Positions 1 through 58,132 of a stretch of 58,132 nt of DNA are shown one piece after another. Positions within the stretch are counted from its first letter, which is position 1. Each line of letters begins with the position of its first letter. This stretch comes from Candidatus Saccharimonadota bacterium (GTDB taxonomy: Bacteria; Patescibacteriota; Saccharimonadia; Saccharimonadales; OFTM59), in the NCBI GenBank assembly GCA_029260855.1, contig JAJDCK010000002.1, forward strand, positions 1-58,132, in the 5' to 3' direction. The translations under genes were made by a program, and so were the position numbers. The notes under the pieces are model-generated. The model searched no databases and was not told the origin of the DNA. It saw only the letters and a program-made list of their open reading frames with translations.

Positions 1-1175
1 CCGAACTTCGGCCACCAGCCCATATCCCACTCAAAGTTATCAAGCAAACTCCAGTGGAAGTAACCGCGCAGGTCTACCCCTTCACTTACTGCTCTTTCCA
101 TTGCCACGATCGTTTCCTCTATCCACCAGCGCCGATAATTATCCTCGGCATCCGCTAGTCCGTTTTCTGTAATAAAAATTGGCTTTTTAAACCGCGCCCA
201 AACCCGAAGCAATAACGGATAAATACCCTCTGGTTCCATATAAAAACCTATGTCGTTTAATGGTACCTTGGGGTTTTTTCTTTTGCCAAAACCGGTGTAA
301 TAGTCACTAAAATAGTAGTTGACACCTACAAAATCCTGATGTCGTCTAATTCGCTTTAAAAACCACCAGTTCCAAAAATAACGCATCCATTTTGTGGCTA
401 TCCCGTCAATCCCATTGTGCGGCCTTTTCGCCTGAATGTTTGCCAGGTTAGGCGCACAGCCAATCTGCAAGGTTGGTTTTTGCTTTTTTAAAATCTTATA
501 TGCACGCTTGTGTGCCTGCGCAAGGTTCCAGTAGACTTTTATAAATGACAGTGGGCTGATTTTGTTGGGTGGCCAGCGACCTATTAAATAACTGATTGAT
601 GCGTAGTTATTGGGTTCATTAAGCGTTATGACGTACTGGACATCATGCAGAAGCTCCTGCCCCACCTTGGCCACAAAACGATCGAAATATTTAAGATTCT
701 TCTTGTTCTCAAACCCGCCTTTTTCAGCAAACCACACAGGTAACGTCCAGTGCCATATGTTCAAGAATGGTTCAATCTTGCGAGTCCGAAGTTCTTGTAT
801 GTACTCTTTATAATGGGCAATTTCCTTTTCATCCCATTTGCCTTCTTCGGGTTCAATCCGTGACCACTCTAGGCTAAACCTGAACGCATTAAGATTAAGT
901 TGCTCTAGTAATCCAAAATCTTCTTTGTAGCGTCGGTAATGATTTACTCCAGAATCCGAAACATAGTTGCCAGGATCTTCGGCCTGAGTCTTGATCTTTT
1001 CCCAGTTCGGTAACCAGCTCATGCGTTGATGAGCGGTCTGGGCCAACTCTTTTGCGTGAGCCAGCTCCCACACAGTCCACTGGTTATAGTTACCGCCCTC
1101 TACTTGGTGGCTAGCCGTGCTCGCGCCCCAAAAAAAATGCTTAGGAAAAATTTCAGCGTCTTGGTTTTTATTCAT
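1..1175 (-). CDS. Glycoside hydrolase family 1 (beta-glucosidase), 3' end runs off the window
   Basis: Not in the ORF track. Manual translation from ATG 1175 (MNKNQDAEIFPKHFFWGASTASHQVEG...) is open to position 3. GH1 motifs: FWGASTASHQVEG, RFSLEWSRIEP, acid/base TLNEP, nucleophile ITENG, WSLLDNFEW. Confidence 0.95.
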   Translation of the reverse strand, partial: MNKNQDAEIFPKHFFWGASTASHQVEGGNYNQWTVWELAHAKELAQTAHQRMSWLPNWEKIKTQAEDPGNYVSDSGVNHYRRYKEDFGLLEQLNLNAFRFSLEWSRIEPEEGKWDEKEIAHYKEYIQELRTRKIEPFLNIWHWTLPVWFAEKGGFENKKNLKYFDRFVAKVGQELLHDVQYVITLNEPNNYASISYLIGRWPPNKISPLSFIKVYWNLAQAHKRAYKILKKQKPTLQIGCAPNLANIQAKRPHNGIDGIATKWMRYFWNWWFLKRIRRHQDFVGVNYYFSDYYTGFGKRKNPKVPLNDIGFYMEPEGIYPLLLRVWARFKKPIFITENGLADAEDNYRRWWIEETIVAMERAVSEGVDLRGYFHWSLLDNFEWDMGWWPKF

Positions 1176-1207
1176 CTTTAAGTGAATTATAGCAGGCGTT
1201 TATGTAT

Positions 1208-1936
1208 TTATCGGCGGTATTCGGGGTTTTCAAAGTCAAACCTTGCACCAGCGTCCCATTTGCTGCGCTGATTTCCATAAGCCGGGATACCGCCGTTGTC
1301 ATTCAGCAACTTGGCCATATGCATAAGGTTCCAGGCCATGAATGTTGTGTTGCGGTTAGTGAAGTCGTTATCCAAACCAACCCGTTTACCGTCTACTTCA
1401 TCACCATAGCTAGCACCTGGCCCGGCTTCGCCAATCCAGCCGGCATCCGCTTGCGGCGGGATCGTGTAGCCAAGATGCTGCAAGCTATAGAGTATGTTCA
1501 TCGCGCAGTGCTTAACTCCGTCTTCGTTACCAGTAATCAGACAGCCCCCAACCTTTCCATAAAACGCGTATTGGCCGCTTTTGTTCAGGTCGCCCGAGCT
1601 TGCATAAAGCCGCTCAATTACCTGTTTAGTGATTGAGCTATTATCGCCCAGCCAGATTGGACCTGCGATCACTAAAATATCTGCCTCCTGGACCTTCTTA
1701 TATATCTCCGGCCATTCGTCTACTTGCCAGCCCTGCTTGGTCATATCCGGATAAACGCCGGTAGCTATTTCATGATCGATCGGACGGATTAGTTCAGTTG
1801 AGACGCCCTGTTTTTTCATAATGTCACGACTGACATTAACCAGTAGCTCGGTATGACTTTTTTCGGGCGATTTTTTAAGTGTGCAATTAAAGAAAAGTGC
1901 CTTAAGCCCTGTAAAATCATATTTAATGTTCGTCAT
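1208..1936 (-). CDS. Flavodoxin-like / NAD(P)H-dependent FMN reductase family protein
   Basis: Flavodoxin-fold pattern NCTLKKSP...SHTE, ADILVIAGPIWLG, GKVGGCLITGNEDG. Confidence 0.85.
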   Translation of the reverse strand: MTNIKYDFTGLKALFFNCTLKKSPEKSHTELLVNVSRDIMKKQGVSTELIRPIDHEIATGVYPDMTKQGWQVDEWPEIYKKVQEADILVIAGPIWLGDNSSITKQVIERLYASSGDLNKSGQYAFYGKVGGCLITGNEDGVKHCAMNILYSLQHLGYTIPPQADAGWIGEAGPGASYGDEVDGKRVGLDNDFTNRNTTFMAWNLMHMAKLLNDNGGIPAYGNQRSKWDAGARFDFENPEYRR

Positions 1937-1965
1937 AAATTCCTCCCCTTATTAAGTCTTACTAA

Positions 1966-2559
1966 TTACATTTTACTCTTTTTGGGTGGCATGTATGTGT
2001 CCTCTTGTAGCTCTTCGATCATTCTTGTGATCCTGCGTATTCGCGTATCCTTTTGCTTGGCTTGATCTATCCACTTTATATAGCCTTTCTGCTGATAATA
2101 CGGCCTCGAGAAATAGTCATCCTTTACGCCGTGGGCACGCAATTCTGCGTCCATGTCATCGGGTAGAACAATGGGCCTATGGGGCTCGGGCGTAAAGCTA
2201 ATTTGCTGCCCTAAACTGTTAATTCTGACCGCCTCTTTCAATAACTGAACAATTATTTTACCCGGAATTTTAATATTTTTATAAAGCTTCACTGTCCGTT
2301 GCGCCTTGTTCTGGGTGGGCTCGAACAAATTATGACCATTATCCAAAAGTGCTCCTTGCGGAAAGCTTAGGTGCACCCAGTCTTTCGCACAAAAAACCCA
2401 GACAACAATACCGTTATGCTCAAAAGCTGGCGCCCCCCACTTCAGGGTTTCTTGTATAGCGTTATCCGATTGGTGAATAAGTCTTCTGAGCTCAATCACG
2501 GCTTTGCGCTGCCATTCTTGACTTAACTTTGCTACGTACGCATTAACTCCGGGATTCAT
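1966..2559 (-). CDS. DUF1801 + YdeI/OmpD-associated (bacteriocin-protection) family protein
   Basis: N-terminal ETLKWGAPAF (DUF1801-like). C-terminal LPDD...YIKWIDQAKQKDTRIRRI (YdeI/OmdA-like). Confidence 0.8.
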   Translation of the reverse strand: MNPGVNAYVAKLSQEWQRKAVIELRRLIHQSDNAIQETLKWGAPAFEHNGIVVWVFCAKDWVHLSFPQGALLDNGHNLFEPTQNKAQRTVKLYKNIKIPGKIIVQLLKEAVRINSLGQQISFTPEPHRPIVLPDDMDAELRAHGVKDDYFSRPYYQQKGYIKWIDQAKQKDTRIRRITRMIEELQEDTYMPPKKSKM

Positions 2560-2563
2560 ATGC

Positions 2564-3277
2564 CTATGATAACGTAATTTTCATATACTGTGACCTTGTT
2601 TCTAGCGGCAACTTTTCAATAGAATAGCGCAGCATTGTTCTTGGCATTACAGTTGCATGCAAGTCCAAAAATGCTTTTAGCGCTTGGTCGTCTTTCTTGC
2701 CTGCTTCGCGGAGCATCCAGCCGACGGCTTTGTGTATCAAATCTTGTTCGTCTTTCATTAAGAGCTCCGCTAGCTTAAGTGTATCGGCCAGTTGATACTC
2801 GCGGATGAATTGCCAGGTGCTAACAATAGCTATTCGGCGTTCCCACATATTTTTTGATCTGGCAAGCTTATACAAAATATCTCTTGGCTCGTCACTGAGA
2901 TAGCCACCGACTATATCGCGACAACTGACATCAATAATATCCCAATTATTCAACCTGTCGGTACGTCTGAGATATAAATCAAAAAGCGCTTTCTTTTCAA
3001 GCTTAGTTGTCCGGCGTGATTTTGCTTGTTCGGTCATGATAATAGCTGCGGCTAAACGATGTTCGTGAATCGGGCTGTCCATTAGTTTCTCAATTTCGGA
3101 TAGCGCTAAATCCTTGAAGTCTCGGCAGACCAAACGAGTCATCGGAGTGCGAACACCAATGAACTGATCGCCTTCACCATATTGCCCGGGACCAGTTTTG
3201 AAAAAACGCTGCAAAAAAACCGCATCCGTGTCGCTCGCATATTTAGCAAGCGCCTCTTGGACTCCACGCGCCTTCAT
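2564..3277 (-). CDS. DNA alkylation repair protein (AlkD-like HEAT-repeat glycosylase)
   Basis: FFKTGPGQYGEGDQFIGVR, NNWDIID, WERRIAIVST, IHKAVGWMLREAGK, PRTMLRYSIEK. Confidence 0.9.
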   Translation of the reverse strand: MKARGVQEALAKYASDTDAVFLQRFFKTGPGQYGEGDQFIGVRTPMTRLVCRDFKDLALSEIEKLMDSPIHEHRLAAAIIMTEQAKSRRTTKLEKKALFDLYLRRTDRLNNWDIIDVSCRDIVGGYLSDEPRDILYKLARSKNMWERRIAIVSTWQFIREYQLADTLKLAELLMKDEQDLIHKAVGWMLREAGKKDDQALKAFLDLHATVMPRTMLRYSIEKLPLETRSQYMKITLS

Positions 3278-3279
3278 AG

Positions 3280-3885
3280 CTATGACCTGGCAGGTGCTTG
3301 AGGTTTGCCGGTCGGCCGTCTACCGCGATGTTTATGGTCATAGTACGACAGCGTGTTCTTGTGATGGTCAAGTCTGACTATGTAATCATCAAAACGGTTA
3401 TATAAGCCCGAGTAGTGGCTGCCCGGGGTTAGAATCTTTAACAGCTTCTTTTCCTCATGAAGGTACTCAACTAAGCTATAAAAGTCTCCGTCCCCAGACA
3501 CCAGGATTGCCTGGTCATAATTCTTAAGTTCTTTCATTGCCCAGAGCACTAAGTCTGCATCAATATTGCCTTTGACCGGTTTCTTTTCTTCGTCATGCCC
3601 CTTGCCTATTTTTTCTTCCGTATGTTCTTGACGTGGACGCGTCATATCATATGTCGGTTTTAGCACTATCATGTATCCCGCGTTATGCATTTGCTCATAT
3701 AGGTTTTCATACTCAGGCACGTAGCCAATAAACATGAACGCCTCTGTTACACCGAACTCGTCAGCTAAGAATTGACGGAATTTTTTCCAATCCATTTTCC
3801 AGCCATTGCGCTGGACACTTACATTCAAATTTTGACTATCAATAAAGGCGTAGACCCGGGTTGGTTTTTTGGACCTTCTTCTCAT
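3280..3885 (-). CDS. NYN domain (LabA/DUF88, PIN-like) putative RNase
   Basis: AFIDSQNL, KGNIDADL and LVSGDGDFYSLV acidic motifs. Confidence 0.88.
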   Translation of the reverse strand: MRRRSKKPTRVYAFIDSQNLNVSVQRNGWKMDWKKFRQFLADEFGVTEAFMFIGYVPEYENLYEQMHNAGYMIVLKPTYDMTRPRQEHTEEKIGKGHDEEKKPVKGNIDADLVLWAMKELKNYDQAILVSGDGDFYSLVEYLHEEKKLLKILTPGSHYSGLYNRFDDYIVRLDHHKNTLSYYDHKHRGRRPTGKPQAPARS

Positions 3886-3972
3886 GCCCCAATTGTACTA
3901 CCAAATGAACAATATCGCCCCAAGCTCACATAATTAGTTTTTCGTGTTTTATATTTTATGATTGCGTAATAG

Positions 3973-4578
3973 CTAACCTGCGGCTTCCTTCGACTGCTTA
4001 ACGGGTTGGTTCGGCATAATCCTAGTAAGCGTCGGCTTGCCGTAATTCAGCGGCACGTATGCGCGTGACCCAACTTCATAAATACCGCCATCGGCGTGCA
4101 AATGACCATTATCTATGGCGAGTAATACGCCGTTTTCTCTATAATACTCGTCCGAGCTCTCCCCTAGTTCTTCCCTAGACGGCGCATCATACCAGCCGCC
4201 CGCCCACAAACCTGCAAAATGACCAGCTACTGCAGCATCCGGGTTTGTGATATCCCATGCAAGCTCCACGTCGGACTCAACTTTTACAGCTAATGAGCCT
4301 ACATTGCTAACCAAAACATCCGTACCGTGTTCAATCATTAATTTGGCCTCAAGCGCCGTAATAAAGTGGTCTTCTTTTTCATCATATACATCAGGGTCTA
4401 ACCCTATGGCCCCGAGCAGAAACAAATCATGGCTTTTAAGCAGCATCTCAATAGTTGGCTGCACCAAAACTGTCTCGTATGCCTCAGCAATCGGTCCATC
4501 ATGTAGACTAACCAACTTGAGTTCAAGTGGATAAGCATTTGCAATTATTCGTTCAAAATCACTCTCGTCACGCGCCAT
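3973..4578 (-). CDS. Hypothetical acidic protein
   Basis: 201-aa ORF co-directional with neighbours, with a -10-like box just upstream of ATG. No family recognised. Confidence 0.65.
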   Translation of the reverse strand: MARDESDFERIIANAYPLELKLVSLHDGPIAEAYETVLVQPTIEMLLKSHDLFLLGAIGLDPDVYDEKEDHFITALEAKLMIEHGTDVLVSNVGSLAVKVESDVELAWDITNPDAAVAGHFAGLWAGGWYDAPSREELGESSDEYYRENGVLLAIDNGHLHADGGIYEVGSRAYVPLNYGKPTLTRIMPNQPVKQSKEAAG

Positions 4579-4640
4579 TAGCGAATAATATATTACGAAG
4601 TATGTTTTAAAAATTGCTAATGGTTATATTGTTCTAATTA

Positions 4641-5348
4641 TTAATTAGGGCTTTCGTCACACACCCTAAACACTGCATTAAGATTCCGGACTTGATATCT
4701 TTTGACTATACTCAATCCAGGTGATAGGCCTAGATTACGCAGTGCTGATTCAATTTCTATGCGGTCTGATAATCTAAGCTCGTCACTAATGTGGCCATAC
4801 ACCACACCAGCTGCATGGTTATGATTTGTGAACACGGGCGGCTCCCAATAGATTTCATCTTCATCATCGGTTTCTCTAATTTGATATGTTTCTTCTACAT
4901 ACACATAAACGTCTTCATCAGTAAAATTATATCTTTGTGTCATCCACGGTTTATAAGCGCTCGGATCATCAAGTATAGCTTCAACCTTTTCTGGTGTTTC
5001 GCTATCTTGTAAAGCATCTATTAAATCCACCATTTTATCTGGGCACATGGTTTCAACTTTGAGCAATACCCCACAAACTGTTGGCGGCTCTTCACCTTCA
5101 ACTGTATTGTCGTGATCCAGATAACACATACCATGAAAACTTAAGAGTGCGAGCCCTTTAGCTCCTGGAATTCTGCGATGTATTTCTACTTCTTCGCCCG
5201 GCATGGCGTTATCCATAAAGTTTCTGTCTGGGTAAAGATTTTCAAGCGCTGGCCAGATTACATCTTCTAAGAATTTCCATACTTCATCCTCATCCAAAAG
5301 CCTGTCGCTTGCACCGTCGTATTCTAAAGACTCCGGAGTATTTGCCAT
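4641..5348 (-). CDS. Hypothetical acidic protein
   Basis: 235-aa D/E-rich ORF filling the gap between genes. No family recognised. Confidence 0.7.
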   Translation of the reverse strand: MANTPESLEYDGASDRLLDEDEVWKFLEDVIWPALENLYPDRNFMDNAMPGEEVEIHRRIPGAKGLALLSFHGMCYLDHDNTVEGEEPPTVCGVLLKVETMCPDKMVDLIDALQDSETPEKVEAILDDPSAYKPWMTQRYNFTDEDVYVYVEETYQIRETDDEDEIYWEPPVFTNHNHAAGVVYGHISDELRLSDRIEIESALRNLGLSPGLSIVKRYQVRNLNAVFRVCDESPN

Positions 5349-5404
5349 ATTTATAGCATCTATTGACTAAGACTAAATTGCAAGATCTTATATGTAAAGC
5401 TGTA

Positions 5405-5614
5405 TTATTCTTTGTCTGGCGCAGTTGTTGGCTCTTCTGGAACCACAATCCACATGATCACATAAGGCAATATGCCGGGTAACCCACCTGGTAGAAGCAA
5501 TATAAAGAATATTACTCTGATAATTATTGGGTCTACCTCAAAATATTTGGCCAGACCGCCACATACGCCGGCTATCATCCTGTCTGTTTTGGAACGATAA
5601 AGCTTCTTCGCCAT
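5405..5614 (-). CDS. PspC domain membrane protein
   Basis: KKLYRSKTDRMIAGVCGGLAKYFEVDPIIIRV...YVIMWIVVPEEP is the PspC signature. Confidence 0.92.
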   Translation of the reverse strand: MAKKLYRSKTDRMIAGVCGGLAKYFEVDPIIIRVIFFILLLPGGLPGILPYVIMWIVVPEEPTTAPDKE

Positions 5615-5655
5615 GAGTCTATTTTAACAGAGTTGTTGTTTATTAATTGACCAGT

Positions 5656-6225
5656 TTATAGCAGTTCGCTTATGATTTTATAAAACTTGTTGGTGCGCAT
5701 AGTGTTTCCTGGCATAAAATGTCCGTCTTCCGGTATGTTTTTGCGCGTAGCTCCAGGGAATGTAGACATTAGCATCCCCGCACTTTGCTTTGCTTCTTTT
5801 CCGTCATGGGAGCTATAAAATATTGCCATGCCACCTGCGCATCGTTCGATAAGGCTTGGGTCTAATACAAAATCAAACAGGCTTCCGTATCTACGGTTCG
5901 GGTCAAGCCATGGCGCTACGAGCACAAGTTTTTTAACAGCTACATCTGGGTTTTCGCTCATCCACCTGATTGATAGGCCTGCCCCCATGCTGTGGCCGAT
6001 AACCAAAGTATCTTCAGTGATGGGAGTTTTTAAAGCTTCGTTAATACAGTTTTCATATACAGGCGCATATGGTTTAGGTAGCTCTGGAATAGTTGTGGGG
6101 ATTCCCATATGCCCCAATGTTTGAGCCAGCCATGGCAGCCAGTTTGCTTCATGCGGCTTCGGCTGACTTGGGTCCATATACCTCTCTATTGAAGGTTTAC
6201 CGTGCAATATTATCGCGTTAGTCAT
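5656..6225 (-). CDS. RBBP9/YdeN-family alpha/beta hydrolase
   Basis: IILHG, NWLPWL, nucleophile elbow GHSMG, LVLVAP, SHD, GHF. Confidence 0.85.
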   Translation of the reverse strand: MTNAIILHGKPSIERYMDPSQPKPHEANWLPWLAQTLGHMGIPTTIPELPKPYAPVYENCINEALKTPITEDTLVIGHSMGAGLSIRWMSENPDVAVKKLVLVAPWLDPNRRYGSLFDFVLDPSLIERCAGGMAIFYSSHDGKEAKQSAGMLMSTFPGATRKNIPEDGHFMPGNTMRTNKFYKIISELL

Positions 6226-6258
6226 TTCGTCTCAATATTTTTCTGTCAATATAAAAAA

Positions 6259-6909
6259 CTACGATTCCCTGAACAGGATTTCGGTAACTACAGGATCCCC
6301 TTGGCTATCTACCATATACTTGGCCACAACGGGTTGGCGCATAGGTCCCAAATGATCACCTTGATACATATCTAGCTGGTATTCAGCAAATTGAGTTAGG
6401 GGTATATCCAAACCACGTCCATCAGTTAAAACTGCCTGGAACTTATGTACGTCTCCTGACAAACGAACGTTTTTTATCATGCCGCTGATTGTACTAGCAT
6501 CAATTTTTGATACTTCGTTGGGAGCAAGTAATTGTTCACCCATATTTCTTGGGCCATTATATAGAGGCGGATCTTTTACCTTGTTGCGCGCATTAGTATT
6601 AGTCAGGGCTGTAATGTCCAGCTCTTCTGCAGCCTCCACTATGTATTGTCCCGCATTAGACAGACGGCATACATCCCTTTTTACGTCTACAAGGTCAAAA
6701 AAGGTCATACCATCCTTTTTCAAGGCAACGTTAAATTCCGACGCTGTAGATTCCATCGTCTTAACTTCAAAGCATTCAAGCGACAATCCAAGTCTGGTGG
6801 CAATAAAAACCGCAGCAGCATAAGGAGAGTCAAACTCCATTAATACTTGTTCTTGGCTCTTAACAGCCTGTGGCTCAGCTATCCTAAGATCTATCTCATC
6901 AACTGCCAT
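6259..6909 (-). CDS. Hypothetical protein
   Basis: 216-aa ORF with TAGAAT 8 nt upstream of ATG. No family recognised. Confidence 0.65.
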   Translation of the reverse strand: MAVDEIDLRIAEPQAVKSQEQVLMEFDSPYAAAVFIATRLGLSLECFEVKTMESTASEFNVALKKDGMTFFDLVDVKRDVCRLSNAGQYIVEAAEELDITALTNTNARNKVKDPPLYNGPRNMGEQLLAPNEVSKIDASTISGMIKNVRLSGDVHKFQAVLTDGRGLDIPLTQFAEYQLDMYQGDHLGPMRQPVVAKYMVDSQGDPVVTEILFRES

Positions 6910-7006
6910 TTAAGTTTATTCTAATATATTATGGCTGTTTTTACAATAATCCTTGGTCTGCGTATTGTTACATTTCCATCAATCTTTTTGCTTCAGTCGC
7001 TTTTTG

Positions 7007-7330
7007 TTATATCCATCTACGTTGTTTGTTTTTGTCTTCTTTCTGACGAAAGGCCTCCTCCAGGTCCACTTCCAAAATATTTGCCATATGCAGTATGTAT
7101 ATAAGTAGGTCTGCCAGTTCGTCCGCAGCGTTAAGCCCTTTAGCGGTAGCGTCGGTCTTCACACCGCTGGTCTTTCTAACAATTCGAGCCATTTCTCCAA
7201 CTTCTTCAGTAAAAAGCACAAAAGCCTCGGTTAATGTTTCTTTGTCAAAGCCTCTTTCCTTGCATAATTCATCTACGTATTGTTGAGAATCTTTGAGCGT
7301 AGGGTTGTAGGGAAGATTTAAATTGGACAT
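7007..7330 (-). CDS. MazG-like nucleotide pyrophosphohydrolase
   Basis: All-alpha NTPase motifs TEEVGEMA and DELADLL. Confidence 0.9.
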   Translation of the reverse strand: MSNLNLPYNPTLKDSQQYVDELCKERGFDKETLTEAFVLFTEEVGEMARIVRKTSGVKTDATAKGLNAADELADLLIYILHMANILEVDLEEAFRQKEDKNKQRRWI

Positions 7331-7396
7331 AGGTCAATCTTAGCACCATAGAGTCCATGTCGTTAAGTTTATACAGTGCACTATTAGGCTGGCTAT

Positions 7397-7456
7397 GTCC
7401 AGTATTCTGCAATAATGTTGCATAATACTGGACAAGCTTACGTAAGTTGCTACACT
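7397..7456 (+). promoter_or_regulatory. 37-bp inverted repeat overlapping a sigma70-like promoter of the 7497 gene
   Basis: GTCCAGTATTCTGCAA (7397-7412) / TTGCATAATACTGGAC (7418-7433), 1 mismatch. TGGACA 7429-7434, 16 nt, TGc-TACACT 7451-7456. Confidence 0.6.
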
Positions 7457-7496
7457 TAATACCATAAATTAACTGTTTTTATAACAGGAGGGTAGT

Positions 7497-8189
7497 ATGA
7501 ACGACGAGTCAGGTATCGTAAACCAATTTAGGGATTCTGCAAATGAATTCTGGACATCGGTAGGTGGCTACTTACCGAAGGTCTTTGGTGCGCTTTTGCT
7601 ATTAGTTTTGGCGGTTATTGTCGCTAAATTAGCACAAGCTGGTGTTACAAAAGTCCTTAATCTAATAGGTGTAAACAAGATTGCAAAAAACAAAACAGTA
7701 TCTAGAAGTCTAAAAACGGCGGAAATCAATGTAGATTTTGTCGAGATTAGCAGCCGGATCGTGTTCTGGGTGATTATCATCATCTTCGCGCTTACTATTT
7801 CAGACGTGCTCGGCTTAACAGCAATGGGCGATGTAATCAATAGCTTGCTTGGCTACCTGCCTAGTGTATTAGCTGCAGCTATCGTGCTTACAGTCACAAT
7901 TGCCGGTGCCCGCCTAGTACGAGACGTTGTTACGGCTTCTCTGCACCGCATGCGTGTAGACTTTGGTCACGGCATTGGTAACCTGACGTTTTACTTGATC
8001 ATGCTGTTTGGCACGTTAATGGCAATTGATCAGCTCGGGTTTGACACTACGGTCCTTGCCACAAACATCAATATTATTGTTTCTGGCTTTGTGCTCGCGT
8101 TTGCACTAGCCTTTGGGCTTGGCGGCCGAGACGTTGCCAGTCGTGTTCTGGAAGATGCCTACGCAAACTTGCGCAAATCTAAAAAATAA
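7497..8189 (+). CDS. Small-conductance mechanosensitive channel TM-helix protein (CmpX-like)
   Basis: Five hydrophobic segments with repeated YLPKVFGALLLL / YLPSVLAAAIVL and a C-terminal ALAFGLGGRDVA. SD AGGAGGG upstream. Confidence 0.85.
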   Translation: MNDESGIVNQFRDSANEFWTSVGGYLPKVFGALLLLVLAVIVAKLAQAGVTKVLNLIGVNKIAKNKTVSRSLKTAEINVDFVEISSRIVFWVIIIIFALTISDVLGLTAMGDVINSLLGYLPSVLAAAIVLTVTIAGARLVRDVVTASLHRMRVDFGHGIGNLTFYLIMLFGTLMAIDQLGFDTTVLATNINIIVSGFVLAFALAFGLGGRDVASRVLEDAYANLRKSKK

Positions 8190-8202
8190 AACTTCAGTTA
8201 TC

Positions 8203-8242
8203 AAAACCGGCTCCTTACTATTAAGCGAGGAGCCGGTTTTTT
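8203..8242. terminator. Bidirectional intrinsic terminator
   Basis: Stem AAAACCGGCTCCT (8203-8215) / AGGAGCCGGTTTT (8228-8240), 12-nt loop, T/A tracts, between convergent genes. Confidence 0.85.
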
Positions 8243-8275
8243 ATGGGCGGCGAGCAGTATTGACGACAGTTAACC

Positions 8276-9229
8276 CTACTGGTATATGTCGGTAGCGTTT
8301 CTGGATTTTTCTTTGCTAAAACCTAGTTCTGCCATCATTTTTAGTGCTGCTTCCTCTCCGGGGCTACTGTACGTTACCTCTTCTGTGTTGCTAACTATTA
8401 AGTTTTCTGGGCTAGTGTTTGTGGCGTATAGATTGAACTCGATGATAGCGTATGTTTGAGCATCTAATACAACTTGCGTAATTTCATGCTGGCATTCAGT
8501 AAAGTTACTGGTCAATTGTGGGTCCGGCAGCAGATAAAACTGGTACACGCGTCGCCCCTTTGCTTCGGTTTCTTTGATGCCATCAACAGCAATATCTTGT
8601 CCGTCTCCATCAAGAACCTTGTATGCAAGCTTGTCGTTATTTTTGTAGTTTTCAAAAAAACTTGGGATCGATACATCCTGCGGAATATCAACATACATCT
8701 CGATTGGCGTATCATCGTACCGAGAAATTTCTGTCAATAAAGCACCGGTTTCATCTTCAATTCGGCTATAAGAAGCCTCAACGTTTGTAGAGCTAGAATT
8801 AAACGCCATGCTTATAGTTCTTTCTCTCGGCGCCCCGCTCCCCATGCCCACAACCCGACATTCCTCAAACATGGGCCCTTGCTTAAACATCCTTATTGAC
8901 TTATAAAACTCAGCCTTACTGGGATCAACCAATTTATAGTAGTTTTCCGATCTTTCTAGTAGCTCCTCTGCGCTAACTTTTTGTGAGATCAGTGGGCTGG
9001 TGTAGTTGTTGTTTGGAGCTCCGGTTGTAATCACTAGTACAGCGATCAGAACACCAGCTACAGCCATTAGCGCTGGCGCTAGTTTAAGCCACCGCTTAGT
9101 TTTGGGTTGTTCGTGACTTTGCTGAGATCGTCTCAATATTCGACTTCTTAGCTCCATTTTAAAATCTTTATCAAGGATTAATTTATCACTCGCAAATTTG
9201 CTAATTAGTTTGCGTTCGTTGCGCTTCAT
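8276..9229 (-). CDS. Putative single-pass anti-sigma factor
   Basis: Basic ~50-aa N-terminus, one TM helix (ALMAVAGVLIAVLVITTGA), large extracytoplasmic domain. ATGA overlap with the ECF sigma stop. Confidence 0.6.
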   Translation of the reverse strand: MKRNERKLISKFASDKLILDKDFKMELRSRILRRSQQSHEQPKTKRWLKLAPALMAVAGVLIAVLVITTGAPNNNYTSPLISQKVSAEELLERSENYYKLVDPSKAEFYKSIRMFKQGPMFEECRVVGMGSGAPRERTISMAFNSSSTNVEASYSRIEDETGALLTEISRYDDTPIEMYVDIPQDVSIPSFFENYKNNDKLAYKVLDGDGQDIAVDGIKETEAKGRRVYQFYLLPDPQLTSNFTECQHEITQVVLDAQTYAIIEFNLYATNTSPENLIVSNTEEVTYSSPGEEAALKMMAELGFSKEKSRNATDIYQ

Positions 9230-9750
9230 AAGTTCTCCTTCCTGGCGTGCATAAAATGTTCTTGCGACTCCACGAGTTGCTTTAAGCGCCTAAAACCCCG
9301 CTTATAGGTGGTCTTAACATAATTGACGTCTTTCCCGAAATGATTCGATATTTCTTTGATACTCAGCTCCTCAAGTAAACGAAGGCTAACGATTTCGCGT
9401 TGTTTTTCTGGTAAAAGTGCGATTACGCGCGCAGCCCTTTCCTTTACCGAGACGTCTTCAAATTCTTCTATCTCTTGACTGGCATAACCCTCAAAGTCAT
9501 CCATACTTTCAAGCACAAGCTCGTGCTTTCGATATTTATCACGCAAATATGTTAGCCATGTATTTCGCATTATTCCATATAGGTATTTAACTTTATCGTC
9601 AATAACCGCCGCGCTTCCCTCAACGCGCTCCAAGTATGACATAAATGTTGCCGACGTCAGGTCTTCGGCTATGTCGCGGTCTAGGCATTTTATATAAAAG
9701 AACTTGTATACCTTTTCAACGTAGCCATCGTAGATTTCTTCTATATCCAT
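9226..9750 (-). CDS. ECF-type RNA polymerase sigma factor
   Basis: Region 2 AEDLTSATF and region 4 LPEKQREIVSLRLLEELSIKEIS...VKTTYKRG. ATG 9750 with upstream AAGGA is preferred over TTG 9771. Confidence 0.88.
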   Translation of the reverse strand: MDIEEIYDGYVEKVYKFFYIKCLDRDIAEDLTSATFMSYLERVEGSAAVIDDKVKYLYGIMRNTWLTYLRDKYRKHELVLESMDDFEGYASQEIEEFEDVSVKERAARVIALLPEKQREIVSLRLLEELSIKEISNHFGKDVNYVKTTYKRGFRRLKQLVESQEHFMHARKENL

Positions 9751-9803
9751 AGTTTTCCTTTCACCCTCCAAGTCGCAAAAGGGGTACAGTCAATCTGTTC
9801 GTG

Positions 9804-10208
9804 TCAAGCAAATCCTGTTGTTATTTCCTTATTGGAATGAGCTTTGAGCCAGGCGGCAACAACCGGTATGTCCAGGTGCTCTACAGCGATCTGCACTGCA
9901 AAGTCCTCCATGTCTTTATCTTTTAACACTGAGGTGTCGTAACCGTTTAAGTTCAAAAATACTAGGGCTGACATTATTCCCGTTCGCTTATTTCCATCCA
10001 CAAAAGGATGATCAGCAATGACACCACGTAAAAGAACAGCGGCCTTTTCAAAAATTGTCGGATACAACTCCTCACCGAAAACCTCTTGTTGCATAGCTGC
10101 AAGGGCCGATTCTAGGCGACCAGAATCTCTTGTGCCTTGCGACCCGCCTGACGCGTCAATGATCTGAAGATGTATGATCTCCAGATCATCTAGACTTAAA
10201 AACTTCAT
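9804..10208 (-). CDS. doc: Death-on-curing (Doc/Fic) family toxin
   Basis: G.RD.G.LESAL and the Doc-type catalytic motif HPFVDGNKRTG. Confidence 0.92.
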   Translation of the reverse strand: MKFLSLDDLEIIHLQIIDASGGSQGTRDSGRLESALAAMQQEVFGEELYPTIFEKAAVLLRGVIADHPFVDGNKRTGIMSALVFLNLNGYDTSVLKDKDMEDFAVQIAVEHLDIPVVAAWLKAHSNKEITTGFA

Positions 10209-10429
10209 CTCTGACTAAGGTTTTTTAGCGCTTTTTTATGTCGCGCAATCAACTTTTGAGTTAACCCAACTACCTCAACCTGGTGATCGTCTGCCGACAC
10301 AGGCCGTTTTGCAGTGATTTCCAGCTCTTCGCCAGGCTTGATGCCATAGTGACGGGCGTCACGAGCTGGTATGGTAACAGCTAAGCTGTCACCTACTTTA
10401 ATAACTTTTTGGATAGATTTTATTGTCAT
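10205..10429 (-). CDS. AbrB/MazE/SpoVT-family antitoxin
   Basis: KVIKVGDSLAVTIP...GIKPGEEL swapped-hairpin motif. ATGA overlap with doc. Confidence 0.88.
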   Translation of the reverse strand: MTIKSIQKVIKVGDSLAVTIPARDARHYGIKPGEELEITAKRPVSADDHQVEVVGLTQKLIARHKKALKNLSQR

Positions 10430-10435
10430 GCCGAC

Positions 10436-10479
10436 ATTATAACAAAATTATACTATTATTGCAATAATATTATAATTTT
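10436..10479 (-). promoter_or_regulatory. TA-operon extended -10 promoter and 36-bp palindromic operator
   Basis: TGtTATAAT (10444-10436) lies 6 nt before ATG 10429. Palindrome AAAATTATACTATTATTGCAATAATATTATAATTTT (10444-10479), one mismatched pair. Confidence 0.7.
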
Positions 10480-10505
10480 CATAGATTGGGGTCAATCATA
10501 GCAGC

Positions 10506-11009
10506 TCATAAGGTTTGTAAAAATTTGTTTGCTGCGCGTGAGGTTTTAAAAATAATAACTTTTTTATTCTGATTATTTTGTATCTCGTTTACTATTGATG
10601 GACGCTTGTTTCTTTTAAATCTCAGTACATACTTCAAAAATTTAATGCTAAACTCTTCATTCCAGTCTTTTGGCATATCCTTGCGTCTTTGGTCCTTATG
10701 TAAAAACCATCTCCTCAAAACCCTGTAGGCGCAAAGAAATGTTGGATAGTCCAAAAATATTATTGTATCCGCTTGTTTAAAACGCTGAGGGATAGTTCGC
10801 CCGTAATTTCCGTCTATAATCCATTTATCGGGAATCATCAATTTTAGTATATGTTCTACCCATGCCTCCTTGTCATGGTAATAATTATTTTGTTTTTGAT
10901 GATAGTGATAATCCAAGTGGATTAGTGGTAATCTCGTTTTTTTAGCCAATTTTTGTGCAAATGTAGTCTTGCCAGCTCCTGGGCTTCCCACAACAACAAC
11001 TCGTTTCAT
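10506..11009 (-). CDS. Adenylate-kinase-like P-loop protein (FlaR / topology modulation family)
   Basis: GSPGAGKTT, LIHLD, WIIDGNY, ADTIIFLD. Confidence 0.85.
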   Translation of the reverse strand: MKRVVVVGSPGAGKTTFAQKLAKKTRLPLIHLDYHYHQKQNNYYHDKEAWVEHILKLMIPDKWIIDGNYGRTIPQRFKQADTIIFLDYPTFLCAYRVLRRWFLHKDQRRKDMPKDWNEEFSIKFLKYVLRFKRNKRPSIVNEIQNNQNKKVIIFKTSRAANKFLQTL

Positions 11010-11041
11010 CTTGCGTTAATCATAGCAGTTTTATGGTCGGA

Positions 11042-11932
11042 TTAAGTGTTTTGTGTAGCCGGCTTTTTATAGTTCTTCAAATGTGCTCCAGATGCTTCAC
11101 GATTTTTCTTAACTTGTATTCTTCGTAGCATTTCCCGATCCTGCGCTAATGCCTCTTCTATACTATTGGTTACATGTACTATGTTTTGCGTACCTTTTCC
11201 CGGAGGAATTATTAAATCTTTTGAGCGGGCCACAGGATCATCACGAAATGGAGCTTTCATTCGTCTGAAGTGTCGTTGATAACCCTCTATACCACCAAGC
11301 CTATTGAGAATATACTCTCTTAAATCACCCTCTTGTTCTAAGGCTTCCCGGGTCGTTGGTGCGGTTAGATATTCTGGAAGGGCTAATTCGTCTGGCTTTA
11401 TAAAATGATTATAATCGGGGTGTTTTTCGGGTAAGGCTATGCTCTGGTCCGTTACAAAGTCCACAAACATAAGCCGACAATTTGCTACACCTCCCACTGC
11501 CATGGAATAGGTGTACATCAAGTTATCAACCGCTATTTGATAACTACGGTCGTGTCCTTCAATATCAAACGGCAAAGTCTCTGGCCTAATTGTATGTATG
11601 GCACTCACCAAGCCTTTCACAACCAACAAGGGGTATATGGCCTCCGGTGTTCCAGATATTCCTGTGTTCCTAGTTTGCTTTTCTGCGCGCACGCTAAGCC
11701 GTGTACCGACAAAGTTTTCGGTTTCTTGGCAGCTCCAACTGTCAAAATAATCAATAAAGTGTTGCGTATCGCCTTGTATCTGAAATGCCTTACCCTCGGG
11801 CGCCAACCATTCACGTTCGCCGGTCAATGGATCTTGGCTGCATATAAGCTCTTCACAGCCAAATTCTGCAGCAATACTGAGTTCCTGCTCCGCGCGCAAG
11901 CCAGTCATAAGGAGCTTACTTAAATCTCTCAT
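11042..11932 (-). CDS. Hypothetical protein with divergent nucleoside-diphosphate-kinase-like C-terminal region
   Basis: IRPE, LPEYLTAP and QNIVHVTNSIEEA align by eye to NDK IKP, LVEFMTSGP and N.THGSDS.ESA. Confidence 0.5.
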   Translation of the reverse strand: MRDLSKLLMTGLRAEQELSIAAEFGCEELICSQDPLTGEREWLAPEGKAFQIQGDTQHFIDYFDSWSCQETENFVGTRLSVRAEKQTRNTGISGTPEAIYPLLVVKGLVSAIHTIRPETLPFDIEGHDRSYQIAVDNLMYTYSMAVGGVANCRLMFVDFVTDQSIALPEKHPDYNHFIKPDELALPEYLTAPTTREALEQEGDLREYILNRLGGIEGYQRHFRRMKAPFRDDPVARSKDLIIPPGKGTQNIVHVTNSIEEALAQDREMLRRIQVKKNREASGAHLKNYKKPATQNT

Positions 11933-12065
11933 GTTGTGTTAATTATAGCAAAACTAGTGCGGCTTTTCGGCCCAGGACGACCTACATTTTCGCCGTATAC
12001 AGTAAGATCGACGCCGTATTTATTAAATTTTTGCGTTCTGTCAGCAGTAAATTTATACTTCATAC

Positions 12066-13358
12066 CTATAAAAGTTTTGAGATGAGTACATCAGTTTTCA
12101 CTCTTTCCTGCTTGGTTGTATCCCTATTCCTCACCGTAACTGTGTTGTCGTCTAGGGTTTGGAAGTCTATTACTACGCAGTAGGGGGTGCCGATTTCGTC
12201 TTGGCGACGGTAGCGCTTGCCTATGTTGCCGTTGTCATCAAACATAACATTGCCGAACTCTTTTTTTAACATCTTGTAAACTTCCCTGGCCTTTTCTACA
12301 AGCTCCGGCTTGTTTTTAAGCAGCGGGCTGACCGCCACTTTTACCGGTGCTAGGTGCGTGGGGAGTTTAAGGTAAGTGCGCTTTTCGCCATTTACTTCGT
12401 CTTCAGTGTAAGCGCTGGTTAGTACGGCCATAATGGCACGCTCTACGCCAAAGCTTGGTTCTATCACGTGCGGTACGAATGGTGTGCCACCGTCTTTTGG
12501 CCGGTATTCCATGCTTTTGCCACTGGCCTTTTGAATATTCATAAGGTCAAAGTCTGTGCGGTAAGCCAGGCCAAGCAGTTCGTCGCGACGGTGTGGAAAA
12601 TCGTATTCATAATCTATGGTGCGCTTACTGTAATGGGCACGGTCTTCTGCTGGCACTTCTACTTCGTAAACTTTTTCTAAACCAAGTTGTTTTAAGAAAC
12701 CCTTGATGTTGTCTTGCCACTGCTTAAATGCTTCTTCCCATTTGTCGGGGTGTACAAAATATTCAATTTCCATCTGTTCAAACTCGCGTGAGCGGAACAC
12801 AAAATCACGCGGACTGATTTCATTGCGGAACGCCTTGCCCATTTGCGCAATTCCAAACGGTACGTCTGGATAGAAAACATCAACTACGTTTCGGTAATTA
12901 GTAAATATTCCTTGCGCTGTCTCAGGCCGTAAATAACTAACCGAGTTTTCGTCGTCAACTGGCCCGACATTGGTCTTAAACATCATGTTAAACATCCGGG
13001 GTTCGCCAAAGGTGCCGGTCTTGCCGCAGTTTGGGCATTTGTCGCCTTCTAAATGATCGGCGCGGTAGCGTGATTTGCAGTTACTACATTCAACCAGCGG
13101 ATCGGTGAACGTATCAACATGGCCGCTGGCCTGCCAGACTTTTTGGTTCATTAATATTGCGGCGTCTACGCCGTACATGTCGTCGCGGTTTTCTACAAAC
13201 GTCTTCCACCATAAGTTCATTATGTTGCGCTTTAGCGCCAGCCCAAGCGGACCGTAGTCCCAGGTGCCAGACAAACCACCATACACATCAGAGCCAGGGA
13301 AAATAAACCCGCGGCGTTTGGCTAGGCTTACAATGTCTTCCATTTTGACTTCGCTCAT
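12066..13358 (-). CDS. glyQS: Glycine--tRNA ligase (homodimeric alpha2 type)
   Basis: YGGLSGTWDYGPLG, YLRPETAQG, FRNEISPR, EFEQME, IEPSFGVER, anticodon domain IGKRYRRQDEIGTP. Confidence 0.97.
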   Translation of the reverse strand: MSEVKMEDIVSLAKRRGFIFPGSDVYGGLSGTWDYGPLGLALKRNIMNLWWKTFVENRDDMYGVDAAILMNQKVWQASGHVDTFTDPLVECSNCKSRYRADHLEGDKCPNCGKTGTFGEPRMFNMMFKTNVGPVDDENSVSYLRPETAQGIFTNYRNVVDVFYPDVPFGIAQMGKAFRNEISPRDFVFRSREFEQMEIEYFVHPDKWEEAFKQWQDNIKGFLKQLGLEKVYEVEVPAEDRAHYSKRTIDYEYDFPHRRDELLGLAYRTDFDLMNIQKASGKSMEYRPKDGGTPFVPHVIEPSFGVERAIMAVLTSAYTEDEVNGEKRTYLKLPTHLAPVKVAVSPLLKNKPELVEKAREVYKMLKKEFGNVMFDDNGNIGKRYRRQDEIGTPYCVVIDFQTLDDNTVTVRNRDTTKQERVKTDVLISKLL

Positions 13359-13597
13359 GACTTAACCTTTTCTTCTTTATAAAACCATTCGTATATACCG
13401 TATATCCAGGTAAACAAATAAACCACAGCCAAAGCAAAAATACCCCACTGCTCGCTCCTGATAGTAGAAATAAACCAGAACGGCTGCGAGCATAGCCCAA
13501 CTACAAAGCCCCACTTGTTCTTACGGGCAATTAGTACTATAGCGCCAACACCCAGTACAAAAATCGCAGTCTGCGTAATTAAATCTAAAGTATCCAT
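13355..13597 (-). CDS. Small 3-TM membrane protein resembling half of a PnuC transporter
   Basis: ARKNKWGF...YGIYEW pattern, 80 aa, three hydrophobic helices. ATGA overlap with glyQS. Confidence 0.55.
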   Translation of the reverse strand: MDTLDLITQTAIFVLGVGAIVLIARKNKWGFVVGLCSQPFWFISTIRSEQWGIFALAVVYLFTWIYGIYEWFYKEEKVKS

Positions 13598-13686
13598 CTT
13601 AAGAAGAGATTATAGCGGGTTTAAACGAATTCTTCTATTAGTTAAGGCTTTCTATCTTTTGATATATATTATATAATCCATTTATT

Positions 13687-13905
13687 ATGAGTATAGAAGG
13701 ATCCGGGGACCAAGAGCCGACAATCTTACACACGTTAGACAAGGATAGATTAAGGGCTTCTACCAGCGAGATTATACAAAGTGTTCCGCCAGATGATAAT
13801 GATGAATTTGTGAGTGATAAGTTCTTAGATGAGGCTGAAAGACGTTTCATGCGAGTTTTATTTGAGGAGCAGGATCAACATCCTCCTGAACAGCCGGATA
13901 CTTAA
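13687..13905 (+). CDS. Hypothetical small acidic protein
   Basis: 72 aa with TATAAT 9 nt upstream of ATG. Its stop overlaps the recO stop. Confidence 0.5.
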   Translation: MSIEGSGDQEPTILHTLDKDRLRASTSEIIQSVPPDDNDEFVSDKFLDEAERRFMRVLFEEQDQHPPEQPDT

Positions 13906-14594
13906 ACTCTAACGAGGCGGGAGAGCATAGTGTTGGCTAGTTGGAGTGCTTCGCTGGCTAGTTTCTCTGTACCTTGTACCTGTATTAGCTTGTCAGGTTC
14001 GGATGTACCTATGCCCAGGCGCAGAAGTTTTATGTGATTAGCCGTGTACGGACCTTCATCGTGCGCACGGAAGGCCATGTCGTCGTAAGAAAATATGTAA
14101 TTCTTATCCGCCGTCAGTTCGTTCCCTGCCGTATCTTGGCGCAACTTCGGGCTATGACCAGTTATCTTGAGCAGCTGCATAGTAAACCACAGCTCCACCA
14201 ACTCACGACTCAACTTCCTGTCGTTCAGGCCGCCGAGTACCGCTTCAAGCAACGTAAAATATTCTTCTCCGGCGGCATCCTCTGTAACCCTGTTTATGCG
14301 CTTTAGCAGTTCATAACCAAGCATCGTACGGTTTATGTCGCTAACGATATCGCCATAATGGGTAATAAGCCGCGAAGATATAAGCGTGCCGATCTCTTTG
14401 CGACCAGGCAAAAAGGTAATGTCACTGACGCTAAAAAGTTCAATACCGCCAGCCAGCTTGGACTTAACGCGCCGGACGCCTTTGGCCATAAGTCGGATTT
14501 TACCGTAATCCGGCGTAAGTACGGTTATGATCCTATCCGCTTCCTGGAAGCTAGTTCTTGATAAGACTATTCCCTTTGTGACAATCTGCTTCAC
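13902..14594 (-). CDS. recO: DNA repair protein RecO
   Basis: GIVLSRTSFQEADRIITVLTPDYGKI..MAKGVRR.KSKLAG OB-fold start. Confidence 0.95.
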   Translation of the reverse strand: MKQIVTKGIVLSRTSFQEADRIITVLTPDYGKIRLMAKGVRRVKSKLAGGIELFSVSDITFLPGRKEIGTLISSRLITHYGDIVSDINRTMLGYELLKRINRVTEDAAGEEYFTLLEAVLGGLNDRKLSRELVELWFTMQLLKITGHSPKLRQDTAGNELTADKNYIFSYDDMAFRAHDEGPYTANHIKLLRLGIGTSEPDKLIQVQGTEKLASEALQLANTMLSRLVRV

Positions 14595-14971
14595 ACTACA
14601 GCTGGCTCTAAATAGTTAACTACCGACACTAGTTGACGAAGTTTGGTTTGGGGTTTGTATAGAAAACGAGCGACGCCGAGCTGTTCAAACAGCTTAGCGC
14701 CCCCTGTTACAGACTCCTCCGGAACAAGCGACAGCACAATAACAGGTATGTCTTGCCATTCTGGGTACGACCTAAATTCGTACAAAAATTCTATGCCGTT
14801 ATGTGACGGCAATTGTAGTTCTAAAATAACAATGTCGGCCCGTTCGGAATCGGCCTGATGTATAGCCGACTGTGCACTGGGCCGCCAGCTGACATTATGA
14901 CCACTTTGCTCAAGCGCATCTTTATAATTGCCAGCTAGTATTTTGTCGGGTTCAATGAGTAGTATTTTCAT
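14591..14971 (-). CDS. Atypical single-domain response regulator receiver (phospho-Asp replaced by Glu51)
   Basis: Receiver fold KILLIEPD, DIVILELQLP, NGIEFL, PVIVLS, FLYKP. Confidence 0.85.
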   Translation of the reverse strand: MKILLIEPDKILAGNYKDALEQSGHNVSWRPSAQSAIHQADSERADIVILELQLPSHNGIEFLYEFRSYPEWQDIPVIVLSLVPEESVTGGAKLFEQLGVARFLYKPQTKLRQLVSVVNYLEPAVV

Positions 14972-15675
14972 ACAAGAATCAGCTGCGGATTAGGCGCTAA
15001 TGTCACGGCCAGACCGCTTAGTTTACTGTGGTGTGAAACATGCAGCTTGCCCGACATAGCCGCAAATAACGAATCGGCCACAAAAATACCTGCCGAGGAA
15101 CTGTGCCCGAATGTAGGCAAAGATTGCCGCGCGCGGCCGTGTAATAGCTTGGCTCGCTGGAACATATCATTTGTAAGTTCCTTGTGGTTACCATATGTCC
15201 CCGCAACAATTCCCCACCGACTTTTATGTGCGCCTAGAACTAAACGCGGCTTACGTACCCCAGATTCTTGCTGCGCTTCAATGAATGAATACCCAAGCGA
15301 TACCATGGCGGCTTCCAGACTTTTGCGGTGCCCCATGACCGGAGCATACCTGCCACTTAAATGAAGCTCAATGTCACAAGAATATTCCTGGGCTATCTTA
15401 TCAAGACGTTCAGCTGCGCCTTGCAGAACTGACGATATTGAAACAGGCTCAAACTGCAGTTCAGCTTGCGCTTGGGATAGCTGGCGGCTTAATAAGTAGC
15501 TGTCTATCAGATGCAGAGCCATATCAGCCACACTCTCAATGTGCTCATACCGGACTTCTTTGCCCATCTTGGCCAGCTCAATGTGTTGGGATATGTGCAT
15601 AAGCGGCAGCTTAAGCTGTTCGGCGAGCGCCAACAGTAGCTGCTCACTATCCCTGTACTGATCAGACGTTGTCAT
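14968..15675 (-). CDS. Degenerate cytoplasmic histidine-kinase-like protein
   Basis: HisKA-like LAEQLKLPL (H-box His replaced by Glu19), EPVSI linker, eroded N/G1/G2 boxes (SSSAGIFVADSL). Confidence 0.7.
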   Translation of the reverse strand: MTTSDQYRDSEQLLLALAEQLKLPLMHISQHIELAKMGKEVRYEHIESVADMALHLIDSYLLSRQLSQAQAELQFEPVSISSVLQGAAERLDKIAQEYSCDIELHLSGRYAPVMGHRKSLEAAMVSLGYSFIEAQQESGVRKPRLVLGAHKSRWGIVAGTYGNHKELTNDMFQRAKLLHGRARQSLPTFGHSSSAGIFVADSLFAAMSGKLHVSHHSKLSGLAVTLAPNPQLILV

Positions 15676-15765
15676 ACTCGCCTGTTACCCTCAAGTTATA
15701 GCTTCAGTATAGCACTGCTTAGCCATACCGAAACTCCTAACGCCTATATAGTAGCGCCAAGATAA

Positions 15766-16467
15766 CTAAGGGGAAAATGAAAGGTTTTTAAGGATTATTT
15801 CGTCAAAATCATTGGTGAATTGTTCAGATTCAGCCGTCAACTTGAGCGTCTTATCTCTCAAGGGGAACATCACGATTGAGCCCTTTTTCTTGTTGTCTAT
15901 TTCGCCATCTATTCTAACACCGGCCGTATCACTGGACTGAATGGGGGTTACTGTTACTTTGCCGTTTTTACTATCAGTTTCAAATTTTTTAATCAACTGT
16001 GCGTAATCACCCTCTATAACTTCTAGGTGTAGCGCAAAAGCAGTAGCAGACCTCAAGCCTGGCACAAATCCGGGGTGGAAATAACCATTAACCGGCGTAC
16101 CATTACTTTCATCTTCCGCAACAAATGCCGACCAGGTTTTGGGATACACAATCTTTACGCTACCAAAGGCTGATGGTCCCTGGTAGGTCGCGTATGGGCT
16201 CTTTTCTTTTTCTGCTAGCTCGGCGTCTTTTTGGTTGCTAATTTCTTTAGCCGACTCTTCGTTCGCCAAGGCTAATCTTTGCTCAAAGTTATTGTTGAGG
16301 TCGTTGTACTTTGAAAATGATGTAAACCACAAATACCCAAGCACCAATGAAACCACTATAAAAATCGCCAAGGCTATAAGAAGCGCAAGACTATGGTTCC
16401 TTTTGATTTGTGATGCAACATAAGGTTGTTGAGGGTACTGCCCCGGCTGCGGGTAATTTGGGTCCAT
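15766..16467 (-). CDS. Membrane-anchored hypothetical protein (possibly PsbP/Mog1-like fold)
   Basis: P/Q-rich N-terminus, one TM helix, short coiled coil, then KIVYPKTW-type beta domain. Confidence 0.65.
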   Translation of the reverse strand: MDPNYPQPGQYPQQPYVASQIKRNHSLALLIALAIFIVVSLVLGYLWFTSFSKYNDLNNNFEQRLALANEESAKEISNQKDAELAEKEKSPYATYQGPSAFGSVKIVYPKTWSAFVAEDESNGTPVNGYFHPGFVPGLRSATAFALHLEVIEGDYAQLIKKFETDSKNGKVTVTPIQSSDTAGVRIDGEIDNKKKGSIVMFPLRDKTLKLTAESEQFTNDFDEIILKNLSFSP

Positions 16468-16496
16468 ATTAAGCTAATGTTAACATAACCAGGCTT

Positions 16497-16988
16497 TTAT
16501 TTGTACTGATACAGGAAAACACCGTGGCGCACCTTTACTGGTTTCTTTCCGGGGACCTTAAATGCGATGCTGGTCAGCTTAATAGAACGCTCGCTATATT
16601 GTTGTATAATTTTTTTATCCAGTTTTTTCATATAACGATCAAGTAAAAAGACGAATATGCCGTCAGCCGTTGGCCAATCTTTGACCCAGTAGTCGCCCCA
16701 TATTATTTTAATATTCTTTCTGTACTTCCAGGTACGCAGCCTAGCTACTAAAACGAGTAAGGGGTTAAGTTCATAGCCTATAACTTTACTGCCGCGCTTT
16801 GCAGCCTGCTGCACTACACGGCCATCACCACACCCCAGCTCCAATAACACCTGACCGGGCTTGAGGCCTAGCATGTCTAGCGCAACATCTGTTTGCTTCT
16901 TGAGTGTTGGCAGATACGGTGCGCCCCGAAAGACCACAAACCCAAAAACCAATACCAGTAGACCTGCGGGCACTAAGAATAGGCTCAT
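16497..16988 (-). CDS. SAM-dependent methyltransferase with N-terminal membrane helix
   Basis: GAPYLPT, LLELGCGDGR motif I, GYELNP. Confidence 0.88.
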   Translation of the reverse strand: MSLFLVPAGLLVLVFGFVVFRGAPYLPTLKKQTDVALDMLGLKPGQVLLELGCGDGRVVQQAAKRGSKVIGYELNPLLVLVARLRTWKYRKNIKIIWGDYWVKDWPTADGIFVFLLDRYMKKLDKKIIQQYSERSIKLTSIAFKVPGKKPVKVRHGVFLYQYK

Positions 16989-17191
16989 TGAGACGGTTGA
17001 GTGAAATCTTTTTTTATTTTTTGAATTTTGTTGTCTGCTAATTTCAAGTATGCTTCAAGCTCTTTCAGGGCCCGCATACCGCGCTCGTAATTGGCTACAG
17101 CCGTATCAATATCACCGTCAGAAGCTTGTAGCTGGTCTAATATCTTGTCAAGCTCTGTTTTGAGTTTTGTGTAGTTGGCTTGTTGTTTCAT
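16985..17191 (-). CDS. xseB: Exodeoxyribonuclease VII small subunit
   Basis: ELDKILDQLQ...YERGM...L..A..KI, directly downstream of xseA. Confidence 0.9.
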   Translation of the reverse strand: MKQQANYTKLKTELDKILDQLQASDGDIDTAVANYERGMRALKELEAYLKLADNKIQKIKKDFTQPSQ

Positions 17192-17195
17192 GGGC

Positions 17196-18314
17196 TTATT
17201 TTATCTTAACACTACTAATTTGCGCTATTGATTTAGCATCTTGCAGCTCAATATCTATGATCATATCCTTTTTCAGCTGAGCCCCCGATCGTATGAGCTT
17301 GCCTCCCTGCCTTAATATAGCGTAGCCACGTGTTAGCGCTGATGCGGGGTTGAACGCAGCAAGCAGATGTTTTTTAAGGTCTAATCGGGTAGATATAGCG
17401 TCCAGCTGGCGAGTCATGGTGTCATTTAGGAGGCTTGTGTAATCTGTACGTTCCCGGCGTTTTTCACTTAGCAACTCCTCTACTGTTCGTGTCATAACAG
17501 CTTGGGTCTGTGGTAAACGCTCAATAATCTCTGCCTTGTCTGGTACGAGCATCTCGGCCGCATTGCTGGGCGTGCTGGCGCGCAAGTCAGCGGCCAGCTC
17601 AGCTAGGGTAACGTCCACCTCGTGACCGATTGCTGCCAGAGTCGGAATACGGCTGCCGGCAACCGCTCGCGTAACCTGCTCCGTACTAAAGGCCCCGAGA
17701 TCTTCTGCGCTACCACCGCCACGTATAATCACCAACACATCAACTGGCTCGGCGTGGCTATTAAAATACTCGATCGCCCGCACAATCTGCCCAGGTGCTG
17801 GCTCCCCTTGCACCTGCACGTCAGCCAACACGACCTCAATTCCACCCCAACGCGTGTTTATAATTTTTACAAAGTCTCCGTATGCAGCAGACTCTCCTGA
17901 TGTAATAAGACCGACCCGCTGGGGAGGAAATGGCAATAGACGCTTGCGACCAGCGTCAAACAAGCCTTCGGCAACAAGCTTGCTTTCCAGCAAGGTTGCC
18001 GCGCGCCTAAGTGAGCCGTCTCCCACTGGCCGCATAGATTGCACACCAACACTAAAACCATATTGCGGATGCAGCCTAGGAACCCCTTTGACCTGCACCA
18101 TTAGTCCGTCTTCTAGCGGTCCTGGCAGTTGGTAAACTGTGCCGAAGAATTTTACGCTAGCGTACTCATCCTTCAGGTCAAAATACACCCACTTGCTCTT
18201 GCTAACACGAAGGTTCGCTAGCTCGCCCACAATAGACACGCCCGGATACGCAAACTCAAATGTCTGGTTTAGAGAAGCGACAAAATCCGCCGGGGAAAAA
18301 ACAACCTCTTGCAT
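17196..18314 (-). CDS. xseA: Exodeoxyribonuclease VII large subunit
   Basis: GELAN...YFDLKD, VGLITS, VQVQGE.A, IIRGGGSAEDL.F, AIGHEVD.TLA...AD.RASTPS.AAE. Confidence 0.96.
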   Translation of the reverse strand: MQEVVFSPADFVASLNQTFEFAYPGVSIVGELANLRVSKSKWVYFDLKDEYASVKFFGTVYQLPGPLEDGLMVQVKGVPRLHPQYGFSVGVQSMRPVGDGSLRRAATLLESKLVAEGLFDAGRKRLLPFPPQRVGLITSGESAAYGDFVKIINTRWGGIEVVLADVQVQGEPAPGQIVRAIEYFNSHAEPVDVLVIIRGGGSAEDLGAFSTEQVTRAVAGSRIPTLAAIGHEVDVTLAELAADLRASTPSNAAEMLVPDKAEIIERLPQTQAVMTRTVEELLSEKRRERTDYTSLLNDTMTRQLDAISTRLDLKKHLLAAFNPASALTRGYAILRQGGKLIRSGAQLKKDMIIDIELQDAKSIAQISSVKIK

Positions 18315-18364
18315 ACAATAACTTTATCACTAATCTTTTAAATGCAGCTGCATGGTCCCGTTTT

Positions 18365-19411
18365 TTATTTTTCTGAGTGTGGGTTTTCGTAGTGCAAGGC
18401 TTTTTGATAAAAGTAGTAGCCGACTGGCAGTTGCACGCTCATACTCACAACCCTAAACGCTATTACGATTGGCAAACTCACACCCGGGTGTACTCCGGCA
18501 GCGGCAAAAACAGCCGTCATCAGCCCTTCATAAATCCCGATTCCGCCAGGTAGAATAGACATAATACCTGCAAAATTAGCCACCGCGTACGCGATAATTA
18601 TAGAACCAGGGTTTACGAACTGCCCGAAAGCGACGAACACCGCAAAAACTGCAGTAATTTCACTAATATTAGCGAGCAGCGCGAACCGGAGCGGAGACCT
18701 TAGATCAGCAACATGCCGCCTAATCAAACGATAATTTTCGTGCAGCTCCCTGAACACCCGCTGCACCCGGTTGATATTGATAGTTTCCGGGTGACGTGGT
18801 CTGACAATCTTGATAATACGGTTTAAAATCCTGGTTAAGCCAGTAAAGAAAGCGTTCAGCCTGGACTCGTTACTGATAACGAACAGGACCATGAGCGTAC
18901 CGGTCAAAAGCAGAGTCGCCAGCGAGCCAGCAATCATCATAACGAACGCGCTCACCTGCCCACTAAAAGACAGCAACAACAAACCAAGGGCTAGTAATAC
19001 CTGAAAAGACACAAACAACAGCGCAAAGCGCATAATCTGCACCAAAGTCGCCTTGCCCACAGAAACACCTTCGTTCTTCAGACGAATACTTAAATACGAG
19101 AATCCGCTCACACCGGCTGTCGGAAACACATTGTTCACGAAATTCATTTCTAAACTAAGCCTCATCATTGACCTTGTACGGAAGCGGTTACCAAGAATCC
19201 TAAACACCGATTGGTACATCTTCCCTTGAGAAAAATGGTTTAAAGCCGACAGTGGTACGATCAGCAATACCGGCCACGGGTTTGCGGTCTGTAGATTTTT
19301 TAGGGTCTGAAAGATCTGTTCACGAAGCGCATAGCCGGTAAGCACCAGGGCACCAAAAGTGACTAGTGTGAGCAGTATTTTCCAGCGACTGCGCTTTATC
19401 TTATCTACCAT
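18365..19411 (-). CDS. Lysylphosphatidylglycerol synthase TM-region (UPF0104, flippase-like) membrane protein
   Basis: NNVFPTAGVSG, multiple TM helices, LPGGIGIYEG, FRVVS. Confidence 0.85.
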   Translation of the reverse strand: MVDKIKRSRWKILLTLVTFGALVLTGYALREQIFQTLKNLQTANPWPVLLIVPLSALNHFSQGKMYQSVFRILGNRFRTRSMMRLSLEMNFVNNVFPTAGVSGFSYLSIRLKNEGVSVGKATLVQIMRFALLFVSFQVLLALGLLLLSFSGQVSAFVMMIAGSLATLLLTGTLMVLFVISNESRLNAFFTGLTRILNRIIKIVRPRHPETININRVQRVFRELHENYRLIRRHVADLRSPLRFALLANISEITAVFAVFVAFGQFVNPGSIIIAYAVANFAGIMSILPGGIGIYEGLMTAVFAAAGVHPGVSLPIVIAFRVVSMSVQLPVGYYFYQKALHYENPHSEK

Positions 19412-19488
19412 TTACAGCCATTATAGCCTAAAGACCGCTTCTGCATTAAATCTCTGCACGGGGTAATAAACCCGCTATACTTAATGGC

Positions 19489-20679
19489 ATGAGTAAATCT
19501 ATATGTATATTGGGGCGCCAGCCCCTTCTGGGGTTGGTTGAACTAGAAAGTTTATTTGGCCCCGATAAGGTGCGTGCGGTTGGCCAGGCAGCAGAGGTTG
19601 ATACCGATGACCGAATTGTGCCCCTAGACAGACTAGGTGGCACACAGAAAATCTGTAAACTCCTCGCCTATCTCCCTTATAACAACTGGAGACAACTAGA
19701 AAAGCACTTGATTGAAAATGTGCCTCAGCATTTAGATTTTCTGCCTGACGGAAAACTCAAATTGGGCTTGAGCGTCCACGGGTTCAACGTAACCCCCAGA
19801 CAAATCAATGCGTCAGGCCTGGCGCTCAAAAAGAGCATCAAAGCTTCTGGACGATCAGTGCGCATCGTGCCTAACACTACTGCTGCGCTGAGTACTGCTC
19901 AAACAATCCACAACAACATGACCGGGCCCCTCGGCATGGAGCTAGTGCTGATAGCTGATGGTGGACAAACAGTGTTAGCACAGGTGATTGCGGTGCAGAA
20001 CATTGCAGCCTACGCGGCTCGTGACCAAGCCAGGCCCAAGCGTGATGCGCGTGTGGGCATGTTGCCACCAAAGCTTGCTCAAATAATAGTCAATCTTGCT
20101 ATCGGCAGGATTAAGGAGACGACAAACAACTCTACTAAACCTCACCCCTTAACCGTGCTAGATCCGTTCTGCGGGACTGGGGTTATCTTGCAGGAAGCAG
20201 CACTTATGGGATGCAATGTATACGGCACCGACCTAGAACCCCGTATGGTTGAATATTCAGAAGCTAATCTAGACTGGCTTGGGGCGAGGACTATCAAACA
20301 ACTGCTCCGCGTGGGCGATGCAACTTCGACGCAGTGGGAAGAACCGTTTAGTGTGATTGCATCAGAGACATATCTCGGACGGCCTTTCTCTGCCGAACCT
20401 TCTATAGAAGTACTGCACGGTGTGATGCAAGACGTAGACACCATCTTGCGCAAATTTCTCCGAAATCTTGCAGGCCAAACTTCGCCCGGCTTCCGACTTT
20501 GTCTGGCTGTCCCCGCCTGGAAGACCCCGCAAGGCTTCAAACACCTTAAAGCGCTTGATTCTCTTGATGAAATCGGTTATACTCGTCAGAGTTTTGTTCA
20601 TGCCAATGAACGGGAGTTGGTCTATCACAGGCCAAACCAGATCGTTGGCCGTGAACTAGTCGTTTTACAACGTAAATAA
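19489..20679 (+). CDS. Trm11/TrmG10-like RNA methyltransferase
   Basis: ILGRQP.L...EL N-terminus, RD...P.RD..VGMLPPKLAQI, motif I VLDPFCGTGVIL, motif IV variant SETYLG. Confidence 0.8.
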   Translation: MSKSICILGRQPLLGLVELESLFGPDKVRAVGQAAEVDTDDRIVPLDRLGGTQKICKLLAYLPYNNWRQLEKHLIENVPQHLDFLPDGKLKLGLSVHGFNVTPRQINASGLALKKSIKASGRSVRIVPNTTAALSTAQTIHNNMTGPLGMELVLIADGGQTVLAQVIAVQNIAAYAARDQARPKRDARVGMLPPKLAQIIVNLAIGRIKETTNNSTKPHPLTVLDPFCGTGVILQEAALMGCNVYGTDLEPRMVEYSEANLDWLGARTIKQLLRVGDATSTQWEEPFSVIASETYLGRPFSAEPSIEVLHGVMQDVDTILRKFLRNLAGQTSPGFRLCLAVPAWKTPQGFKHLKALDSLDEIGYTRQSFVHANERELVYHRPNQIVGRELVVLQRK

Positions 20680-20685
20680 GACATC

Positions 20686-20805
20686 CAACGCGAAAGTCGC
20701 CCTTAGGTACGTGCAGTACAGGGCGAGACAGAGCAACGGAGCAAGCCGTACATTGAGGTACGGCGCGCGAGTAGCGCAGGTATCAACGCAGTAATGTGCG
20801 TACAT
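20686..20805. repeat. Intergenic palindromic element (REP/PATE-like or structured leader) upstream of rpmA
   Basis: Hairpins TCGCCCT..GTAC-GTGCA-GTAC-AGGGCGA (20697-20726) and GCCGTAC-ATTGAG-GTACGGC (20745-20764). CAACG recurs at 20686, 20734 and 20784. Confidence 0.5.
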
Positions 20806-20816
20806 AGGAGTGACGT

Positions 20817-21089
20817 ATGTCACATGTCAAAGCAGGTGGTACTAGTAAAAACGTTAAGGATAGTCCGGGCCAACGACTCGGTGTTAAGCTATTTGGTGGC
20901 CAAAAGGTCCGAACCGGCCAGATTATCGTTCGCCAAACCGGTATGACTAAGCGCGGCGGCAAAGGTACATTCATGGGCCGTGATTTCACTATTCATGCTG
21001 AAAAAGACGGTATCGTCCGTTTTAACACTCGCAGATTCCGACTTTTTTCAGGCAAAACTACCGCCCGCACCGAAGTCACCGTTGAATAA
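20817..21089 (+). CDS. rpmA: 50S ribosomal protein L27 (short form)
   Basis: MSHVKAGGTSKNVKDSPGQRLGVK...GQIIVRQ...GRDFTIHA. SD AGGAG upstream. Confidence 0.97.
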   Translation: MSHVKAGGTSKNVKDSPGQRLGVKLFGGQKVRTGQIIVRQTGMTKRGGKGTFMGRDFTIHAEKDGIVRFNTRRFRLFSGKTTARTEVTVE

Positions 21090-21092
21090 ATT

Positions 21093-21674
21093 CTACGCTA
21101 CAAACTGATCTTTCATCTGATCCATCATCATGGCTTGGTTATCTATACTAGGGGTTACGGTCGCAGTCATGGCCAATACTGCTAACCTAAGACCATCAGC
21201 TGGTTGACCATTCATTTCTAGTTCAAACGCTTGATTTCCTGCCCACATAGTTTGCGAACTAATATAGCTGGCCAGTTCATTGAAATCAATGTCCTTACCA
21301 TGCTCAAAAATAAGTGCATAATACTTAGAAAATATAGTTAGCTCGCTGTTACTCAGACCACCATGTTGCTGAAGATACATAGAATAATCGTCTCGTTCAG
21401 CTCTGCTAGATGCCGCACCCATCGCGGCCGCCGAACCAGCTACAATAACACCGCGGTTTTGAGTATCCGTAAGATCAAGTGACGCAACATAATTCATAAA
21501 AGCGTTCGCTTGCCTGCCTTGTTCTGTTTTTTCATGATAACCATATGGCCCGCGCCCCTTAGTGTTCGCCACAAACTGAAAATGCTGGCTTAAAACCGCA
21601 TATTGATCCGATTTAATTTTATATTCGGAGTTTTGAGGGCCTTGTGGTGGTTTTGCTCTTTCGCCGTTTGTCAT
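21093..21674 (-). CDS. Hypothetical protein
   Basis: 193-aa ORF with a clean upstream promoter. No family recognised. Confidence 0.65.
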   Translation of the reverse strand: MTNGERAKPPQGPQNSEYKIKSDQYAVLSQHFQFVANTKGRGPYGYHEKTEQGRQANAFMNYVASLDLTDTQNRGVIVAGSAAAMGAASSRAERDDYSMYLQQHGGLSNSELTIFSKYYALIFEHGKDIDFNELASYISSQTMWAGNQAFELEMNGQPADGLRLAVLAMTATVTPSIDNQAMMMDQMKDQFVA

Positions 21675-21702
21675 TTTTATTTCTACAATTATTAACTACA
21701 CG

Positions 21703-21731
21703 ATAATAGCATAAGCTTTGTTAAAAGTCAA
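21703..21731 (-). promoter_or_regulatory. Sigma70-type promoter of the 21674 gene
   Basis: TTGACT (21731-21726), 17 nt, TGc-TATTAT (21708-21703). Confidence 0.75.
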
Positions 21732-21749
21732 TGCCATGGCGTCTGTTAT

Positions 21750-22180
21750 CTAGGCTACGTTCAGATGCTGTTTGATTTTGTCTACTACGTCCGCAATCAC
21801 AACTTGTGATTTTACTAGGTAATCGTCAACGCCTAGTGAACTCGCTCGTTCGCGGTCGGCTTCTTGGCTCAGTGCGGTAAGCATGATTACTTTGATATTG
21901 GCCGTCTCTGGAGTGTTACGTATTATATCAAGCACATCAAACCCGCTGACCTTAGGCATCATGACATCCAGGAGTATCAAATCGGGCTTGAATTCCAGGG
22001 CAGCAGCCAGGGCGTCTTCACCATTGGGTACTCGGCGAACTACAAAGTTTTCGGCCTGTAGGCGTATTGTATAAACACTGGCCAAGCCATTATCGTCCTC
22101 AACTAATAGAATTTTCTTTGGTTGCGGTTGGGGTTCTCTGAAGGCTTAACTTGATGTTTGTCGTTATTCATCATGCTCAT
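21750..22180 (-). pseudogene. Single-domain response regulator split by an apparent 1-nt frameshift (or sequence error)
   Basis: The ATG 22180 frame stops at 22103. The -1 frame carries KKILLVEDD...LILLDVMMP...MLTAL...YLVK but has TAA at 22148-22146 and no ATG before beta1. Confidence 0.65.
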
Positions 22181-22181
22181 G

Positions 22182-23804
22182 CTAAGGGTTTTGGGGCTTT
22201 TTTGCAACAAGAGCCCTTATAAATCCGCTGAACATAGGGTGCGGACGGTTCGGTCGGGACTTAAACTCTGGATGAAATTGACTCGCCAAGAAAAATGGGT
22301 GGTTAATCGCTTCAATCATTTCTATCAGCGCCCCGTCGGGGCTTATGCCCGAAGCTCTGAGACCCCAAGCCTCATAGATGTCACGGTAGCTATTATTGCA
22401 CTCGTATCTGTGACGATGGCGTTCCGTGGTCCTTTTAGACCCGTATACTTTTTCTGCCAAGCTTCCCTTTTGAATGTCGCACGGATAGTTGCCAAGCCGC
22501 ATAGTACCACCGGTGTTTTCTTTGCCTTTTTGTCCGTCCATTGTACTGATAACCAAATCGTTACTTGATACATCTAATTCGGCTGATGTAGCGTGGATAA
22601 GACCGCCGTTGCGAGCGGCTGCGATTACGGCCATCTGTAGGCCTAAACACAGTCCCAAATATGGTAGACCGGTTTTAAGTGCGTATTGAGCGGCTTTGAT
22701 CTTGCCTTCAAGCGCCCTCGTACCAAAACCTCCTGGCACTACAATACCGTCCACATCGCCTAGAACGTCCTCTATCAAAATATCACCACTTTCTATTGCT
22801 TCAGCATCTATCCATTTGATTTCTGCTGAAACGTTGCTCCACATAGCCGCTGAACGCAAAGCTTCAAATACCGACATATAAGTGTCTTGGTTGTCCATAT
22901 ACTTAGCTACAACCCCGACGCAAACTTTGTTCGAATATTGTGTTTTTGCACGCTTTACCATTGAGCGCCAGTCCTTAAGTTCCGGTTTGGATATCTTAAG
23001 GTTTAAGCGTTCGGCTATAACCCCCGCGATACCGCTGTCTTCAAGTGTCAAGGGAACTTCGTAAATGCTTTGGGCGTTAGGGAGAAGCACTATTGCCTCT
23101 GCCGGGATGCCGCTGAATAAACTGAGTTTGCTGATGGTAGATTTTGGCGCCTGTTGTTCGCTTCTGGCTGCAAGCACATCTGGCACAATACCTAGCGCCC
23201 TGAGTTCACGCACTGCATTCTGGGCCGGCTTGGTTTTAAACTCGGCACTAGCCCCCAAATAAGGCACGTAAACTACATGCACGAATAAACAATTACCTCG
23301 CCCAACAACAAATGGCAGTTCACGGATCGCCTCCAAGAAGCTTAGGCTCTCGTAGTCACCAACCGTGCCACCGATTTCTACAATATGCACATCGTAACTG
23401 TTTCCCGCGGCAATAATCTCTTTCTGGATTGCCTGAATAACGTGAGGGATAATCTGTACGGTCTTGCCAAGATACTTACCGGCGCGCTCGTCTTCTATGA
23501 CCTTACGCAAAACCCGTCCGCTCATCAGCGAGCTGGCCTGAACAAGCTCTTGGTCCATAAAGCGCTCGTAATGGCCAAGGTCAAGGTCGGTTTCAGCTCC
23601 GTCCTTGGTGACAAAGCATTCACCATGTTCTGCGGGGTTGAGCAGCCCTGCATCGGTATTAAGGTAGGGATCACACTTTTGGATGTTTACGCTTAGTCCA
23701 CGGGCTTTAAGAGTATGCCCGATTGAGGCGGCCGTGATACCCTTCCCGAGCCCGGAAAGCACACCACCAGTAACAAACACATACTTAGTAGGCCGCTTAG
23801 CCAC
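22182..23804 (-). CDS. pyrG: CTP synthase
   Basis: KYVFVTGGVLSGLGKGITAAS, ETDLDLGHYERF, GLCLG, ERHRHRYE, QFHPEF. GTG 23804 with SD AGAGAGGT is preferred. Confidence 0.97.
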   Translation of the reverse strand: MAKRPTKYVFVTGGVLSGLGKGITAASIGHTLKARGLSVNIQKCDPYLNTDAGLLNPAEHGECFVTKDGAETDLDLGHYERFMDQELVQASSLMSGRVLRKVIEDERAGKYLGKTVQIIPHVIQAIQKEIIAAGNSYDVHIVEIGGTVGDYESLSFLEAIRELPFVVGRGNCLFVHVVYVPYLGASAEFKTKPAQNAVRELRALGIVPDVLAARSEQQAPKSTISKLSLFSGIPAEAIVLLPNAQSIYEVPLTLEDSGIAGVIAERLNLKISKPELKDWRSMVKRAKTQYSNKVCVGVVAKYMDNQDTYMSVFEALRSAAMWSNVSAEIKWIDAEAIESGDILIEDVLGDVDGIVVPGGFGTRALEGKIKAAQYALKTGLPYLGLCLGLQMAVIAAARNGGLIHATSAELDVSSNDLVISTMDGQKGKENTGGTMRLGNYPCDIQKGSLAEKVYGSKRTTERHRHRYECNNSYRDIYEAWGLRASGISPDGALIEMIEAINHPFFLASQFHPEFKSRPNRPHPMFSGFIRALVAKKPQNP

Positions 23805-23916
23805 TATAAACACCTCTCTTTATGAACCATACTCTAACATACGACTAACCGAACCTGAAGGATGATTTAGAAAAGTTTTTTCTGAAAGAGATATTGCGTC
23901 TGTTGTGTAGCGATTG

Positions 23917-25116
23917 TTATCTTTGTAAAAGTTCTAGGGCTTTGTCCTTTTGTGGGTCGCGATGGGCTGCATAGTCGTCGTTGGTGCGAGCAATCTTTTC
24001 GTCAGGCTCTATGCCTTCTTCGTCAATATTTTTACCGCTTGGGGTATACCAGCGCGCAATGGTTACTTTCAGAACTGTGTTGTCTTTGAAGTTTACTAGT
24101 TGCTGTACGCTGCCTTTACCGAAAGTAGTTTCACCAAGCAAACGCGCCAAGCCGTGATCTTTTAATGCACCTGCGGTAATCTCGCTAGCACTGGCGCTGC
24201 CTTCGTTAATAAGCACGATTGTTGGCGTACCGTTTAATATAGCTCCGGCATTTGCCCGAAACGTCTTGATTGTTTTACCGCCCCGTTTTTCTTCTAGTAC
24301 TGTTTCGCCTCTGTTGACCCACACTGCAGATAAATCTACTGAAGCGTCTAAGAGTCCGCCGGGATTATTACGGACATCCAGAATCACCCCCTTGACTGCT
24401 TTTTGTTTGAAGTCATTTGCTGCAGCCCGCGCCAGCTCGGCAGTGTCTTCGCCGAACCTACTGATTTTCATATAGCCGATGTTACCACTTAATATTTCTG
24501 AGGTTACACTAGGTATATTTATTTGTGCGCGAGTAATCTTAAACTCCAGTTCAGACGCCTGCCCTTCACGAATGATTGTCAGCGTGACCTTTGTGCCTTC
24601 CGGGCCACGGATCTTCTTGACCGCTTCTGAAACCGAAAGATCCAGCGCATTTTCGCCATCAATTTTAGTAATTATATCTTTTGCCCTCAACCCTGCTTTT
24701 TCGGCTGGAAATCCAGCGATTGGAGCAATTATGACTATGACTTCGTCTTCCTTGCTTAGCTCCGCGCCGATACCAGTAAAACTGCCTGTCAGTTGTTCGT
24801 CGAAGTCAGCAGATTCCTTGGCATCGAGATACTCTGTGTATGGATCTCCCGCGGCTTGAGCCAAGCCCTCTTTAAGCCCATCCAATAGGTCGTCAGCACT
24901 TAATTCTCCATCGTAGTTAGTGCGCAATGAATCATAGACTTGTTCAACCGACGCATAGTCCAGGTTTTCGGGCAAGTCGTTTTGCGAGGCTTGGTGGCGA
25001 CTTCTTAGGCTATTTGTTACCAGCCCTGAACTACCCGCTACATATCCAATATAAAATATCAAACAAGCTATGGCCAACCCGACTACAGGTTTAGAGAATA
25101 ATTCAAACTTTCGCAC
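23917..25116 (-). CDS. ctpA: Carboxy-terminal processing protease, S41 family with PDZ
   Basis: N-terminal TM, DPYTEYL, GIGAEL (PDZ), LDVRNNPGGLL, GSASASEI, TFGKGSVQ. Confidence 0.93.
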   Translation of the reverse strand: MRKFELFSKPVVGLAIACLIFYIGYVAGSSGLVTNSLRSRHQASQNDLPENLDYASVEQVYDSLRTNYDGELSADDLLDGLKEGLAQAAGDPYTEYLDAKESADFDEQLTGSFTGIGAELSKEDEVIVIIAPIAGFPAEKAGLRAKDIITKIDGENALDLSVSEAVKKIRGPEGTKVTLTIIREGQASELEFKITRAQINIPSVTSEILSGNIGYMKISRFGEDTAELARAAANDFKQKAVKGVILDVRNNPGGLLDASVDLSAVWVNRGETVLEEKRGGKTIKTFRANAGAILNGTPTIVLINEGSASASEITAGALKDHGLARLLGETTFGKGSVQQLVNFKDNTVLKVTIARWYTPSGKNIDEEGIEPDEKIARTNDDYAAHRDPQKDKALELLQR

Positions 25117-25231
25117 AGAAAAACCTCTCTATTTTGAATAACATATTCATTATCTCACACTGACGGTTATTATTGCCTACGGTCTGTGACAGTACTAAAA
25201 TTACAGCTTGTTTATAGGGTTCTCGGCTCCC

Positions 25232-26398
25232 CTAATAGGTTGAGTAGTTGCAGTGTGAATAACCCGAGCTAGGTGGAATCATATGAGCGTAAACACTAAA
25301 CGTACCGTCATTGTGCTGGATAACGACTGCGTAACCATATGCATTGGTACGATTAAAAAATGATGAGTCAGCCGAACATCCTCGTGAAATTATTTGGCCG
25401 TCAGCGACCGCTTTGACAGGCAGGCCTGCACCGCCGAAATCTATGCCAGGATGACGATCTGAGAGATATACCGGGTTATAGACGTTATACTGTTGCGTAA
25501 TCCTTACAGGGGTAACAGGATATATCCACCCGCCACCTTCAAGCTTAGAGTTAGGGTTAATCAACCCGCCGCCAGAGTTCCTTGCCTCTAAATGCAGGTG
25601 CGCGCCATCCGAGAAGCCCGTGTTACCCACGGTGCCTATTACATCGCCTGAGCTGACTGGGCCAAGGCTAACAAACACGCCACCCGCAAGACGTCTAGCA
25701 AGGGCGTTTTGGGCTGCTATTAATTCATTAATCTTCTTGTTGTTCTCTTTTATTTGGGAGTTGAAGGCCGCCTGTTCAGCTTGATTTAAATTAAGTAGTT
25801 TGTTCTGCTCTGCCCTTTGAGCGCCTATCTCTTGTTCAAGTTCTTTGTCTTCTTTGATAAGCTGTTCAATTTGTTCTCGCTGCTGCCTAAGCTGTAGTCT
25901 TAGAGCTGTGATCTTATCTACCTGGTCCTTTATCTTGTTCCTCACGACTTCGCGGTACTGCTGCTTGTCCACAAACTGACTTAGGTCCTTACTTGTTGCC
26001 AGCATTTCAATCATGCTTATTTGACCTTCTGTATACATGGCGCGTATGCTCTGCCCGAGAACATCTTTTTGTCTGACCAGTTCAATTTCAGCAAGTCTGA
26101 TCTCTTCTCTCAGCGCATTACTCTTGTTCTCGTTCTCGCGAATCTGAGCCTGTAATTGATTGATTCTGTCCTGAAGCTTATTTATGGCAGACTGTAGATC
26201 GCTCGCCCTTATGCGCAAAGCATCTACCAGAGCGTGGGAGTGAGCGTTTTCGTCCTTTAGTTGGTTTATCTGGTTCTGGTGAGTTTGGGCGCGCGCCAAC
26301 GGCATGACTAGCGCAGCAGCAAATCCAGCCACAACAAGCAAAACTATAAACTTTCTGGTTTGGCTTAAGATAGTGTTTTTATTTTTTTGTTTTAGCAT
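25232..26398 (-). CDS. Coiled-coil murein hydrolase (EnvC/PcsB-like) with circularly permuted M23 domain
   Basis: Signal peptide, long coiled coil, ISMIEML..SKDL, then GNTGFSDGAHLHLE before HPGID and YAHM. ATG 26398 is preferred because TTGATT-17-TACTAT overlaps the 26422 start. Confidence 0.85.
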   Translation of the reverse strand: MLKQKNKNTILSQTRKFIVLLVVAGFAAALVMPLARAQTHQNQINQLKDENAHSHALVDALRIRASDLQSAINKLQDRINQLQAQIRENENKSNALREEIRLAEIELVRQKDVLGQSIRAMYTEGQISMIEMLATSKDLSQFVDKQQYREVVRNKIKDQVDKITALRLQLRQQREQIEQLIKEDKELEQEIGAQRAEQNKLLNLNQAEQAAFNSQIKENNKKINELIAAQNALARRLAGGVFVSLGPVSSGDVIGTVGNTGFSDGAHLHLEARNSGGGLINPNSKLEGGGWIYPVTPVRITQQYNVYNPVYLSDRHPGIDFGGAGLPVKAVADGQIISRGCSADSSFFNRTNAYGYAVVIQHNDGTFSVYAHMIPPSSGYSHCNYSTY

Positions 26399-26517
26399 TA
26401 GCTTCTTAATAGTACCATGCATTGACTAGTAAATCAACCCCCCAGCAGTTATAAAATAGAGTTCAATCCTGCGCTCGTCCCTGCAAATGATTTGCGGTTG
26501 AGCGAATTGCACACTGT

Positions 26518-27498
26518 TTATTTGGATGTCTTGAATTTTAGATAGCGGTGCGTGGCAATAAAGGATGACGCAGCACCAATAATTATACCTACTAGTAGCT
26601 GCAAGGTCAAAATTGACCACAAGCGCTGTGAAAAAAATTCACCTGCGTACGTTATGTCTAGCAAGCCGAAACTGCTAGTACTCAGCGTAACTTGAGGAAC
26701 CGAGAGAAGCGCCTCGCATAGGCTTACTGACACAATAGCTGCCACGACACCGTATAATATACTTTCAACAATAAATGGCCCCCTTATATACCAGGTGCTC
26801 GCCCCTAGCAAACGCATAATCTTAAGCTCTTCCCGGCGATTAAATATAGCCATCTGGATTGTGTTAAGGATAATCAGCACCGATACGATCGCAAAAACAA
26901 TTACCCCTATAATTCCGATACGCTGCAACAAACGAGTGCTATTGGTAATGTTGTCAATTGCTTCCTTCCGGTCACCAGAATACGAAGTCTCGTCAGCTTG
27001 CAGCTCTTTGATCTCAGGTTTTTCTGCGTAATCACGTATGCCGTCAATTCGGTCTACATCGTAGGGCTTTATGCGCAAGAGAGCAAAAAGCGGATTATCG
27101 GTTTGAGAGATAGCCAGCAACAGGTCTATGTCGTCGTTGTTAGCCGCCTTGTACTCTTCCAGCGCCCTTTCTTTTGATACATATTCCACCGAACGAATAT
27201 TGCCCATGTTTTTTATGTCAGAAATTAATTGATCTCTGCGCTCTTCGGTTACAGAGTCTTTGAGATATACAGAGACATCAATTTTATCTTCAATCTGTTG
27301 AATCGTATGCGCAAACGTGGCGTTAGCAATGTAAGAGAACAGTATTATGCTAAGTGTAATTATCATTACGGCCACTGCAGCTATAGATAGCGAGGCGTTT
27401 CTAATAAAATTCTGACCACCGGTCTTGATAATTCGGCCAAAAGTTATCGCCTTATGGTTCCCTTGCTTTCGGGGTTTGTTGGGCTTTTTTTTAGTCAT
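26518..27498 (-). CDS. ftsX: Cell division permease FtsX
   Basis: NFIRNASLSIAA, VSVYLKD, SKERAL, NTIQMAIFNRREELKIMRLLGAS.WYIRGPF. Confidence 0.95.
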   Translation of the reverse strand: MTKKKPNKPRKQGNHKAITFGRIIKTGGQNFIRNASLSIAAVAVMIITLSIILFSYIANATFAHTIQQIEDKIDVSVYLKDSVTEERRDQLISDIKNMGNIRSVEYVSKERALEEYKAANNDDIDLLLAISQTDNPLFALLRIKPYDVDRIDGIRDYAEKPEIKELQADETSYSGDRKEAIDNITNSTRLLQRIGIIGVIVFAIVSVLIILNTIQMAIFNRREELKIMRLLGASTWYIRGPFIVESILYGVVAAIVSVSLCEALLSVPQVTLSTSSFGLLDITYAGEFFSQRLWSILTLQLLVGIIIGAASSFIATHRYLKFKTSK

Positions 27499-28187
27499 TT
27501 TGAGTCCTCGTTGTTGTACCGAGCATTCGCGCGGTCACTGACGACCCGGCCGTCACTGATAGTAATAACTCGTCTTTTTAGTTTATTCACTATGTCTTGG
27601 TTGTGAGTGGTTAAAATAACTGTTGTTCCGTAGTGGTTGATTTTTTCTAGGATCTTAATGATTTCCCATGCGTATTTGGGGTCAAGATTTCCCGTAGGCT
27701 CATCAGCTATTAGAATTTTTGGCTGGCGCACTACAGCCCTGGCAATGGCGACACGCTGGCGCTCACCGCCCGATAGCTCGCCGGTCATGCGTTTTTCCTT
27801 GCCCTTAAGACCAACGATATCCAGGACTTTAGGTACGGTGTGTGCGATCTCACGATTACCATAGCCTACAATTTCAAGAGCAAACGATACATTCTCGAAT
27901 ACATTTTTATTAGGCAGAAGCTTGAAGTCCTGAAAAACTACGCCGATTTTACGGCGCACCAGCGGTATGTCCTTATCGCGTAGTTTGTCATAGTCCAGAC
28001 CACCAACCACTATCTTGCCACTCGTAGGCTTCTCTTCTTTTGTTAGAAGCTTTAGGAGAGTTGATTTGCCCGCACCAGAGGCCCCAACGATAATAACAAA
28101 TTCGCGGGGCTCAACGTGCAAACTGATGCGATCAAGAGCTGTGTTTGTTCGGCTATATACTTTTGTTACCCTGTCCAGTAATATCAC
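27495..28187 (-). CDS. ftsE: Cell division ATP-binding protein FtsE
   Basis: Walker A GASGAGKST, VVFQDFKLLP, LSGGERQR, ADEPTGNLDP. Upstream of ftsX. Confidence 0.96.
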   Translation of the reverse strand: MILLDRVTKVYSRTNTALDRISLHVEPREFVIIVGASGAGKSTLLKLLTKEEKPTSGKIVVGGLDYDKLRDKDIPLVRRKIGVVFQDFKLLPNKNVFENVSFALEIVGYGNREIAHTVPKVLDIVGLKGKEKRMTGELSGGERQRVAIARAVVRQPKILIADEPTGNLDPKYAWEIIKILEKINHYGTTVILTTHNQDIVNKLKRRVITISDGRVVSDRANARYNNEDSK

Positions 28188-28209
28188 TCAGACATTATAG
28201 CAAAAGCAA

Positions 28210-28590
28210 TTAAACTGCGGGTGGTGGAGTTGGTGCAGCTGGTGGTTCTGGCGGTTGGGATGGTAACTCGGGAGCCGGGCTTGGGACCTGAGGTTGGTCT
28301 GGCTCTAAGGTAGGTTGAGCTGGTTCAGGTGGCATAGAATAATCTTGTGGTGCAACTGGAGCTACCGGCACAGTCTCCGGCATAGCTGGAGTTGGTTCAG
28401 AGTTTGCTACAGGAGGCCCGTCGGCTGAAGAACCTGCTGGCTCTGTTGGCGCTGAAGATACTCCGGCGACCGGTTCAGTAGGAGTGATTACTTGTGGTTC
28501 AGGCTGTCCTGATACTACTGCTGGTTGCTGCGCTGGCTCGCCCTGAGCTGGTGACATTGTTGGTGGTTGATTTTGGTCGTCTGGATTCAT
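28210..28590 (-). CDS. Pro/Gln/Ala-rich low-complexity hypothetical protein
   Basis: 126-aa ORF, predicted disordered from composition, fills the prfB-ftsE gap. Confidence 0.6.
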   Translation of the reverse strand: MNPDDQNQPPTMSPAQGEPAQQPAVVSGQPEPQVITPTEPVAGVSSAPTEPAGSSADGPPVANSEPTPAMPETVPVAPVAPQDYSMPPEPAQPTLEPDQPQVPSPAPELPSQPPEPPAAPTPPPAV

Positions 28591-28661
28591 TTTATTTCCT
28601 TTTTACTTTTTGTTTTTAAATGAATGGTCAAACTATAGCAAAACACTTATGTTTTGTCAAC

Positions 28662-29741
28662 TTAACCGTTGCCCATTGTGTGTTCCAGATAGGCTTCTAT
28701 TAGGGGGTTTAGGTTGCCATCAAGTACGCTTTCGGTGTCGCTTGTCTCGTATTTGGTACGGAGGTCTTTGACCTGTTTATAAGGATGCAGTACATACGAA
28801 CGTATTTGATTGCCCCATTCGGCTGACTGATTCGGACCCTTTAGCTGGCCTATTTGCTCAGCATGCTGCTCGATCTGTAGCTGGGCTAGGCGAGAACGCA
28901 GTATCGTCATGGCGGTTTCTTTGTTTTGTAGCTGAGAACGTTCGTTCTGGATAGCTACGGTTATACCTGTCGGCAGATGCGTAACCCTTACCGCCGAGTC
29001 GGTTGTGTTGACGCTTTGGCCGCCCTTGCCACCACTACGGTAGACATCAATTTTTAATTCTTTGTCGTCTATACTGATGTCTTCGGGCGCATCTATCTTA
29101 GGCAATACTTCAACTTTAGCAAAACTGGTCTGGCGTAAATTGTCGGAATTGAACGGACTTAGGCGGACCAGTCGATGTATGCCGTGTTCGCTTTTTAGTT
29201 TCCCGAAGGCGTAATCGCCACTAATTTCAATCGTTACGCTTTTTATGCCCGCCTCTTCACCGGCAGACTCCTCGATTGTTTTTACAGTAAACCCGTTTGT
29301 CTCAGCCCAACGCATATACATTCTTAGTAGCATCTGCGCCCAATCCTGCGCATCCGTACCGCCAGCCCCTGCATATAGGCCAAGGATGGCATCTCGGTCA
29401 TCGTATGGACCGCTTAGCTTGAGCCGGGATTTTAGTTCGTCAAAGCGTTTTTTTAGTTCTTCTATTTGTCGTGCTAGGTCGTCCGCCAAACTCTTATCAT
29501 TCAGTATAACCAAGTCGTAGATGTCACGAACCGCGCGCTCTAGTTGACGCCAGGGACTGATACGCTGCTCGAGCCGTACTTGGCGCTTCATTACATTTTG
29601 GGCGCGGATATTGTTCTGCCAAAAATCAGGCTCAGCAGAAGACTCGCGCAATTTAAGTAGCGCTTGCTCGTCATCAACGATATTTAATTGTGTTATCGCC
29701 TTCTCTACATCAACTAGAAGGTGTCTGGCGTGGTCTTCCAT
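28662..29741 (-). CDS. prfB: Peptide chain release factor 2 (single continuous ORF)
   Basis: GAGGTDAQDWA, RLSPF, GGKGGQ, NQIRSYV. Confidence 0.97.
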   Translation of the reverse strand: MEDHARHLLVDVEKAITQLNIVDDEQALLKLRESSAEPDFWQNNIRAQNVMKRQVRLEQRISPWRQLERAVRDIYDLVILNDKSLADDLARQIEELKKRFDELKSRLKLSGPYDDRDAILGLYAGAGGTDAQDWAQMLLRMYMRWAETNGFTVKTIEESAGEEAGIKSVTIEISGDYAFGKLKSEHGIHRLVRLSPFNSDNLRQTSFAKVEVLPKIDAPEDISIDDKELKIDVYRSGGKGGQSVNTTDSAVRVTHLPTGITVAIQNERSQLQNKETAMTILRSRLAQLQIEQHAEQIGQLKGPNQSAEWGNQIRSYVLHPYKQVKDLRTKYETSDTESVLDGNLNPLIEAYLEHTMGNG

Positions 29742-29805
29742 GACTGTTAATTATACTTCAAGAACCAGTTATAACTTATCCAGAAATATATGCCGGTCGC
29801 TTTGC

Positions 29806-31095
29806 CTATGACTTCCATAGTGGCTTAAGTTTGTCGTGTAGTTTGTTCACCACAGGCTCGCCAGCGTTGCCCAAAGCGCCCATTCCCCAAATATTTTCTT
29901 CAAACATTGCCTTGGCGATTGTTATAATACGATTTTTTGAAACAGCACGAATACGTTCAGGAAGCTTGTAGTAATCATCTACGACATCATCAAAGAAATA
30001 TCGGTAGCTATAGCCTGCCGCCGTACCTCCAGCCGTTTGACCGCTCCGTTGGTAGCGACCCAAAGCATATTGTTTGGCTGCGGTAACGTCATCGTCGTCT
30101 ATATCGCCCTCAAAAACAGAGTGAAGTTCTTTCATAATAATATCAAATAGTTTAGGGGCGTTTTTGGGCATAACCTGAGCACCAAACCACCAATTACTGT
30201 TATCGCGCGTCTGCCCAAAACCAGAGCTCATACTATAGACCAAGCCTTTCTCGCGAGCACTGCCAAGGATACGAGAATAAAGCGTCTCCGTCAGCATGGT
30301 GTTGATAAGACCCAGGGCGTCCGATTCTGGATCCCGCATACGGCGGGACATGAACGTATCAATATAGAAATACAAATTTTCAACCGTTTGGTTTGGTATG
30401 TATAGTGGGCTTGGTAATTTCTGAGCGACCTCTTGTGGTAGCTCCAGCCTTCCTTCGCCCCCTGGCAGCTCTGCTGCACCCAGCAAGTGGCGAATTATCT
30501 TTCGACGGGCGGGGGGCAACTGGCCCGCAATCACGAACCTCATATTGCTAGTTGTGTGCGTGCTGGTGTAGTGTTTGCGTATATCTTCCAGGGCAACATT
30601 TCTCATCATTAATAAACGTTTTTGATCTGTTAATACAGCAAACCCGTATGCTTCACGGAGAGCTAAACTCAAGTGGCGGAAATGATTATTGGATCGAGCG
30701 GTTAACTCCTCGCGAACGTTGCCGAACTCCGCCTCAAATTCATCCTGAAGAAACAAGGGTTTCGTGATAGCTATCATCATTAGATCAAGTATGCGGTCCC
30801 ATTCAAAATCTGCGCACTCGGCCTCGTATGTTATGTCGTAGGTACCGGTACTGGCGTTACAGTAGGCTCCGTTTTTTTCAAACTCCGCCTGGAAAAGACG
30901 CGCCTTAGGGATCAGTTCATTAGCACCTAATAAAACATGTTCCATAATGTGTGGGGTTTCCCACTTCTCTTTTGTGACTTGATATTCGCCTGCGCGAAAA
31001 TTCATTTCATATGTCATGACAGTGGCGTCAGGTATGTGCAAAAGAAGTCCGCGGGCGCCATTTTGCAGTACAACTTCAGTTACCGAGTGCTTCAT
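29806..31095 (-). CDS. M16 (insulinase/pitrilysin) family zinc peptidase
   Basis: Inverted zinc motif HIMEH, NASTG, downstream EEL. Confidence 0.88.
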   Translation of the reverse strand: MKHSVTEVVLQNGARGLLLHIPDATVMTYEMNFRAGEYQVTKEKWETPHIMEHVLLGANELIPKARLFQAEFEKNGAYCNASTGTYDITYEAECADFEWDRILDLMMIAITKPLFLQDEFEAEFGNVREELTARSNNHFRHLSLALREAYGFAVLTDQKRLLMMRNVALEDIRKHYTSTHTTSNMRFVIAGQLPPARRKIIRHLLGAAELPGGEGRLELPQEVAQKLPSPLYIPNQTVENLYFYIDTFMSRRMRDPESDALGLINTMLTETLYSRILGSAREKGLVYSMSSGFGQTRDNSNWWFGAQVMPKNAPKLFDIIMKELHSVFEGDIDDDDVTAAKQYALGRYQRSGQTAGGTAAGYSYRYFFDDVVDDYYKLPERIRAVSKNRIITIAKAMFEENIWGMGALGNAGEPVVNKLHDKLKPLWKS

Positions 31096-31105
31096 GGGCT
31101 GGGTC

Positions 31106-33712
31106 CTATCTCTTCTTTCGCTTTGCTTTTTGTCGCCTTTGACGTTCAGCCTTGCGAGTTTTTTTGATTTTCTCGTGCTTTTGGCGCTTTTCGGCTTTCT
31201 CTACTTTTAGCGGCACGAAGTCGGTCTCGTGGAACTCGTCTGCCTCCATAATACGGTCAGCATTATCTACCGACTTGCGGGCAGCTCTAGTCAGTTCGGT
31301 TTCTATCGGCTGGTCCAGCTCATCAGGGTTGACCGGCCGTGAATGGAAGATGGTCCGTACAACATCATGACGAAGTGTCGTCTGCATATCTTCAAATAAT
31401 CGTTGTCCTTGGCGTCTATACTCAACCAGTGGGTCTCTTTGCCCAACGCTAATCCAGTGTATACCTTCTCGCAGATGGTCCATGTTCTCAAGGTGCTGCA
31501 TCCAAAGATTGTCTAGTATCTGTAGGTAAATATCACGCTCTATTTTGCGCATAACATCTTTAGTGAACGAAACCTCCCGGCCTTCGTACAGCTCTCGCGC
31601 AGCCTCTACAAGACTTTGGCTGAACCTGTCTGCCGGGCTATCGAACAACTTGTCCAGGACCTTGTCGTCAAACGGAAATACTTCGGTTAGCGTAGTTTCA
31701 AATTGATCACTGGTTAACAAGGGCGAACTAGCTAGCGCTTGCGCCTCCTCCTGAATGTAGAGCTTAATTCGCTTACTGATGTCCTCTTGTACTAGCACGT
31801 CTCGGCGCATTGCGTACGTTGCGCGGCGGTGACGATTCATGACGTCGTCGTATTGAACAACATTTTTGCGCATATCAAAGTTGTGCCCCTCAACCTTTTT
31901 CTGGGCGCCCTCTAGGCTCTTGCTTATCACCCTGTTCTGGATAGGTGTCTCGTCATCTACCCCAAGGCGTTGCATTATTGTGCCGATGCGATCACCACCA
32001 AAAATACGCATAAGGTCATCTTCTGTGCTGACGAAAAATTGGGTCAGACCTGGGTCACCTTGGCGACCAGCACGACCACGCAACTGATTGTCTATACGAC
32101 GAGACTCGTGTCGCTCTGAACCGATAACATACAGACCGCCTAGCTCTGTTACACCCTTACCGAGCACGATGTCTGTGCCACGACCAGCAATGTTGGTGGC
32201 CAGTGTGACAGCGCCCTTTTCTCCCGCTTTGGCAACAGTTGACGCTTCGCGCTCGTTGTTTTTGGCGTTGAGGACTTGATGGGACACTTTCTTTTGCTTC
32301 AAGAGCACACTGAGCGCCTCGTTCTTTTCTATGGATGCACTACCGATCAGCACTGGTTGACCACGTTTTTGCGCGTCTTTGACTTCTTCTGCAATAGCTT
32401 TGAATTTGCCAAGCTCAGTTTTGTAGATACGGTCTGGCTTGTCGTCGCGTCTCAGCGGTTTGTTGGACGGCACCTCAATTACGTCTAGTTTGTAAATCTG
32501 ATGAAACTCTTCGCTTTCTGTCAGAGCGGTTCCGGTCATGCCTGAAAGTTTGTCGTATAAGCGGAAGTAGTTCTGGAATGAAATAGTCGCAAGCGTCATG
32601 GATTCTTCTTGGACCTCGACTCCTTCTTTGGCCTCAATCGCTTGGTGCAGGCCTTCGTTATAGCGCCGACCTTTTAGCAAGCGCCCCGTAAACTCATCAA
32701 CAATCACGACCTCGCCGTCTGACGTCACAACATAATCTTTGTCACGCTTGAAAATAGCTTGGGCTTTTAATGCCTGCTCAAGGTGATAAATTGTTCGAAT
32801 ATTATCCGTACCGTATAGGTTATCAATGCCGAGTATGCGCTGCACGTGCTCAACGCCGTCATCTGTCAGCACCACTGCACGGCGTTTTTCGTCTACTGTA
32901 TAATCTTGTTCTTTTTTAAGATTGCGTACGACTTTAGCGAATTGTGCGTAGGCGATACCACTGGTAACTGACGGGGCAGAGATAATAAGTGGCGTACGTG
33001 CTTCATCAATTAAAATAGAGTCCACTTCATCCACGATAGCGTAATTAAGTTCGCGCTGGCGTAACTGTTCTGTCTCGCGAACCATATTGTCACGAAGATA
33101 GTCGAAGCCAAACTCATTGTTGGTACCGTAAGTAATGTCTGCCCTGTAGGCTTCTTGGCGAGTACAAGGTTTCAAGTGCCGCAACCTTACGTCTTCGTGC
33201 TCTTTGTTATCAAATTTTGAATCATACACGTATGATTCGTCAGCGATTATTACACCTGTCTGCATGCCTAAGAAGTCATAAACTTGTCCCATCCAGCCTG
33301 CATCACGTCGTGCCAGATAATCGTTGACTGTGACTACGTGGGTGCCCTTACCGGTCAACGCGTTTAGATAGATTGGCAGGGTTGCAACTAGGGTTTTACC
33401 TTCTCCGGTCTTCATTTCTGCAACGTTGCCTTCGTGTAGAACCATGCCCCCTATAAGTTGCACATCAAAGTGCCTCTGGCCAAGGGTTCGCGTAGCAGCC
33501 TCGCGCGCAACAGCGAAAGCATCCGGCAATATCTTGTCTAGAGACTCTTTTTCTAGGCGCTTTTTGAGCTTGGCGGTTTGCTCTTTGAGCTGCTTGTCAG
33601 ACATTTTTTTGTACGTCTCAGCCAGCGCGTTAACATCTTTAACTCTTTTTCGGAGCCGCTTCACTGTTTTAGCTTGCGGGTCGCCTAGCACCCGTTTTAA
33701 AATCTTCTTCAT
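31106..33712 (-). CDS. secA: Preprotein translocase subunit SecA
   Basis: MKTGEGKT, VTVNDYLARRD, VDEVDSILIDEARTPLIIS, ESRRIDNQLRGRAGRQGDPG. Confidence 0.98.
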   Translation of the reverse strand: MKKILKRVLGDPQAKTVKRLRKRVKDVNALAETYKKMSDKQLKEQTAKLKKRLEKESLDKILPDAFAVAREAATRTLGQRHFDVQLIGGMVLHEGNVAEMKTGEGKTLVATLPIYLNALTGKGTHVVTVNDYLARRDAGWMGQVYDFLGMQTGVIIADESYVYDSKFDNKEHEDVRLRHLKPCTRQEAYRADITYGTNNEFGFDYLRDNMVRETEQLRQRELNYAIVDEVDSILIDEARTPLIISAPSVTSGIAYAQFAKVVRNLKKEQDYTVDEKRRAVVLTDDGVEHVQRILGIDNLYGTDNIRTIYHLEQALKAQAIFKRDKDYVVTSDGEVVIVDEFTGRLLKGRRYNEGLHQAIEAKEGVEVQEESMTLATISFQNYFRLYDKLSGMTGTALTESEEFHQIYKLDVIEVPSNKPLRRDDKPDRIYKTELGKFKAIAEEVKDAQKRGQPVLIGSASIEKNEALSVLLKQKKVSHQVLNAKNNEREASTVAKAGEKGAVTLATNIAGRGTDIVLGKGVTELGGLYVIGSERHESRRIDNQLRGRAGRQGDPGLTQFFVSTEDDLMRIFGGDRIGTIMQRLGVDDETPIQNRVISKSLEGAQKKVEGHNFDMRKNVVQYDDVMNRHRRATYAMRRDVLVQEDISKRIKLYIQEEAQALASSPLLTSDQFETTLTEVFPFDDKVLDKLFDSPADRFSQSLVEAARELYEGREVSFTKDVMRKIERDIYLQILDNLWMQHLENMDHLREGIHWISVGQRDPLVEYRRQGQRLFEDMQTTLRHDVVRTIFHSRPVNPDELDQPIETELTRAARKSVDNADRIMEADEFHETDFVPLKVEKAEKRQKHEKIKKTRKAERQRRQKAKRKKR

Positions 33713-33813
33713 TATACGCTCCCCTCTGAGTTGACTGTATCGTCAGCAATAAAGGCTATTGTACCTCATCAGGGATAAACATTGCCAGCATGATATGTTG
33801 TGTTTTGAAGTTA

Positions 33814-35007
33814 TTATCTCTGGAACCAGCGCGGGTCAAGCTCGGGCTGTTTTATGAGCTTTTTCAAATAATGTTCAAGTTGGAATGGCATCAATGATTG
33901 TAATGGGGCAGGCATATTTGTGCTGCCTGGCAGTAATTCAAACCTTTCGTATAGATAAAGTAACAAGTCCACCGCCTGTCTGAAGCGCTTCTGAACGCTA
34001 TCCGCTGATGGCATTTCGACATTTAATTCTTTGTGAAGCTGTGCAACTTCTTGAAGCTCGCAGACTGCATCTCCCTCTGCTTTCAGTTGTTTTTGATGCT
34101 CGTATAATAGCTGACTCTCGTCAATGAGAGGCTCCGCATCCCGATCGTTATCCATAACCCCTAAAAAGTGAACCGCATCCTTTGCGGTACGAGGGTCGAC
34201 ATCTGGGATGTTATCAGTAATGGCCTGTATCGTATCGTTACGATAGGGAGTCTGATGCAACGGGCCAAAAACTGATGTCCAAACATTTTGGAGGGCAGTT
34301 AATGCTTGGTCTCTTTTCGTCTCCGCCTTTTCACGTTCTTTGGTTACATTTTCTTGCACAACATCGGGTCGCATCGCAGATATTTCGCAAAATCGTTGTG
34401 GCGGAGAAATATTAATTGGGAGGATAAACTCGTAGTGTTGGCCGGATATACCTAGCAGCTTACTATTAATTTCCGCGATCTCTGTGAGTTTGGGGTGTTC
34501 TAGCCATAGTTCTTTGAGCCATGGCTTAACAACGTGTGGGCTTAGACCATTAATAATACTGGTAATTTTTTTATCCACGGAGACAGGCACTTCAATAGAA
34601 TGCTTCTCCAGGAAGCGCCGCATATCACCATCATGACTCATTATGTACGTCTTCGCAATAATGTGGGCTGATAGTGTTGCTATACGTAATGCGGTTTTAA
34701 AAAGTACAGACTGGGTTCTTATCGCATCGTCGTAGCCTTTTGGAGCCTCGCCATCCCATTCCCGAAATCCTGCCATATTAGATTGCGGGTCAATCGTATC
34801 AAGCGCCGAATGAGCATCACTGCCAGCATTGTGGCTATCGGCAATCAGTAGCGCTCCCGCCCATTGAGCGCGCTCTAACTCTTCAAAGACTTGGGGCTCA
34901 CTTAAATCATGCCCCTTAAGCAAACTTTCAAGGCCAGTTACTACATTGGCCTGGCAATACTGCGACAGCCCCTCGGAGGCGCCGACAGCCTCACTCATCT
35001 GGCTCAT
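33814..35007 (-). CDS. Hypothetical protein inserted between hpf and secA
   Basis: 397-aa ORF with SD GAGGAG and its own promoter. No family recognised. Confidence 0.7.
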   Translation of the reverse strand: MSQMSEAVGASEGLSQYCQANVVTGLESLLKGHDLSEPQVFEELERAQWAGALLIADSHNAGSDAHSALDTIDPQSNMAGFREWDGEAPKGYDDAIRTQSVLFKTALRIATLSAHIIAKTYIMSHDGDMRRFLEKHSIEVPVSVDKKITSIINGLSPHVVKPWLKELWLEHPKLTEIAEINSKLLGISGQHYEFILPINISPPQRFCEISAMRPDVVQENVTKEREKAETKRDQALTALQNVWTSVFGPLHQTPYRNDTIQAITDNIPDVDPRTAKDAVHFLGVMDNDRDAEPLIDESQLLYEHQKQLKAEGDAVCELQEVAQLHKELNVEMPSADSVQKRFRQAVDLLLYLYERFELLPGSTNMPAPLQSLMPFQLEHYLKKLIKQPELDPRWFQR

Positions 35008-35030
35008 CGTACTTATACTCCTCTATTCTC

Positions 35031-35077
35031 TGATATAGATATATATATCTATATCATATTATGTTCGCATTTGTCAA
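35031..35077 (-). promoter_or_regulatory. Promoter with perfect 26-bp palindrome over the -10 region
   Basis: TTGACA 35077-35072. TGATATAGATATATATATCTATATCA (35031-35056) is its own reverse complement. Confidence 0.6.
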
Positions 35078-35090
35078 GTCGCGTCTTACG

Positions 35091-35456
35091 TCAAGCTCCG
35101 GTGCGACGGTGGAGGCGGGCCAGGACTCTTCTGTGCAAACGCTGGGTGTTGTGTTTTTCTTTGTATTTTTTTAGATGGGTTTTTAATTTGGCTTCTACGA
35201 TATCTACCGCAGCAAAGGGGTTAAGAGTTGTTTCTTTGATGGTGAATGCCTCCCCTGGCAGGTTCAAAATAACTTCGCAAGTATGTAGTCTCCTGGCTTT
35301 TGCTTTTGTTTCTTTGATCAAGATTTCGGCGTGAGCCGATTCACGCGCATGCCTGGGCATATAACGGTCGACTTTACCTATTTTTCTGAAAATGTATTTT
35401 TTAAGTTCATCTGTGATAGTTGTGTGCACGCCACTGATTTTCAATTTTTTTATCAT
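35091..35456 (-). CDS. hpf: Ribosome hibernation promoting factor (short HPF/RaiA)
   Basis: ISGVHTTITDELKKY..RKI.KV, CEVIL.LPG, FAAVD....KL...LKKYKEK. Confidence 0.9.
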   Translation of the reverse strand: MIKKLKISGVHTTITDELKKYIFRKIGKVDRYMPRHARESAHAEILIKETKAKARRLHTCEVILNLPGEAFTIKETTLNPFAAVDIVEAKLKTHLKKYKEKHNTQRLHRRVLARLHRRTGA

Positions 35457-36751
35457 ATGGACTCCTTCCCTCCCATGTATGGCTTTAAGACATCTGGAAC
35501 CCGTACTTGTCCGTCAACTATCTGGTAATTCTCTACTATGGCTGCCAAAATACGGCTCATAGCAAAAGCTGTTGCGTCATTCGTATGGACCAGCTCTGTT
35601 TCTCCGCTTTTGCGCCGGATGCGCGTCTTTAGATCGCGCGCTTGGTAATCAGTCATGTAGTCAGCGGTATGGGTCTCTATATATCTGTTTTGTCCCGGGA
35701 ACCAGCAGTTCAGGTCTACACCGCTGGCATTTGGCTTGCCTATATCAAATGTGCATTTCCGAATTAACTGATATGGAAGACCAAGTTTTTGAACCATGTA
35801 TTCTTGCAGCGCAATTAGTAACTTGTGTTCATCCTCCCCTGCTTCCTGTGTACTGAAAACTTCCATCTCAAGCTTATCGAACTGATGAAGACGAATAATA
35901 CCTTCAGAGTCTTTTCCGTAGGTGCCAGCCTCTCTGCGAAAACTCGTACTATACCCGATATAACGGATCGGAAACATATCTTCTGACAGAATCTCGTTCC
36001 AGTACATAGTACAAAGAGTATGTTCGGCGCTAGCGTTTAACCATAAATCATCGTCCGCGAGTTTATAGGTGACTTCCTCTGCGTTGAGTCTGGCTGATGC
36101 AGTATAGGGCTCTGACCGGAGCATCGCAGGCGGGAGTATAGGCGTGAACGGTTTAGCAGCAACATTTAGATTGTTTTGCTGGATAATCTGCATAAGAATC
36201 TGTTCGTCGCCAAGAATATCCATTACGAATTGAATAAGCGCAAACTGCAAGCGAACCAAGCCCCCTTTTATATAAGCAAAACGGTTGCCGGCAATTTTTG
36301 CAGCGCGTTCTTTATCTACCAAGTCGCGGGGCTCGGCGATTTCCCAGTGCGGCCTAGGCTGAAACTCAAACTGCGGCTTATCTCCCCACTCTTTTTCAAC
36401 TACGTTTTCGTCTTCGCTGGCACCAACCGGCACATCATCTGCTGGCATGTTCGGGACCTGCTTAAGCAGCGCAATAAACTCTTGGTCTATTGAGTTTAAT
36501 TTATGTTCAAGGTCGGCCAGCTGATCTTTAATATCCCTGCCTTGGGCCATTTGTTCTTCGTCGGGGCGCTGCCCTTTGATATGTTCGCTTAGTTTGTTAC
36601 GCTGACGGCGTAAACCTTCAACTTGTACCAAAAGTTCTCGGCGCTTGGCGTCAAAACCAAGCAGCTGATCTATATCAACATCATAGCCTTTTTGCTTAGA
36701 CTTTTCTTTAACAAGTGCGGCATTCTCACGAATAAACTGAATATCTAACAT
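35453..36751 (-). CDS. serS: Serine--tRNA ligase
   Basis: MLDIQFIREN, ASAEH, FRREAG..GKD..GIIRLHQFDKLE, DYQAR, HTND.TAFA..R. Confidence 0.97.
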   Translation of the reverse strand: MLDIQFIRENAALVKEKSKQKGYDVDIDQLLGFDAKRRELLVQVEGLRRQRNKLSEHIKGQRPDEEQMAQGRDIKDQLADLEHKLNSIDQEFIALLKQVPNMPADDVPVGASEDENVVEKEWGDKPQFEFQPRPHWEIAEPRDLVDKERAAKIAGNRFAYIKGGLVRLQFALIQFVMDILGDEQILMQIIQQNNLNVAAKPFTPILPPAMLRSEPYTASARLNAEEVTYKLADDDLWLNASAEHTLCTMYWNEILSEDMFPIRYIGYSTSFRREAGTYGKDSEGIIRLHQFDKLEMEVFSTQEAGEDEHKLLIALQEYMVQKLGLPYQLIRKCTFDIGKPNASGVDLNCWFPGQNRYIETHTADYMTDYQARDLKTRIRRKSGETELVHTNDATAFAMSRILAAIVENYQIVDGQVRVPDVLKPYMGGKESI

Positions 36752-36765
36752 AGGGTTATTATACC

Positions 36766-37578
36766 CTAGGTTTTCAGTTTATTTAGAGCTTGTTTTACGG
36801 TTATGTCTTTTTTATCAAGGTGCTCTAAGGTGTCAATCGTGCGTTGTTTGGCATATGTACAAAAGTCGCACTCGCCACCCATGGCAGCTGTGCCAACCGG
36901 CGGCATTTCACCTTCCAGGCAAACCTTCATTCTATGAAGGGCGTTTTCAACCCAATCCGCATCACCTGTGTATGGAATAATTTTAGTCCGAAATTCTACG
37001 CGATTATTAAAACTGTCCAGATCTAGGCGGCCGTTGGCGTAGACAAAATAGCCCGTATCGTTCACTTGAAAACCGTTTTGTCTGAGTAGCCATTGATATA
37101 TTTCCATTTGGCGCTTATAGCTAATCTGCCAATCCGCATCAAGAGTAATTTCGCTTTGTTTGGCAGTTGCTTTATAGTCCACCACCATTAATTCGCCATC
37201 ATCATTTACCCATATATCGTCCACAGCCCCAAACACATATAAGTTAGTTGCTTCATGCAAGGTAGCTACACCGGTGAAGTTTGTACGCCATGTGTTGAGG
37301 TTGTCGTGCGCAAACGGAATAGCCTGCACGCCGAATTCAAGCATGATCGGGTGCGGCTTACCCTTTAGGCGGTAGCTATCAAATTCTTTTTTTAGTAGTT
37401 CGTCAATCGCTTTGTTGATCTGAAACGGCGGTCCGCTAGGTCGCGATAGTTTCATACGAGCGTCCAGCCAAAAACAGCGAGGACACTGCATAAAAAGTTC
37501 AATCTTGCTGCGACTGATCTTAAAGGCGCTTTTTTGGCCGGTCTTGTATGGTTGGCTTCGTGTTCTGCTGTAGCTCAT
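36766..37578 (-). CDS. PD-(D/E)XK (RecB/Cas4-like) nuclease with four cysteines
   Basis: CPRC near the N-terminus, GAVDD, VVDYK, QMEIY, C-terminal CDFC. Confidence 0.85.
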   Translation of the reverse strand: MSYSRTRSQPYKTGQKSAFKISRSKIELFMQCPRCFWLDARMKLSRPSGPPFQINKAIDELLKKEFDSYRLKGKPHPIMLEFGVQAIPFAHDNLNTWRTNFTGVATLHEATNLYVFGAVDDIWVNDDGELMVVDYKATAKQSEITLDADWQISYKRQMEIYQWLLRQNGFQVNDTGYFVYANGRLDLDSFNNRVEFRTKIIPYTGDADWVENALHRMKVCLEGEMPPVGTAAMGGECDFCTYAKQRTIDTLEHLDKKDITVKQALNKLKT

Positions 37579-37598
37579 GCTGGTATATTGTAGCAGCT

Positions 37599-37752
37599 AA
37601 TCCGTGGCCTAAGGGAGGCTAGCAGCGCATCACGGTTTCGACTGATTTAGTTTCTATATATTGTCGCGAGTTCGATGAGCAGGGTCGGCACCCCTTAGTT
37701 TGTCATGTAGTCAGCCTTCAAATTCGCCTGGCATGGAATGCGAAATCGGATT
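37599..37752 (+). ncRNA. Candidate structured ncRNA (6S RNA-like rod)
   Basis: Nested helices AATCCG/CGGATT, GGAGGCT/AGCCTTC, GATGAGC/GTTTGTC, GGGT-CGGC-ACCC. TGgTATATT (37581-37589) just upstream on +. No ORF. Strand is inferred. Confidence 0.4.
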
Positions 37753-37774
37753 TATGATCATTAATACTTACCGC

Positions 37775-38461
37775 TTAATTTATTAATTGCATTACAGCAG
37801 TGACGCAAGCAGTTTCGGCACGTAGGGTAAAATCGTGAAGGCTGAGTTGCGTGAGGTGGTGATCCTTGAACAGTTGCTTTTCTGAGTCAGACCAACCACC
37901 CTCTGGACCTATTAAAATACCGGCATTATCCATGTCCGTCCTTGTATTAGATTCGGTCTGCTCACACACAAGCAGAGGCACTCGTCCATCAAAATGCGTA
38001 ACTGCCGTTTCTACTTGCATGGGCTCACGAACCGCAGGTATGTCGCTGCGGCCACATTGTTCGGCAGCTTCTATCACAATTTTCTCTGCCCGTTCGAGGT
38101 TAAAGCCAGTCTTTTCGGAACGCTCCGCCAATAACGGCATAAAGTGGCTAGCTCCTAGCTCCGTACATTTTTGCAAAACCCAATCGTTTTTGTCTTTTTT
38201 GAGTAGCGACCATAACAAATAAATTTCTTTGCTCGGTACCTTGCGTTCAAAATCAGTAATTAGCTGCAAGTGTGCTTCACGTTCATTTATCTCAATTAAT
38301 TTGTATAGCCGATCATGTGTTGTGCCGTCAAATAACACAAGCTCTTGTCCGGGTGCCATGCGTAGAACCCGACGCCATTGATTAACTAGGCGAGCATCGT
38401 GCACCCAAAAATCATGCTTAAGCTCTATTTCGCTGCCTGTATAAAATCTATGAATTCGCAT
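37775..38461 (-). CDS. rsmE: 16S rRNA m3U1498 methyltransferase
   Basis: VLRM..G, LQKCTELG, EAAEQCGR..IP, IGPEGGW, LRAETA. Confidence 0.95.
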   Translation of the reverse strand: MRIHRFYTGSEIELKHDFWVHDARLVNQWRRVLRMAPGQELVLFDGTTHDRLYKLIEINEREAHLQLITDFERKVPSKEIYLLWSLLKKDKNDWVLQKCTELGASHFMPLLAERSEKTGFNLERAEKIVIEAAEQCGRSDIPAVREPMQVETAVTHFDGRVPLLVCEQTESNTRTDMDNAGILIGPEGGWSDSEKQLFKDHHLTQLSLHDFTLRAETACVTAVMQLIN

Positions 38462-40364
38462 GATGTGGTCGATACATCTTATTTGTGGTGGCCAATTTGT
38501 ATGACAAGTGCTTAGCGTTGTGCCTGGCCATTATGATAATAGTTCCTGAGGCTCCAAAGGCTCCTATAAACGAAGCGCCCGCCGCCATAGCAAAGGGCAC
38601 GTCCCTAACATCATGACCCGCCACTATACCCTCTTTCGCAGCAGCTAAGTAACTATTCACCAAACGATGGGCAGGATATGCGTCTTTGACTGCTTCAAAT
38701 TCTCGGATCGCTTTACTGAATCGGTTTTCTGAAAATAGCTGCAGGCCGTGCTCCCAACTGTTTTGTGTGGTACCACCTCGACCTAAAACAACATCGTTCT
38801 CGTGCGCCAAATCTTCTAAGTCCGCAATGTCGCGTATGTAGCTTTTTGCGGCATCGCTTGCTTCTTCGTTCTTGTAACGATATGTAAGTAACCCTAGCGC
38901 CTCTCCTGCTTCGTCAATTACAGGACCGCCGCTATTGCCCTGGGACGCATCAGCATCAGACTGAAACAGCCTATACCGACTACCAGCTGCCACACGTATC
39001 GCACTAATAGAGCCGTTTGTAGCCGTCACACTCAAGCTCTTGTTATCGGTCAGAATATTGTCTGCGTCACCCGGAAATCCGATAACGGTTATCTTCATGT
39101 TTTGTGTTACTTGGCCGTCGTATATCTTCAAATAGGGGGTGTTGTTGGCGTCTATCTTAATCAGCGCCACATCGCTAGTCGAGAAGCCTTCTTCGTTACC
39201 GGAGGCTAAGACAAAAAGGTCTTTTGGAGAATAGTCTATCCCTGTAAGGCTTGCCCGTTTCACCGTATCTGTATCTTTAAGGTGTAGCAAGTTTTTGACA
39301 TCTTGCTCTGAGTCAATAGCTAAAGCCCGCCCGCCAAGTGAAACAAGTAGCACGCTATGTTTGTTGTTTAACCTTATGGTGTTATTAGGGATATCGTACA
39401 AACCCGCAATAACAGCCGCCAAAAGCTCAGGCCTATCGCGCATAGCTGCCACCTGGTTTTCGCTTAACCCCATATATTTTAAGAAGTTACTAAGTGACAC
39501 CGGGTTGTTCAGCAACAAATCCACCAACACCTCCTCTGCCTCACGGGCTACAACATGACCGCTGGTCGCAATATAGCCCTCAGACGATACAAAAAACCCT
39601 GATCCAGCCGATGCATCACAACGCTCACCGCCTACTTCTTGATTATCAACAACAAGTGTCCCACAAGTAACACGATAAATTTTTACAACTGCTGGTGATA
39701 CCGAGTCAGCTACATAGCTTGCTGGCACAGTTTGTTTGGCAGCAAGCACACGTCCATTTGGTGCAAACGATAGCGTGTTTAATACGGCTTGAAAAGTTGC
39801 TGGCATCATATTTTTTGCTTGTAAGCCTTCTAGTTTCAGCGAAATCGGCATAGTCCTGTTTTGTCCGTCCCATTCAATTGAATAAACCTTGTAGTTTTTA
39901 TTGCCCAGCACAACAGATTGCTCATAGATATTCTTTCTAAAACCTACACCTGCAATTTGATCGTCAGAACTACTCAACAGAACTTTCCTTGGGGCTAAAT
40001 TGTTAGCTGACGCTTGGCTGGGTCGAGGTTGAATCGTGAGGCGTACGCTGGCCTGGGCTAAATCACTCGTCTGCCCCGGGCTAAGTTGCACATAATCTGC
40101 ACGACTCATGATACTAAGCCGGTTCGGGTCATACGCAAACGAAACCCAGTCCGACGAAAAAGGCGCCGTCGCAGCGTTAATTGTGCTTACTACTGATAAA
40201 ACCTCGTGTGTCTGCCCGGTTGGTAGCGTGCCAAGCGTTAACCCCAGAATTCCCACAAAAACCAACCAGGCTGCAATAACCAAAAGGCTAAGATGTCTGA
40301 CTAAATATGGTTTGTGATGATAGCGTGTCTTGAGGTTATTGGCCTGAGTTTTGTGCCCATCCAT
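38448..40364 (-). CDS. Membrane-anchored trypsin-like (S1) serine protease
   Basis: N-terminal TM, GSGFFVS...ATSGHVV (His), DVALIK (Asp), GNSGGP (Ser), TPR-like helices, C-terminal TM. Confidence 0.88.
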   Translation of the reverse strand: MDGHKTQANNLKTRYHHKPYLVRHLSLLVIAAWLVFVGILGLTLGTLPTGQTHEVLSVVSTINAATAPFSSDWVSFAYDPNRLSIMSRADYVQLSPGQTSDLAQASVRLTIQPRPSQASANNLAPRKVLLSSSDDQIAGVGFRKNIYEQSVVLGNKNYKVYSIEWDGQNRTMPISLKLEGLQAKNMMPATFQAVLNTLSFAPNGRVLAAKQTVPASYVADSVSPAVVKIYRVTCGTLVVDNQEVGGERCDASAGSGFFVSSEGYIATSGHVVAREAEEVLVDLLLNNPVSLSNFLKYMGLSENQVAAMRDRPELLAAVIAGLYDIPNNTIRLNNKHSVLLVSLGGRALAIDSEQDVKNLLHLKDTDTVKRASLTGIDYSPKDLFVLASGNEEGFSTSDVALIKIDANNTPYLKIYDGQVTQNMKITVIGFPGDADNILTDNKSLSVTATNGSISAIRVAAGSRYRLFQSDADASQGNSGGPVIDEAGEALGLLTYRYKNEEASDAAKSYIRDIADLEDLAHENDVVLGRGGTTQNSWEHGLQLFSENRFSKAIREFEAVKDAYPAHRLVNSYLAAAKEGIVAGHDVRDVPFAMAAGASFIGAFGASGTIIIMARHNAKHLSYKLATTNKMYRPHHANS

Positions 40365-40375
40365 ATCACTAGGAT

Positions 40376-41242
40376 TTAGGCGGCGAAACCAGCTATAGCA
40401 ATAGCAATAAATACAAACTGGGCTAACACTACAGTGACCACGTAGTTTCGTTCAACGAATTCATAATCATTTGATTGGCCGGTGCGCTTATTAGAGCGCC
40501 TGAGGTTAGACAAGACCAGCAAAAACCCTACCAGCAACGCTAAATCAAGCGCATAAACATACCAAGGGAAACGAATCATTCCGTAAAGCATTGTCCCAAA
40601 GAGTGAGACAAATATAGCGGACATTGCCGCCAAACCACTTACAAGCGACAGCCAGTAGTGTGCGGTTGTGCTTGTCCCTGCTTTTTGGTTCTGCCTTTCA
40701 CTTAACCAAGCAAAAACCATCGCTGACACCATAAATCCGCCAGCCATCTTAAGTGTAGCTATGTCCTCTACGCCGCTTACTATAGCAGCGATTTTAACCA
40801 TGATAGCCCCCGTAATCGCCAGCATCACCCATCGCCACAGATAAACGCGCCCAGCCTGAGCCCGCTCGTAACTAGCGCGCCAACGCGACAACACCAATGC
40901 GCTATATACTACACTAACAACAATCATTGATATAAGCAGCCATCTGACATCAAAATCAAGCAATATTTTTTCCGCAGGAACAAAAACAGTTTGAGATTCG
41001 CTTAAGAGCGCATCTTTTGTAACAAAGCTCAGCGAAAGAGCATAGTAAACCGGCTTAACCATTAGTAACACTATTGCAGCCAACACAGCCTGTAACACTA
41101 AGTTCGCCTTGTGCAAGATTCTAGTCTTCACAACAGTTGAGCTGTTTGCGGTTTTAGGGGTTACGTTTTTCTTGATTGTCTTGCTTGCTTTGGATTTTTT
41201 ACTCGCAGCGACTTTAGAAATAGTAGTCTTCTTTTTAACCAT
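40376..41242 (-). CDS. Heliorhodopsin-like 7-TM protein lacking the retinal-binding lysine
   Basis: Matches HeR motifs: Y.....G...WRWV, M....A..SG..DI..L, FAWLSE, W....G, P..VY, ERNYVVTVVLAQ (vs ERAYIVLSLVAK). Lys-rich cytoplasmic N-terminus. Confidence 0.8.
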   Translation of the reverse strand: MVKKKTTISKVAASKKSKASKTIKKNVTPKTANSSTVVKTRILHKANLVLQAVLAAIVLLMVKPVYYALSLSFVTKDALLSESQTVFVPAEKILLDFDVRWLLISMIVVSVVYSALVLSRWRASYERAQAGRVYLWRWVMLAITGAIMVKIAAIVSGVEDIATLKMAGGFMVSAMVFAWLSERQNQKAGTSTTAHYWLSLVSGLAAMSAIFVSLFGTMLYGMIRFPWYVYALDLALLVGFLLVLSNLRRSNKRTGQSNDYEFVERNYVVTVVLAQFVFIAIAIAGFAA

Positions 41243-41271
41243 AAAAAGACTATATCATGAATCTTCTAAGA

Positions 41272-41775
41272 TTAAATGTCTTTATACGGAATATGGCACA
41301 TTCCTTGGCCGGTTTTTTCGGTGTATTTTTGGTGGTATTCCTCGGCTTTATAAAAACGGACGGCCGGCACAATCTGAGTAACTATAGGTATTTTGGTTAG
41401 CGCTTGAAGCTCATCCTTAACCCTTTCTGCCACGAGCTTTTGTTCATCGTCAAAATAAAATATAGTTGACCTGTATTGATCACCTACGTCCGGGCCTTGG
41501 CGATTTAACTGCGTAGGGTCATGCATTCTAAAAAAGTGTCTGACCAAAACCTCATAGCTAACTGTTTCAGGGTCAAATTCAATCTCTAACACCTCTGCAT
41601 GACCTGTCGTATGGCCGCATACTTGTTCATAAGTTGGGTTTTCTACATGCCCGCCGGCGTAGCCTGCAGTTGTTTTAGCGACTCCGGGCACTTGGTCAAA
41701 ATAAAATTGTACCCCCCAGAAACATCCAGCTGCGAAAATCGCCCTACTCAGATAGCTACTCGCTAACTTTGACAT
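41272..41775 (-). CDS. msrA: Peptide methionine sulfoxide reductase A
   Basis: GCFWG, GYAGG, PTYEQVC, GHAE, HDPT..NRQG.D.G.QYRS, AEEYHQKY. Confidence 0.96.
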   Translation of the reverse strand: MSKLASSYLSRAIFAAGCFWGVQFYFDQVPGVAKTTAGYAGGHVENPTYEQVCGHTTGHAEVLEIEFDPETVSYEVLVRHFFRMHDPTQLNRQGPDVGDQYRSTIFYFDDEQKLVAERVKDELQALTKIPIVTQIVPAVRFYKAEEYHQKYTEKTGQGMCHIPYKDI

Positions 41776-42058
41776 CGCGCCAAAAAGCTACATAATCCGA
41801 AAAGTCTTTTTTGACTTTTTCTATAGCACCAGGGAGTGGAGCGGGATATGACCAGGCGTCATCCTGGCTTATATCATCGCCTCGCCCAACATTGAAGTAC
41901 TGGCAGACACCTTTCCAGGGACAAGTGTAGGGTGTGTCGCTTTTTTGTAATAAATCTTGGTTAACTGAACCTGGAGGAAAATACCAGTTGCCTTCAATAT
42001 AAATTAAATCTTCTTTTGGCGCCTCCGCTATAACTTTGTCGTTCCAGGTCGCTTTCAT
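41756..42058 (-). CDS. DUF427 domain protein
   Basis: EGNWYFPP, CPWKG...YF, AWSY. Confidence 0.88.
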   Translation of the reverse strand: MKATWNDKVIAEAPKEDLIYIEGNWYFPPGSVNQDLLQKSDTPYTCPWKGVCQYFNVGRGDDISQDDAWSYPAPLPGAIEKVKKDFSDYVAFWRDVKVSE

Positions 42059-42096
42059 AGTTACCCCCTCGCTTTATAGATGCCTGTATTGTATCA

Positions 42097-43632
42097 CTAA
42101 ACTTCTAGCCGAAGTCGCTTGAGCAGCCATTCTCTAGGCAAAATACTCAAGAACCAACCGGCGCGCGGTCCAGAATCTTTTCCAATGATGGCCCGGTAAA
42201 GTATCGTGAAAAGCTCTTTTGGAGCCAATTCGGTGCTGTCTTTGAGTTCATAAACCACATTGTGGAACCAGCCCCCATCCGCGCCTTCAGGTGCTTGAGC
42301 TATTTTTTCAGCGAGTTGAAGCAAATATTGACGCTCTTTGTCATTGAATTCATTAATATTTAATTCTTCTTTTAAGTTGAATTTCACGTCTTCCGGCGCA
42401 CGCTTTTCCAGCCATGCATCAATAAATTCAAGCTCGTGTTTTATTACCTCTTCCTCCGAAACAGCTACATCCGCATATTCTGTACGCTTAATGACATCCA
42501 GGGTTTTATCAATATTTTTTAATGACGCCTGGTAGCTCGCCACAAGATGAGAGAATGGCACCCGTGATACACTGCGTCGCTCGTCATTGCCACGTGTGGC
42601 TAGATACCAAAGCTGTTGTTCTGATTCGCTCCTATCAGACTGAGCAGCAAATGCGGCAAACTCATCCATCAGCTGAACAACTCCGTTAACCGGGTCAAAA
42701 TATAATCTTTTAAGCGGTGGAGCTTTGAGGATAAAATAGCGAACTACCTCGGGCGGCATGATTTTTGACCCCTCTACTGCATCCAGGCCAGTTCCCTTGC
42801 TGGCGCTCATTTTCTTGGTGTCACCGACCATATTTATGAAATCATAGGAAACCGGATATGGTGGCTCTGCTTCATAGACATCCCGCACAATCTGAACACC
42901 AGTATCATAGGAGCTGCCTTTGGTCATATGATCGCGTCCAGAAGGCTCAACATGCACACTCTGAAGCCACCAACGGCCCGGCCAGTCCAGTCGCCAATCC
43001 AGCTTCACTTCACCGCGCGCATAACTTACAATTCGACTATCGCCTTTTACGTCTTCGTACTGAATAGTTTTCTGAGCCGTATCAATGCCGATAAATTTAC
43101 GTTTTTTCAGGCGCCCGTTTTCCAGTACTTGAATCGGTGACCAATTTTCATCCAGCTTGCGTCCGGCTACTGTTTCTAGTGAGTGGCGAGCACTATCAAT
43201 CCGCTCAAGTGAACGTTCAATCGCTGGCACGTAGAATCCTTCCCGATATTTTTTATGTGCACGGATATACTCAACTTCGATGCCTAGCGCCTTGCAGCCA
43301 TCAACCAGTGTTTGCAAAAAATAATCAGCATAGGATTGATCCGAGCCGTCCGGTGCCGGCACATCACATAACGGGTATCCTAAATACTTTTCAAACTCGG
43401 GTGGGACATTGACTGGTATTTTGCGTAAGCCATCAAAGTCATCAACAAAATAAATATGGCGGGCTTTTCGGCCCCTCCTCCTTAGTTCTAGCAATATCGC
43501 ATCAGCCGTCACCATCTCGCGCATGTGACCGATATGATAAGTGCCAGAGGGGGTGCCGCCGGATTCAATTAATATCTCGCCTTCCGGGTGACGAGCAATT
43601 ACATCATCAGCTATCTGGTTAATCCACTGCAT
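42097..43632 (-). CDS. lysS: Lysine--tRNA ligase, class I
   Basis: HIGH motif (PSGTYHIGH), KLDWRLDWP.RW, KMSASKG, DSGPRAG. Confidence 0.95.
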   Translation of the reverse strand: MQWINQIADDVIARHPEGEILIESGGTPSGTYHIGHMREMVTADAILLELRRRGRKARHIYFVDDFDGLRKIPVNVPPEFEKYLGYPLCDVPAPDGSDQSYADYFLQTLVDGCKALGIEVEYIRAHKKYREGFYVPAIERSLERIDSARHSLETVAGRKLDENWSPIQVLENGRLKKRKFIGIDTAQKTIQYEDVKGDSRIVSYARGEVKLDWRLDWPGRWWLQSVHVEPSGRDHMTKGSSYDTGVQIVRDVYEAEPPYPVSYDFINMVGDTKKMSASKGTGLDAVEGSKIMPPEVVRYFILKAPPLKRLYFDPVNGVVQLMDEFAAFAAQSDRSESEQQLWYLATRGNDERRSVSRVPFSHLVASYQASLKNIDKTLDVIKRTEYADVAVSEEEVIKHELEFIDAWLEKRAPEDVKFNLKEELNINEFNDKERQYLLQLAEKIAQAPEGADGGWFHNVVYELKDSTELAPKELFTILYRAIIGKDSGPRAGWFLSILPREWLLKRLRLEV

Positions 43633-43777
43633 ACCGCTTAGTATCTGATATGTTTCATCTTACGGCAAGCTTTCAGGATCCGATTGTTGGAATTTCTGCA
43701 AATTGTTGGGCCATACCATTGATCAAGTCGCACTCAGCTTTCTGATGGTTCTTGTGGTTGGCGGTATAATACTTGGT

Positions 43778-44611
43778 TCAATTCGCAGCGCAATGTTCTT
43801 TAATTTCACATAGCACGTCTTCGTGTACGAGACCATTACTGGCAAGAGCCCCGTAATTGCCTGCAGGAGAAATCTTAATATCCTGCCCCTTTAGGTCTGT
43901 AACCCTGCCGCCAGCTTGTCTCACGATTATAATGCCAGCAGCAATATCGTGTGCATTGTGCCCTGGGAAAGCCGAGAAACCTAACAAACCATCAGCAACG
44001 CGGCAAAACTGTAGAGCTATTGAGCCCATGTATGTATTGTTAGCACTGGCCCGAAATTTCTTAGAAAGATACTGAAGATCGGGCTCAGCCCCTTGCCAGT
44101 GCATTGCACCATACTTGGTGTTCAGATGTGAGCCGTCTCGATTTACTCCTTTGATTACCTCGTTATTAAGTCTGGTAGGCTGCCCTTGCTCCGCGACGTA
44201 TAATTTGTTGAGTCTTGGAGCAAGCACAACCCCAAACACAACCACTCCCTGTACACTCAGGGCTAACGAAAAAGTAAACTCTTCATTATTCGGACTAGTT
44301 TCGCCAATAAAGTACCTTGTGCCGTCTATGGGGTCAACCACCCATAACACTTCGGCGTTTGGGTCCACAGACTGCTCCTCTCCCAGCACACCGTGGGACG
44401 GAAATTGGAGCTTGACTGCGTCAATCAGCCACTTGTTCACAAGCTTGTCGGTCGTAGTTACGTCGGTGCCATCCGCCTTCTTCACAATGTCATAATCACC
44501 TTGGGTCTGAGCTCGTAGCAGCTCCTGGCCCGCTCGTTCAGCAAACTCAACTCCAAAATCACAGACTTCGCGGCGGCCCACCGAGTCAAGGACGCTACGG
44601 GGAATAGACAT
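43778..44611 (-). CDS. Inositol monophosphatase family protein
   Basis: VTTTD, LGEE, WVVDPIDGT, GSIAL, HDIAAG. Confidence 0.9.
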   Translation of the reverse strand: MSIPRSVLDSVGRREVCDFGVEFAERAGQELLRAQTQGDYDIVKKADGTDVTTTDKLVNKWLIDAVKLQFPSHGVLGEEQSVDPNAEVLWVVDPIDGTRYFIGETSPNNEEFTFSLALSVQGVVVFGVVLAPRLNKLYVAEQGQPTRLNNEVIKGVNRDGSHLNTKYGAMHWQGAEPDLQYLSKKFRASANNTYMGSIALQFCRVADGLLGFSAFPGHNAHDIAAGIIIVRQAGGRVTDLKGQDIKISPAGNYGALASNGLVHEDVLCEIKEHCAAN

Positions 44612-44612
44612 A

Positions 44613-45071
44613 CTAAGTGATGGCTATTATGTTAAAGCTAGCGGGCTCACCGTTGGTTTTAAGCTCAACTACACCTCCTACTTTTTGACCAAGTAGCGCC
44701 TGGCCGATTGGAGATTCATCTGAAATTTTACCGCTCATCGGGTCGGCTTCAACCGTTCCAACGACCTGAAACTCTTTAGTTGTACCGTTATTCTTAAGAG
44801 TCACGGTAGACCCTAACTGAACCTTGCTGCCGTTTTTCGGCTTCTGAATTATAACCACGTTCATTAAAATGTGTTCTATCTCAGATATACGACTTTCGGC
44901 TTTATCTTGTTCTTGAAGCGCAGACGTGTACTCAGCGTTTTCGGATAGATCGCCAAACTCACGAGCCAGCTTGATACGTTCAGCAATCGGGCCACGCAGT
45001 GCGATCAATTCGGCTAACTCGCTTTTTAGTTCTGCAACTCCCTCAGCAGTAAGATGAAATTGTTTTTTCAT
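44613..45071 (-). CDS. greA: Transcription elongation factor GreA
   Basis: AREFGDLSENAEY, ISDESPIGQALLG. Confidence 0.96.
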   Translation of the reverse strand: MKKQFHLTAEGVAELKSELAELIALRGPIAERIKLAREFGDLSENAEYTSALQEQDKAESRISEIEHILMNVVIIQKPKNGSKVQLGSTVTLKNNGTTKEFQVVGTVEADPMSGKISDESPIGQALLGQKVGGVVELKTNGEPASFNIIAIT

Positions 45072-45129
45072 AGCAACCGCCCCTTCCCGGGTACTCTTCG
45101 CCCCGTATTTGGCTTAGTATATCAAACGT

Positions 45130-46380
45130 TTAGCTAACAAGTGTTTTTATTAATTCTTCCTTTGGCAGCAACTCGGCTTCTTTAGCTGTTCTTGCTTTTA
45201 GCTCAAAGGTCCCGGCACGTACCGTCTTCTCGCTTATAACGACGCGATATGGTATGCCAAGCAGGTCTGCGTCGGCAAATTTCTCGCCTGGTCGCATATC
45301 CCGGTCATCGTATATTACCTCAATGTTTAGTTTCGTCAACTCCTCGTACAATTCATCTGCTGCTGATACCACAGAAGGTATATTTCCCAGCCTTGCAAGG
45401 TAAACTTTAGCCGGTGCGATACTTGCCGGCCATACCAGCCCACGATCATCACTAAGCAGCTCAGCAACTGTGCCCATAACTCTACTCACGCCAATCCCAT
45501 AACAACCCATAAGCACCGTTTGTTTGTTGCCGGCTTCATCGTCTACCGCCAGGTCAAAAGGTCCCGAGAATTTAGTACCAAGGCTAAAAATATTACCTGT
45601 TTCTATGCCCTTAACTTCCTCTAGGTCAGCTTGGCTAACGCCAACCTCCACTAACACTTCATCGGTCAATACTTCTTTATTAATTGCTATGTTTTTGGCA
45701 CGGCTCAGGTAAATAGTATCCTCACCCGCATCGGAGAGGGTCTGAAACTCATGGCTAAATTTACTGAAGCTTCCACCGCTCGCAAAAGTCATAAAAGTTC
45801 TATCACCTATCCCAACTCGGTCGTATATTCTGCGGTAGGCTTTTTGAGCTTGATCATAAAAGCCATTGTGCTGTTGCTGTGTTAGCGCGAATGAATACAT
45901 ATCTTTCATCAAGAATTCGCGACCACGCATTAGACCGCTCTTACTACGCAACTCGTTTCTAAACTTTGTTTGTATTTGATAAGGTGCGAAGGGCAGATCT
46001 TTATATGAATTGATGTAGTTCTTCACTATTGGAACCAAGTTTTCTTCGTGGGAAAACCCTAGCCCGAGCTCGCTACCATTTGACAGCTTTGTTTTAAACC
46101 AATTATCGACAATTTTATCGTCCCATCGGTTTGTCGTCTCATAGCGCTCCTTAATTTGCAGAGCTGGCATGAGTATTTCTTGGCCACCTATTGCATTCAT
46201 TTCTTCGCGAATAATCTGTGATATGTTGTTTAGCACCTTCAAACCTAGAGGTAGATAACTATAGACCCCCGCCATTTCCTTATGGACAAATCCAGCTCGT
46301 ATCAGAAGCTGGGCGTTCTTTGCCGCTTCATCTGCCGGGTGGTCTTTTCTTGTTCTGGTAAATAATTGCGAAAGTCTCAT
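45130..46380 (-). CDS. proS: Proline--tRNA ligase (bacterial type without INS editing domain)
   Basis: LLIRAGF..K..AGVY, QTKFRNE.R, GLMRGREF.MKD.YSF, MGCYGIGVSR. Only 416 aa. Confidence 0.96.
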   Translation of the reverse strand: MRLSQLFTRTRKDHPADEAAKNAQLLIRAGFVHKEMAGVYSYLPLGLKVLNNISQIIREEMNAIGGQEILMPALQIKERYETTNRWDDKIVDNWFKTKLSNGSELGLGFSHEENLVPIVKNYINSYKDLPFAPYQIQTKFRNELRSKSGLMRGREFLMKDMYSFALTQQQHNGFYDQAQKAYRRIYDRVGIGDRTFMTFASGGSFSKFSHEFQTLSDAGEDTIYLSRAKNIAINKEVLTDEVLVEVGVSQADLEEVKGIETGNIFSLGTKFSGPFDLAVDDEAGNKQTVLMGCYGIGVSRVMGTVAELLSDDRGLVWPASIAPAKVYLARLGNIPSVVSAADELYEELTKLNIEVIYDDRDMRPGEKFADADLLGIPYRVVISEKTVRAGTFELKARTAKEAELLPKEELIKTLVS

Positions 46381-46399
46381 CTATGCTTCTCATTGTACA

Positions 46400-47185
46400 T
46401 TAAATAATGAAAAGTACGGTGAAGGCTACCAAATTTTTGATGGCGTGTAGCCCTATGGCCGACCACAAACTATCCGTTTTTTCCCTAAGATAGACCAACA
46501 CCATAGACAAAATAAAAGTATCAATACCGGCAATCCAAAGCAGCGGTTCCCCACTACTCCAGCCCAAATGCGCCGCACCGAACAATAAACTGGTTATTAT
46601 TGCAGCTACAGGTAGAGGTAGGTTTTTACGTAGGCCCGTGAACAACAACCCTCGAGTTAGAACCTCCTCGTAAAGTGGTGGCAGGACCACAAGGCCTAGA
46701 AACACTAACACCAATGCTATGCCTGAGGTGTCTGTACTAAATGCTAATTGCTGTGCTTGCGTTACATCAATAATATTCAAAAATTTACTTATAAAATAAG
46801 CAGCTACAAGATAAATAACGAAGTACCACCCATAGCCTACGAACGCATAGATAAGGTCGACAGGTTTTGGTTTCTTTAGGCCTATAGTTGACCATCTAGT
46901 TTTTAATAGTTTTATCACCCCGTGCACAAGGAAAATGCCCACAATCGCAACAGCGAGTTGGCTAACAAACGGACCAATAACCCCGGTCCTTAACCATTCG
47001 ATTATCGCGCCAACTGACGCACCTTGGGTCGTCAGGTAGATTGCCAGCAGATTGAGAGCAATAACCTGAGACAAGAAGTATATAAGTACCGCGCTAAATA
47101 CTGCAAAAACGGCGTTCAGTCGGTCGCCTTTCGGTGCGTGATGCCGCACGGAAACTACTGCTTCAGGCTCATCGTGAGCGCTCAT
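46400..47185 (-). CDS. CPBP (CAAX/Abi) intramembrane metalloprotease
   Basis: PLYEEVLTRG, FGAAHL, HAIKN. Confidence 0.9.
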   Translation of the reverse strand: MSAHDEPEAVVSVRHHAPKGDRLNAVFAVFSAVLIYFLSQVIALNLLAIYLTTQGASVGAIIEWLRTGVIGPFVSQLAVAIVGIFLVHGVIKLLKTRWSTIGLKKPKPVDLIYAFVGYGWYFVIYLVAAYFISKFLNIIDVTQAQQLAFSTDTSGIALVLVFLGLVVLPPLYEEVLTRGLLFTGLRKNLPLPVAAIITSLLFGAAHLGWSSGEPLLWIAGIDTFILSMVLVYLREKTDSLWSAIGLHAIKNLVAFTVLFII

Positions 47186-48301
47186 CTAAGTAAATAGTCT
47201 TTTTATATCAAGGAATGTAATAAGAAAAATTAATGCGAGTAACAACATAAATCCGGTGCCATGTATTAAATCTTCCCTGTCTTTGGTCAGCGGCTTTCTA
47301 AGCGCCCTAAATACTAAGGTAACAAAAAGTCTCCCTCCATCAAGCGCCGGTATGGGAAGAGCGTTCATAACAGCAAGGCTGATAGAGATCAGCGCGATAA
47401 GAAATAATATCTGACCTAGGCCTTCTGCTGCTGAGTCACTAATTAACTTAAAGATTGCTACCGGGCCTGCAACCGCATTTTGCGCCTCTTGGGTTTGGCC
47501 TTTAAATAAATTCTGCACTACGTAGCCTAGGCCACGGAATGAAAGATCGGTATATTGAACAGCGGTGGCAACACCAACTATTGGAGCTGACCAAGTAGCC
47601 TTAAATACTTGTGGATTTATTGAACTAACACCTAGGTAACCAGTGTTCTGCGTAGATGTTTGATTCAACGTCGCCTGTACTGTTTGCTCAGAGCCGTTAT
47701 CGCGACGGAATGAAAGATCAACTGTTTGGCCTTTGTAGGCCTCGGTTACACTGGGCAATATATTGGAGCTAGCTATTGGCTCCGCACCAATCCGTATTAT
47801 CTCGTCTCCGGTTACTAACCCGGCCCTTGAGGCAGGAGAATCTTCAGCTACACCTACAAAAACTTGGCTCTTAATAATATTGGTATCTGAAGCTATCGTA
47901 AATTGTTCTCTGTCGTAAAAAGGCAGAACCTTTAGATCCGCCTTGGGCATTCCGATTAACGCCAAGCCTGTGAATATAACCGCTGCTGCCACAAAGTTCA
48001 TGAGCACACCCGCCAGAATAATTTTAACCTTGGACCCGAGTCGGGCAGCACCAAAACTTCCCTCTGCTGTATCGGCATCGTTTTCACCTTTTAACTTTAC
48101 AAACCCGCCCAAGGGCAGCCAGTTCAGCGTATAAATGGTTCCGTTTTTCTTCTTTATCACCTTAGCTCTTGGCGGGAAACCAATACCAAACTCCTCCACG
48201 TCCACACCGTTTCTACGCGCAACGATAAAGTGCCCGATTTCGTGAATCACCACCAGGCCGACAAACATCAATATCCCAAATATTAGCAACACAATAGACA
48301 T
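47186..48301 (-). CDS. rseP: RIP metalloprotease RseP (M50, PDZ)
   Basis: HEIGH, FGIGF, LPLGGFVKL, PDZ domain, NALPIPALDGG. Confidence 0.95.
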   Translation of the reverse strand: MSIVLLIFGILMFVGLVVIHEIGHFIVARRNGVDVEEFGIGFPPRAKVIKKKNGTIYTLNWLPLGGFVKLKGENDADTAEGSFGAARLGSKVKIILAGVLMNFVAAAVIFTGLALIGMPKADLKVLPFYDREQFTIASDTNIIKSQVFVGVAEDSPASRAGLVTGDEIIRIGAEPIASSNILPSVTEAYKGQTVDLSFRRDNGSEQTVQATLNQTSTQNTGYLGVSSINPQVFKATWSAPIVGVATAVQYTDLSFRGLGYVVQNLFKGQTQEAQNAVAGPVAIFKLISDSAAEGLGQILFLIALISISLAVMNALPIPALDGGRLFVTLVFRALRKPLTKDREDLIHGTGFMLLLALIFLITFLDIKRLFT

Positions 48302-48345
48302 ATGAAACTTAGTATATAAAGTTTTTTAGTTATATCCTATAGCAC

Positions 48346-49041
48346 TTAGCCCCCATGCCGCCTTTGACGCATGGAATATTCTTCAAGTGCACTATACAGA
48401 TCTTGCTCCGTGAAATCCGGCCAGTGTTTTTTAATGAAGTACAGCTCTGAGTAATTGAGTCTATAAAGTAAGTAGCCGCTTAGCCTTTGCTCGCCAGATG
48501 TGCGAATCAAAAAGTCCACATCGGGCACCTCCGGATGATACAAGTACTTTCCAAGGGTGTCGTCATTGATTTCTTCACTTGATACTTTTTGATTTATTAT
48601 CTGCCTAACCGCATCGGCCAGTTCTTCTCGGCCACCATAGTTAAAACAAATCGCCAGGGTGCCGGCAGTATTATTTTTTGTTTTTTCTTCAGCTTTTTCG
48701 ATAGCTTTTATAAGCTTCGGGCTTAGGCGCTCCCGACTGCCCAGACAGACAACCCGAATATTTTCTTTGTTCAGCTCGGCAATGTCCTTATTCAACAAAA
48801 TGTAGGCCAAGGCCATAAGATACTTGACTTCATCGGATGTACGATTCCAGTTTTCTTTAGAAAAAATATAAGCTGAAACGTACTTAACCCCGTGATTTAT
48901 GGCTGCTTTAGTTATTGTTTTGAGGTTTTCATAGCCACGGTTGTGTCCGTCAAAACTTGGCAGACCCTTGGCTTTCGCCCACCGCCGGTTACCGTCAAGG
49001 ATCAAACCGATGTGAGCAGGAATAGTTGGCTTATCGGACAT
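48346..49041 (-). CDS. uppS: Undecaprenyl/polyprenyl diphosphate synthase
   Basis: HIGLILDGNRRWA, FSKENWNR, YGGREE, DFLIRTSGEQRLS. Confidence 0.96.
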   Translation of the reverse strand: MSDKPTIPAHIGLILDGNRRWAKAKGLPSFDGHNRGYENLKTITKAAINHGVKYVSAYIFSKENWNRTSDEVKYLMALAYILLNKDIAELNKENIRVVCLGSRERLSPKLIKAIEKAEEKTKNNTAGTLAICFNYGGREELADAVRQIINQKVSSEEINDDTLGKYLYHPEVPDVDFLIRTSGEQRLSGYLLYRLNYSELYFIKKHWPDFTEQDLYSALEEYSMRQRRHGG

Positions 49042-49059
49042 CTTAGGGATTATACCTGA

Positions 49060-49623
49060 TTAAACGGTCATTATCTCGGCTTCTTTAGATTTTGCGTGCG
49101 ATTCGATCTCGGCCTTAGTTGTGTTCATCACCTCGTCTACTTGTTTTTCTAAGCGCTTAGCATCGTCCTCGCCAATTTGTTTGTCTTTTTTGGCCTGATC
49201 AATATCACGCATGGCGTCGTGTCGGGCATTGCGCAGGCTAACCATTGCATCTTCAACCTTGCTGTTTAGGAGCTTAACGTATTCCCTACGGCGATCTTCT
49301 GTAAGTGGCGGTATGGGCACGCGCACGACCCGGCCGTCATCCATCGGGTTCATGCCAAGTGATGGATTGTCACGGATAGAGGCAGCGATAGCTTGCAGAT
49401 TACTGGGGTCAAAAGGCGTGATTTGAAGCTGTTGAGCCTCGGATGCGGTCACACTGGCCACTTGTATGAGCGGCATCTCTGTGCCATAAGCCCTCACCGT
49501 AACACTGTCCAGCATACTGGGGTGCGCCCGCCCAGTCCTAACTTTCTTCAGCTCTTCCTGAAAATGGCTCAATGATTGCTGAAATTTGTTGGTTGCCTGG
49601 TTCACAATTTGCTGCGGATTCAT
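49060..49623 (-). CDS. frr: Ribosome recycling factor
   Basis: KVRTGRAHP, I.PFD, PPLTEDRR, RNARHD. Confidence 0.96.
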   Translation of the reverse strand: MNPQQIVNQATNKFQQSLSHFQEELKKVRTGRAHPSMLDSVTVRAYGTEMPLIQVASVTASEAQQLQITPFDPSNLQAIAASIRDNPSLGMNPMDDGRVVRVPIPPLTEDRRREYVKLLNSKVEDAMVSLRNARHDAMRDIDQAKKDKQIGEDDAKRLEKQVDEVMNTTKAEIESHAKSKEAEIMTV

Positions 49624-49641
49624 ATTCAGTATCTTAGCATC

Positions 49642-50241
49642 TCAATTAATCTCGCCTAGCACAATACGGGAGAAGCGGCGGACGACGATGTTTTCGCCCA
49701 GTTTGGCGATGTGCTCTTTAATGTATGCTTCGACTGTTTGGTCGGGGTTCTTGACGAATGGCTGGCCAATTAAACAACGTTCTGCAAAATATTTCTTGAG
49801 CATTCCCTCTACTATATTATCAATCATGCTGTCTGGTTTGCCCTCTGATTTTGCCTTTTCGGCGAATTCAGTTGCTTTGACGTCCTGGACTTCGGTTGGG
49901 ATATCGTCTTGGGAAACGAATTCTGGGGCGCTAGCTGCAATGTGCATGGCAATGTCTTTGACCATGGCCTGAAATTCATCGGTTCGAGCAACAAAATCGG
50001 TTTCACAATTAACCTCTACCAATACACCTATGCGACTATCATGGTTGTACGTACCAATGATTCCGGAACGGGCTTCGCGTTCTCCGCGCTTTTCGGCTTT
50101 GGTCAAACCTTTTTTGCGCATGGCAGAAAGGGCTGTGTCAAAGTCGCCGTTCGCGTCTACCAGTGCTTGTTTTGCATCCGTAATCCCAACGCCGGTCAAC
50201 TCGCGTAAACGTTTAATTTCTTCAACGGTTATATCTGACAT
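49642..50241 (-). CDS. tsf: Elongation factor Ts (short form)
   Basis: IKRLRELTGVG..DAK.AL, EVNCETDFVA, RRFSR. Confidence 0.97.
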   Translation of the reverse strand: MSDITVEEIKRLRELTGVGITDAKQALVDANGDFDTALSAMRKKGLTKAEKRGEREARSGIIGTYNHDSRIGVLVEVNCETDFVARTDEFQAMVKDIAMHIAASAPEFVSQDDIPTEVQDVKATEFAEKAKSEGKPDSMIDNIVEGMLKKYFAERCLIGQPFVKNPDQTVEAYIKEHIAKLGENIVVRRFSRIVLGEIN

Positions 50242-50996
50242 TACTTGTCGCCTTTCGCGTCACTTTGCCCTTCTTTATCGGTGGGTTTGTCTGCTTTTTT
50301 AGCATGCTTGGCTTGGCCTGTTTCTATAGCTGCCTGTACGTAATCAGTGATCAGTTTTAGTGCTTTTATGGCGTCGTCATTGCATGGGATCGGGTAAGTC
50401 GCTTTGGCGGGGTCTGCATTTGTATCCACAATCGCAACGACCGGCACACCAAGCTTCTTGGCTTCTCTTACAGCGTTAGCTTCGTGGATCATATCTGTAA
50501 CGTAAACCGCGCCAAGCTTCGCCGTCATATCTTTAATACCACCGTAGATGTGATTCATGGCATCAATTTCTTCCTGAAATCTTTGAACTTCCAGCTTGCT
50601 GTATTTAGCTGCCAGCTGGCCGTTTTCCATCTTTTCTTCCAGGTCTTTTAGGTGTTTAATGCGCCCGCCGATAGTTGTGCGATTAGTAAGCATCCCGCCA
50701 AGCCATCGCTCAACAACATAAGGCATCTTGGTCGCTTCAGCAGCGGCTTTGGTAATGTCGTGCGCTTGGCGTTTGGTGCCAACAAATACTATTTGCTTGC
50801 CCTCGCTTGCAGTCTGCTCCAGGAAGCTCAGAGCTTCTTCTAGGCACTCAACAGTTTTAGTCAGATCAATAATATGATTACCTTCGCGCTTTGAGTGGAT
50901 GAACTGAGCCATGTTGGGGTGCCAACGACTGGTCTTGTGGCCAAAATGCGCCCCCGCTTCCATTAGTTTTTTGATATCTACTTCTGTAGATGCCAT
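50241..50996 (-). CDS. rpsB: 30S ribosomal protein S2
   Basis: EAGAHFGH...RWHP.M, FVGTK, RWLGGMLTN, VDTNADP, IPCNDDA. Confidence 0.98.
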   Translation of the reverse strand: MASTEVDIKKLMEAGAHFGHKTSRWHPNMAQFIHSKREGNHIIDLTKTVECLEEALSFLEQTASEGKQIVFVGTKRQAHDITKAAAEATKMPYVVERWLGGMLTNRTTIGGRIKHLKDLEEKMENGQLAAKYSKLEVQRFQEEIDAMNHIYGGIKDMTAKLGAVYVTDMIHEANAVREAKKLGVPVVAIVDTNADPAKATYPIPCNDDAIKALKLITDYVQAAIETGQAKHAKKADKPTDKEGQSDAKGDK

Positions 50997-51125
50997 GTAT
51001 TTCTCCTTGTTCTTCGTCTTGGAAACTGTAGCCGTCCTGCACGGAGCTGACTAAAGAGGATATGACTCCAAAACTGCTTTAATATTTAACTCGCTAATAC
51101 TAACAGTTTGCGGGCTTTTACGCAA
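50997..51125 (-). promoter_or_regulatory. rpsB promoter and ~95-nt 5' leader
   Basis: TTGCGT (51125-51120), 17 nt, TGt-TAGTAT (51102-51097). SD AAGGAG before ATG. Confidence 0.7.
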
Positions 51126-51155
51126 GGCCCCAAACCCACATGGCTCGGTAGTTAT

Positions 51156-54100
51156 CTATGTGCTCATTCCAGCCCAAAAAGCAGCATTGGCAGACGTTAT
51201 AGAGTTCGTGAGATTCACCGAGCTTATGGTTGTTTGACCGCCCGTAGTAACAGTAGCAAACTTTGATACAGCAAGCGCAAGACCAACATTACCTAGTCCT
51301 GGAGTAACTGTGCCCCGAGCAAATAATGGCATTGTCGTGCCGTTACAAAGAAACGCAATATAATAATCAGTCCCTAGTATTACTGCTTGGCCGGTGATAG
51401 TTGCTGTTTTTGTTCCTGTGGTGTTCCATTGAGCAGACATGTCTGTTGGAGATAGTTGGAGTAGCGCGCCGTTAGCATCTAACAAGGCCATGCAACACTG
51501 CCCGCCACCTGTAAGCGTGACACCGCCCGTTTGCACGGCCGAGTATAGCTTGGTAATCGTTTCGGACCTGAGCGCTGTAACGCGATTGAGATATATGATG
51601 CCGGAAACCAGCTGCGAGTTGTTAGAGGCAGATTCCGGATCAAGCGTTACAGCGTTTAGGCCGCGCTTTGAGGGGTGGGCAACAAACACGGTACTAATAA
51701 GACTGTCCGAACCCCCTGCCGCATGTGTAGTGGCATGTGTCGTAACCGATGCTGTTGGATAAGCGGCCGACTGCACCCAAGCAGCACCGTTGTGCACTAA
51801 TTCAATTGTAGAGACCGAAGCAGCGGCTGCCTGGGGCTGCCATGTTATGGATGACAGACTTCCGCCCCATGTAATAGCATGGTTACCCGTGCCGTCCTGC
51901 GTTAGAACTAGCATTAGACGTCCACCAGCAACAGGGTGTGTGGGGGCGTATATATCAACCCCCTGGTCAAGCGTTAGTGTGTGCACATGCCCAGACCGTG
52001 AGTCAGGTGTATAACTACCGCCCAGAGACGATGCGCTTCCGGCAGCATGAAGTTCGTGTCCACCCGTCAGCTGCACTAAATTAGTACCATCGGGTGAGAT
52101 AAAACGGAGGGCAGTAGTAGCATTTGGCGTTGGGTCCAATCGGAAATCGTAGTTGATCCCGTATACTCCATTAAACGCCATGCTGCGTCCGCCAGTACCG
52201 TCTTGTGTCAGGAGCAGGGTCAGCTCAGCACCAGGTGTCAAGTTGTTGGGTGAGCTTATTGTCGTCTGACCCGAGCCGTTACCACTGTCCAGTAAAACCT
52301 GGTGGATTCTAGCAACCCGCAGGTTAGGCTTGTATGTCCCTGCTGTCGGAGTCTGCAGGGAAGATCCTCCAGCATTATAGTAGGCGGAATTGAGTCGCGA
52401 ACTGACTTGGTTCCAAGAGATACCATCATAGATAAAAGAAACAGCACTAACCGCACTGGAATTAAAGTCAACTACCGAACCACTTAGCTTAAAAACCGCA
52501 TCAAATGTCACCAGTACACCACCGGCAACTGGCTGAGTAAAGATCAGTGTCAGCTGTTGACCGCGAAAACAAGGCCCACTAGTGTTACCGATTAGATTAT
52601 CCATTACTGGTGCGGCCACTGTTAGCGGGACGTCGGTTGCAAGACTGACTTCATTGATACCGCCTCGGTTTGGATCTGGAGTAAAAGTACCAGTACTCGT
52701 TGTGACAGTCCCTATGGTTCTGACGCCTAATTGGCTCCCGCAGATCACAGAATTGTTAACCGGGTCATTGTTAATCGTACTGACAGCGTGCGAGGCTGAT
52801 TGTAGGGTAATCGAGTTTCGGATTGGGAAGTTAATGAAATCTAGCGCAGATTGTTGGGTAGCCTGAGCACCCCCAAAACCATTATTGCCAGGCAAACGGT
52901 CAATTGCTAATACCCGAAATGCGCAGTTCGCTGAAGCATCTAGCTGCATACCATAACCGATGATTCCAGACTGGCCATTTGAATCTGGTATTCCAAGACC
53001 GTGGCCATTTGAATCAACAATAAAATCGCCCTGGCAACGCGTGGATCTTACGACAACACCATGCCGCCAGTTGTCTTGGGCTTCACACGAAGCGAATACC
53101 TGCCTGCCCGACACAATAAGCCACCCATCCCCATGGTTGCCGTCAAGTCTTCCACAAAAATATGCTTTGCAGGTCGCCCAACGGACATTACCGCCACCCG
53201 CATAAATGCCCTCTAACCCACAGTCGCCAATATGAATATTGACGTGCGTACCATCGGAGGAGCCGTCACGAAAACCTTGTCCGTCACAGGACTCAACCTT
53301 GAGATCAGTTACATGATCACCAGTGCTGCGTTGCGTGCCGATTGGTGTGTTGCCGTCAATCGCCAGACCATGCCCTGACGCTCCGGAAACTACTACATTA
53401 GATACGACGGGCTCTGAATCAACAACACTAAAAGCGGTCGGGGTTGCGGCCTCGCTGGTTAGATAAATACCGTTTATAACCAGTTGCACGCTATCCCCTG
53501 ATGAGTGGCTTGTTGCTGTTGTCCCCTGCCAGCCACGCCCAGTTGGCACGGCAACAAAACCATTAGTTGCAGAAGCAGCCTGCTGAGGTGTCAATGTATT
53601 GCCAGATTTTGCGGTGATTTGAATTGTTTCTACACCTATACGAATACGGAACGGTGCGGTTGGTAATATCGATCCGTCCGACACTGTGAAGCTGGCCTCG
53701 GTTGCACCGTCTGCAATCCCCGAAGTCAAGGTACAGGCCGCGCCATTTTGCTGCCCTACCTGGCGTTTTCTGTTACCACACACCCAAATATTACGAATAC
53801 TAAGAAGTTCCGCTAGACCGTTGTAGGATTCAATGATTCCCGAACCGGTGGCATTAAAAGTTGCTGACCCACTAGTGCCGTTGTATGAAAAAGTAGTCCC
53901 GCCGATTTTGGAGTTATTAGCTAGCAGTATGACACTCCCCCAGCCATCGCCGACCACTGATGCGTGTGACGGCACGAGGATTTTTTCAGAGGTCACATAG
54001 CTACCAGTACCTCTGTCCGGAAAATAAAGCGTGCCACCAACTACGCCGTCTGCCAACATGGCAGCAACTGCCGCTTGAATATATGGGGCCCAGTCGTTTG

Positions 54101-54938
54101 AAGCCGTTGTTGAAGGGCTCGGTGATGAATTGGCAGGGATTGGCCCATTAGCAACAAACCCGACTGGCGCGAATTTGGTAACGTCGTAAACCGGCCCATT
54201 GAATCTATCTACATAGGCTTTTGTGGCAGCATCCTGTGCAGATAGTGGGTCGGACATGTTCGTTGCTTTTTGGGAGTTAAACGATAGATCGCTCGTTGGA
54301 TCAGCAAGCTCGTCAAGGCGTAAAACATCACTACCTCCATCCTTATGGGTGGTAGCGTGTGTTGTTGGGGTGCGCGAATCCGTCAAGCGTGAATCATCTG
54401 CAACAACAACCCCCGTACCATTAATTGTGACTCCACCTGTAAAATCTTTGGCGCCAGTAACGTTTTCCGTACCGGCAAGGTGGACCACAGCACTGTCATC
54501 AGCTTTGCCGCCCAAACTAGTGTCTAACCCTGCTATTTTAGACTGTGCAATCGCAGCTGAATCATTAACGTCGGCGTTAATAATCACTCCTGCAGCTATC
54601 TGGGGACTGGTAGCTGTACCGCTTAAGTCACCAGCAAGCTGAACCACACCTTTGGTAGCAGCGTCAGCATCTGGGGTTCCCGCGCTAACTGTGTTATCTA
54701 CATACTGTTTCGTGGCAGCCTGCAGAGGAGCAGCAGGATCAGCCGGAAGGTTTACCGTACCCGTGAAGGTCGGACTAGCAAGTGGGGCCTTACCGCCTAA
54801 ATCGTTGGTGAGATTAGTAATCTTAGCTTGCGATAGTGGCTTCTGGGTACCGTCAGCATTATGTTCAACACTTAGATAGTCATTGAGTATGCTACCCCAC
54901 GTACCGGAATCAGAGCCGGGACTGGGCAACCTTGCCAT
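51156..54938 (-). CDS. Large phage tail-fibre/tailspike-like protein with beta-helix domain, no signal peptide
   Basis: N-terminal MARLP.PG.D.G.WG.ILN, fibre repeats AATKQYVD / AATKAYVD / TKGVVQLAG, HATTH..GGSD twice, pectate-lyase-like central region, three L.L..TQ..G repeats. Confidence 0.75.
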   Translation of the reverse strand: MARLPSPGSDSGTWGSILNDYLSVEHNADGTQKPLSQAKITNLTNDLGGKAPLASPTFTGTVNLPADPAAPLQAATKQYVDNTVSAGTPDADAATKGVVQLAGDLSGTATSPQIAAGVIINADVNDSAAIAQSKIAGLDTSLGGKADDSAVVHLAGTENVTGAKDFTGGVTINGTGVVVADDSRLTDSRTPTTHATTHKDGGSDVLRLDELADPTSDLSFNSQKATNMSDPLSAQDAATKAYVDRFNGPVYDVTKFAPVGFVANGPIPANSSPSPSTTASNDWAPYIQAAVAAMLADGVVGGTLYFPDRGTGSYVTSEKILVPSHASVVGDGWGSVILLANNSKIGGTTFSYNGTSGSATFNATGSGIIESYNGLAELLSIRNIWVCGNRKRQVGQQNGAACTLTSGIADGATEASFTVSDGSILPTAPFRIRIGVETIQITAKSGNTLTPQQAASATNGFVAVPTGRGWQGTTATSHSSGDSVQLVINGIYLTSEAATPTAFSVVDSEPVVSNVVVSGASGHGLAIDGNTPIGTQRSTGDHVTDLKVESCDGQGFRDGSSDGTHVNIHIGDCGLEGIYAGGGNVRWATCKAYFCGRLDGNHGDGWLIVSGRQVFASCEAQDNWRHGVVVRSTRCQGDFIVDSNGHGLGIPDSNGQSGIIGYGMQLDASANCAFRVLAIDRLPGNNGFGGAQATQQSALDFINFPIRNSITLQSASHAVSTINNDPVNNSVICGSQLGVRTIGTVTTSTGTFTPDPNRGGINEVSLATDVPLTVAAPVMDNLIGNTSGPCFRGQQLTLIFTQPVAGGVLVTFDAVFKLSGSVVDFNSSAVSAVSFIYDGISWNQVSSRLNSAYYNAGGSSLQTPTAGTYKPNLRVARIHQVLLDSGNGSGQTTISSPNNLTPGAELTLLLTQDGTGGRSMAFNGVYGINYDFRLDPTPNATTALRFISPDGTNLVQLTGGHELHAAGSASSLGGSYTPDSRSGHVHTLTLDQGVDIYAPTHPVAGGRLMLVLTQDGTGNHAITWGGSLSSITWQPQAAAASVSTIELVHNGAAWVQSAAYPTASVTTHATTHAAGGSDSLISTVFVAHPSKRGLNAVTLDPESASNNSQLVSGIIYLNRVTALRSETITKLYSAVQTGGVTLTGGGQCCMALLDANGALLQLSPTDMSAQWNTTGTKTATITGQAVILGTDYYIAFLCNGTTMPLFARGTVTPGLGNVGLALAVSKFATVTTGGQTTISSVNLTNSITSANAAFWAGMST

Positions 54939-54940
54939 AG

Positions 54941-55108
54941 TTACGCGCGCTCGCTGTAGATACGCAGTAACATAATATTTGAGCTGGTTTCGGTTTTTCT
55001 GCTTGCTTTTTGCGCACCGAGCACAAGCTTCGCCCCCACAGCCCTAGTATTGAGTTTTAATGAGCTAGCTAGATTGGTTGAATAGTCAAAATGTGTGCTT
55101 CTACCCAC
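54941..55108 (-). CDS. Candidate 55-aa upstream ORF coupled to the fibre gene
   Basis: Manual translation. GAGGAGG 7 nt before GTG 55108. TAA ends 2 nt before ATG 54938. Confidence 0.4.
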   Translation of the reverse strand: MGRSTHFDYSTNLASSLKLNTRAVGAKLVLGAQKASRKTETSSNIMLLRIYSERA

Positions 55109-55201
55109 AGAGAACCCTCCTCGGGTTATTCACTTCATCTTAACAGCATATGTTGGTGTATAGCAATAATCTTTATGGTTAATGGGGTTTTTTGCTGTGC
55201 A

Positions 55202-55417
55202 TCATGTATTGGTACGGTCTTGGCCGCGACGGCGCCTTGAGCGAACAATCCACACACTAACAATAATGCATAGAACGCCAAAGATAATTCCAGGCAATAT
55301 CATCTGCCCCGTATTGGCCAACCTAGACCCATGTTCTGTCACATCGCCGTAGATACTGCTCCCGTAGGCTTCTCGACCATACTGGGCGATGGTCGTAAAA
55401 ATAACTGCTTGCATCAC
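55202..55417 (-). CDS. Small protein with YG repeats and LAxTG sortase sorting signal
   Basis: QYGREAYGSSIYGD, then LANTG + hydrophobic helix + RSRRRR tail. Confidence 0.8.
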   Translation of the reverse strand: MMQAVIFTTIAQYGREAYGSSIYGDVTEHGSRLANTGQMILPGIIFGVLCIIVSVWIVRSRRRRGQDRTNT

Positions 55418-55420
55418 GCA

Positions 55421-55612
55421 CTACCGTCCATAGGGGCTTACGCCGTAGCCAGAGAGGGCTTTATCGTGATCTTGCGTGCTACTTAAACTGCTAAGATTGT
55501 TAAGTATCGAAGTTACGCCTACCACCGCCAGCAACCCGGCTATCATGTACTTAATAAACTCTTTCCTGGACATGTCTTTCTCTAATAGTTCGTGTATGTT
55601 GAAACGTGCCAT
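55421..55612 (-). CDS. Small protein with Tat-like (RK) signal anchor and C-terminal GYGxxxYG
   Basis: SRKEFIK matches S-R-R-x-F-L-K with R to K, followed by a hydrophobic helix. Ends GYGVSPYGR. Confidence 0.75.
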   Translation of the reverse strand: MARFNIHELLEKDMSRKEFIKYMIAGLLAVVGVTSILNNLSSLSSTQDHDKALSGYGVSPYGR

Positions 55613-55722
55613 AGCTACCTTGTTTTTATAGTGTTGCTGTGTTTGTGTGATCTACTCTTGATTGTAATACCTGTTGTGCTTATGTCAAGCTGCTTGGTAA
55701 GTCCTATGTCATAATCAATGCA

Positions 55723-56298
55723 ATGAGTTTGAGAGTTATTAATAATATTTTGGCGTTTGTTGTCATAATCATTGGGCTATACCTAGTGTTGTCCCCTTTT
55801 ATCCCTGACCTCTTATATAAGATAAGAAAGGTGTCACAAAATACCAAAATTCAAGCGCAAACCAGCAAGCTGAATCAGCCACCCATTGAGTCTGATATTC
55901 CTTCTGATAATCGTTTGCAAATACCTAAGCTCTCTCTTGACGAGAGGATCTATGAAGGCCGCTCTATCAATCTTATAAGTAAGGGCGGTACTTGGTTGCG
56001 GCCCTCAACTGCTAACCCAAGTGAGTCTGGCAACAGCGTTATTGTCGGGCACCGCTTCAACTACAATCGACCGGCGACATTTTATAATCTAGATAAGCTG
56101 GTATTCAAAGACAAAATCGCCGTTTTCTGGGAGAAAAAACGATATATTTACGAAGTATACGAGGTCCTTACTGTCAGCCCGTCTGATGTAAGCATAGAGG
56201 CAAGTACCGATAAACCAGGGCTCACACTTTATACCTGCACGCCGCTTTGGACAGCCCGCCAACGATTAGTCATAAAAACAAGGCTGGTTGAAGAATGA
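55723..56298 (+). CDS. Sortase (class D/E-like)
   Basis: N-terminal TM, RLQIPKL, GNSVIVGHR (His), LTLYTCTP (Cys), RLVI (Arg). Confidence 0.92.
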   Translation: MSLRVINNILAFVVIIIGLYLVLSPFIPDLLYKIRKVSQNTKIQAQTSKLNQPPIESDIPSDNRLQIPKLSLDERIYEGRSINLISKGGTWLRPSTANPSESGNSVIVGHRFNYNRPATFYNLDKLVFKDKIAVFWEKKRYIYEVYEVLTVSPSDVSIEASTDKPGLTLYTCTPLWTARQRLVIKTRLVEE

Positions 56299-56411
56299 AA
56301 GAGTGGCATCGTACAGTTTTCCTGTTGGCACTTCTATGTTTGGCTGTTATTTTCTTGCTTTATGCACGGCAGTCTTACGAGCAGAACTTTTTAGAGTCCT
56401 TTAACTACTAG
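56295..56411 (+). CDS. 38-aa single-TM protein coupled to the sortase
   Basis: Manual translation MKEWHRTVFLLALLCLAVIFLLYARQSYEQNFLESFNY. ATGA overlap with the sortase stop. Confidence 0.5.
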   Translation: MKEWHRTVFLLALLCLAVIFLLYARQSYEQNFLESFNY

Positions 56412-56438
56412 TACTAGGTACTTCTTGCTTAGAACAGC

Positions 56439-57413
56439 TCAGCTAACAATAGTCCTTATGTGCCTCCGAGCAGACGGTCTCCTGGCATCAGTTCTTTGTT
56501 GACTTGTCTGATGTCGCGAGTGACCGGTATGATCGGGAGACAGCACATCCATTACCCGTCTACGTATTGGACTTGAAGGCTTTTGAGCCCGATTTGCTAA
56601 ACCTGGTGGTGGCTTTGCGAACACAACATCAGGCGGACTGGTGGTTTTACTATATTGTTCGCTTGGGCTGTTTTGTTGGGTTTGTGCGTGTTTGCGCGAA
56701 CCGCGGTTAGTAACCCAAACCATAATAATGCCCACTTGGTACAAGAATATGATCGGCAGGGCCATAATCGCTTGGTTAAGCGGATCTGGGGTTGGCGTCA
56801 AGACGGCGGCAAGGATAAAGCTGAACACAATAACATAGCGCTGAAACTTCATCATCCCGCCGGGTTTGAGCGGTTTGATTCGGTTAACGAACAACAGGAT
56901 CAGTGGCGTTTGAAATATCAGTGCGAAGCCTATTATGTATGTCAAAGCAAAATTAAAGTATTCGTCAGCCCCGATCAAAGACTGAATGTTCGACCCACCA
57001 AAACTTGTCAGGAAGTGCAGTGCCGCAGGTAAACTAACGAAGTAGCCGAATAGCACCCCAAGAATCGCCAAGATAAAGGCCCATACGACGTATTTTACGA
57101 TAATACCTGTGTGATGCTTCTTCAAAAGTGGTGCTACAAAACAAAAAATCTGATACAACACAAAAGGCAGCGCTGCCACAAAACCGGTTGCAAGACACAG
57201 CTTAAAGATAAAATTGAACCCGCCAACTGGCGACGTATAATACAGGGTCTCTCCCAGTGGCTGCTGAATAAACCAGAGCAGCTTCTCGTGGAACAAATAA
57301 GCTACAGCCCCGAAAGCACCTATAGAAATCAGGCTAAGAGTCAACCTGAGCTGAAGTTCGCGCACATGCTCTATGAACGGTCTGCGAATAGTGCCGTATT
57401 CCGCACTATTCAT
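56439..57413 (-). CDS. tatC: Twin-arginine translocase subunit TatC (divergent, long C-tail)
   Basis: EHVREL..RL, YQ...FVAP.L, G....YF...P, LTPTPDP.NQ...A.P...LY. Confidence 0.93.
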   Translation of the reverse strand: MNSAEYGTIRRPFIEHVRELQLRLTLSLISIGAFGAVAYLFHEKLLWFIQQPLGETLYYTSPVGGFNFIFKLCLATGFVAALPFVLYQIFCFVAPLLKKHHTGIIVKYVVWAFILAILGVLFGYFVSLPAALHFLTSFGGSNIQSLIGADEYFNFALTYIIGFALIFQTPLILLFVNRIKPLKPGGMMKFQRYVIVFSFILAAVLTPTPDPLNQAIMALPIIFLYQVGIIMVWVTNRGSRKHAQTQQNSPSEQYSKTTSPPDVVFAKPPPGLANRAQKPSSPIRRRVMDVLSPDHTGHSRHQTSQQRTDARRPSARRHIRTIVS

Positions 57414-57434
57414 AATCTACCCCCGAAACGTTAC

Positions 57435-57641
57435 TTACTTCTGTTCAGTGTTTTTGTCGTCATTCTGTGATGCTGTTTTGTCTTTTTTATCCATGTTAGC
57501 CAATCCCCCGTCAAACCCTTTTTTGAGCTCTCCAGCTGACTCGCCCAAACTACGTGCTAGCTTTGGGAGCCTTGTTGCGCCAAACAGTAACAGTAGTATT
57601 ACTAATATAATTATTAGTTCCGGTAGCCCTAAACCAAACAT
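57435..57641 (-). CDS. tatA: Twin-arginine translocase subunit TatA/E
   Basis: GLGLPELIIILVILLLLFGATRLPKLARSLG. Confidence 0.95.
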   Translation of the reverse strand: MFGLGLPELIIILVILLLLFGATRLPKLARSLGESAGELKKGFDGGLANMDKKDKTASQNDDKNTEQK

Positions 57642-57716
57642 ATTTTCTCCTTTATTATGGTTTATGGTTATTATACTGTAAACGTAAGGATTCTCCCAAA
57701 TCTATACTTGACGTAA

Positions 57717-57745
57717 TTGACTCTTTGCTAACAGATGTGTATAAT
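57717..57745 (+). promoter_or_regulatory. Consensus sigma70 promoter of rpmE2
   Basis: TTGACT (57717-57722), 17 nt, TATAAT (57740-57745), then ATG at 57756. Confidence 0.85.
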
Positions 57746-57755
57746 CGCCCAAGTT

Positions 57756-58109
57756 ATGAAGAAAGACCTTCACCCCAACACCTATCGCCCGGTAGTTTTT
57801 CAGGACCTGTCAAATGGCTGGTCTTTTTTGACGCGCTCTACGGCTGCGACTGAAGAAAAGGTCAAATGGGAAGACGGCAACGAATACCCTCTTGTAAAAG
57901 TCCACATCTCTAGCGCTTCCCACCCGTTCTTCACCGGCCAGGAAAAACTGTTAGACATTGAGGGCCGCGTTGATAAGTTCAAAGCTCGTCAGGAAGCTGC
58001 CAAAGCTAAAGCCGAAGGTATGAAGAAAGCCGCTACCAAGACCCGAGTCAAAGAGCTTAAAGCTGACGAAACCCAAAAAATCGGTTCTCTCAAGCCTGGC
58101 CAACGCTAG
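57756..58109 (+). CDS. rpmE2: 50S ribosomal protein L31 type B (zinc-independent) with basic C-terminal extension
   Basis: [15 protein letters not shown]...[18 protein letters not shown]...D.EGRVDKF, no Cys. The ORF-track start at 57735 overlaps the promoter, so 57756 is used. Confidence 0.94.
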
Positions 58110-58132
58110 CTATAACCAGCCATAAACCACTT

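Follow-up and report, generated by a model that had tools for sequence, protein, structure and literature searches.

A mosaic tail-fibre-like protein encoded in a Tat- and sortase-containing island of a Saccharimonadales genome is a candidate host-contact fibre

A phage tail-fibre-like protein of 1260 aa, P0001, is encoded within a small island of Tat and sortase genes, and not within a prophage, in a Saccharimonadales genome (Saccharibacteria/TM7; a tiny parasitic bacterium with a 790-kb assembly and a chromosome of 46% GC). Because of this setting, P0001 is probably a surface fibre that grips or digests the envelope of an actinobacterial host. The reading that we favour, with moderate confidence, is that of a domesticated receptor-binding protein of phage type, fixed in the chromosome and displayed at the surface as a host-contact fibre, putatively glycan-binding or depolymerising, that would be exported folded via Tat with a mini-protein as carrier or anchor. 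If this is true, binding by P0001 would mediate attachment of the epibiont or its access to the host surface. Our searches found no publications describing a fibre system made up of this leader, Tat and mini-proteins. The window mentioned below is the whole stretch of DNA analysed, 58,132 nucleotides long.

Genomic context

Comparison with a genome of the same genus (G001, L013) revealed that homology stops at position 51119 and restarts at 57717, with 12 bp between these points in G001. The genes rpsB and rpmE were immediate divergent neighbours in 4/4 relatives examined, in which the island was absent. Downstream of the P0001 gene the order is rpsB-tsf-frr-uppS-rseP-CAAX protease-proS, and upstream of it lie small ORFs, a sortase gene, tatC, tatA and rpmE. 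The first-pass annotation had described a free-standing gene next to rpsB. The gene indeed adjoins rpsB, the first gene of the downstream order; calling it free-standing was wrong, since it is cargo of a 6.6-kb tatA-tatC/sortase/mini-protein island with the following features.

51120..57716 (.): accessory island, 6.6 kb, in the rpsB-rpmE intergenic region, delimited by comparison with G001
51156..54938 (-): mosaic fibre/tailspike-like protein P0001, 1260 aa, intact ORF
54941..55108 (-): sO3, upstream ORF of 55 codons with a GAGGAGGG Shine-Dalgarno, from reading the sequence
55202..55417 (-): sO2, mini-protein of 71 aa, with YG..YGSSIYG, then LANTG, a hydrophobic helix and RSRRRR
55421..55612 (-): sO1, mini-protein of 63 aa, with a Tat-signal-like SRKEFIKY, a hydrophobic stretch of ~18 aa and a C-terminal GYGVSPYGR
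55661..55688 (-): promoter-like TTGACA-16-TACAAT (11/12) upstream of sO1, a consensus match only
55723..56298 (+): sortase, class C/E-like, divergent from the sO1 operon (Pfam Sortase, 7e-26)
56439..57413 (-): tatC (Pfam TatC, 3.5e-53; TIGR00945, 153 bits, above cut-off)
57435..57641 (-): ORF of 68 aa, presumably tatA

The last ORF we take to be tatA from the N-terminal helix-hinge-amphipathic pattern that is typical of TatA. The tatC gene is present as a single copy in the genome, and the sortase scored under the cut-offs of the NCBIfam class C and class E models. Promoter-like sites in the region were not more numerous than expected by chance. The stop codon of sO3 lies 2 nt ahead of the fibre ATG and its translation may be coupled to that of the fibre gene; sO3 had no match in family searches.

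Both mini-proteins have relatives in other genomes. sO2 carries a sortase sorting signal without an N-terminal signal peptide, scored 15.5 against LPXTG_anchor (cut-off 15.9) and gave weak NCBIfam matches, including small LAXTG proteins; its look-alikes adjoin tatC or sO1 in L018/L085, L029, L044, L110 and L113. Alignment of the sO1 family, which holds 477 clusters, every one named 'hypothetical' by its source, revealed that R16, F19, G32, G57 and G62 are invariant. The match of sO1 to NF038009 (E = 1.5e-12, 47.5 bits; 46.2 bits in the genome-wide search) is far under the curated cut-off of 100, and therefore sO1 is not a member of that family.

Domain architecture of P0001

Translation of 51156..54938 (-) gave an ORF of 1260 aa with an ATG start and zero internal stops, and every motif listed in the first-pass annotation could be located along it. 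P0001 is a true mosaic in which a leader and a stalk are followed by a beta-helix, beta-sandwich repeats and a jelly-roll tip.

54834..54938 (-): leader, aa 1-35, MARLPxPGxDxGxWGxxLNxxLxxxHNxDGxxK, with no Sec or Tat signal
54204..54833 (-): fibre stalk, aa 36-245, with ..ATKxYVD repeats, one DUF5907 repeat, a segment resembling BppL_N and the first TTHATTHxxGGSD
52719..54203 (-): right-handed parallel beta-helix of pectate-lyase/AlgE4/tailspike type, aa 246-740, predicted from profile, AlphaFold2 and Foldseek
53421..53759 (-): module within the beta-helix, aa ~394-506, ..FRIRIGVETIQI..RGWQGTTATSH.., from alignment A1
51753..52706 (-): three tandem beta-sandwich repeats of ~105 aa, aa 745-1062, G.xLxLxxTQDxTGG, predicted from BLASTP and PHROG
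51699..51743 (-): second TTHATTHxxGGSD junction motif, aa 1066-1080, 80% identical to aa 192-206
51159..51686 (-): jelly-roll / CBM-like tip domain, aa 1085-1260, from AlphaFold2, Foldseek and tblastn

The WGxxLN motif of the leader corresponds to W14-G15...L18-N19. The N-terminus of P0001, which begins MARLPSPGSDSG..., lacks the Tat substrate motif S/T-R-R-x-F-L-K with its h-region, and neither a twin arginine nor a hydrophobic stretch was found there on reading the sequence. The C-terminus, which ends ...NAAFWAGMST, carries no sortase sorting signal. In the stalk, AATK repeats occur at aa 74, 93 and 237, and aa 89-126 matched Pfam DUF5907 (PF19264) at 32.7 bits, above the gathering threshold of 27. 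The stalk also matched PHROG minor tail and virion structural families and, by tblastn, structural proteins of cyanophage PSS2 and mycobacteriophage Myrna.

Profile searches against the PDB with the beta-helix alignment A1 retrieved the AlgE4 epimerase (4.5e-22 over 340 positions) and the tailspikes of Sf6, HK620 and P22. The AlphaFold2 model of this region was of moderate confidence (pLDDT 71, pTM 0.73), and Foldseek matched it at probability 1.0 to AlgE4 (1e-8) and several tailspikes, with LKA1 gp49, AP22 gp54 and CBA120 TSP2 among the matches. The beta-helix-like core proposed earlier was thus borne out, and on these models and profiles aa 246-740 is predicted to belong to the right-handed parallel beta-helix superfamily. 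Conserved polar or charged helix positions in A1 are D562, K591, Q621-D622 and R681. The closest core homologue, P0121, showed 36-45% identity and is encoded on a siphophage contig of 64% GC, between the tape measure and Dit genes of the tail module, in agreement with the mosaic phage origin first suggested for P0001. The inserted module is real and confined to the closest core homologues (P0121, P0122, P0123 and P0141), the other beta-helix homologues in A1 being without it; it is a low-confidence region of the AlphaFold2 model and weakly matched phrog_7578.

The three LxLxxTQ repeats, with TQ at aa 801, 911 and 1013, proved genuine in pairwise BLASTP (E = 3e-6, 1e-6 and 1e-11). They matched phrog_4549 'tail fiber protein' (PHROG 4549) at 5e-13 and have homologues in P0124, P0128 and P0138, of which P0124 matches Pfam Phage_depo_C; from these matches they are predicted to be phage-depolymerase-type beta-sandwich domains. 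The tip domain was modelled at a pLDDT of ~95. By tblastn it matched minor tail proteins of Streptomyces phages at ~35% identity (31-37%), and Foldseek retrieved mycobacteriophage Douge gp20 and the Bxb1 tail tip (1e-4), then CBM6/CBM35, from the PDB; Streptomyces phage BRock (1e-16, rmsd 1.3 A, 36% identity) from BFVD; and many minor tail proteins of Gordonia and Mycobacterium phages. These matches uphold the resemblance to actinophage tail proteins that the first-pass annotation had noted. More than 100 proteins terminate in this domain.

The HATTHxxGGSD copies that had been said to bracket the core were verified, with HATTH at aa 194 and 1068 and GGSD at aa 201 and 1075, the two stretches being 80% identical across 15 aa. 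The phage-like body that they enclose is missing in a 263-aa 'minimal' relative encoded in L051. We conclude that a minimal leader-stalk-tip fibre, of a type persisting in relatives, acquired a phage tail 'body' between the two TTHATTHxxGGSD copies.

Absence of a prophage and adaptation to the host

Among the ORFs of 51120-57716 no phage structural, terminase or integrase genes were found, and searches of the 790-kb assembly gave zero matches to HK97-type capsid and Terminase_6N and a single tyrosine recombinase, on contig C17. Apart from the fibre homologue, the proteins encoded on the nearest phage contig gave no match in the genome. The claim that no prophage surrounds the gene is upheld by its cellular neighbours, family annotation of the ORFs in 1-44000 of the window being partial. 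P0001 was considered as a virion component and rejected: a phage structural module surrounds the gene of its homologue P0121 and is lacking around its own.

The GC3 of the P0001 gene is 0.437 and that of its neighbours 0.42-0.55; the gene has adopted host codon usage. Since the frame is intact, the GC3 host-like and phage genes absent, P0001 is best described as domesticated, as the first-pass annotation had proposed.

The leader family and its link with Tat

The leader always began at residue 1-4, in proteins otherwise unrelated, and R3, L4, P5, D10, W14, G15, L18, L22 and G30 were invariant across 88 proteins. Within the order 112/301 genomes bear it, in 1-13 copies per genome; the paralogue search that had been suggested found no second leader-bearing gene in this genome. 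Cargo domains of leader proteins were pectate-lyase-like (14), collagen (8) and beta-helix (6), plus GDSL, GH43, deacetylase and CBMs, and an alpha-1,3-glucanase domain occurs in others; all are extracytoplasmic, glycan-acting or fibre types. No signal peptide was found in any leader protein surveyed for cargo domains.

In 60 genera, tatC and leader occurred together in 22, the leader only in 1, tatC only in 5 and neither in 32 (Fisher p = 1.1e-10); four of the five tatC-only genera are represented by assemblies <90% complete or by short contigs, and in the fifth tatC lies near a contig end. An sO1 homologue was present at 18 of 20 tatC loci, a sample selected chiefly for a leader match close to tatC, and nearly all of the loci had leader genes alongside. 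When 78 loci were picked by the leader only, tatC lay within 8 kb in 30 (chance expectation ~2%). Often the stop codon of sO1 directly adjoins the beginning of a leader gene, and sO1 genes abut leader genes without tatC within 8 kb in L092, L096, L108 and L113.

sO1 is the only clear SR[KR]xF[LI]K-type ORF in this genome. Its family shows no variation in a Tat-like R-x-x-F motif or in the YG tail, and the YG motif is common to sO1 and the sortase-signal mini-proteins. Most leader genes of a genome are distant from tatC, and in this window sO2 and ~260 bp stand between sO1 and the fibre gene.

Proposed role and alternative explanations

In the favoured reading P0001 would fold, and probably trimerise, in the cytoplasm, as phage fibres do. 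Since it lacks a signal of its own, we propose that the Tat system carries it across the membrane already folded; Tat exports folded and oligomeric proteins and can co-export signal-less partners (PMC10924467). Through its leader P0001 would attach to the GYGxSxYG tail of sO1, the mini-protein targeted to Tat, in a hitchhiker/carrier arrangement, and membrane-anchored and/or sortase-anchored YG peptides would hold P0001 at the surface. Once outside, P0001 may use its tip domain and beta-helix groove to bind, and possibly cleave, polysaccharide of the actinobacterial host envelope.

Alternatively, P0001 may reach the surface without Tat (through lysis or vesicles, a type IV pilus/T2SS-like route or a signal in the leader that is not recognised). 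In that event sO1 would be no more than part of the Tat machinery, or else a small Tat substrate unrelated to the fibre, and its closeness to leader genes would stem from their joint transfer in accessory islands. At the second basic position of the Tat-like motif the sO1 family most often has K, with A, S, Q or L in some members, and because of this degeneracy sO1 is possibly not a canonical Tat substrate; its weak similarity to the 'Tat system-associated protein' family allows that it might be a Tat subunit or adaptor instead. With an ordinary Sec signal peptide, as carried by some YG mini-proteins (L029, L044), a YG peptide can leave the cell independently of Tat, and no leader-YG complex need form in the cytoplasm. 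The many leader genes far from tatC point the same way. Against this stand the almost perfect co-occurrence of tatC and leader proteins across the 60 genera, the direct adjacency of sO1 and leader genes at the four loci named above with no tatC inside 8 kb, and the lack of any other convincing Tat substrate in the 790-kb genome, and we consider a route other than Tat unlikely.

Equally, P0001 could be a depolymerase or lyase of polysaccharides, secreted or at the surface, that serves mainly feeding or the remodelling of own or host wall polymers, its fibre parts being mere spacers and not a host-recognition adhesin. In structure the core comes closest to enzymes (AlgE4 epimerase, alginate epimerase/lyase, tailspike depolymerases), the helix has the conserved charged and polar residues listed above (A1), and other leader proteins bear domains of GH43, GDSL esterase, deacetylase and alpha-1,3-glucanase type. 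The tip, however, is of the type found at actinophage tail-protein ends, and P0001 showed no catalytic motif that would place it in a defined enzyme family. Binding and cleavage can also go together, as they do in tailspikes, and a purely enzymatic role has a low probability in our judgement. Far less probable still is a decaying prophage remnant or selfish moron without function for the cell. Every P0001 module has phage relatives and the island is missing from the congeneric genome, but the 3.8-kb frame is intact with host-like GC3, phage structural, terminase and integrase genes are lacking as described above, and the gene sits among cellular genes for export and anchoring, a layout found again in many families of the order.

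Comparison with known systems

sO1 resembles NF038009, the 'twin-arginine translocation system-associated protein', whose profile of ~70 aa aligns over 6-65 of 70, and differs from its members in score (47.5 bits against 100). In Tat hitchhiking one partner carries the signal, as in the hydrogenase small/large subunits and DmsAB, and signal- or tail-anchored proteins are inserted by Tat (PMC10924467). By genomic linkage P0001 is similar, being a signal-less protein that would fold in the cytoplasm and is encoded beside a small protein with a Tat-like signal and tatA-tatC. Unlike in known hitchhikers, the putative carrier is ~65 aa, almost passenger-free and has a degenerate R-[KR] motif, and the putative cargo is a family of huge fibre proteins with one common leader.

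The predicted fold of aa 246-740 is that of tailspikes (P22, Sf6, HK620, LKA1 gp49, CBA120 TSP2) and of the A-module of the AlgE4 mannuronan C5-epimerase, and beta-sandwich domains downstream of the beta-helix recall depolymerase C-termini. Unlike tailspikes, P0001 lies outside a virion gene set and has a Saccharimonadales-type leader and stalk, an actinophage-type tip and an extra insertion of ~110 aa. The C-terminal domain is shared with Streptomyces phages BRock, FlowerPower and Success, Mycobacterium phages Bxb1 and Douge, and Gordonia phages; in BRock the leader is present as well, on a collagen-like protein that carries this tip. P0001 differs from actinophage minor tail proteins in being encoded on a cellular chromosome of 46% GC and in its middle 860 residues, which are unrelated. 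In BRock-type Streptomyces phages, unlike the P0001 locus, the leader-bearing gene lies among tRNA genes, outside the tail module, and has no sO1 partner.

The mosaic adhesive trimer (MAT) proteins of Bdellovibrio bacteriovorus have a Sec signal peptide followed by a beta-rich anchor domain of ~130 aa, and many carry an S74 chaperone-protease, a domain belonging to one subfamily (PMC10769870); P0001 had no Pfam match to S74. In contrast to MATs as described, P0001 has a leader of 35 aa without a signal peptide, is linked to tatC and YG mini-proteins and is present in one copy; its family in relatives resembles MATs in having many paralogues, 1-13 per genome. Like P0001, MATs are chromosomal phage-tail-fibre-like proteins of a bacterium living on other bacteria, and both families combine an invariant N-terminal module, presumed to lie at the cell surface, with swappable C-terminal tips (PMC10769870).

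The fibre gene and its product

Analysis of the nucleotide sequence indicated that the fibre gene (51156-54938, minus strand) is a single unbroken ORF of 1260 codons with an ATG start. The sequence motifs listed in the first-pass annotation were all found at their places when the fibre protein was checked by position.

Positions of motifs in the fibre protein
WGxxLN: W14-G15..L18-N19
AATK: aa 74, 93 and 237
HATTH: aa 194 and 1068
GGSD: aa 201 and 1075
LxLxxTQ: aa 801, 911 and 1013

The two 15-aa HATTH..GGSD stretches were 80% identical to each other, and the three ~105-aa repeats proved real in pairwise alignments (E = 3e-6, 1e-6 and 1e-11); a self-BLAST of the full protein missed them. Glycine, threonine, alanine and serine together made up 43% of the residues, and the protein contained neither an N-terminal hydrophobic signal nor a C-terminal sorting signal. 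The full protein gave no match by sequence to PDB or to NCBIfam, and Pfam searches of four segments matched DUF5907 only.

Parts of the fibre protein
Leader: aa 1-35, sequence MARLPSPGSDSGTWGSILNDYLSVEHNADGTQK
Stalk: aa 36-245, tail-fibre repeats with ATKxYVD ends, a DUF5907 repeat and a BppL_N-like piece
Beta-helix: aa 246-740, analysed by profile against PDB, AlphaFold2 and Foldseek
Insertion within the beta-helix: aa 394-506 (~110 aa), common to the closest homologues only and poorly modelled
Three beta-sandwich repeats: aa 745-1062, matching phrog_4549 'tail fiber protein' (5e-13)
Tip: aa 1085-1260, modelled at pLDDT ~95, with the second TTHATTHxxGGSD motif just N-terminal to it

The stalk carried one DUF5907 repeat above the Pfam threshold, matched minor tail and virion structural families in PHROG and, by tblastn, structural proteins of cyanophage PSS2 and mycobacteriophage Myrna. 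A profile of beta-helix homologues matched the AlgE4 epimerase (4.5e-22), a phage pectin-lyase-like protein and the Sf6, HK620 and P22 tailspikes. Foldseek searches with the AlphaFold2 model (pLDDT 71, pTM 0.73) retrieved AlgE4, alginate epimerase/lyase and several phage tailspikes or depolymerases at probability 1.0, which bore out the beta-helix suggested from the sequence. The beta-sandwich repeats were homologous to other repeat proteins, one of which matches Pfam Phage_depo_C. Weak tblastn matches to the beta-helix core were also seen elsewhere in the same genome (contig C14, 17914-20568, 4e-5; contig C7, 4135-6984, 9e-3) and may represent other large beta-helix surface proteins.

The resemblance of the C-terminal domain to actinophage tail proteins, already put forward in the first-pass annotation, was recovered by both fold search and tblastn. 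The solved structures nearest to the tip were the central fibre of mycobacteriophage Douge and the tail tip of Bxb1, with CBM6/CBM35 modules ranking next. A search of predicted viral structures put a protein of Streptomyces phage BRock first (1e-16, rmsd 1.3 A, 36% identity), ahead of dozens of minor tail proteins from Streptomyces, Gordonia and Mycobacterium phages. The C-terminal alignment profile gave no match in PDB, where the tip was recognised by fold search only.

The Tat/sortase island

The assembly comprises 790 kb in 18 contigs with 46% GC. Downstream of the fibre gene lie rpsB, tsf, frr, uppS, rseP, a CAAX protease gene and proS, while upstream there are three small minus-strand ORFs, a divergent sortase gene, tatC, tatA and then rpmE. 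In four of four relatives, one of them congeneric with flanking proteins 87-91% identical, rpsB and rpmE are directly adjacent and divergent. DNA alignment with a relative showed that the shared sequence stops at window position 51119 and restarts at 57717, with 12 bp between the two points in the relative; the fibre gene is therefore placed within a 6.6-kb island.

Features of the island and its edge
51120-57716: island, containing exactly the fibre gene, sO3, sO2, sO1, sortase gene, tatC and tatA
54941-55108, minus strand: sO3, 55 codons
56439-57413: tatC
57735-58109: rpmE, outside the island

The first-pass annotation had described a free-standing gene with no prophage around it; the absence of a prophage was upheld, but the gene is part of the Tat/sortase island and is not free-standing. 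Neither an integrase nor a transposase gene was found in the island, and no tRNA gene, as a possible integration site, in the window. The whole assembly contained one tyrosine recombinase gene, located on another contig, and gave no match to HK97-type capsid or Terminase_6N. Comparison of this genome with the nearest phage contig (15 proteins) gave a match for the fibre homologue alone.

Past its conserved TatC domain the tatC product is extended C-terminally by ~90 aa, with P, S, Q and R abundant; its Pfam match stops at residue 220 of 324. The last 38 residues of RpmE recur, identically encoded, where contig C15 ends (14062-14175), so that C15 and C2 probably overlap or join there.

Mini-proteins encoded in the island

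A word-based homologue search with the 63-aa sO1 alone gave no match, whereas an alignment search gave 477 clusters in the protein collection, all annotated as hypothetical. As seen in 33 aligned sequences, the family shares a short polar N-region, an R-x-x-F motif, a hydrophobic stretch of ~18 aa, a variable linker and a YG tail. The invariant R-x-x-F sits in [STND]-R-[KR..]-x-F-[LI], which is similar to the Tat consensus S/T-R-R-x-F-L-K, and sO1 is the sole ORF of the genome with a clear Tat-type motif. Its only library match, well under the cut-off, was NF038009, 'twin-arginine translocation system-associated protein'. The C-terminus is near-invariant, G-[YF]-G-x-[SG]-x-[YF]-G, and reads GYGVSPYGR in this genome.

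The 71-aa sO2, whose N-terminal part is YGREAYGSSIYG, carries YG..YGSSIYG followed by LANTG, a hydrophobic helix and RSRRRR, these last three forming a predicted sortase sorting signal. Similar mini-proteins with YG and a sorting signal adjoin tatC or sO1 in other genomes. Upstream of sO1 there is a promoter-like site close to consensus, and sO1 and sO2 are spaced by 3 nt. The ORF sO3 has a strong GAGGAGGG Shine-Dalgarno sequence and its stop lies 2 nt before the fibre ATG; since the fibre gene has no obvious Shine-Dalgarno sequence of its own, the two may be translationally coupled.

The leader family

The leader always starts at residue 1-4 and is near-invariant, while the remainder of each protein differs. 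Of 301 genomes sampled across the order, 112 carried it, in 1-13 copies each. Nearly all leader-bearing loci belonged to Candidatus Saccharibacteria/Saccharimonadales MAGs, which places the genome under study in that order. The genome under study has one copy: paralogues sharing the leader had been proposed as a check, and a genome-wide search with the leader yielded no second gene. Domains identified in 88 leader proteins were DUF5907, BppL_N, pectate-lyase-like, collagen, beta-helix, GDSL esterase, GH43, polysaccharide deacetylase, alpha-1,3-glucanase and CBMs; all recognisable domains were of fibre or extracellular glycan-acting types, and a signal peptide was found in none of the 88.

Many loci with tatC, sO1 and leader lie at contig ends or on tiny contigs (L018, L021, L024, L026, L029-L031, L033, L035, L036), a pattern suggesting that MAG assembly breaks down at repeated leader and stalk sequences, so that the number of leader genes is probably underestimated. 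A leader gene also occurs in the ~113-kb Streptomyces phages BRock (L119, 100187-101134) and LuckySocke (L120, gene 41), outside the tail module, amid dozens of tRNA genes and adjoining a gene for a Ro-like RNA-binding protein. The BRock protein consists of leader, collagen repeats and the same tip domain. No sO1-like partner is annotated beside the leader gene in either phage.

Coupling of the leader to tatC and sO1

Over 60 genera, tatC and the leader occurred together in 22 and were both absent from 32, while one genus had the leader only and five had tatC only (Fisher p = 1.1e-10). Four of these five had an assembly less than 90% complete or a short tatC contig, and the fifth has its tatC close to the end of a contig. 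A sO1 homologue was found in 18 of 20 tatC loci, picked mainly for a leader match close to tatC, and leader genes adjoin in nearly all. At 78 loci picked by the leader alone, tatC was found within 8 kb in 30 and sO1 in 30, the chance expectation for a random gene at that distance in a ~0.9-Mb genome being about 2%. The sO1 stop often abuts the start of the leader gene (L019, L024, L036, L041, L079, L082, L102, L107, L113). No natural sO1-leader fusion was found among the loci examined.

On a contig labelled Mycolicibacterium agri (L113, NZ_PDCP01000104.1, 61% GC, 266-1353) sO1, a sO2-like ORF and a leader gene occur together, so that the system is also in, or moving through, the phylum of the hosts. 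The sO2-like ORF there reads AYGAGSYG..APNTG, helix and RRRKKS, and the sO1-like ORF DRRDFL...GYGGSAYGG; the leader gene abutting the latter encodes 191 aa, looks truncated and is followed by defence-like genes.

Origin of the fibre

An exhaustive search with aa 241-1260 indicated that the body is common to only 3-4 proteins (P0121, 45% identity; P0122, P0123, P0141), while the tip alone is common to more than 100. The P0121 gene lies between tape-measure and Dit genes in a siphophage tail module, on contigs whose 64% GC fits an actinobacterial host. The body was absent from all ~130 sampled Saccharimonadales leader proteins. A 263-aa relative (L051) is built from three parts: a leader (79% identity), a single piece of stalk (66% identity) and this tip domain. 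The simplest history would be that a small fibre of this kind, with only leader, stalk and tip, acquired a phage tail body by insertion at the TTHATTHxxGGSD junction, which is duplicated.

A high-GC phage as a recent donor was considered and ruled out, since GC3 in all four fibre segments (0.40-0.45) equals that of neighbouring housekeeping genes; the gene is therefore a long resident and not a fresh import, its elevated total GC stemming from the G/A/T/S-rich composition.

A similar plan (leader, DUF5907, pectate-lyase beta-helix and the same tip) was seen in the 1040-aa P0017 (L039/L040), encoded by a free-standing gene on a cellular contig between genes for an Ltp-like lipoprotein and pyruvate kinase, with no tatC within 10 kb.

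Proposed export and display

What is established directly is how the protein is built, which phage relatives its parts have, the existence of the island, and that leader proteins, tatC and YG mini-proteins are coupled in genomes; the mechanism that could connect them is unproven and testable. The cytoplasm is where phage fibres and tailspikes fold and form trimers. Tat is the pathway for folded, even oligomeric, proteins and for signal-less partners (PMC10924467). On these grounds we propose TatAC as the export route of the fibre, which would pass through it already folded, with its leader bound by the YG tail of the Tat-targeted sO1. The latter would act as a carrier first and a membrane anchor later, while sO2, after processing by sortase, would display this YG peptide at the wall. 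Once outside, the fibre would attach through its CBM-like tip and beta-helix to an envelope polysaccharide of the actinobacterial host, and might also cleave it.

More generally, we tentatively suggest, with some doubt, that a system dedicated to the surface display of fibres and tailspikes that derive from phages and fold in the cytoplasm may exist in Saccharimonadales and in a few Actinobacteria and Chloroflexota. It would be based on leader-YG docking, Tat hitchhiking and host-determining tips. The universal 35-aa leader would be dockerin-like and bind the GYGxSxYG peptide, carried by ~65-aa mini-proteins that would either be held in the membrane by a Tat signal or be joined to the wall by sortase. 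These reduced genomes would retain Tat essentially to export fibres by hitchhiking, and tips from phages of actinobacterial hosts would decide which host the epibiont attaches to. Tat export has its weak points in the many leader genes far from tatC, in the degenerate Tat-like motif of sO1 and in two sO2-like YG mini-proteins with ordinary Sec signal peptides.

Significance and comparison with known systems

An exchangeable family of phage-derived receptor-binding proteins with actinophage-shared tips would, if true, supply concrete and testable host-range determinants to account for how Saccharibacteria and other ultrasmall epibionts recognise particular actinobacterial hosts and stay attached to them, and the tip domains could serve as probes for actinobacterial envelope glycans. 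The Tat link, if true, would explain why Tat is kept without obvious substrates in about 40% of these minimal genomes and would mean that very large pre-folded fibres are exported via a detachable mini-carrier, which is relevant to Tat mechanism and to surface-display engineering.

Each of the fold families involved (tailspike beta-helix, depolymerase beta-sandwich, actinophage tip) is already known. Our literature search found no paper on the domain combination, the leader or the tatC/mini-protein/sortase context, none joining Saccharibacteria or Patescibacteria to tail fibres and Tat or sortase, and none mentioning DUF5907. The initial interpretation, a domesticated phage receptor-binding or polysaccharide-degrading protein, is supported with the Tat/sortase island as its one correction, and the fibre probably belongs with the domesticated phage receptor-binding proteins of bacteria living on bacteria. 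The nearest described biology is that of the mosaic adhesive trimer (MAT) fibres of Bdellovibrio, trimeric, phage-like fibres that combine an unchanging N-terminal module with interchangeable tips and act in prey recognition (PMC10769870). The fibre family proposed here would parallel the MATs, which differ in having Sec signals and another N-domain.

Follow-up and report, generated by a model that had tools for sequence, protein, structure and literature searches.

The locus and its genes

We identified a compact gene cassette in the stretch of DNA analysed here, a window of 58,132 nucleotides. It lies between rpsB and rpmE and holds six genes: tatA, tatC, an extra sortase, a mini-protein, a 71-aa peptide that we call YG-LANTG, and a fibre protein of 1260 aa. 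In the two closest relatives, G001 and G002 (same-genus and same-family genomes), rpsB and rpmE are separated by only ~40–90 bp and there is no cassette. Compared with the same-genus genome, the six genes are one clean 6.6-kb insertion or deletion. The features are listed below.

51130..57745, no strand assigned: the 6.6-kb cassette between rpsB and rpmE (tblastx comparison with G001 and G002)
51156..54938, minus strand: fibre-like protein of 1260 aa without a signal peptide (open reading frame; DUF5907 repeat)
54825..54938, minus strand: RLP-WG N-terminal domain of the fibre-like protein, MARLPSPGSDSGTWGSILNDYLSVEHNADGTQK (alignment of RLP-WG domains)
55202..55417, minus strand: YG-LANTG peptide, 71 aa (open reading frame; 15.5 bits to the LPXTG-anchor model against a cut-off of 15.9)
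55421..55612, minus strand: mini-protein gene, 63 aa, MARFNIHELLEKDMSRKEFIKYMIAGLLAVVGVTSILNNLSSLSSTQDHDKALSGYGVSPYGR, stop codon TAG (translation and family match)
55427..55450, minus strand: C-terminal YG tail of the mini-protein, GYGVSPYG, residues 55–62 (family conservation)
55502..55549, minus strand: its h-region or membrane helix, residues 22–37, YMIAGLLAVVGVTSIL, with invariant Gly32 (AlphaFold2 and family)
55550..55570, minus strand: its Tat-like motif SRKEFIK, residues 15–21 (261 members scored)
55580..55606, minus strand: its N-terminal helix, residues 3–11, consensus I..LL.KE (AlphaFold2 and conserved alignment columns)
55661..55688, minus strand: promoter-like TTGACA-16-TACAAT, 49 nt upstream of the mini-protein ATG, identified only as an 11/12 match to the consensus
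55723..56298, plus strand: cassette sortase (Pfam Sortase, 7e-26)
56439..57413, minus strand: tatC, 324 aa, with a C-terminal extension of ~85 aa (Pfam TatC, 3.5e-53)
57435..57641, minus strand: tatA, 68 aa (Pfam TatA_B_E, 2.2e-12; TIGR01411 above cut-off)

The mini-protein reads as a Tat-like signal-anchor followed by a short YG tail, and its open reading frame is real, far beyond chance. Residues S15-R16-K17-E18-F19-I20-K21 agree with the S-R-R-x-F-L-K consensus of Tat signals at every position except K17, as the sequence-only reading had proposed; the motif combines a helix-capping Ser15, Arg16, a Lys17 in place of the second arginine, and Phe19. That reading had quoted the motif within MSRKEFIKY; in the translation it starts at residue 15 rather than residue 1. 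The hydrophobic stretch of 16 residues that it described is also there, running from Y22 to L37, uncharged and containing Gly and Thr; no AxA site follows it, and the translation ends in GYGVSPYGR. AlphaFold2 gives a single long helix plus a free tail, the helix spanning residues 16–45 with a core pLDDT of 91–95 and the YG tail being disordered at a pLDDT of 51–63. The additional helix ahead of the motif is presumed to be cytoplasmic.

The YG-LANTG peptide contains, in order, QYGREAYGSSIYG (the tail motif of the mini-protein), LANTG, a membrane helix and RSRRRR, with no N-terminal signal peptide. It shares a reading frame with the mini-protein, a single stop codon lying between them, so that read-through of the TAG would join a Tat signal, YG motifs and LANTG in one product. 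We rejected this as the normal product because all family members stop ~0–19 residues from the YG motif and because in another genome, G014, the homologous small open reading frame that follows the mini-protein uses a different frame, which makes the YG-LANTG peptide a separate gene. The sortase is the fourth of this genome (G001 and G002 each have three) and has a counterpart in the Tat locus of G014; a sortase is found near only some mini-protein loci. We also rejected a prophage origin of the cassette, as no phage context was found. Searching the fibre protein against PHROGs returned marginal matches only, and a DNA pattern search gave three IMG/VR matches.

A conserved family of mini-proteins

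A homology search with the mini-protein as a single sequence returned only the query itself, and a profile search (E ≤ 1e-3) recovered ~1,485 cluster representatives. The family is almost restricted to the Saccharimonadales, with homologues in 27–28 of 61 relatives, and lengths run from 56 to 102 aa among the 150 matches listed. Databases label these proteins "hypothetical protein". Our literature search found no paper on the family and, on Tat in Saccharibacteria, only a remark that one Saccharibacterium has it. Along its whole length, the mini-protein matches positions 6–65 of the 70-position NCBI model NF038009 (47.5 bits, E 1.5e-12), and 50 of 50 homologues tested match it as well, the best at E 1.3e-24. 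This model carries the label TatB_1 and the description "twin-arginine translocation system-associated protein", a name that denotes association, not mechanism. Its curated cut-off is 100 bits, so the NCBI pipeline would withhold the name from a protein that scores 47.5. The mini-protein is homologous to the NF038009 family and lies outside the curated subfamily.

Conservation within the family is concentrated in the motif and the tail. The sequence-only reading had suggested checking whether RK.F and GYG...YG are conserved, and the outcome does not refute it: R16 and F19 are present in 100% of members (n = 261), and a Y-G-x-x-x-Y-G-type tail (pattern [YF][GS]xxxY[GS]) occurs in all 261. After R16, 81% of members have K, 12% have R and 7% have another residue (A, Q, T, H, G or E); judged by E. 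coli rules, this last group would make poor Tat signals. Just ahead of R16, 259 of 261 members have S, D, T or N and two have E; position 18 is E in 84%, and F19 is followed by L or I. Although RK had seemed an oddity of one protein, it is instead the family norm. Alignments also show 13 conserved residues ahead of the motif. In the tail, whose conserved family consensus is GYGSSxYGG, Y56, G57 and Y61 do not vary among the aligned sequences, and G55, S59 and G62 each reach at least 90% conservation.

The region between motif and tail shows features of a Tat h-region. It is moderately hydrophobic: the uncharged run has a family median of 18 residues, within the 12–20 expected of a Tat signal, and a mean Kyte–Doolittle value of 1.73. 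In 79% of members a K or R is the first charge to follow the run, and basic residues in this place are known to help Tat signals avoid Sec. With a net charge of about +3, the C-terminal part is more basic than the N-terminal part, a pattern that fits poorly with a Sec- or YidC-inserted protein whose tail faces outward. Neither of two family alignments contains a conserved AxA or small-residue -3/-1 pair after the helix.

Association with the Tat translocase

Several lines of evidence connect the mini-protein with Tat. In the window, tatC and tatA lie 0.8–2 kb from its gene. Most of 21 loci, drawn from different families, show the order tatA-tatC-mini, as do three further lineages, and at nearly every locus examined the mini-protein gene adjoins tatA or tatC. 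Among 61 genomes, 28 have TatC, 28 have the mini-protein and 26 have both. TatC changes state about 20 times on the SecA tree of these genomes, and across 14 independent TatC contrasts the mini-protein changes in the same direction in 13.2 and in the opposite direction in none (median p ~2e-4). The Tat systems of the lineage are TatAC systems without TatB. We found no other convincing Tat-motif protein in this genome, and a second complete genome searched in the same way yielded one doubtful candidate only.

The signal-binding site of TatC offers an explanation for the relaxed second position of the motif. The structure of E. coli TatBC with a substrate shows E15 and F94 in contact with the first arginine of the signal, and L9, H12, L13 and F94 lining the pocket that takes up its phenylalanine; the second arginine is salt-bridged to E103 and packed against Y100 (PMC13323110). 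We aligned the TatC encoded in the window with the E. coli protein and with those of 19 relatives, and also with the Aquifex structure. In E. coli numbering, all 20 TatCs of the lineage retain H12 and E15, 19 retain F94 (one has Tyr) and none retains an equivalent of Y100 or E103; the TatC of the window has KKHH where they are absent. E170 is replaced by Gln in 19 of 20, and the proteins bear extensions of ~50–130 aa. The mini-protein family conserves exactly R16 and F19, matching the TatC contacts that are retained, and is relaxed at position 17. We attribute the RK norm to the loss, in these TatCs, of the two residues that hold the second arginine. Four results strongly support a Tat-related role: the NF038009 match, the adjacency to tatA and tatC, the shared gain and loss with TatC, and the fit of the motif to the retained TatC site.

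This makes it very improbable that the mini-protein is a genetic passenger of a mobile cassette, inserted by Sec or YidC and only coincidentally similar to a Tat signal: the cassette is gained or lost as a unit and the second arginine is missing, as that view would expect, but the conserved residues coincide precisely with the retained TatC contacts, the more basic C-terminal part opposes a C-out Sec or YidC topology under the positive-inside rule, and adjacency to tatC persists across dozens of family-level lineages whose other neighbours differ.

Fibre-like proteins with a common N-terminal domain

The 1260-aa fibre protein is the sole RLP-WG protein of this genome. Proteins of this kind begin with the pattern M-x-RLPxPGxDxGxWGxxLN, and in all 86 genes examined the motif starts at residue 2–5, too early for a signal peptide to precede it. 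They occur in 24 of the 61 genomes, 23 of which have TatC; the one genome without it carries the mini-protein and is 89% complete. In the 14 TatC contrasts, RLP-WG proteins change in the same direction in 10.5 and in the opposite direction in none (median p ~0.002). At a minimum of 17 of ~32 loci, the mini-protein gene is followed directly, on the same strand, by an RLP-WG gene; these loci include second copies of the mini-protein far from tatAC. Most RLP-WG genes are not adjacent (7 of 80 sampled adjoin a mini-protein gene), and at three further mini-protein loci none lies within 6 kb. The N-terminal domain also occurs in six Streptomyces phage records; these contain no annotated tail function for it, and one describes a collagen triple helix repeat protein.

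In one natural case the mini-protein and RLP-WG genes are fused in frame, and we modelled the product with AlphaFold2 as a single chain. The YG tail had a pLDDT below 50 and no docking was predicted, in what is a weak test: a monomer run with a shallow alignment over the mini-protein part and no contact map. A joint alignment of the two proteins, in which MAFFT laid the YG tails over PGxDxGxWG, was not used for folding.

Comparison with known systems

The mini-protein shares much with a canonical Tat signal. The capping residue, first Arg, Phe, Leu/Ile and Lys are in register, and the Gly-rich h-region of 16–18 residues is followed by a basic residue (79%). The helix that AlphaFold2 predicts from the motif onward is also what the TatBC-bound signal adopts (PMC13323110). 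Whereas a canonical signal has RR, an AxA site and a folded passenger, the mini-protein has Lys by rule (81%) and neither of the other two. It further differs in the conserved helix of ~12 residues ahead of the motif and in a cognate TatC that lacks Y100 and E103.

Tat hitchhiker carriers offer a precedent in which a single subunit bears the sole Tat signal and a signal-less partner is encoded next to it; for the gamma subunit of glucose dehydrogenase, carriage is described as the main role. Known carriers are folded and mostly hold cofactors, whereas the mini-protein has only ~25 unstructured residues beyond its signal. Unlike them, it would take many paralogous partners by way of an N-terminal domain that these share, and its proposed partners are fibre-like surface proteins rather than redox enzymes. 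The Rieske signal-anchor and Tat-dependent tail-anchored proteins (PMC10924467) provide a second parallel, an uncleaved Tat signal serving as an anchor, as we propose here. The proteins of this second group possess a real extracytoplasmic domain, whereas the mini-protein is nearly all anchor. Tat-dependent integration of a C-terminal helix (PMC10924467) would be a possible route for the YG-LANTG peptide.

Among small proteins, the NF038009 family resembles the mini-protein in length and in its genomic link to Tat. TIGR02811 ("formate dehydrogenase region TAT target", ~66 aa) is likewise small, mostly Tat signal, defined by its neighbourhood and equipped with a short conserved C-terminal motif. 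That motif is Y-[HRK]-x-[TS]-x-H rather than GYGVSPYGR, and its setting is formate dehydrogenase, which this genome lacks; kinship was rejected at 14.6 bits (E 0.031) against a cut-off of 48.45. We also rejected identity with TatA/TatB (PF02416), since there is no Pfam match and the elements stand in reverse order in the AlphaFold2 model: TatA and TatB have a membrane helix followed by an amphipathic helix, whereas the mini-protein has a charged helix first and the membrane helix second.

Possible functions of the mini-protein

The explanation that we put forward, at just short of an even chance, is that the mini-protein is a Tat signal-anchor supplied in trans, serving the fibre proteins as hitchhiker carrier or anchor. 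In this proposal the link to Tat is strong, and the carrier step is something that we infer. Because the mini-protein is gained and lost together with TatAC and the signal-less fibre-like proteins, it is probably their export signal and membrane anchor. It would act as a signal-peptide-like ligand of the lineage's own TatAC, its S-R-K-E-F-I-K motif and Gly-rich helix of 16–18 residues docking in the canonical signal groove of TatC. That groove would recognise one Arg and the Phe, because the TatC residues that hold the second Arg are gone. Given that there is no conserved signal-peptidase site, the signal is probably retained as an N-in/C-out membrane anchor, which would leave the basic tail of ~25 residues, with its GYGSSxYGG, outside the cell. 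The tail is proposed to be the exported, partner-binding part and would bind the RLP-WG N-domain before export. The fibre-like proteins, having no signal of their own, would fold in the cytoplasm, cross through Tat as hitchhikers and then be tethered to the cell surface by the mini-protein. In this genome, the sortase of the cassette and the signal-less YG-LANTG peptide may add a link to the cell wall. Tat-dependent insertion, the topology and binding to the fibre proteins are all inferred steps.

The sequence-only reading had offered a carrier, an adaptor or a Tat regulator. The Tat-related part of that suggestion holds up well, and carrier or adaptor is the best-fitting of its options because the mini-protein co-occurs with RLP-WG proteins and often lies directly upstream of them; the fused-chain model gave no confident docking. 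Two further considerations would count against a carrier. The cargo, at 1260–2400 aa and probably trimeric, would be larger than the largest known Tat substrates, and mere joint travel as a mobile cassette would give the same co-occurrence of Tat, mini-protein and RLP-WG proteins.

Alternatively, the mini-protein might be a Tat substrate in its own right, an uncleaved signal-anchor like Rieske whose YG tail has its own function, such as contacting the cell wall or a host, with the RLP-WG proteins as co-regulated neighbours that leave by another route. All of the Tat-linkage evidence fits this equally well, as do the long helix with its free tail in the AlphaFold2 model, the lack of docking in the fused chain, and the three loci that have the mini-protein and tatAC with no RLP-WG gene nearby. 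We nevertheless regard it as fairly unlikely. It leaves unexplained both the tie of the RLP-WG proteins to Tat and the mini-protein, with no opposite contrast, and the second copies that lie far from tatAC and directly upstream of RLP-WG genes, and it gives no reason why an unstructured tail of 25 residues should need a translocase for folded proteins.

We judge it unlikely that the mini-protein serves the translocase as an accessory or regulatory subunit: a signal mimic that permanently occupies or primes the TatC site as a functional TatB substitute or a trigger of TatA assembly, with cargo recognised in some other way, for instance by the long C-terminal tail of TatC. The NCBI family name, "Tat system-associated", would suit such a subunit, the mini-protein follows TatC almost one to one, and these are TatAC systems without TatB whose TatC has Gln for E170 (19 of 20) and extensions of ~50–130 aa. 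Yet substrates would find the signal groove blocked by a permanently bound ligand, the protein has neither TatA/TatB-type architecture nor a Pfam TatA_B_E match, second copies stand away from tatAC beside RLP-WG genes, and the conserved YG tail would be left without a role.

A precursor role, with the mini-protein giving rise to a secreted or modified peptide, is quite improbable; in that case cleavage after the h-region would free the YG peptide of ~25 residues, or a sortase would cross-link it, as a signalling or wall-associated product. The short passenger with its conserved C-terminal motif has the look of such a precursor, and the cassette contains a sortase and a second YG peptide. There is, however, no conserved small-residue -3/-1 site after the helix and no adjacent modifying enzyme, sortases accompany some loci only, and the mini-protein has no LPXTG motif.

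Implications for Saccharibacteria

Tat normally exports folded proteins, many of them cofactor-bearing, and each substrate, or one subunit of it, has a twin-arginine signal. If the trans-acting signal-anchor proposed here is correct, it would be a protein cut down to the Tat signal itself, and the Tat system would gain a role in 0.8-Mb genomes that have no clear ordinary Tat substrate. The pairing of a ligand that has dispensed with the second Arg and a translocase that has lost the contacts for it would amount to a natural experiment on signal recognition. Annotators would also have grounds for naming about 1,500 families of "hypothetical" mini-proteins.

Saccharibacteria live attached to Actinobacteria, so the fibre-like proteins could be attachment fibres. 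A carrier would explain how large fibre-like proteins without a signal peptide come to be displayed by these bacteria, with the RLP-WG N-domain as a general docking tag and the six genes as a compact cassette for export and display. We tentatively extend this to Saccharibacteria at large, as a possibility that we consider less likely than not: a signal-anchor-only protein of ~65 residues and a single-Arg TatAC may together export folded, phage-fibre-like proteins that share an N-terminal docking domain and hold them on the cell surface, some lineages adding a wall link through a sortase and a YG-LANTG peptide. The whole would pass from lineage to lineage as a small cassette, and the exported proteins may be the fibres by which these bacteria attach to their hosts.

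A conserved mini-protein built around a Tat-like signal

We examined a 63-amino acid protein that is nearly all Tat-like signal (here, the mini-protein), and we tentatively favor a reading in which it is a signal-anchor moved by TatAC whose YG tail would carry folded RLP-WG fiber proteins as hitchhikers and tether them. RLP-WG denotes the N-terminal domain of these fiber-like partners. The features of the locus are as follows.

51156-54938, minus strand: 1260-aa fiber protein, with the RLP-WG domain at its N-terminus
55202-55417, minus strand: 71-aa ORF carrying QYGREAYGSSIYG, a repeat of the mini-protein tail motif
55421-55612, minus strand: mini-protein gene
49 nt upstream of the mini-protein gene: promoter-like TTGACA-16-TACAAT (11/12 to consensus; a consensus match only)
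56439-57413, minus strand: tatC
57435-57641, minus strand: tatA, lying with tatC 0.8-2 kb upstream of the mini-protein gene

The translated ORF (MARFNIHELLEKDMSRKEFIKYMIAGLLAVVGVTSILNNLSSLSSTQDHDKALSGYGVSPYGR, stop codon TAG) contains S15-R16-K17-E18-F19-I20-K21, in which K17 is the sole mismatch to the Tat consensus S-R-R-x-F-L-K, followed by a 16-residue uncharged stretch and a C-terminal GYGVSPYGR, in agreement with the sequence-only reading. The names its homologues bear put the source genome (790 kb, 18 contigs, 97.7% complete) in Candidatus Saccharibacteria, order Saccharimonadales. Translated searches recovered homologues in 27-28 of 61 same-order genomes, each in an open frame of 60-144 aa, and searching 1.84 billion cluster representatives with a profile gave 1,485 at E<=1e-3, with lengths of 56-102 aa among the 150 matches listed. 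Databases label these homologues "hypothetical protein". Pfam and PHROGs gave no match to the mini-protein, and our literature search turned up no published description of it. Among named families the closest is NCBIfam NF038009, "twin-arginine translocation system-associated protein", which records the Tat association and no mechanism; the mini-protein aligns to positions 6-65 of 70 (E 1.5e-12) and at 47.5 bits falls below the cut-off of 100, and all 50 homologues tested match the model.

Across 261 family members, R16 and F19 are invariant, and family alignments show the same for G32 in the helix. The residue preceding R16 is S, D, T or N, all good helix caps, in 259 members and E in two; K follows it in 81%, R in 12% and some other residue in 7%, and E occupies position 18 in 84%. 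A Y-G-x-x-x-Y-G-type tail (scored as [YF][GS]xxxY[GS]) lies 0-19 residues from the C-terminus in all members. The conservation of RK.F on which the sequence-only reading depended, and that of the YG tail, are therefore borne out, and by these comparisons the gene is real and conserved.

Given an alignment of 50 sequences, AlphaFold2 models residues 3-11 as a short helix, D-M-S as a break and residues 16-45 as a single long helix, with pLDDT of 91-95 in the long-helix core and 51-63 in the disordered tail. Mean net charge in the family is +1.2 N-terminal of the uncharged run and about +3 in the C-terminal part; the run itself (median length 18 residues) averages 1.73 on the Kyte-Doolittle scale, and in 79% of members the next charged residue is K or R. 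Tat signals typically combine moderate hydrophobicity with a basic c-region, features that help them avoid Sec, and a basic tail would in addition be poorly translocated by Sec or YidC. A stand-alone mini membrane protein inserted by Tat, serving no partner, would have such a shape as well, and we consider this unlikely.

Association with TatAC

The mini-protein is linked to Tat, through co-distribution, a matching TatC site and a shared cassette. The order tatA-tatC-mini-protein on one strand is the usual one (20 loci from different families), and it recurred in three further lineages reached via an independent index. A six-frame Tat-motif scan of the whole source genome yielded no other convincing Tat candidate, the leftover matches being Sec-like signals, internal membrane-protein segments and spurious short frames; in the complete, Tat-positive 669-kb genome of a relative (G005) the only candidate, and a doubtful one, was a PBP-like protein of 404 aa containing TRRTIFK. 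An accessory or regulatory subunit of the translocase might also be encoded beside tatAC, and we rate this slightly lower still than a stand-alone membrane protein. No AxA site follows the uncharged stretch, as had also been read, and a precursor of a cleaved peptide seems improbable.

TatC and the mini-protein were each found in 28 of the 61 genomes, and together in 26; two TatC-positive genomes have no detected mini-protein, and the other mismatches are one weak match and one genome that is 89% complete. On a SecA tree of these genomes, made to take out the effect of shared ancestry, TatC changed state about 20 times. In 14 independent contrasts limited to well-supported branches, mini-protein and TatC changed in the same direction in 13.2 and in opposite directions in 0 (median p about 2e-4), and a mini-protein with no functional link to Tat is very hard to credit.

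The cassette can be delimited by its flanks. In a same-genus genome (SecA 92% identical) and a same-family genome, the gap between rpsB and rpmE is about 40-90 bp; in the source genome it is 6.6 kb and is occupied by exactly six genes, for the fiber protein, the 71-aa ORF, the mini-protein, TatC, TatA and an additional sortase that brings the genome's total to four. Past its tail-motif repeat, the 71-aa ORF has LANTG, a membrane helix and RSRRRR, with no N-terminal signal, and in another relative (G014) a mini-protein, a YG...LANTG peptide and a similar sortase likewise occur together. The mini-protein and 71-aa ORFs lie in the same frame with only TAG-TGC between them before a GTG start (55415-55423, minus strand). 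This shared frame, in which read-through would give a Tat signal with two YG motifs and LANTG, looks coincidental: we take the TAG as an ordinary stop codon because the small ORF of G014 is in another frame.

A TatC site with a probable fit to a single arginine

We set the TatC of the window, and those of 19 relatives, against E. coli TatC in an alignment (E. coli numbering throughout). H12 and E15 are kept in 20/20 and F94 in 19/20 (Tyr in one); none has Y100 or E103 (KKHH in the window, YKHE in E. coli), and Aquifex TatC retains the Glu. E170 is replaced by Gln in 19/20. In the 2.4 A structure of E. coli TatBC with substrate, the first motif residue caps the helix, the first Arg reaches E15 via water and stacks under F94, the Phe is pocketed by L9, H12, L13 and F94, and the second Arg is salt-bridged to E103 and packs on Y100, also facing lipid head groups (PMC13323110). 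The mini-protein family conserves exactly the cap, first Arg and Phe, and at the second position only positive charge (K or R in 93%). Because the family keeps these three while the TatCs lack Y100 and E103, ligand and receptor have altered in step. This match is the strongest argument that the mini-protein would bind in the canonical TatC groove, and it accounts for the RK that the sequence-only reading saw in place of RR, a rule of this lineage.

TatC is usually about 250 aa long; lengths in the relatives are 250-387 aa. The C-terminal ~85 aa of the window TatC (56439-56700, minus strand) form a basic, Pro/Ser/Gln-rich extension, which could be a docking site for large cargo.

RLP-WG proteins as candidate cargo

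At many loci, the protein encoded immediately 3' of the mini-protein gene starts M-x-R-L-P-x-P-G-x-D-x-G-x-W-G-x-x-L-N-x-x-L-x-V-x-H-N-x-D-G-x-L-K, the RLP-WG domain. The motif begins at residue 2-5 in 86/86 genes sampled, and these proteins therefore lack a signal peptide. They span about 120 to 2,400 aa with variable bodies, some with collagen-like GxT repeats resembling the Scl and Lcl adhesins; a DUF5907 repeat is present in the 1260-aa protein of the window. Of the 61 genomes, 24 encode the domain; 23 of these have TatC, and the remaining one is incomplete and has a mini-protein. On the SecA tree it agreed with TatC in 10.5 of 14 contrasts (opposed 0; median p about 0.002) and with the mini-protein in 10.9 (opposed 0; about 0.001). 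An RLP-WG gene lies directly downstream on the same strand at at least 17 of about 32 mini-protein loci, including second mini-protein copies far from tatAC in four genomes (G010, G019, G029 and G044). The converse fails: among 80 RLP-WG genes sampled, only 7 are preceded by a mini-protein gene, in line with a scheme in which up to 13 paralogues would share one or two mini-proteins.

The mini-protein may dock in TatC as a signal peptide does, be moved by TatAC and stay in the membrane as an N-in/C-out anchor. Its YG tail would bind the RLP-WG domain of fiber proteins folded beforehand in the cytoplasm, which would cross as hitchhikers and remain tethered; where present, the sortase and YG-LANTG peptide would add a covalent cell-wall link. 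The sequence-only reading had proposed a carrier, adaptor or Tat regulator. Its link to Tat stands, while export, topology and the binding expected of a carrier are what we infer. We modelled a natural in-frame mini-protein/RLP-WG gene pair (L227) as a single chain, with Gly in place of one TAG; the N-domain is predicted to be an extended segment and then a helix over W-G-x-x-L-N-x-x-L. The tail has pLDDT <50 in this monomer model, which has a shallow alignment over the mini-protein part and no contact output; it gives docking no support, yet is weak as counter-evidence. MAFFT repeatedly placed the tail GYGSSxYGG (55427-55450) over the fiber motif PGxDxGxWG (54893-54919) in a combined alignment, both being Gly-rich with aromatics; this may be chance, or the tail may mimic or pair with the motif.

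Two kinds of functional precedent come closest: carriers of Tat hitchhikers, namely HybO, DmsA, PaoA and the glucose dehydrogenase gamma subunit (PMC4273604, PMC6719666), and anchors inserted by Tat, such as the Rieske protein and tail-anchored proteins (PMC10924467). The mini-protein departs from them in being pared down to the signal, in pairing a single arginine with a TatC that matches it, and in its probable service to a family of fiber-like surface proteins in an organism without a clear ordinary Tat substrate.

Directly after tatC in relative G021 (C4:116653-116754), the open frame with the RLP-WG motif is just 46 aa long, and that genome gave no mini-protein match; the locus may be degraded or rearranged. 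In another relative (L056, 6282-12195), two predicted proteins of >1,100 aa with Sigma70 region 1.2-4 Pfam matches, unusually long for sigma factors, are encoded after the mini-protein gene.

The RLP-WG domain is almost confined to Saccharibacteria-type genomes. Several 0.8-1.2 Mb MAGs labelled Acidobacteriota or Pseudomonadales look like mislabelled Patescibacteria. Small contigs with RLP-WG genes occur in assemblies named for isolates of Actinobacteria, Mycolicibacterium agri CCUG37673 (L175) and Gordonia aichiensis NBRC 108223 (L181), and of a Rhodoplanes, Rhodoplanes sp. SY1 (L151). A mini-protein gene is also present in two of these assemblies, that of M. agri, where in L175 it precedes the RLP-WG gene by 31 nt, and that of Rhodoplanes; none was found in the Gordonia assembly. 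Contamination by Saccharibacteria epibionts, rather than gene transfer, is most likely.

Saccharibacteria live on Actinobacteria. An RLP-WG DNA pattern had 3 matches in IMG/VR, and the domain shares 47-60% identity with protein N-termini from Streptomyces phages (six records, with a collagen-repeat annotation on one of the proteins); these N-termini include gene 41 of phage LuckySocke (L281) and phage BRock 100814-100924. The one phage context inspected, that of LuckySocke, is not a tail module. Any fiber modules common to Saccharibacteria and actinophages would merit proper study.

What the first reader, a model, noticed from the sequence alone, without database searches (positions are those of the whole stretch)
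56439..57413. TatC has lost acidic residues used for twin-arginine recognition
Seen, by manual alignment to E. coli TatC: FVAPLLKKHH (F92...H101) corresponds to FIAPALYKHE (F94...E103), so E103 becomes His. The TM4 Glu170 equivalent is Gln168 (LIFQTP), and LYE becomes LYQ. The E15 equivalent (E19) and the D211 equivalent (TPTPD) are kept. There is also an ~85-aa low-complexity C-tail. Established: E15 and E103 contact the RR pair. Inference: co-evolution with the adjacent RK signal, i.e. a dedicated rather than general Tat system.
Basis: partly seen in the sequence, partly recalled or inferred. Interest (0 to 1): 0.62.

Follow-up and report, generated by a model that had tools for sequence, protein, structure and literature searches.

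The report
Saccharibacterial TatC lacks second-arginine glutamate
The only Tat export receptor of this tiny Saccharibacterium, like those of its whole class, has lost the glutamate that normally grips the second arginine of "twin-arginine" export signals, and the small signal-like protein inherited with it has stopped conserving exactly that arginine, a natural test of how these signals are read.

Summary
TatC (56439-57413, minus strand) aligns to E. coli and Aquifex TatC with E103 as His101, E170 as Gln168 and E227 as Gln226. E15 (Glu19), F94, H12 and D211 are kept. The roughly 85-residue tail is disordered.

- Only E103 is a twin-arginine contact. Gln at 170 is the normal alternative, paired with Glu8 of TatA.
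- The E103 loss is not special to this genome. 0 of 73 Saccharimonadia-type TatCs are acidic there, against 45 of 45 others. The position is hypervariable and no compensating acid appears.
- The neighbouring 63-aa signal-like mini-protein co-occurs with TatC. In 150 diverse relatives it keeps the first Arg (149/150) and the Phe (149/150), while the second position is K 60%, R 26% and uncharged 14%. This matches which TatC pockets are kept and which is lost.
- There is no residue-by-residue covariation.
- This genome has no canonical RR signal, so its Tat system is effectively single-client.
- Sister genomes with equally E103-less TatC encode proteins with perfect SRRxFLK signals. The receptor is therefore relaxed, not re-specified for Arg-Lys.

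I rate it a new variant of a known kind.

The parts
56439..57413 (-). tatC, 324 aa. It is the only TatC in the 790-kb genome.
   Evidence: PF00902 181 bits. TIGR00945 153 bits, above its cut-off. AF2 plus Foldseek match to 4b4a at TM 0.85. Single copy in the genome.
57111..57113 (-). His101 codon (CAC), the E. coli E103 position, which salt-bridges the second Arg of the signal. The glutamate is lost.
   Evidence: 0 of 73 of this clade are acidic here, against 45 of 45 other TatCs. It sits at the N-cap of TM3 in the model.
57120..57122 (-). Lys98 codon, the E. coli Y100 position, which packs against the second Arg. The tyrosine is absent, but Y100 is poorly conserved outside Proteobacteria.
   Evidence: Only 8 of 45 outgroup TatCs have Tyr here.
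57357..57368 (-). His16...Glu19, the E. coli H12 and E15 positions. They form the first-Arg and Phe pockets and are kept.
   Evidence: Glu is kept in 69 of 70 of the clade. Residue roles are from PMC13323110.
57138..57140 (-). Phe92, the E. coli F94 position. It stacks on the first Arg and forms part of the Phe pocket. It is kept.
   Evidence: F in 120 of 120 homologues.
56910..56912 (-). Gln168, the E. coli E170 position in TM4. This is the normal Glu/Gln alternative, not an RR contact.
   Evidence: Q in 120 of 120 homologues. 17 of 45 outgroups also have Q. Chloroplast cpTatC Q234 pairs with Tha4 E10 (PMC3987133).
56736..56738 (-). Gln226, the E. coli E227 position (LYE becomes LYQ). It is a class-discriminating column whose role I could not establish.
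   Evidence: Outgroups are 89% Glu. None of the papers I read mentions this residue.
56442..56696 (-). Disordered basic, Ser/Pro/Gln-rich C-terminal tail (residues about 240-324), a class-wide extension.
   Evidence: pLDDT 52-60. Median length is 325 aa in the clade against 262 aa in other TatCs.
56535..56564 (-). Conserved short motif in the tail, RRRVMDVLSP (residues 284-293, Asp289). The pattern is hydrophobic-hydrophobic-D-[IVLG]-hydrophobic-x-P.
   Evidence: It is the only clade-specific conserved acidic column (D in 44 of 73). No pLDDT rise is seen in the monomer model.
57435..57641 (-). tatA, 68 aa, the single TatA/B-family gene. It has Glu8 (57618-57620) and the Gly21 hinge.
   Evidence: PF02416 46.5 bits. 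TIGR01411 55.4 bits. Glu8 is conserved in relatives as 'PEL'. Single copy in the genome.
55421..55612 (-). 63-aa mini-protein that is essentially a Tat-type signal: helix cap Ser15, Arg16, Lys17, Glu18, Phe19, Ile20, an h-region, a basic c-region and a GYGVSPYG tail. It is the only Tat-signal-like protein in the genome.
   Evidence: NF038009 E 1.5e-12, 47.5 bits, below the cut-off of 100. An HMM of its signal region finds only itself in the genome. It co-occurs with TatC in 19 of 20 TatC-positive genomes.
55202..55417 (-). 71-aa YG-repeat protein with a LANTG sorting signal, a TM segment and an RRRR tail. It has no evident signal peptide and is in frame with the mini-protein across a TAG stop.
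55723..56298 (+). Sortase gene lying between tatC and the mini-protein.
   Evidence: PF04203 90.8 bits.

Best explanation
This is the receptor subunit of a minimal TatA-TatC translocase whose twin-arginine site has been cut down to a single-arginine site.

What was lost and what was kept (shown):
- The common ancestor of Saccharimonadia TatC lost Glu103, the carboxylate that salt-bridges the second arginine.
- The position then drifted freely to S, L, T, H, A, V, N and so on. It is His here.
- The first-Arg contact (Glu19 and Phe92), the pocket for the consensus Phe (His16, Phe92), the TatA-binding polar cluster (Thr206, Gln214) and the TM4 Gln that pairs with TatA Glu8 all stayed under selection.

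How it is inferred to work:
- Recognition now rests on helix cap-R-x-x-F-(L/I) plus a fairly hydrophobic h-region.
- A positive charge at position 2 is preferred, probably for lipid head-group contact, but is not required.

Clients:
- The co-inherited 63-aa signal-only mini-protein 0.8 kb away shows exactly this pattern. In this genome it is the only protein with such a signal, so the system is effectively single-client here.
- The receptor is relaxed rather than re-specified, because sister genomes with the same TatC type also carry proteins with perfect SRRxFLK signals.
- Export of the mini-protein by Tat, and tolerance of R-K and R-A signals, are inferences and were not tested.
For: Residue mapping.

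Structural roles of residues: the first Arg contacts E15 and F94, the second Arg contacts E103 and Y100, and the Phe sits in a pocket of F94, L9, H12 and L13 (PMC13323110).

Clade contrast: 0 of 73 against 45 of 45 acidic at column 103. E15 is kept in 69 of 70. 14 of 14 other Patescibacteria TatCs keep E103, as do 31 of 31 TatCs from other phyla.

Tree: 42 of the 44 acid-103 sequences sit behind one 100/100 split, and a single origin is not ruled out.

No relocated acid: no core column gains D or E, and 58 of 73 have no D or E in columns 98-107.

Mini-protein motif:
- 51 unique TatC/mini pairs: R1 51/51; position 2 is K 36, R 8, A 4, Q 2, S 1.
- 150 representatives of clusters at 50% identity: R1 149/150, F 149/150; position 2 is K 90, R 39, other 21.

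Linkage: TatC and the mini-protein are both present in 19 genomes, both absent in 19, and discordant in 3 of 41.

Own genome: no TIGR01409 or PF10518 match over cut-off, and the best hit is antisense to glyS. An HMM of the mini-protein's signal finds only the mini-protein itself (E 8e-20, next best 1.1).

Precedent: in E. coli, TatC E103K and F94D are bypassed by more hydrophobic h-regions, and an unpaired Arg suffices (PMC5539426). Best-13-residue Kyte-Doolittle hydropathy of mini-protein h-regions has a median of 2.3, against about 2.0 for RR cargo of relatives.
Against: - Canonical SRRxFL[KR] signals sit on 270-390-aa proteins in 5 of 20 TatC-positive relatives. One of them keeps SRRNFL[KR] in a homologue of only 50% identity. 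This suggests the second Arg can still be under selection without E103.
- 26% of mini-proteins still have RR.
- There is no residue-level covariation.
- The four or five mini-protein homologues next to E103-keeping TatCs are RR, RR, KR and KK (plus a weak RR), so relaxation is not exclusive to E103-less lineages. The sample is small.
- No transport experiment exists.
Confidence: 0.55

Rival explanations
1. Compensated site. Twin-arginine recognition is intact because something else takes over the role of Glu103, such as lipid head groups, a TatA residue, or the conserved Asp in the Saccharimonadia-specific C-tail motif folding back. On this view the variable second position of the mini-protein is a peculiarity of that one family.
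For: - Canonical SRRxFLK proteins occur in TatC-positive relatives.
- SRRNFL[KR] is conserved between homologues of 50% identity while the flanking residues diverged.
- The second Arg also faces lipid head groups in the E. coli structure.
- The tail carries the only clade-specific conserved acidic column.
Against: - Those RR proteins were found with a profile that demands RR, so the sample is biased by how it was found.
- They are unrelated singletons. For the one tested (L138), no orthologue was found in 40 relatives, so RR may simply be recent inheritance.
- Two TatC-negative genomes have such proteins too.
- No core column gains an acid.
- The tail is predicted disordered, with no pLDDT rise at the motif.
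Confidence: 0.2
2. The mini-protein is not a cargo but a resident subunit or adaptor. It sits permanently in the signal-binding groove of TatC, like a built-in signal peptide, or lends its signal and anchor to signal-less YG-motif surface proteins that ride along. High-affinity, reversible RR reading became unnecessary, and E103 decayed.
For: - Co-inheritance and adjacency are near-perfect.
- The protein is little more than a signal plus a GYGSSxYGG tail.
- Its h-region is more hydrophobic and TM-like.
- YG-repeat sortase substrates without evident signal peptides lie nearby in several loci.
- NCBIfam labels the family 'Tat system-associated protein'.
- Earlier scan notes e1-5261439 and e1-5261437 propose the same idea. 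These are leads only.
Against: - There is no direct evidence of binding.
- E103-keeping lineages in the same phylum have the mini-protein too, so its presence does not by itself explain the E103 loss.
- One TatC-positive genome lacks it (G021).
- This idea is compatible with the best explanation rather than exclusive of it.
Confidence: 0.2
3. Decaying or non-functional Tat system. E103 loss marks a receptor that no longer binds signals and is on its way out, as the patchy distribution might suggest.
For: - TatC is present in only 20 of 41 genomes of the order, and is absent from the same-genus genome.
- E103G and E103K cripple E. coli TatC (PMC3712464).
Against: - Reading frames are intact in all loci.
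- 32 columns are invariant and 40 nearly invariant across 120 homologues of 42-68% identity, including every other functional residue.
- tatA, tatC and the mini-protein are co-retained.
- The trait is old and class-wide.
Confidence: 0.03

Closest known systems
Canonical TatC of TatABC/TatAC systems (E. coli TatC, PDB 9dzz/9e01; Aquifex aeolicus TatC, PDB 4b4a/4hts; Pfam PF00902, TIGR00945)
   Same: - Six-helix glove fold (Foldseek TM 0.85 to 4b4a).
- H12, E15, F94, P97, T208, P209-P210-D211 and Q215 equivalents are all present.
- The gene lies next to tatA.
- It is a minimal TatAC organisation like that of Gram-positive bacteria.
   Different: - Glu103, treated as essential and used as a filter for genuine TatC (PMC5201420), is replaced by His here. 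It is never acidic in the whole class.
- There is an extra disordered C-tail of about 85 aa with a short conserved motif.
- Glu227 and a periplasmic acidic position (the E. coli S66 column) are also lost.
Haloarchaeal TatCt (14-TM fused double TatC), described as having two inactive RR sites (FEMS Microbiol Rev 2026, PMC13673990)
   Same: It is a natural TatC lineage in which the E103 position is no longer Glu.
   Different: - TatCt lacks both F94 and E103 and depends on a second, intact TatC (TatCo or TatCx).
- Here Phe92 and Glu19 are kept, the protein has 6 TM helices, and it is the only TatC in the genome.
E. coli TatC E103K / F94D mutants rescued by hydrophobic signal peptides (Huang and Palmer 2017, PMC5539426)
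   Same: The receptor lacks the E103 carboxylate. Function there depends on one basic residue plus a more hydrophobic h-region, and the mini-protein h-regions here are comparatively hydrophobic.
   Different: That is a laboratory suppressor situation. This is a natural, ancient and class-wide state.
Thylakoid cpTatC Gln234 paired with Tha4 Glu10 (PMC3987133)
   Same: TM4 Gln in TatC (Gln168) is combined with Glu8 in TatA. It is the same swapped polar pair.
   Different: None in this respect. It shows that the 'E170 loss' is ordinary.
NCBIfam NF038009, 'twin-arginine translocation system-associated protein' (about 70 aa)
   Same: The adjacent mini-protein matches it over positions 6-65 of the 70-position model (E 1.5e-12).
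   Different: The score of 47.5 bits is below the curated cut-off of 100. I found no published functional description in the searches I ran (none targeted this family).

Membership tests
TatC (PF00902 / TIGR00945) | Profile match above the curated cut-offs | tested here: met
   PF00902 scores 181 bits against 25.1. TIGR00945 scores 153.4 against 132.7.
TatC (PF00902 / TIGR00945) | Six-TM glove fold | tested here: met
   The AF2 core has pLDDT above 90 with 8 helices. Foldseek matches 4b4a at TM 0.85 and rmsd 2.7 A.
TatC (PF00902 / TIGR00945) | Partner TatA/B-family gene | tested here: met
   tatA lies at 57435-57641, directly upstream on the same strand.
TatC (PF00902 / TIGR00945) | Polar cluster for the TatA/B Glu8 (T208, Q215) and a TM4 Glu or Gln | tested here: met
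   Thr206, Gln214 and Gln168 are present, and TatA has Glu8.
Canonical twin-arginine recognition site of TatC | Glu15, with Phe94, contacting the first Arg | tested here: met
   Glu19 and Phe92 are present.
Canonical twin-arginine recognition site of TatC | Glu103 salt-bridging the second Arg | tested here: not met
   The residue is His101. 0 of 73 in the clade are acidic, against 45 of 45 elsewhere.
Canonical twin-arginine recognition site of TatC | Hydrophobic pocket for the consensus Phe (L9, H12, L13, F94) | tested here: met
   Phe13, His16, Val17 and Phe92 are present.
Canonical twin-arginine recognition site of TatC | Exports RR-signal proteins and rejects signals without RR | not testable with these tools
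   This needs transport assays. The genome has no RR signal over cut-off.
Haloarchaeal TatCt-type inactive TatC | Both F94 and E103 absent, fused 14-TM architecture, and an intact partner TatC in the genome | tested here: not met
   Phe92 is kept, the fold has 6 TM helices, and there is a single TatC in the genome.
NF038009 Tat-associated mini-protein (neighbouring gene) | Score above the curated cut-off (100 bits) | tested here: not met
   The score is 47.5 bits, E 1.5e-12. A profile built here finds 1483 representative clusters.

The most novel reading that the evidence does not exclude
Saccharimonadia run a 'single-arginine' translocase. After losing Glu103, TatC reads only cap-R-x-x-F. In many genomes, including this one, its sole direct client is a signal-only mini-protein. 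That mini-protein acts as a detachable, trans-acting export signal and membrane anchor for signal-less YG-motif surface proteins (sortase substrates, fibre proteins). This would be a way of targeting folded cargo that has not been described for Tat.
Probability: 0.2. Interest if true: 0.85.

Novelty: new variant of a known kind. Interest (0 to 1): 0.6.

Why it matters
Glu103 of TatC is treated in the field as essential. It is the salt-bridge partner of the second arginine in the 2026 cryo-EM structures. E103A, G and K variants are transport-dead controls. One co-evolution study discarded TatC sequences lacking it as irrelevant.

Here a whole bacterial class uses, as its only TatC, a well-conserved protein that lacks this residue. 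The co-inherited signal-like partner has relaxed exactly the matching arginine, while the first Arg and the Phe remain invariant. That is a natural counterpart of the laboratory result that the RR-E103 contact is not mechanistically required.

It gives a simple two- or three-gene system for asking what the second arginine is for. It also warns that RR-based predictors (TATFIND, TIGR01409, PF10518) will report 'no Tat substrates' for these episymbionts.

Tried and rejected
- Residue-level covariation between TatC column 103 and signal position 2: none. K pairs with H, S, T, L, A, Q, I, N, V, F and Y; R pairs with V, S, L, N and T.
- A relocated acidic residue in the TatC core: none found.
- Y100 as a second 'lost contact': dropped, because only 8 of 45 outgroup TatCs have Tyr.
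- C-tail motif docking back on the core: the monomer model shows no pLDDT rise.
- Word-based homologue search with the mini-protein found only itself. It was replaced by a profile search.
- The search for related loci with an alignment of E103-keeping Patescibacteria TatCs failed, because no stretch was conserved enough. The order around G075 has only 27 genomes, so the E103-positive mini-protein sample stayed at four or five.
- Orthologues of RR cargo, to test whether the second Arg is conserved. L138 has none in 40 relatives. L132 has only two homologue clusters.
- A loose RR-plus-hydrophobic regex over the own genome gave only Sec-like anchors and antisense ORFs. The one sub-threshold TIGR01409 hit is antisense to glyS.
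- dN/dS was not attempted, because the nearest DNA relatives are only about 58% identical in protein, so synonymous sites would be saturated.
Full report
**What is there.**
The window is contig C2 of a 790-kb, 97.7%-complete genome. Its TatC relatives are labelled Candidatus Saccharibacteria or Saccharimonadales.

The minus strand at 57641 down to 55202 carries these genes:
- tatA (57435-57641)
- tatC (56439-57413)
- a 63-aa mini-protein (55421-55612)
- a 71-aa YG-repeat/LANTG protein (55202-55417)

A sortase gene lies on the plus strand at 55723-56298.

TatC is a full member of PF00902 and TIGR00945. It is the only TatC in the genome, and tatA is the only TatA/B-family gene. An AlphaFold2 model built on 120 homologues has mean pLDDT 81, with the core above 90. 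It superposes on Aquifex TatC 4b4a at TM 0.85.

**The observation.**

| E. coli residue | This TatC |
|---|---|
| F94 | Phe92 |
| Y100 | Lys98 |
| E103 | His101 |
| E170 | Gln168 |
| E227 | Gln226 |
| H12 | His16 (kept) |
| E15 | Glu19 (kept) |
| T208 | Thr206 (kept) |
| D211 | Asp210 (kept) |
| Q215 | Gln214 (kept) |

In the model, residues 97-101 (LKKHH) form the short loop before TM3, so His101 is at the N-cap of TM3, where E103 sits. Residues 92-110 contain no Asp or Glu. The C-terminal 85 residues or so are predicted disordered (pLDDT 52-60).

**Which of these residues matter for RR recognition.**
The 2026 cryo-EM structure of E. coli TatBC with the MdoD signal (PMC13323110) shows three contacts:
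- The first Arg is linked through a water molecule to E15 and stacks under F94.
- The second Arg is salt-bridged to E103 and packs on Y100.
- The consensus Phe sits in a pocket formed by F94, L9, H12 and L13.

So only E103 (and Y100) of the 'lost' residues belong to the RR site.

E170 is a TM4 polar residue proposed to pair with the polar residue at position 8 of TatA. Chloroplast cpTatC has Gln234 there, opposite Tha4 Glu10 (PMC3987133). This locus has the same arrangement, Gln168 with TatA Glu8. In my sample 17 of 45 non-Saccharimonadia TatCs also have Gln. The 'E170 loss' is therefore ordinary.

Y100 is Tyr in only 8 of 45 outgroup TatCs, so its absence says little. E227 is Glu in 89% of outgroups and variable in this clade. 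None of the papers I read mentions this residue.

**How widespread the E103 loss is.**
- Among the 120 best database homologues, none has Glu at column 103 (H 39, Q 20, S 16, R 13, T 10, N 9, K 7...). Gln170 is present in 120 of 120 and Glu15 in 118 of 120.
- I pooled whole-genome searches of 41 relatives and 401 genomes of the phylum with 80 named loci from GTDB species genomes. This gave 118 unique TatCs.
- Of these, 73 are Saccharimonadia-type with no acidic residue at 103 (S 14, L 10, T 9, H 8, A 7, V 5...). The other 45 are all acidic there (44 E, 1 D).
- The 45 comprise 14 from other Patescibacteria lineages and 31 from Chloroflexota, Thermodesulfobacteriota, Acidobacteriota, Pseudomonadota and others.
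- In a maximum-likelihood tree, 42 of the 44 acid-103 sequences lie behind one 100/100 split. The other two are long-branch fused proteins. A single origin of the loss is not ruled out.
- No core column gains an acidic residue in the clade. 58 of 73 have no D or E anywhere in columns 98-107.

The hypervariability of column 103 indicates that the site is simply unconstrained, not re-designed.

For comparison, E103G and E103K cripple E. coli TatC (PMC3712464). One co-evolution study removed TatC sequences lacking the 'essential' E103 as irrelevant (PMC5201420). A 2026 review of Tat evolution describes loss of F94 plus E103 only for haloarchaeal TatCt, which relies on a second intact TatC. That review does not mention Patescibacteria, CPR or Saccharibacteria (PMC13673990).

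**The neighbouring signal.**
The 63-aa mini-protein reads MARFNIHELLEKDM-S-R-K-E-F-I-K-YMIAGLLAVVGVTSIL-NNLSS...GYGVSPYGR. It matches NCBIfam NF038009, 'twin-arginine translocation system-associated protein', at E 1.5e-12, below that model's cut-off.

A homologue lies within 1.5-3 kb of TatC in most Saccharimonadia loci. In 41 genomes of the order, TatC and the mini-protein are both present in 19, both absent in 19 and discordant in 3.

Motif statistics:

| Sample | Helix cap | R1 | Position 2 | x | Phe |
|---|---|---|---|---|---|
| 51 unique TatC/mini pairs | S/D/T/N 50/51 | 51/51 | K 36, R 8, A 4, Q 2, S 1 | E/D/Q 49/51 | required by the search pattern |
| 150 representatives of 50%-identity clusters, out of 1483 at E <= 0.001 | D/S/T/N/E 150/150 | 149/150 | K 90, R 39, uncharged 21 | E 95, D 30, Q 16 | 149/150 |

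Phe is invariant in the 16-sequence alignment.

The signal therefore keeps every feature whose TatC contact is kept (helix cap, first Arg, Phe). It has relaxed the one feature whose contact is gone.

Within the clade, residue 103 and position 2 do not covary. RR mini-proteins recur in at least five separate branches of the TatC tree, next to TatCs with V, S, L, N or T at 103.

**Is the system dedicated?**
In this genome, yes, in effect.
- TIGR01409 and PF10518 find nothing over cut-off, while they ring in 11 and 9 of 14 control genomes.
- The single sub-threshold hit is antisense to the glycyl-tRNA synthetase gene.
- An HMM of the mini-protein's signal region finds only the mini-protein in all six frames (E 8e-20, next best 1.1).

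For the clade, no.
- TIGR01409 finds textbook signals on 270-390-aa proteins in five TatC-positive relatives: SRRNFLK, SRRGFLK, TRRDFIG, SRRGFLR and SRRQFLW. It also finds them in two TatC-negative relatives, which are among the less complete assemblies.
- These proteins are unrelated to one another and have no Pfam domain apart from the signal.
- One has no orthologue in 40 relatives.
- Another has a homologue of 50% identity that keeps SRRNFL[KR] while its flanks diverge.
- They were found with an RR-demanding profile, so they cannot say how common R-K signals are. They do show that E103-less TatC coexists with RR signals.
- Conversely, the mini-protein homologues next to E103-keeping TatCs of another Patescibacteria order read TRRDF, NRRDF, TKRQF and SKKEF. 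This sample is too small to test the correlation properly.

**Most likely mechanism.**
This is a TatAC translocase whose receptor reads cap-R-x-x-F-(L/I) plus the h-region.

Loss of the E103 carboxylate removed the guanidinium-specific bidentate contact. Lys, which can still face lipid head groups as the second Arg does in E. coli, became the commonest residue, and uncharged residues are tolerated.

[quoted passage not shown] Mini-protein h-regions score a median of 2.3 (best 13-residue Kyte-Doolittle window). RR cargo of relatives score about 2.0.

Shown:
- the residue states
- their phylogenetic distribution
- the linkage of the mini-protein to TatC
- the motif statistics
- the absence of RR signals in this genome

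Inferred:
- that TatC binds the mini-protein's motif
- that position 2 is functionally relaxed
- that the mini-protein is transported or inserted by Tat

**Rivals.**
- *Compensation.* Another group replaces E103 and RR reading is intact. The RR cargo in relatives supports this. The tail motif hydrophobic-hydrophobic-D-[IVLG]-hydrophobic-x-P (RRRVMDVLSP here) holds the only clade-specific conserved acid. However, the tail is predicted disordered and there is no evidence that it docks on the core.
- *Resident adaptor.* The mini-protein is a permanent adaptor rather than a cargo. This is compatible with the main reading and was proposed in earlier notes of this scan, which I treat as leads. I independently confirmed only the co-occurrence.
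- *Decay.* This is unlikely given 32 invariant and 40 nearly invariant columns across 120 homologues.

**Novelty.**
I found no paper that describes E103-less TatC in Saccharibacteria or CPR. One genome paper only notes that Tat is rare in Saccharibacteria (PMC6031116).

Earlier notes of this scan report E103-less TatCs with R-L or R-K neighbours in an actinobacterium and in an Omnitrophota-like clade. These notes are unchecked. If they hold, the phenomenon may recur across bacteria.

I class this as a new variant of a known kind. A Tat specialist would find it moderately surprising, and it is directly testable with three small genes.

Noticed in passing
window 56535-56564 (-), TatC residues 284-293: The otherwise unconserved, disordered C-tail of Saccharimonadia TatCs carries a short conserved motif. 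The pattern is hydrophobic-hydrophobic-D-[IVLG]-hydrophobic-x-P. Here it reads RRRVMDVLSP, and variants include ...SIDGF..P. It holds the only clade-specific conserved acidic residue in the protein. Its function is unknown.
   Followed up: partly
window 55415-55423 (-): The mini-protein ORF ends in TAG. The 71-aa YG-repeat/LANTG ORF starts two codons later in the same frame (GTG ATG). The two could be one gene split by a stop, or a read-through pair. In relatives the mini-protein ends at the same place, so a separate gene seems normal.
   Followed up: partly
window 55661-55688 (-): A near-consensus sigma-70-like promoter (TTGACA, 16 nt spacer, TACAAT; 11 of 12 matches) lies just upstream of the mini-protein. 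This suggests it is transcribed separately from tatA-tatC.
   Followed up: no
TatC residues Tyr59, Gly64, Tyr159, Pro181 (window about 56871-57239, -): Further columns separate Saccharimonadia TatC from all others: E. coli A61 becomes Tyr, S66 (Glu/Asp in 71% of outgroups) becomes Gly, L161 becomes Tyr, and I183 becomes Pro. S66P inactivates E. coli TatC (PMC3712464).
   Followed up: no
L033:2243-2449, L041:1248-1415, L131:1205-1402 (other Patescibacteria order): Mini-protein homologues with a GFGNxGYG tail also sit next to E103-keeping TatCs outside Saccharimonadia, so the family is older than the E103 loss. One of them has Lys-Lys (SKKEFLK).
   Followed up: partly
L132:640-1647 (-) (G009) and protein P0123: A 330-aa protein with a perfect SRRNFLK Tat signal and an HExxH motif (HFAHETSH). 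It is a possible Tat-exported metalloprotease in a Saccharibacterium whose TatC lacks E103.
   Followed up: partly
genomes G001 (same genus) and G002 (same family): The whole tatA-tatC-mini-protein set is absent from the closest relatives (95-100% complete) but present in half of the order. The module is gained or lost often.
   Followed up: partly
window 51156-54938 (-): A 1260-aa fibre-like protein without a signal peptide lies directly downstream of the YG mini-proteins, on the same strand. I did not analyse it here.
   Followed up: no
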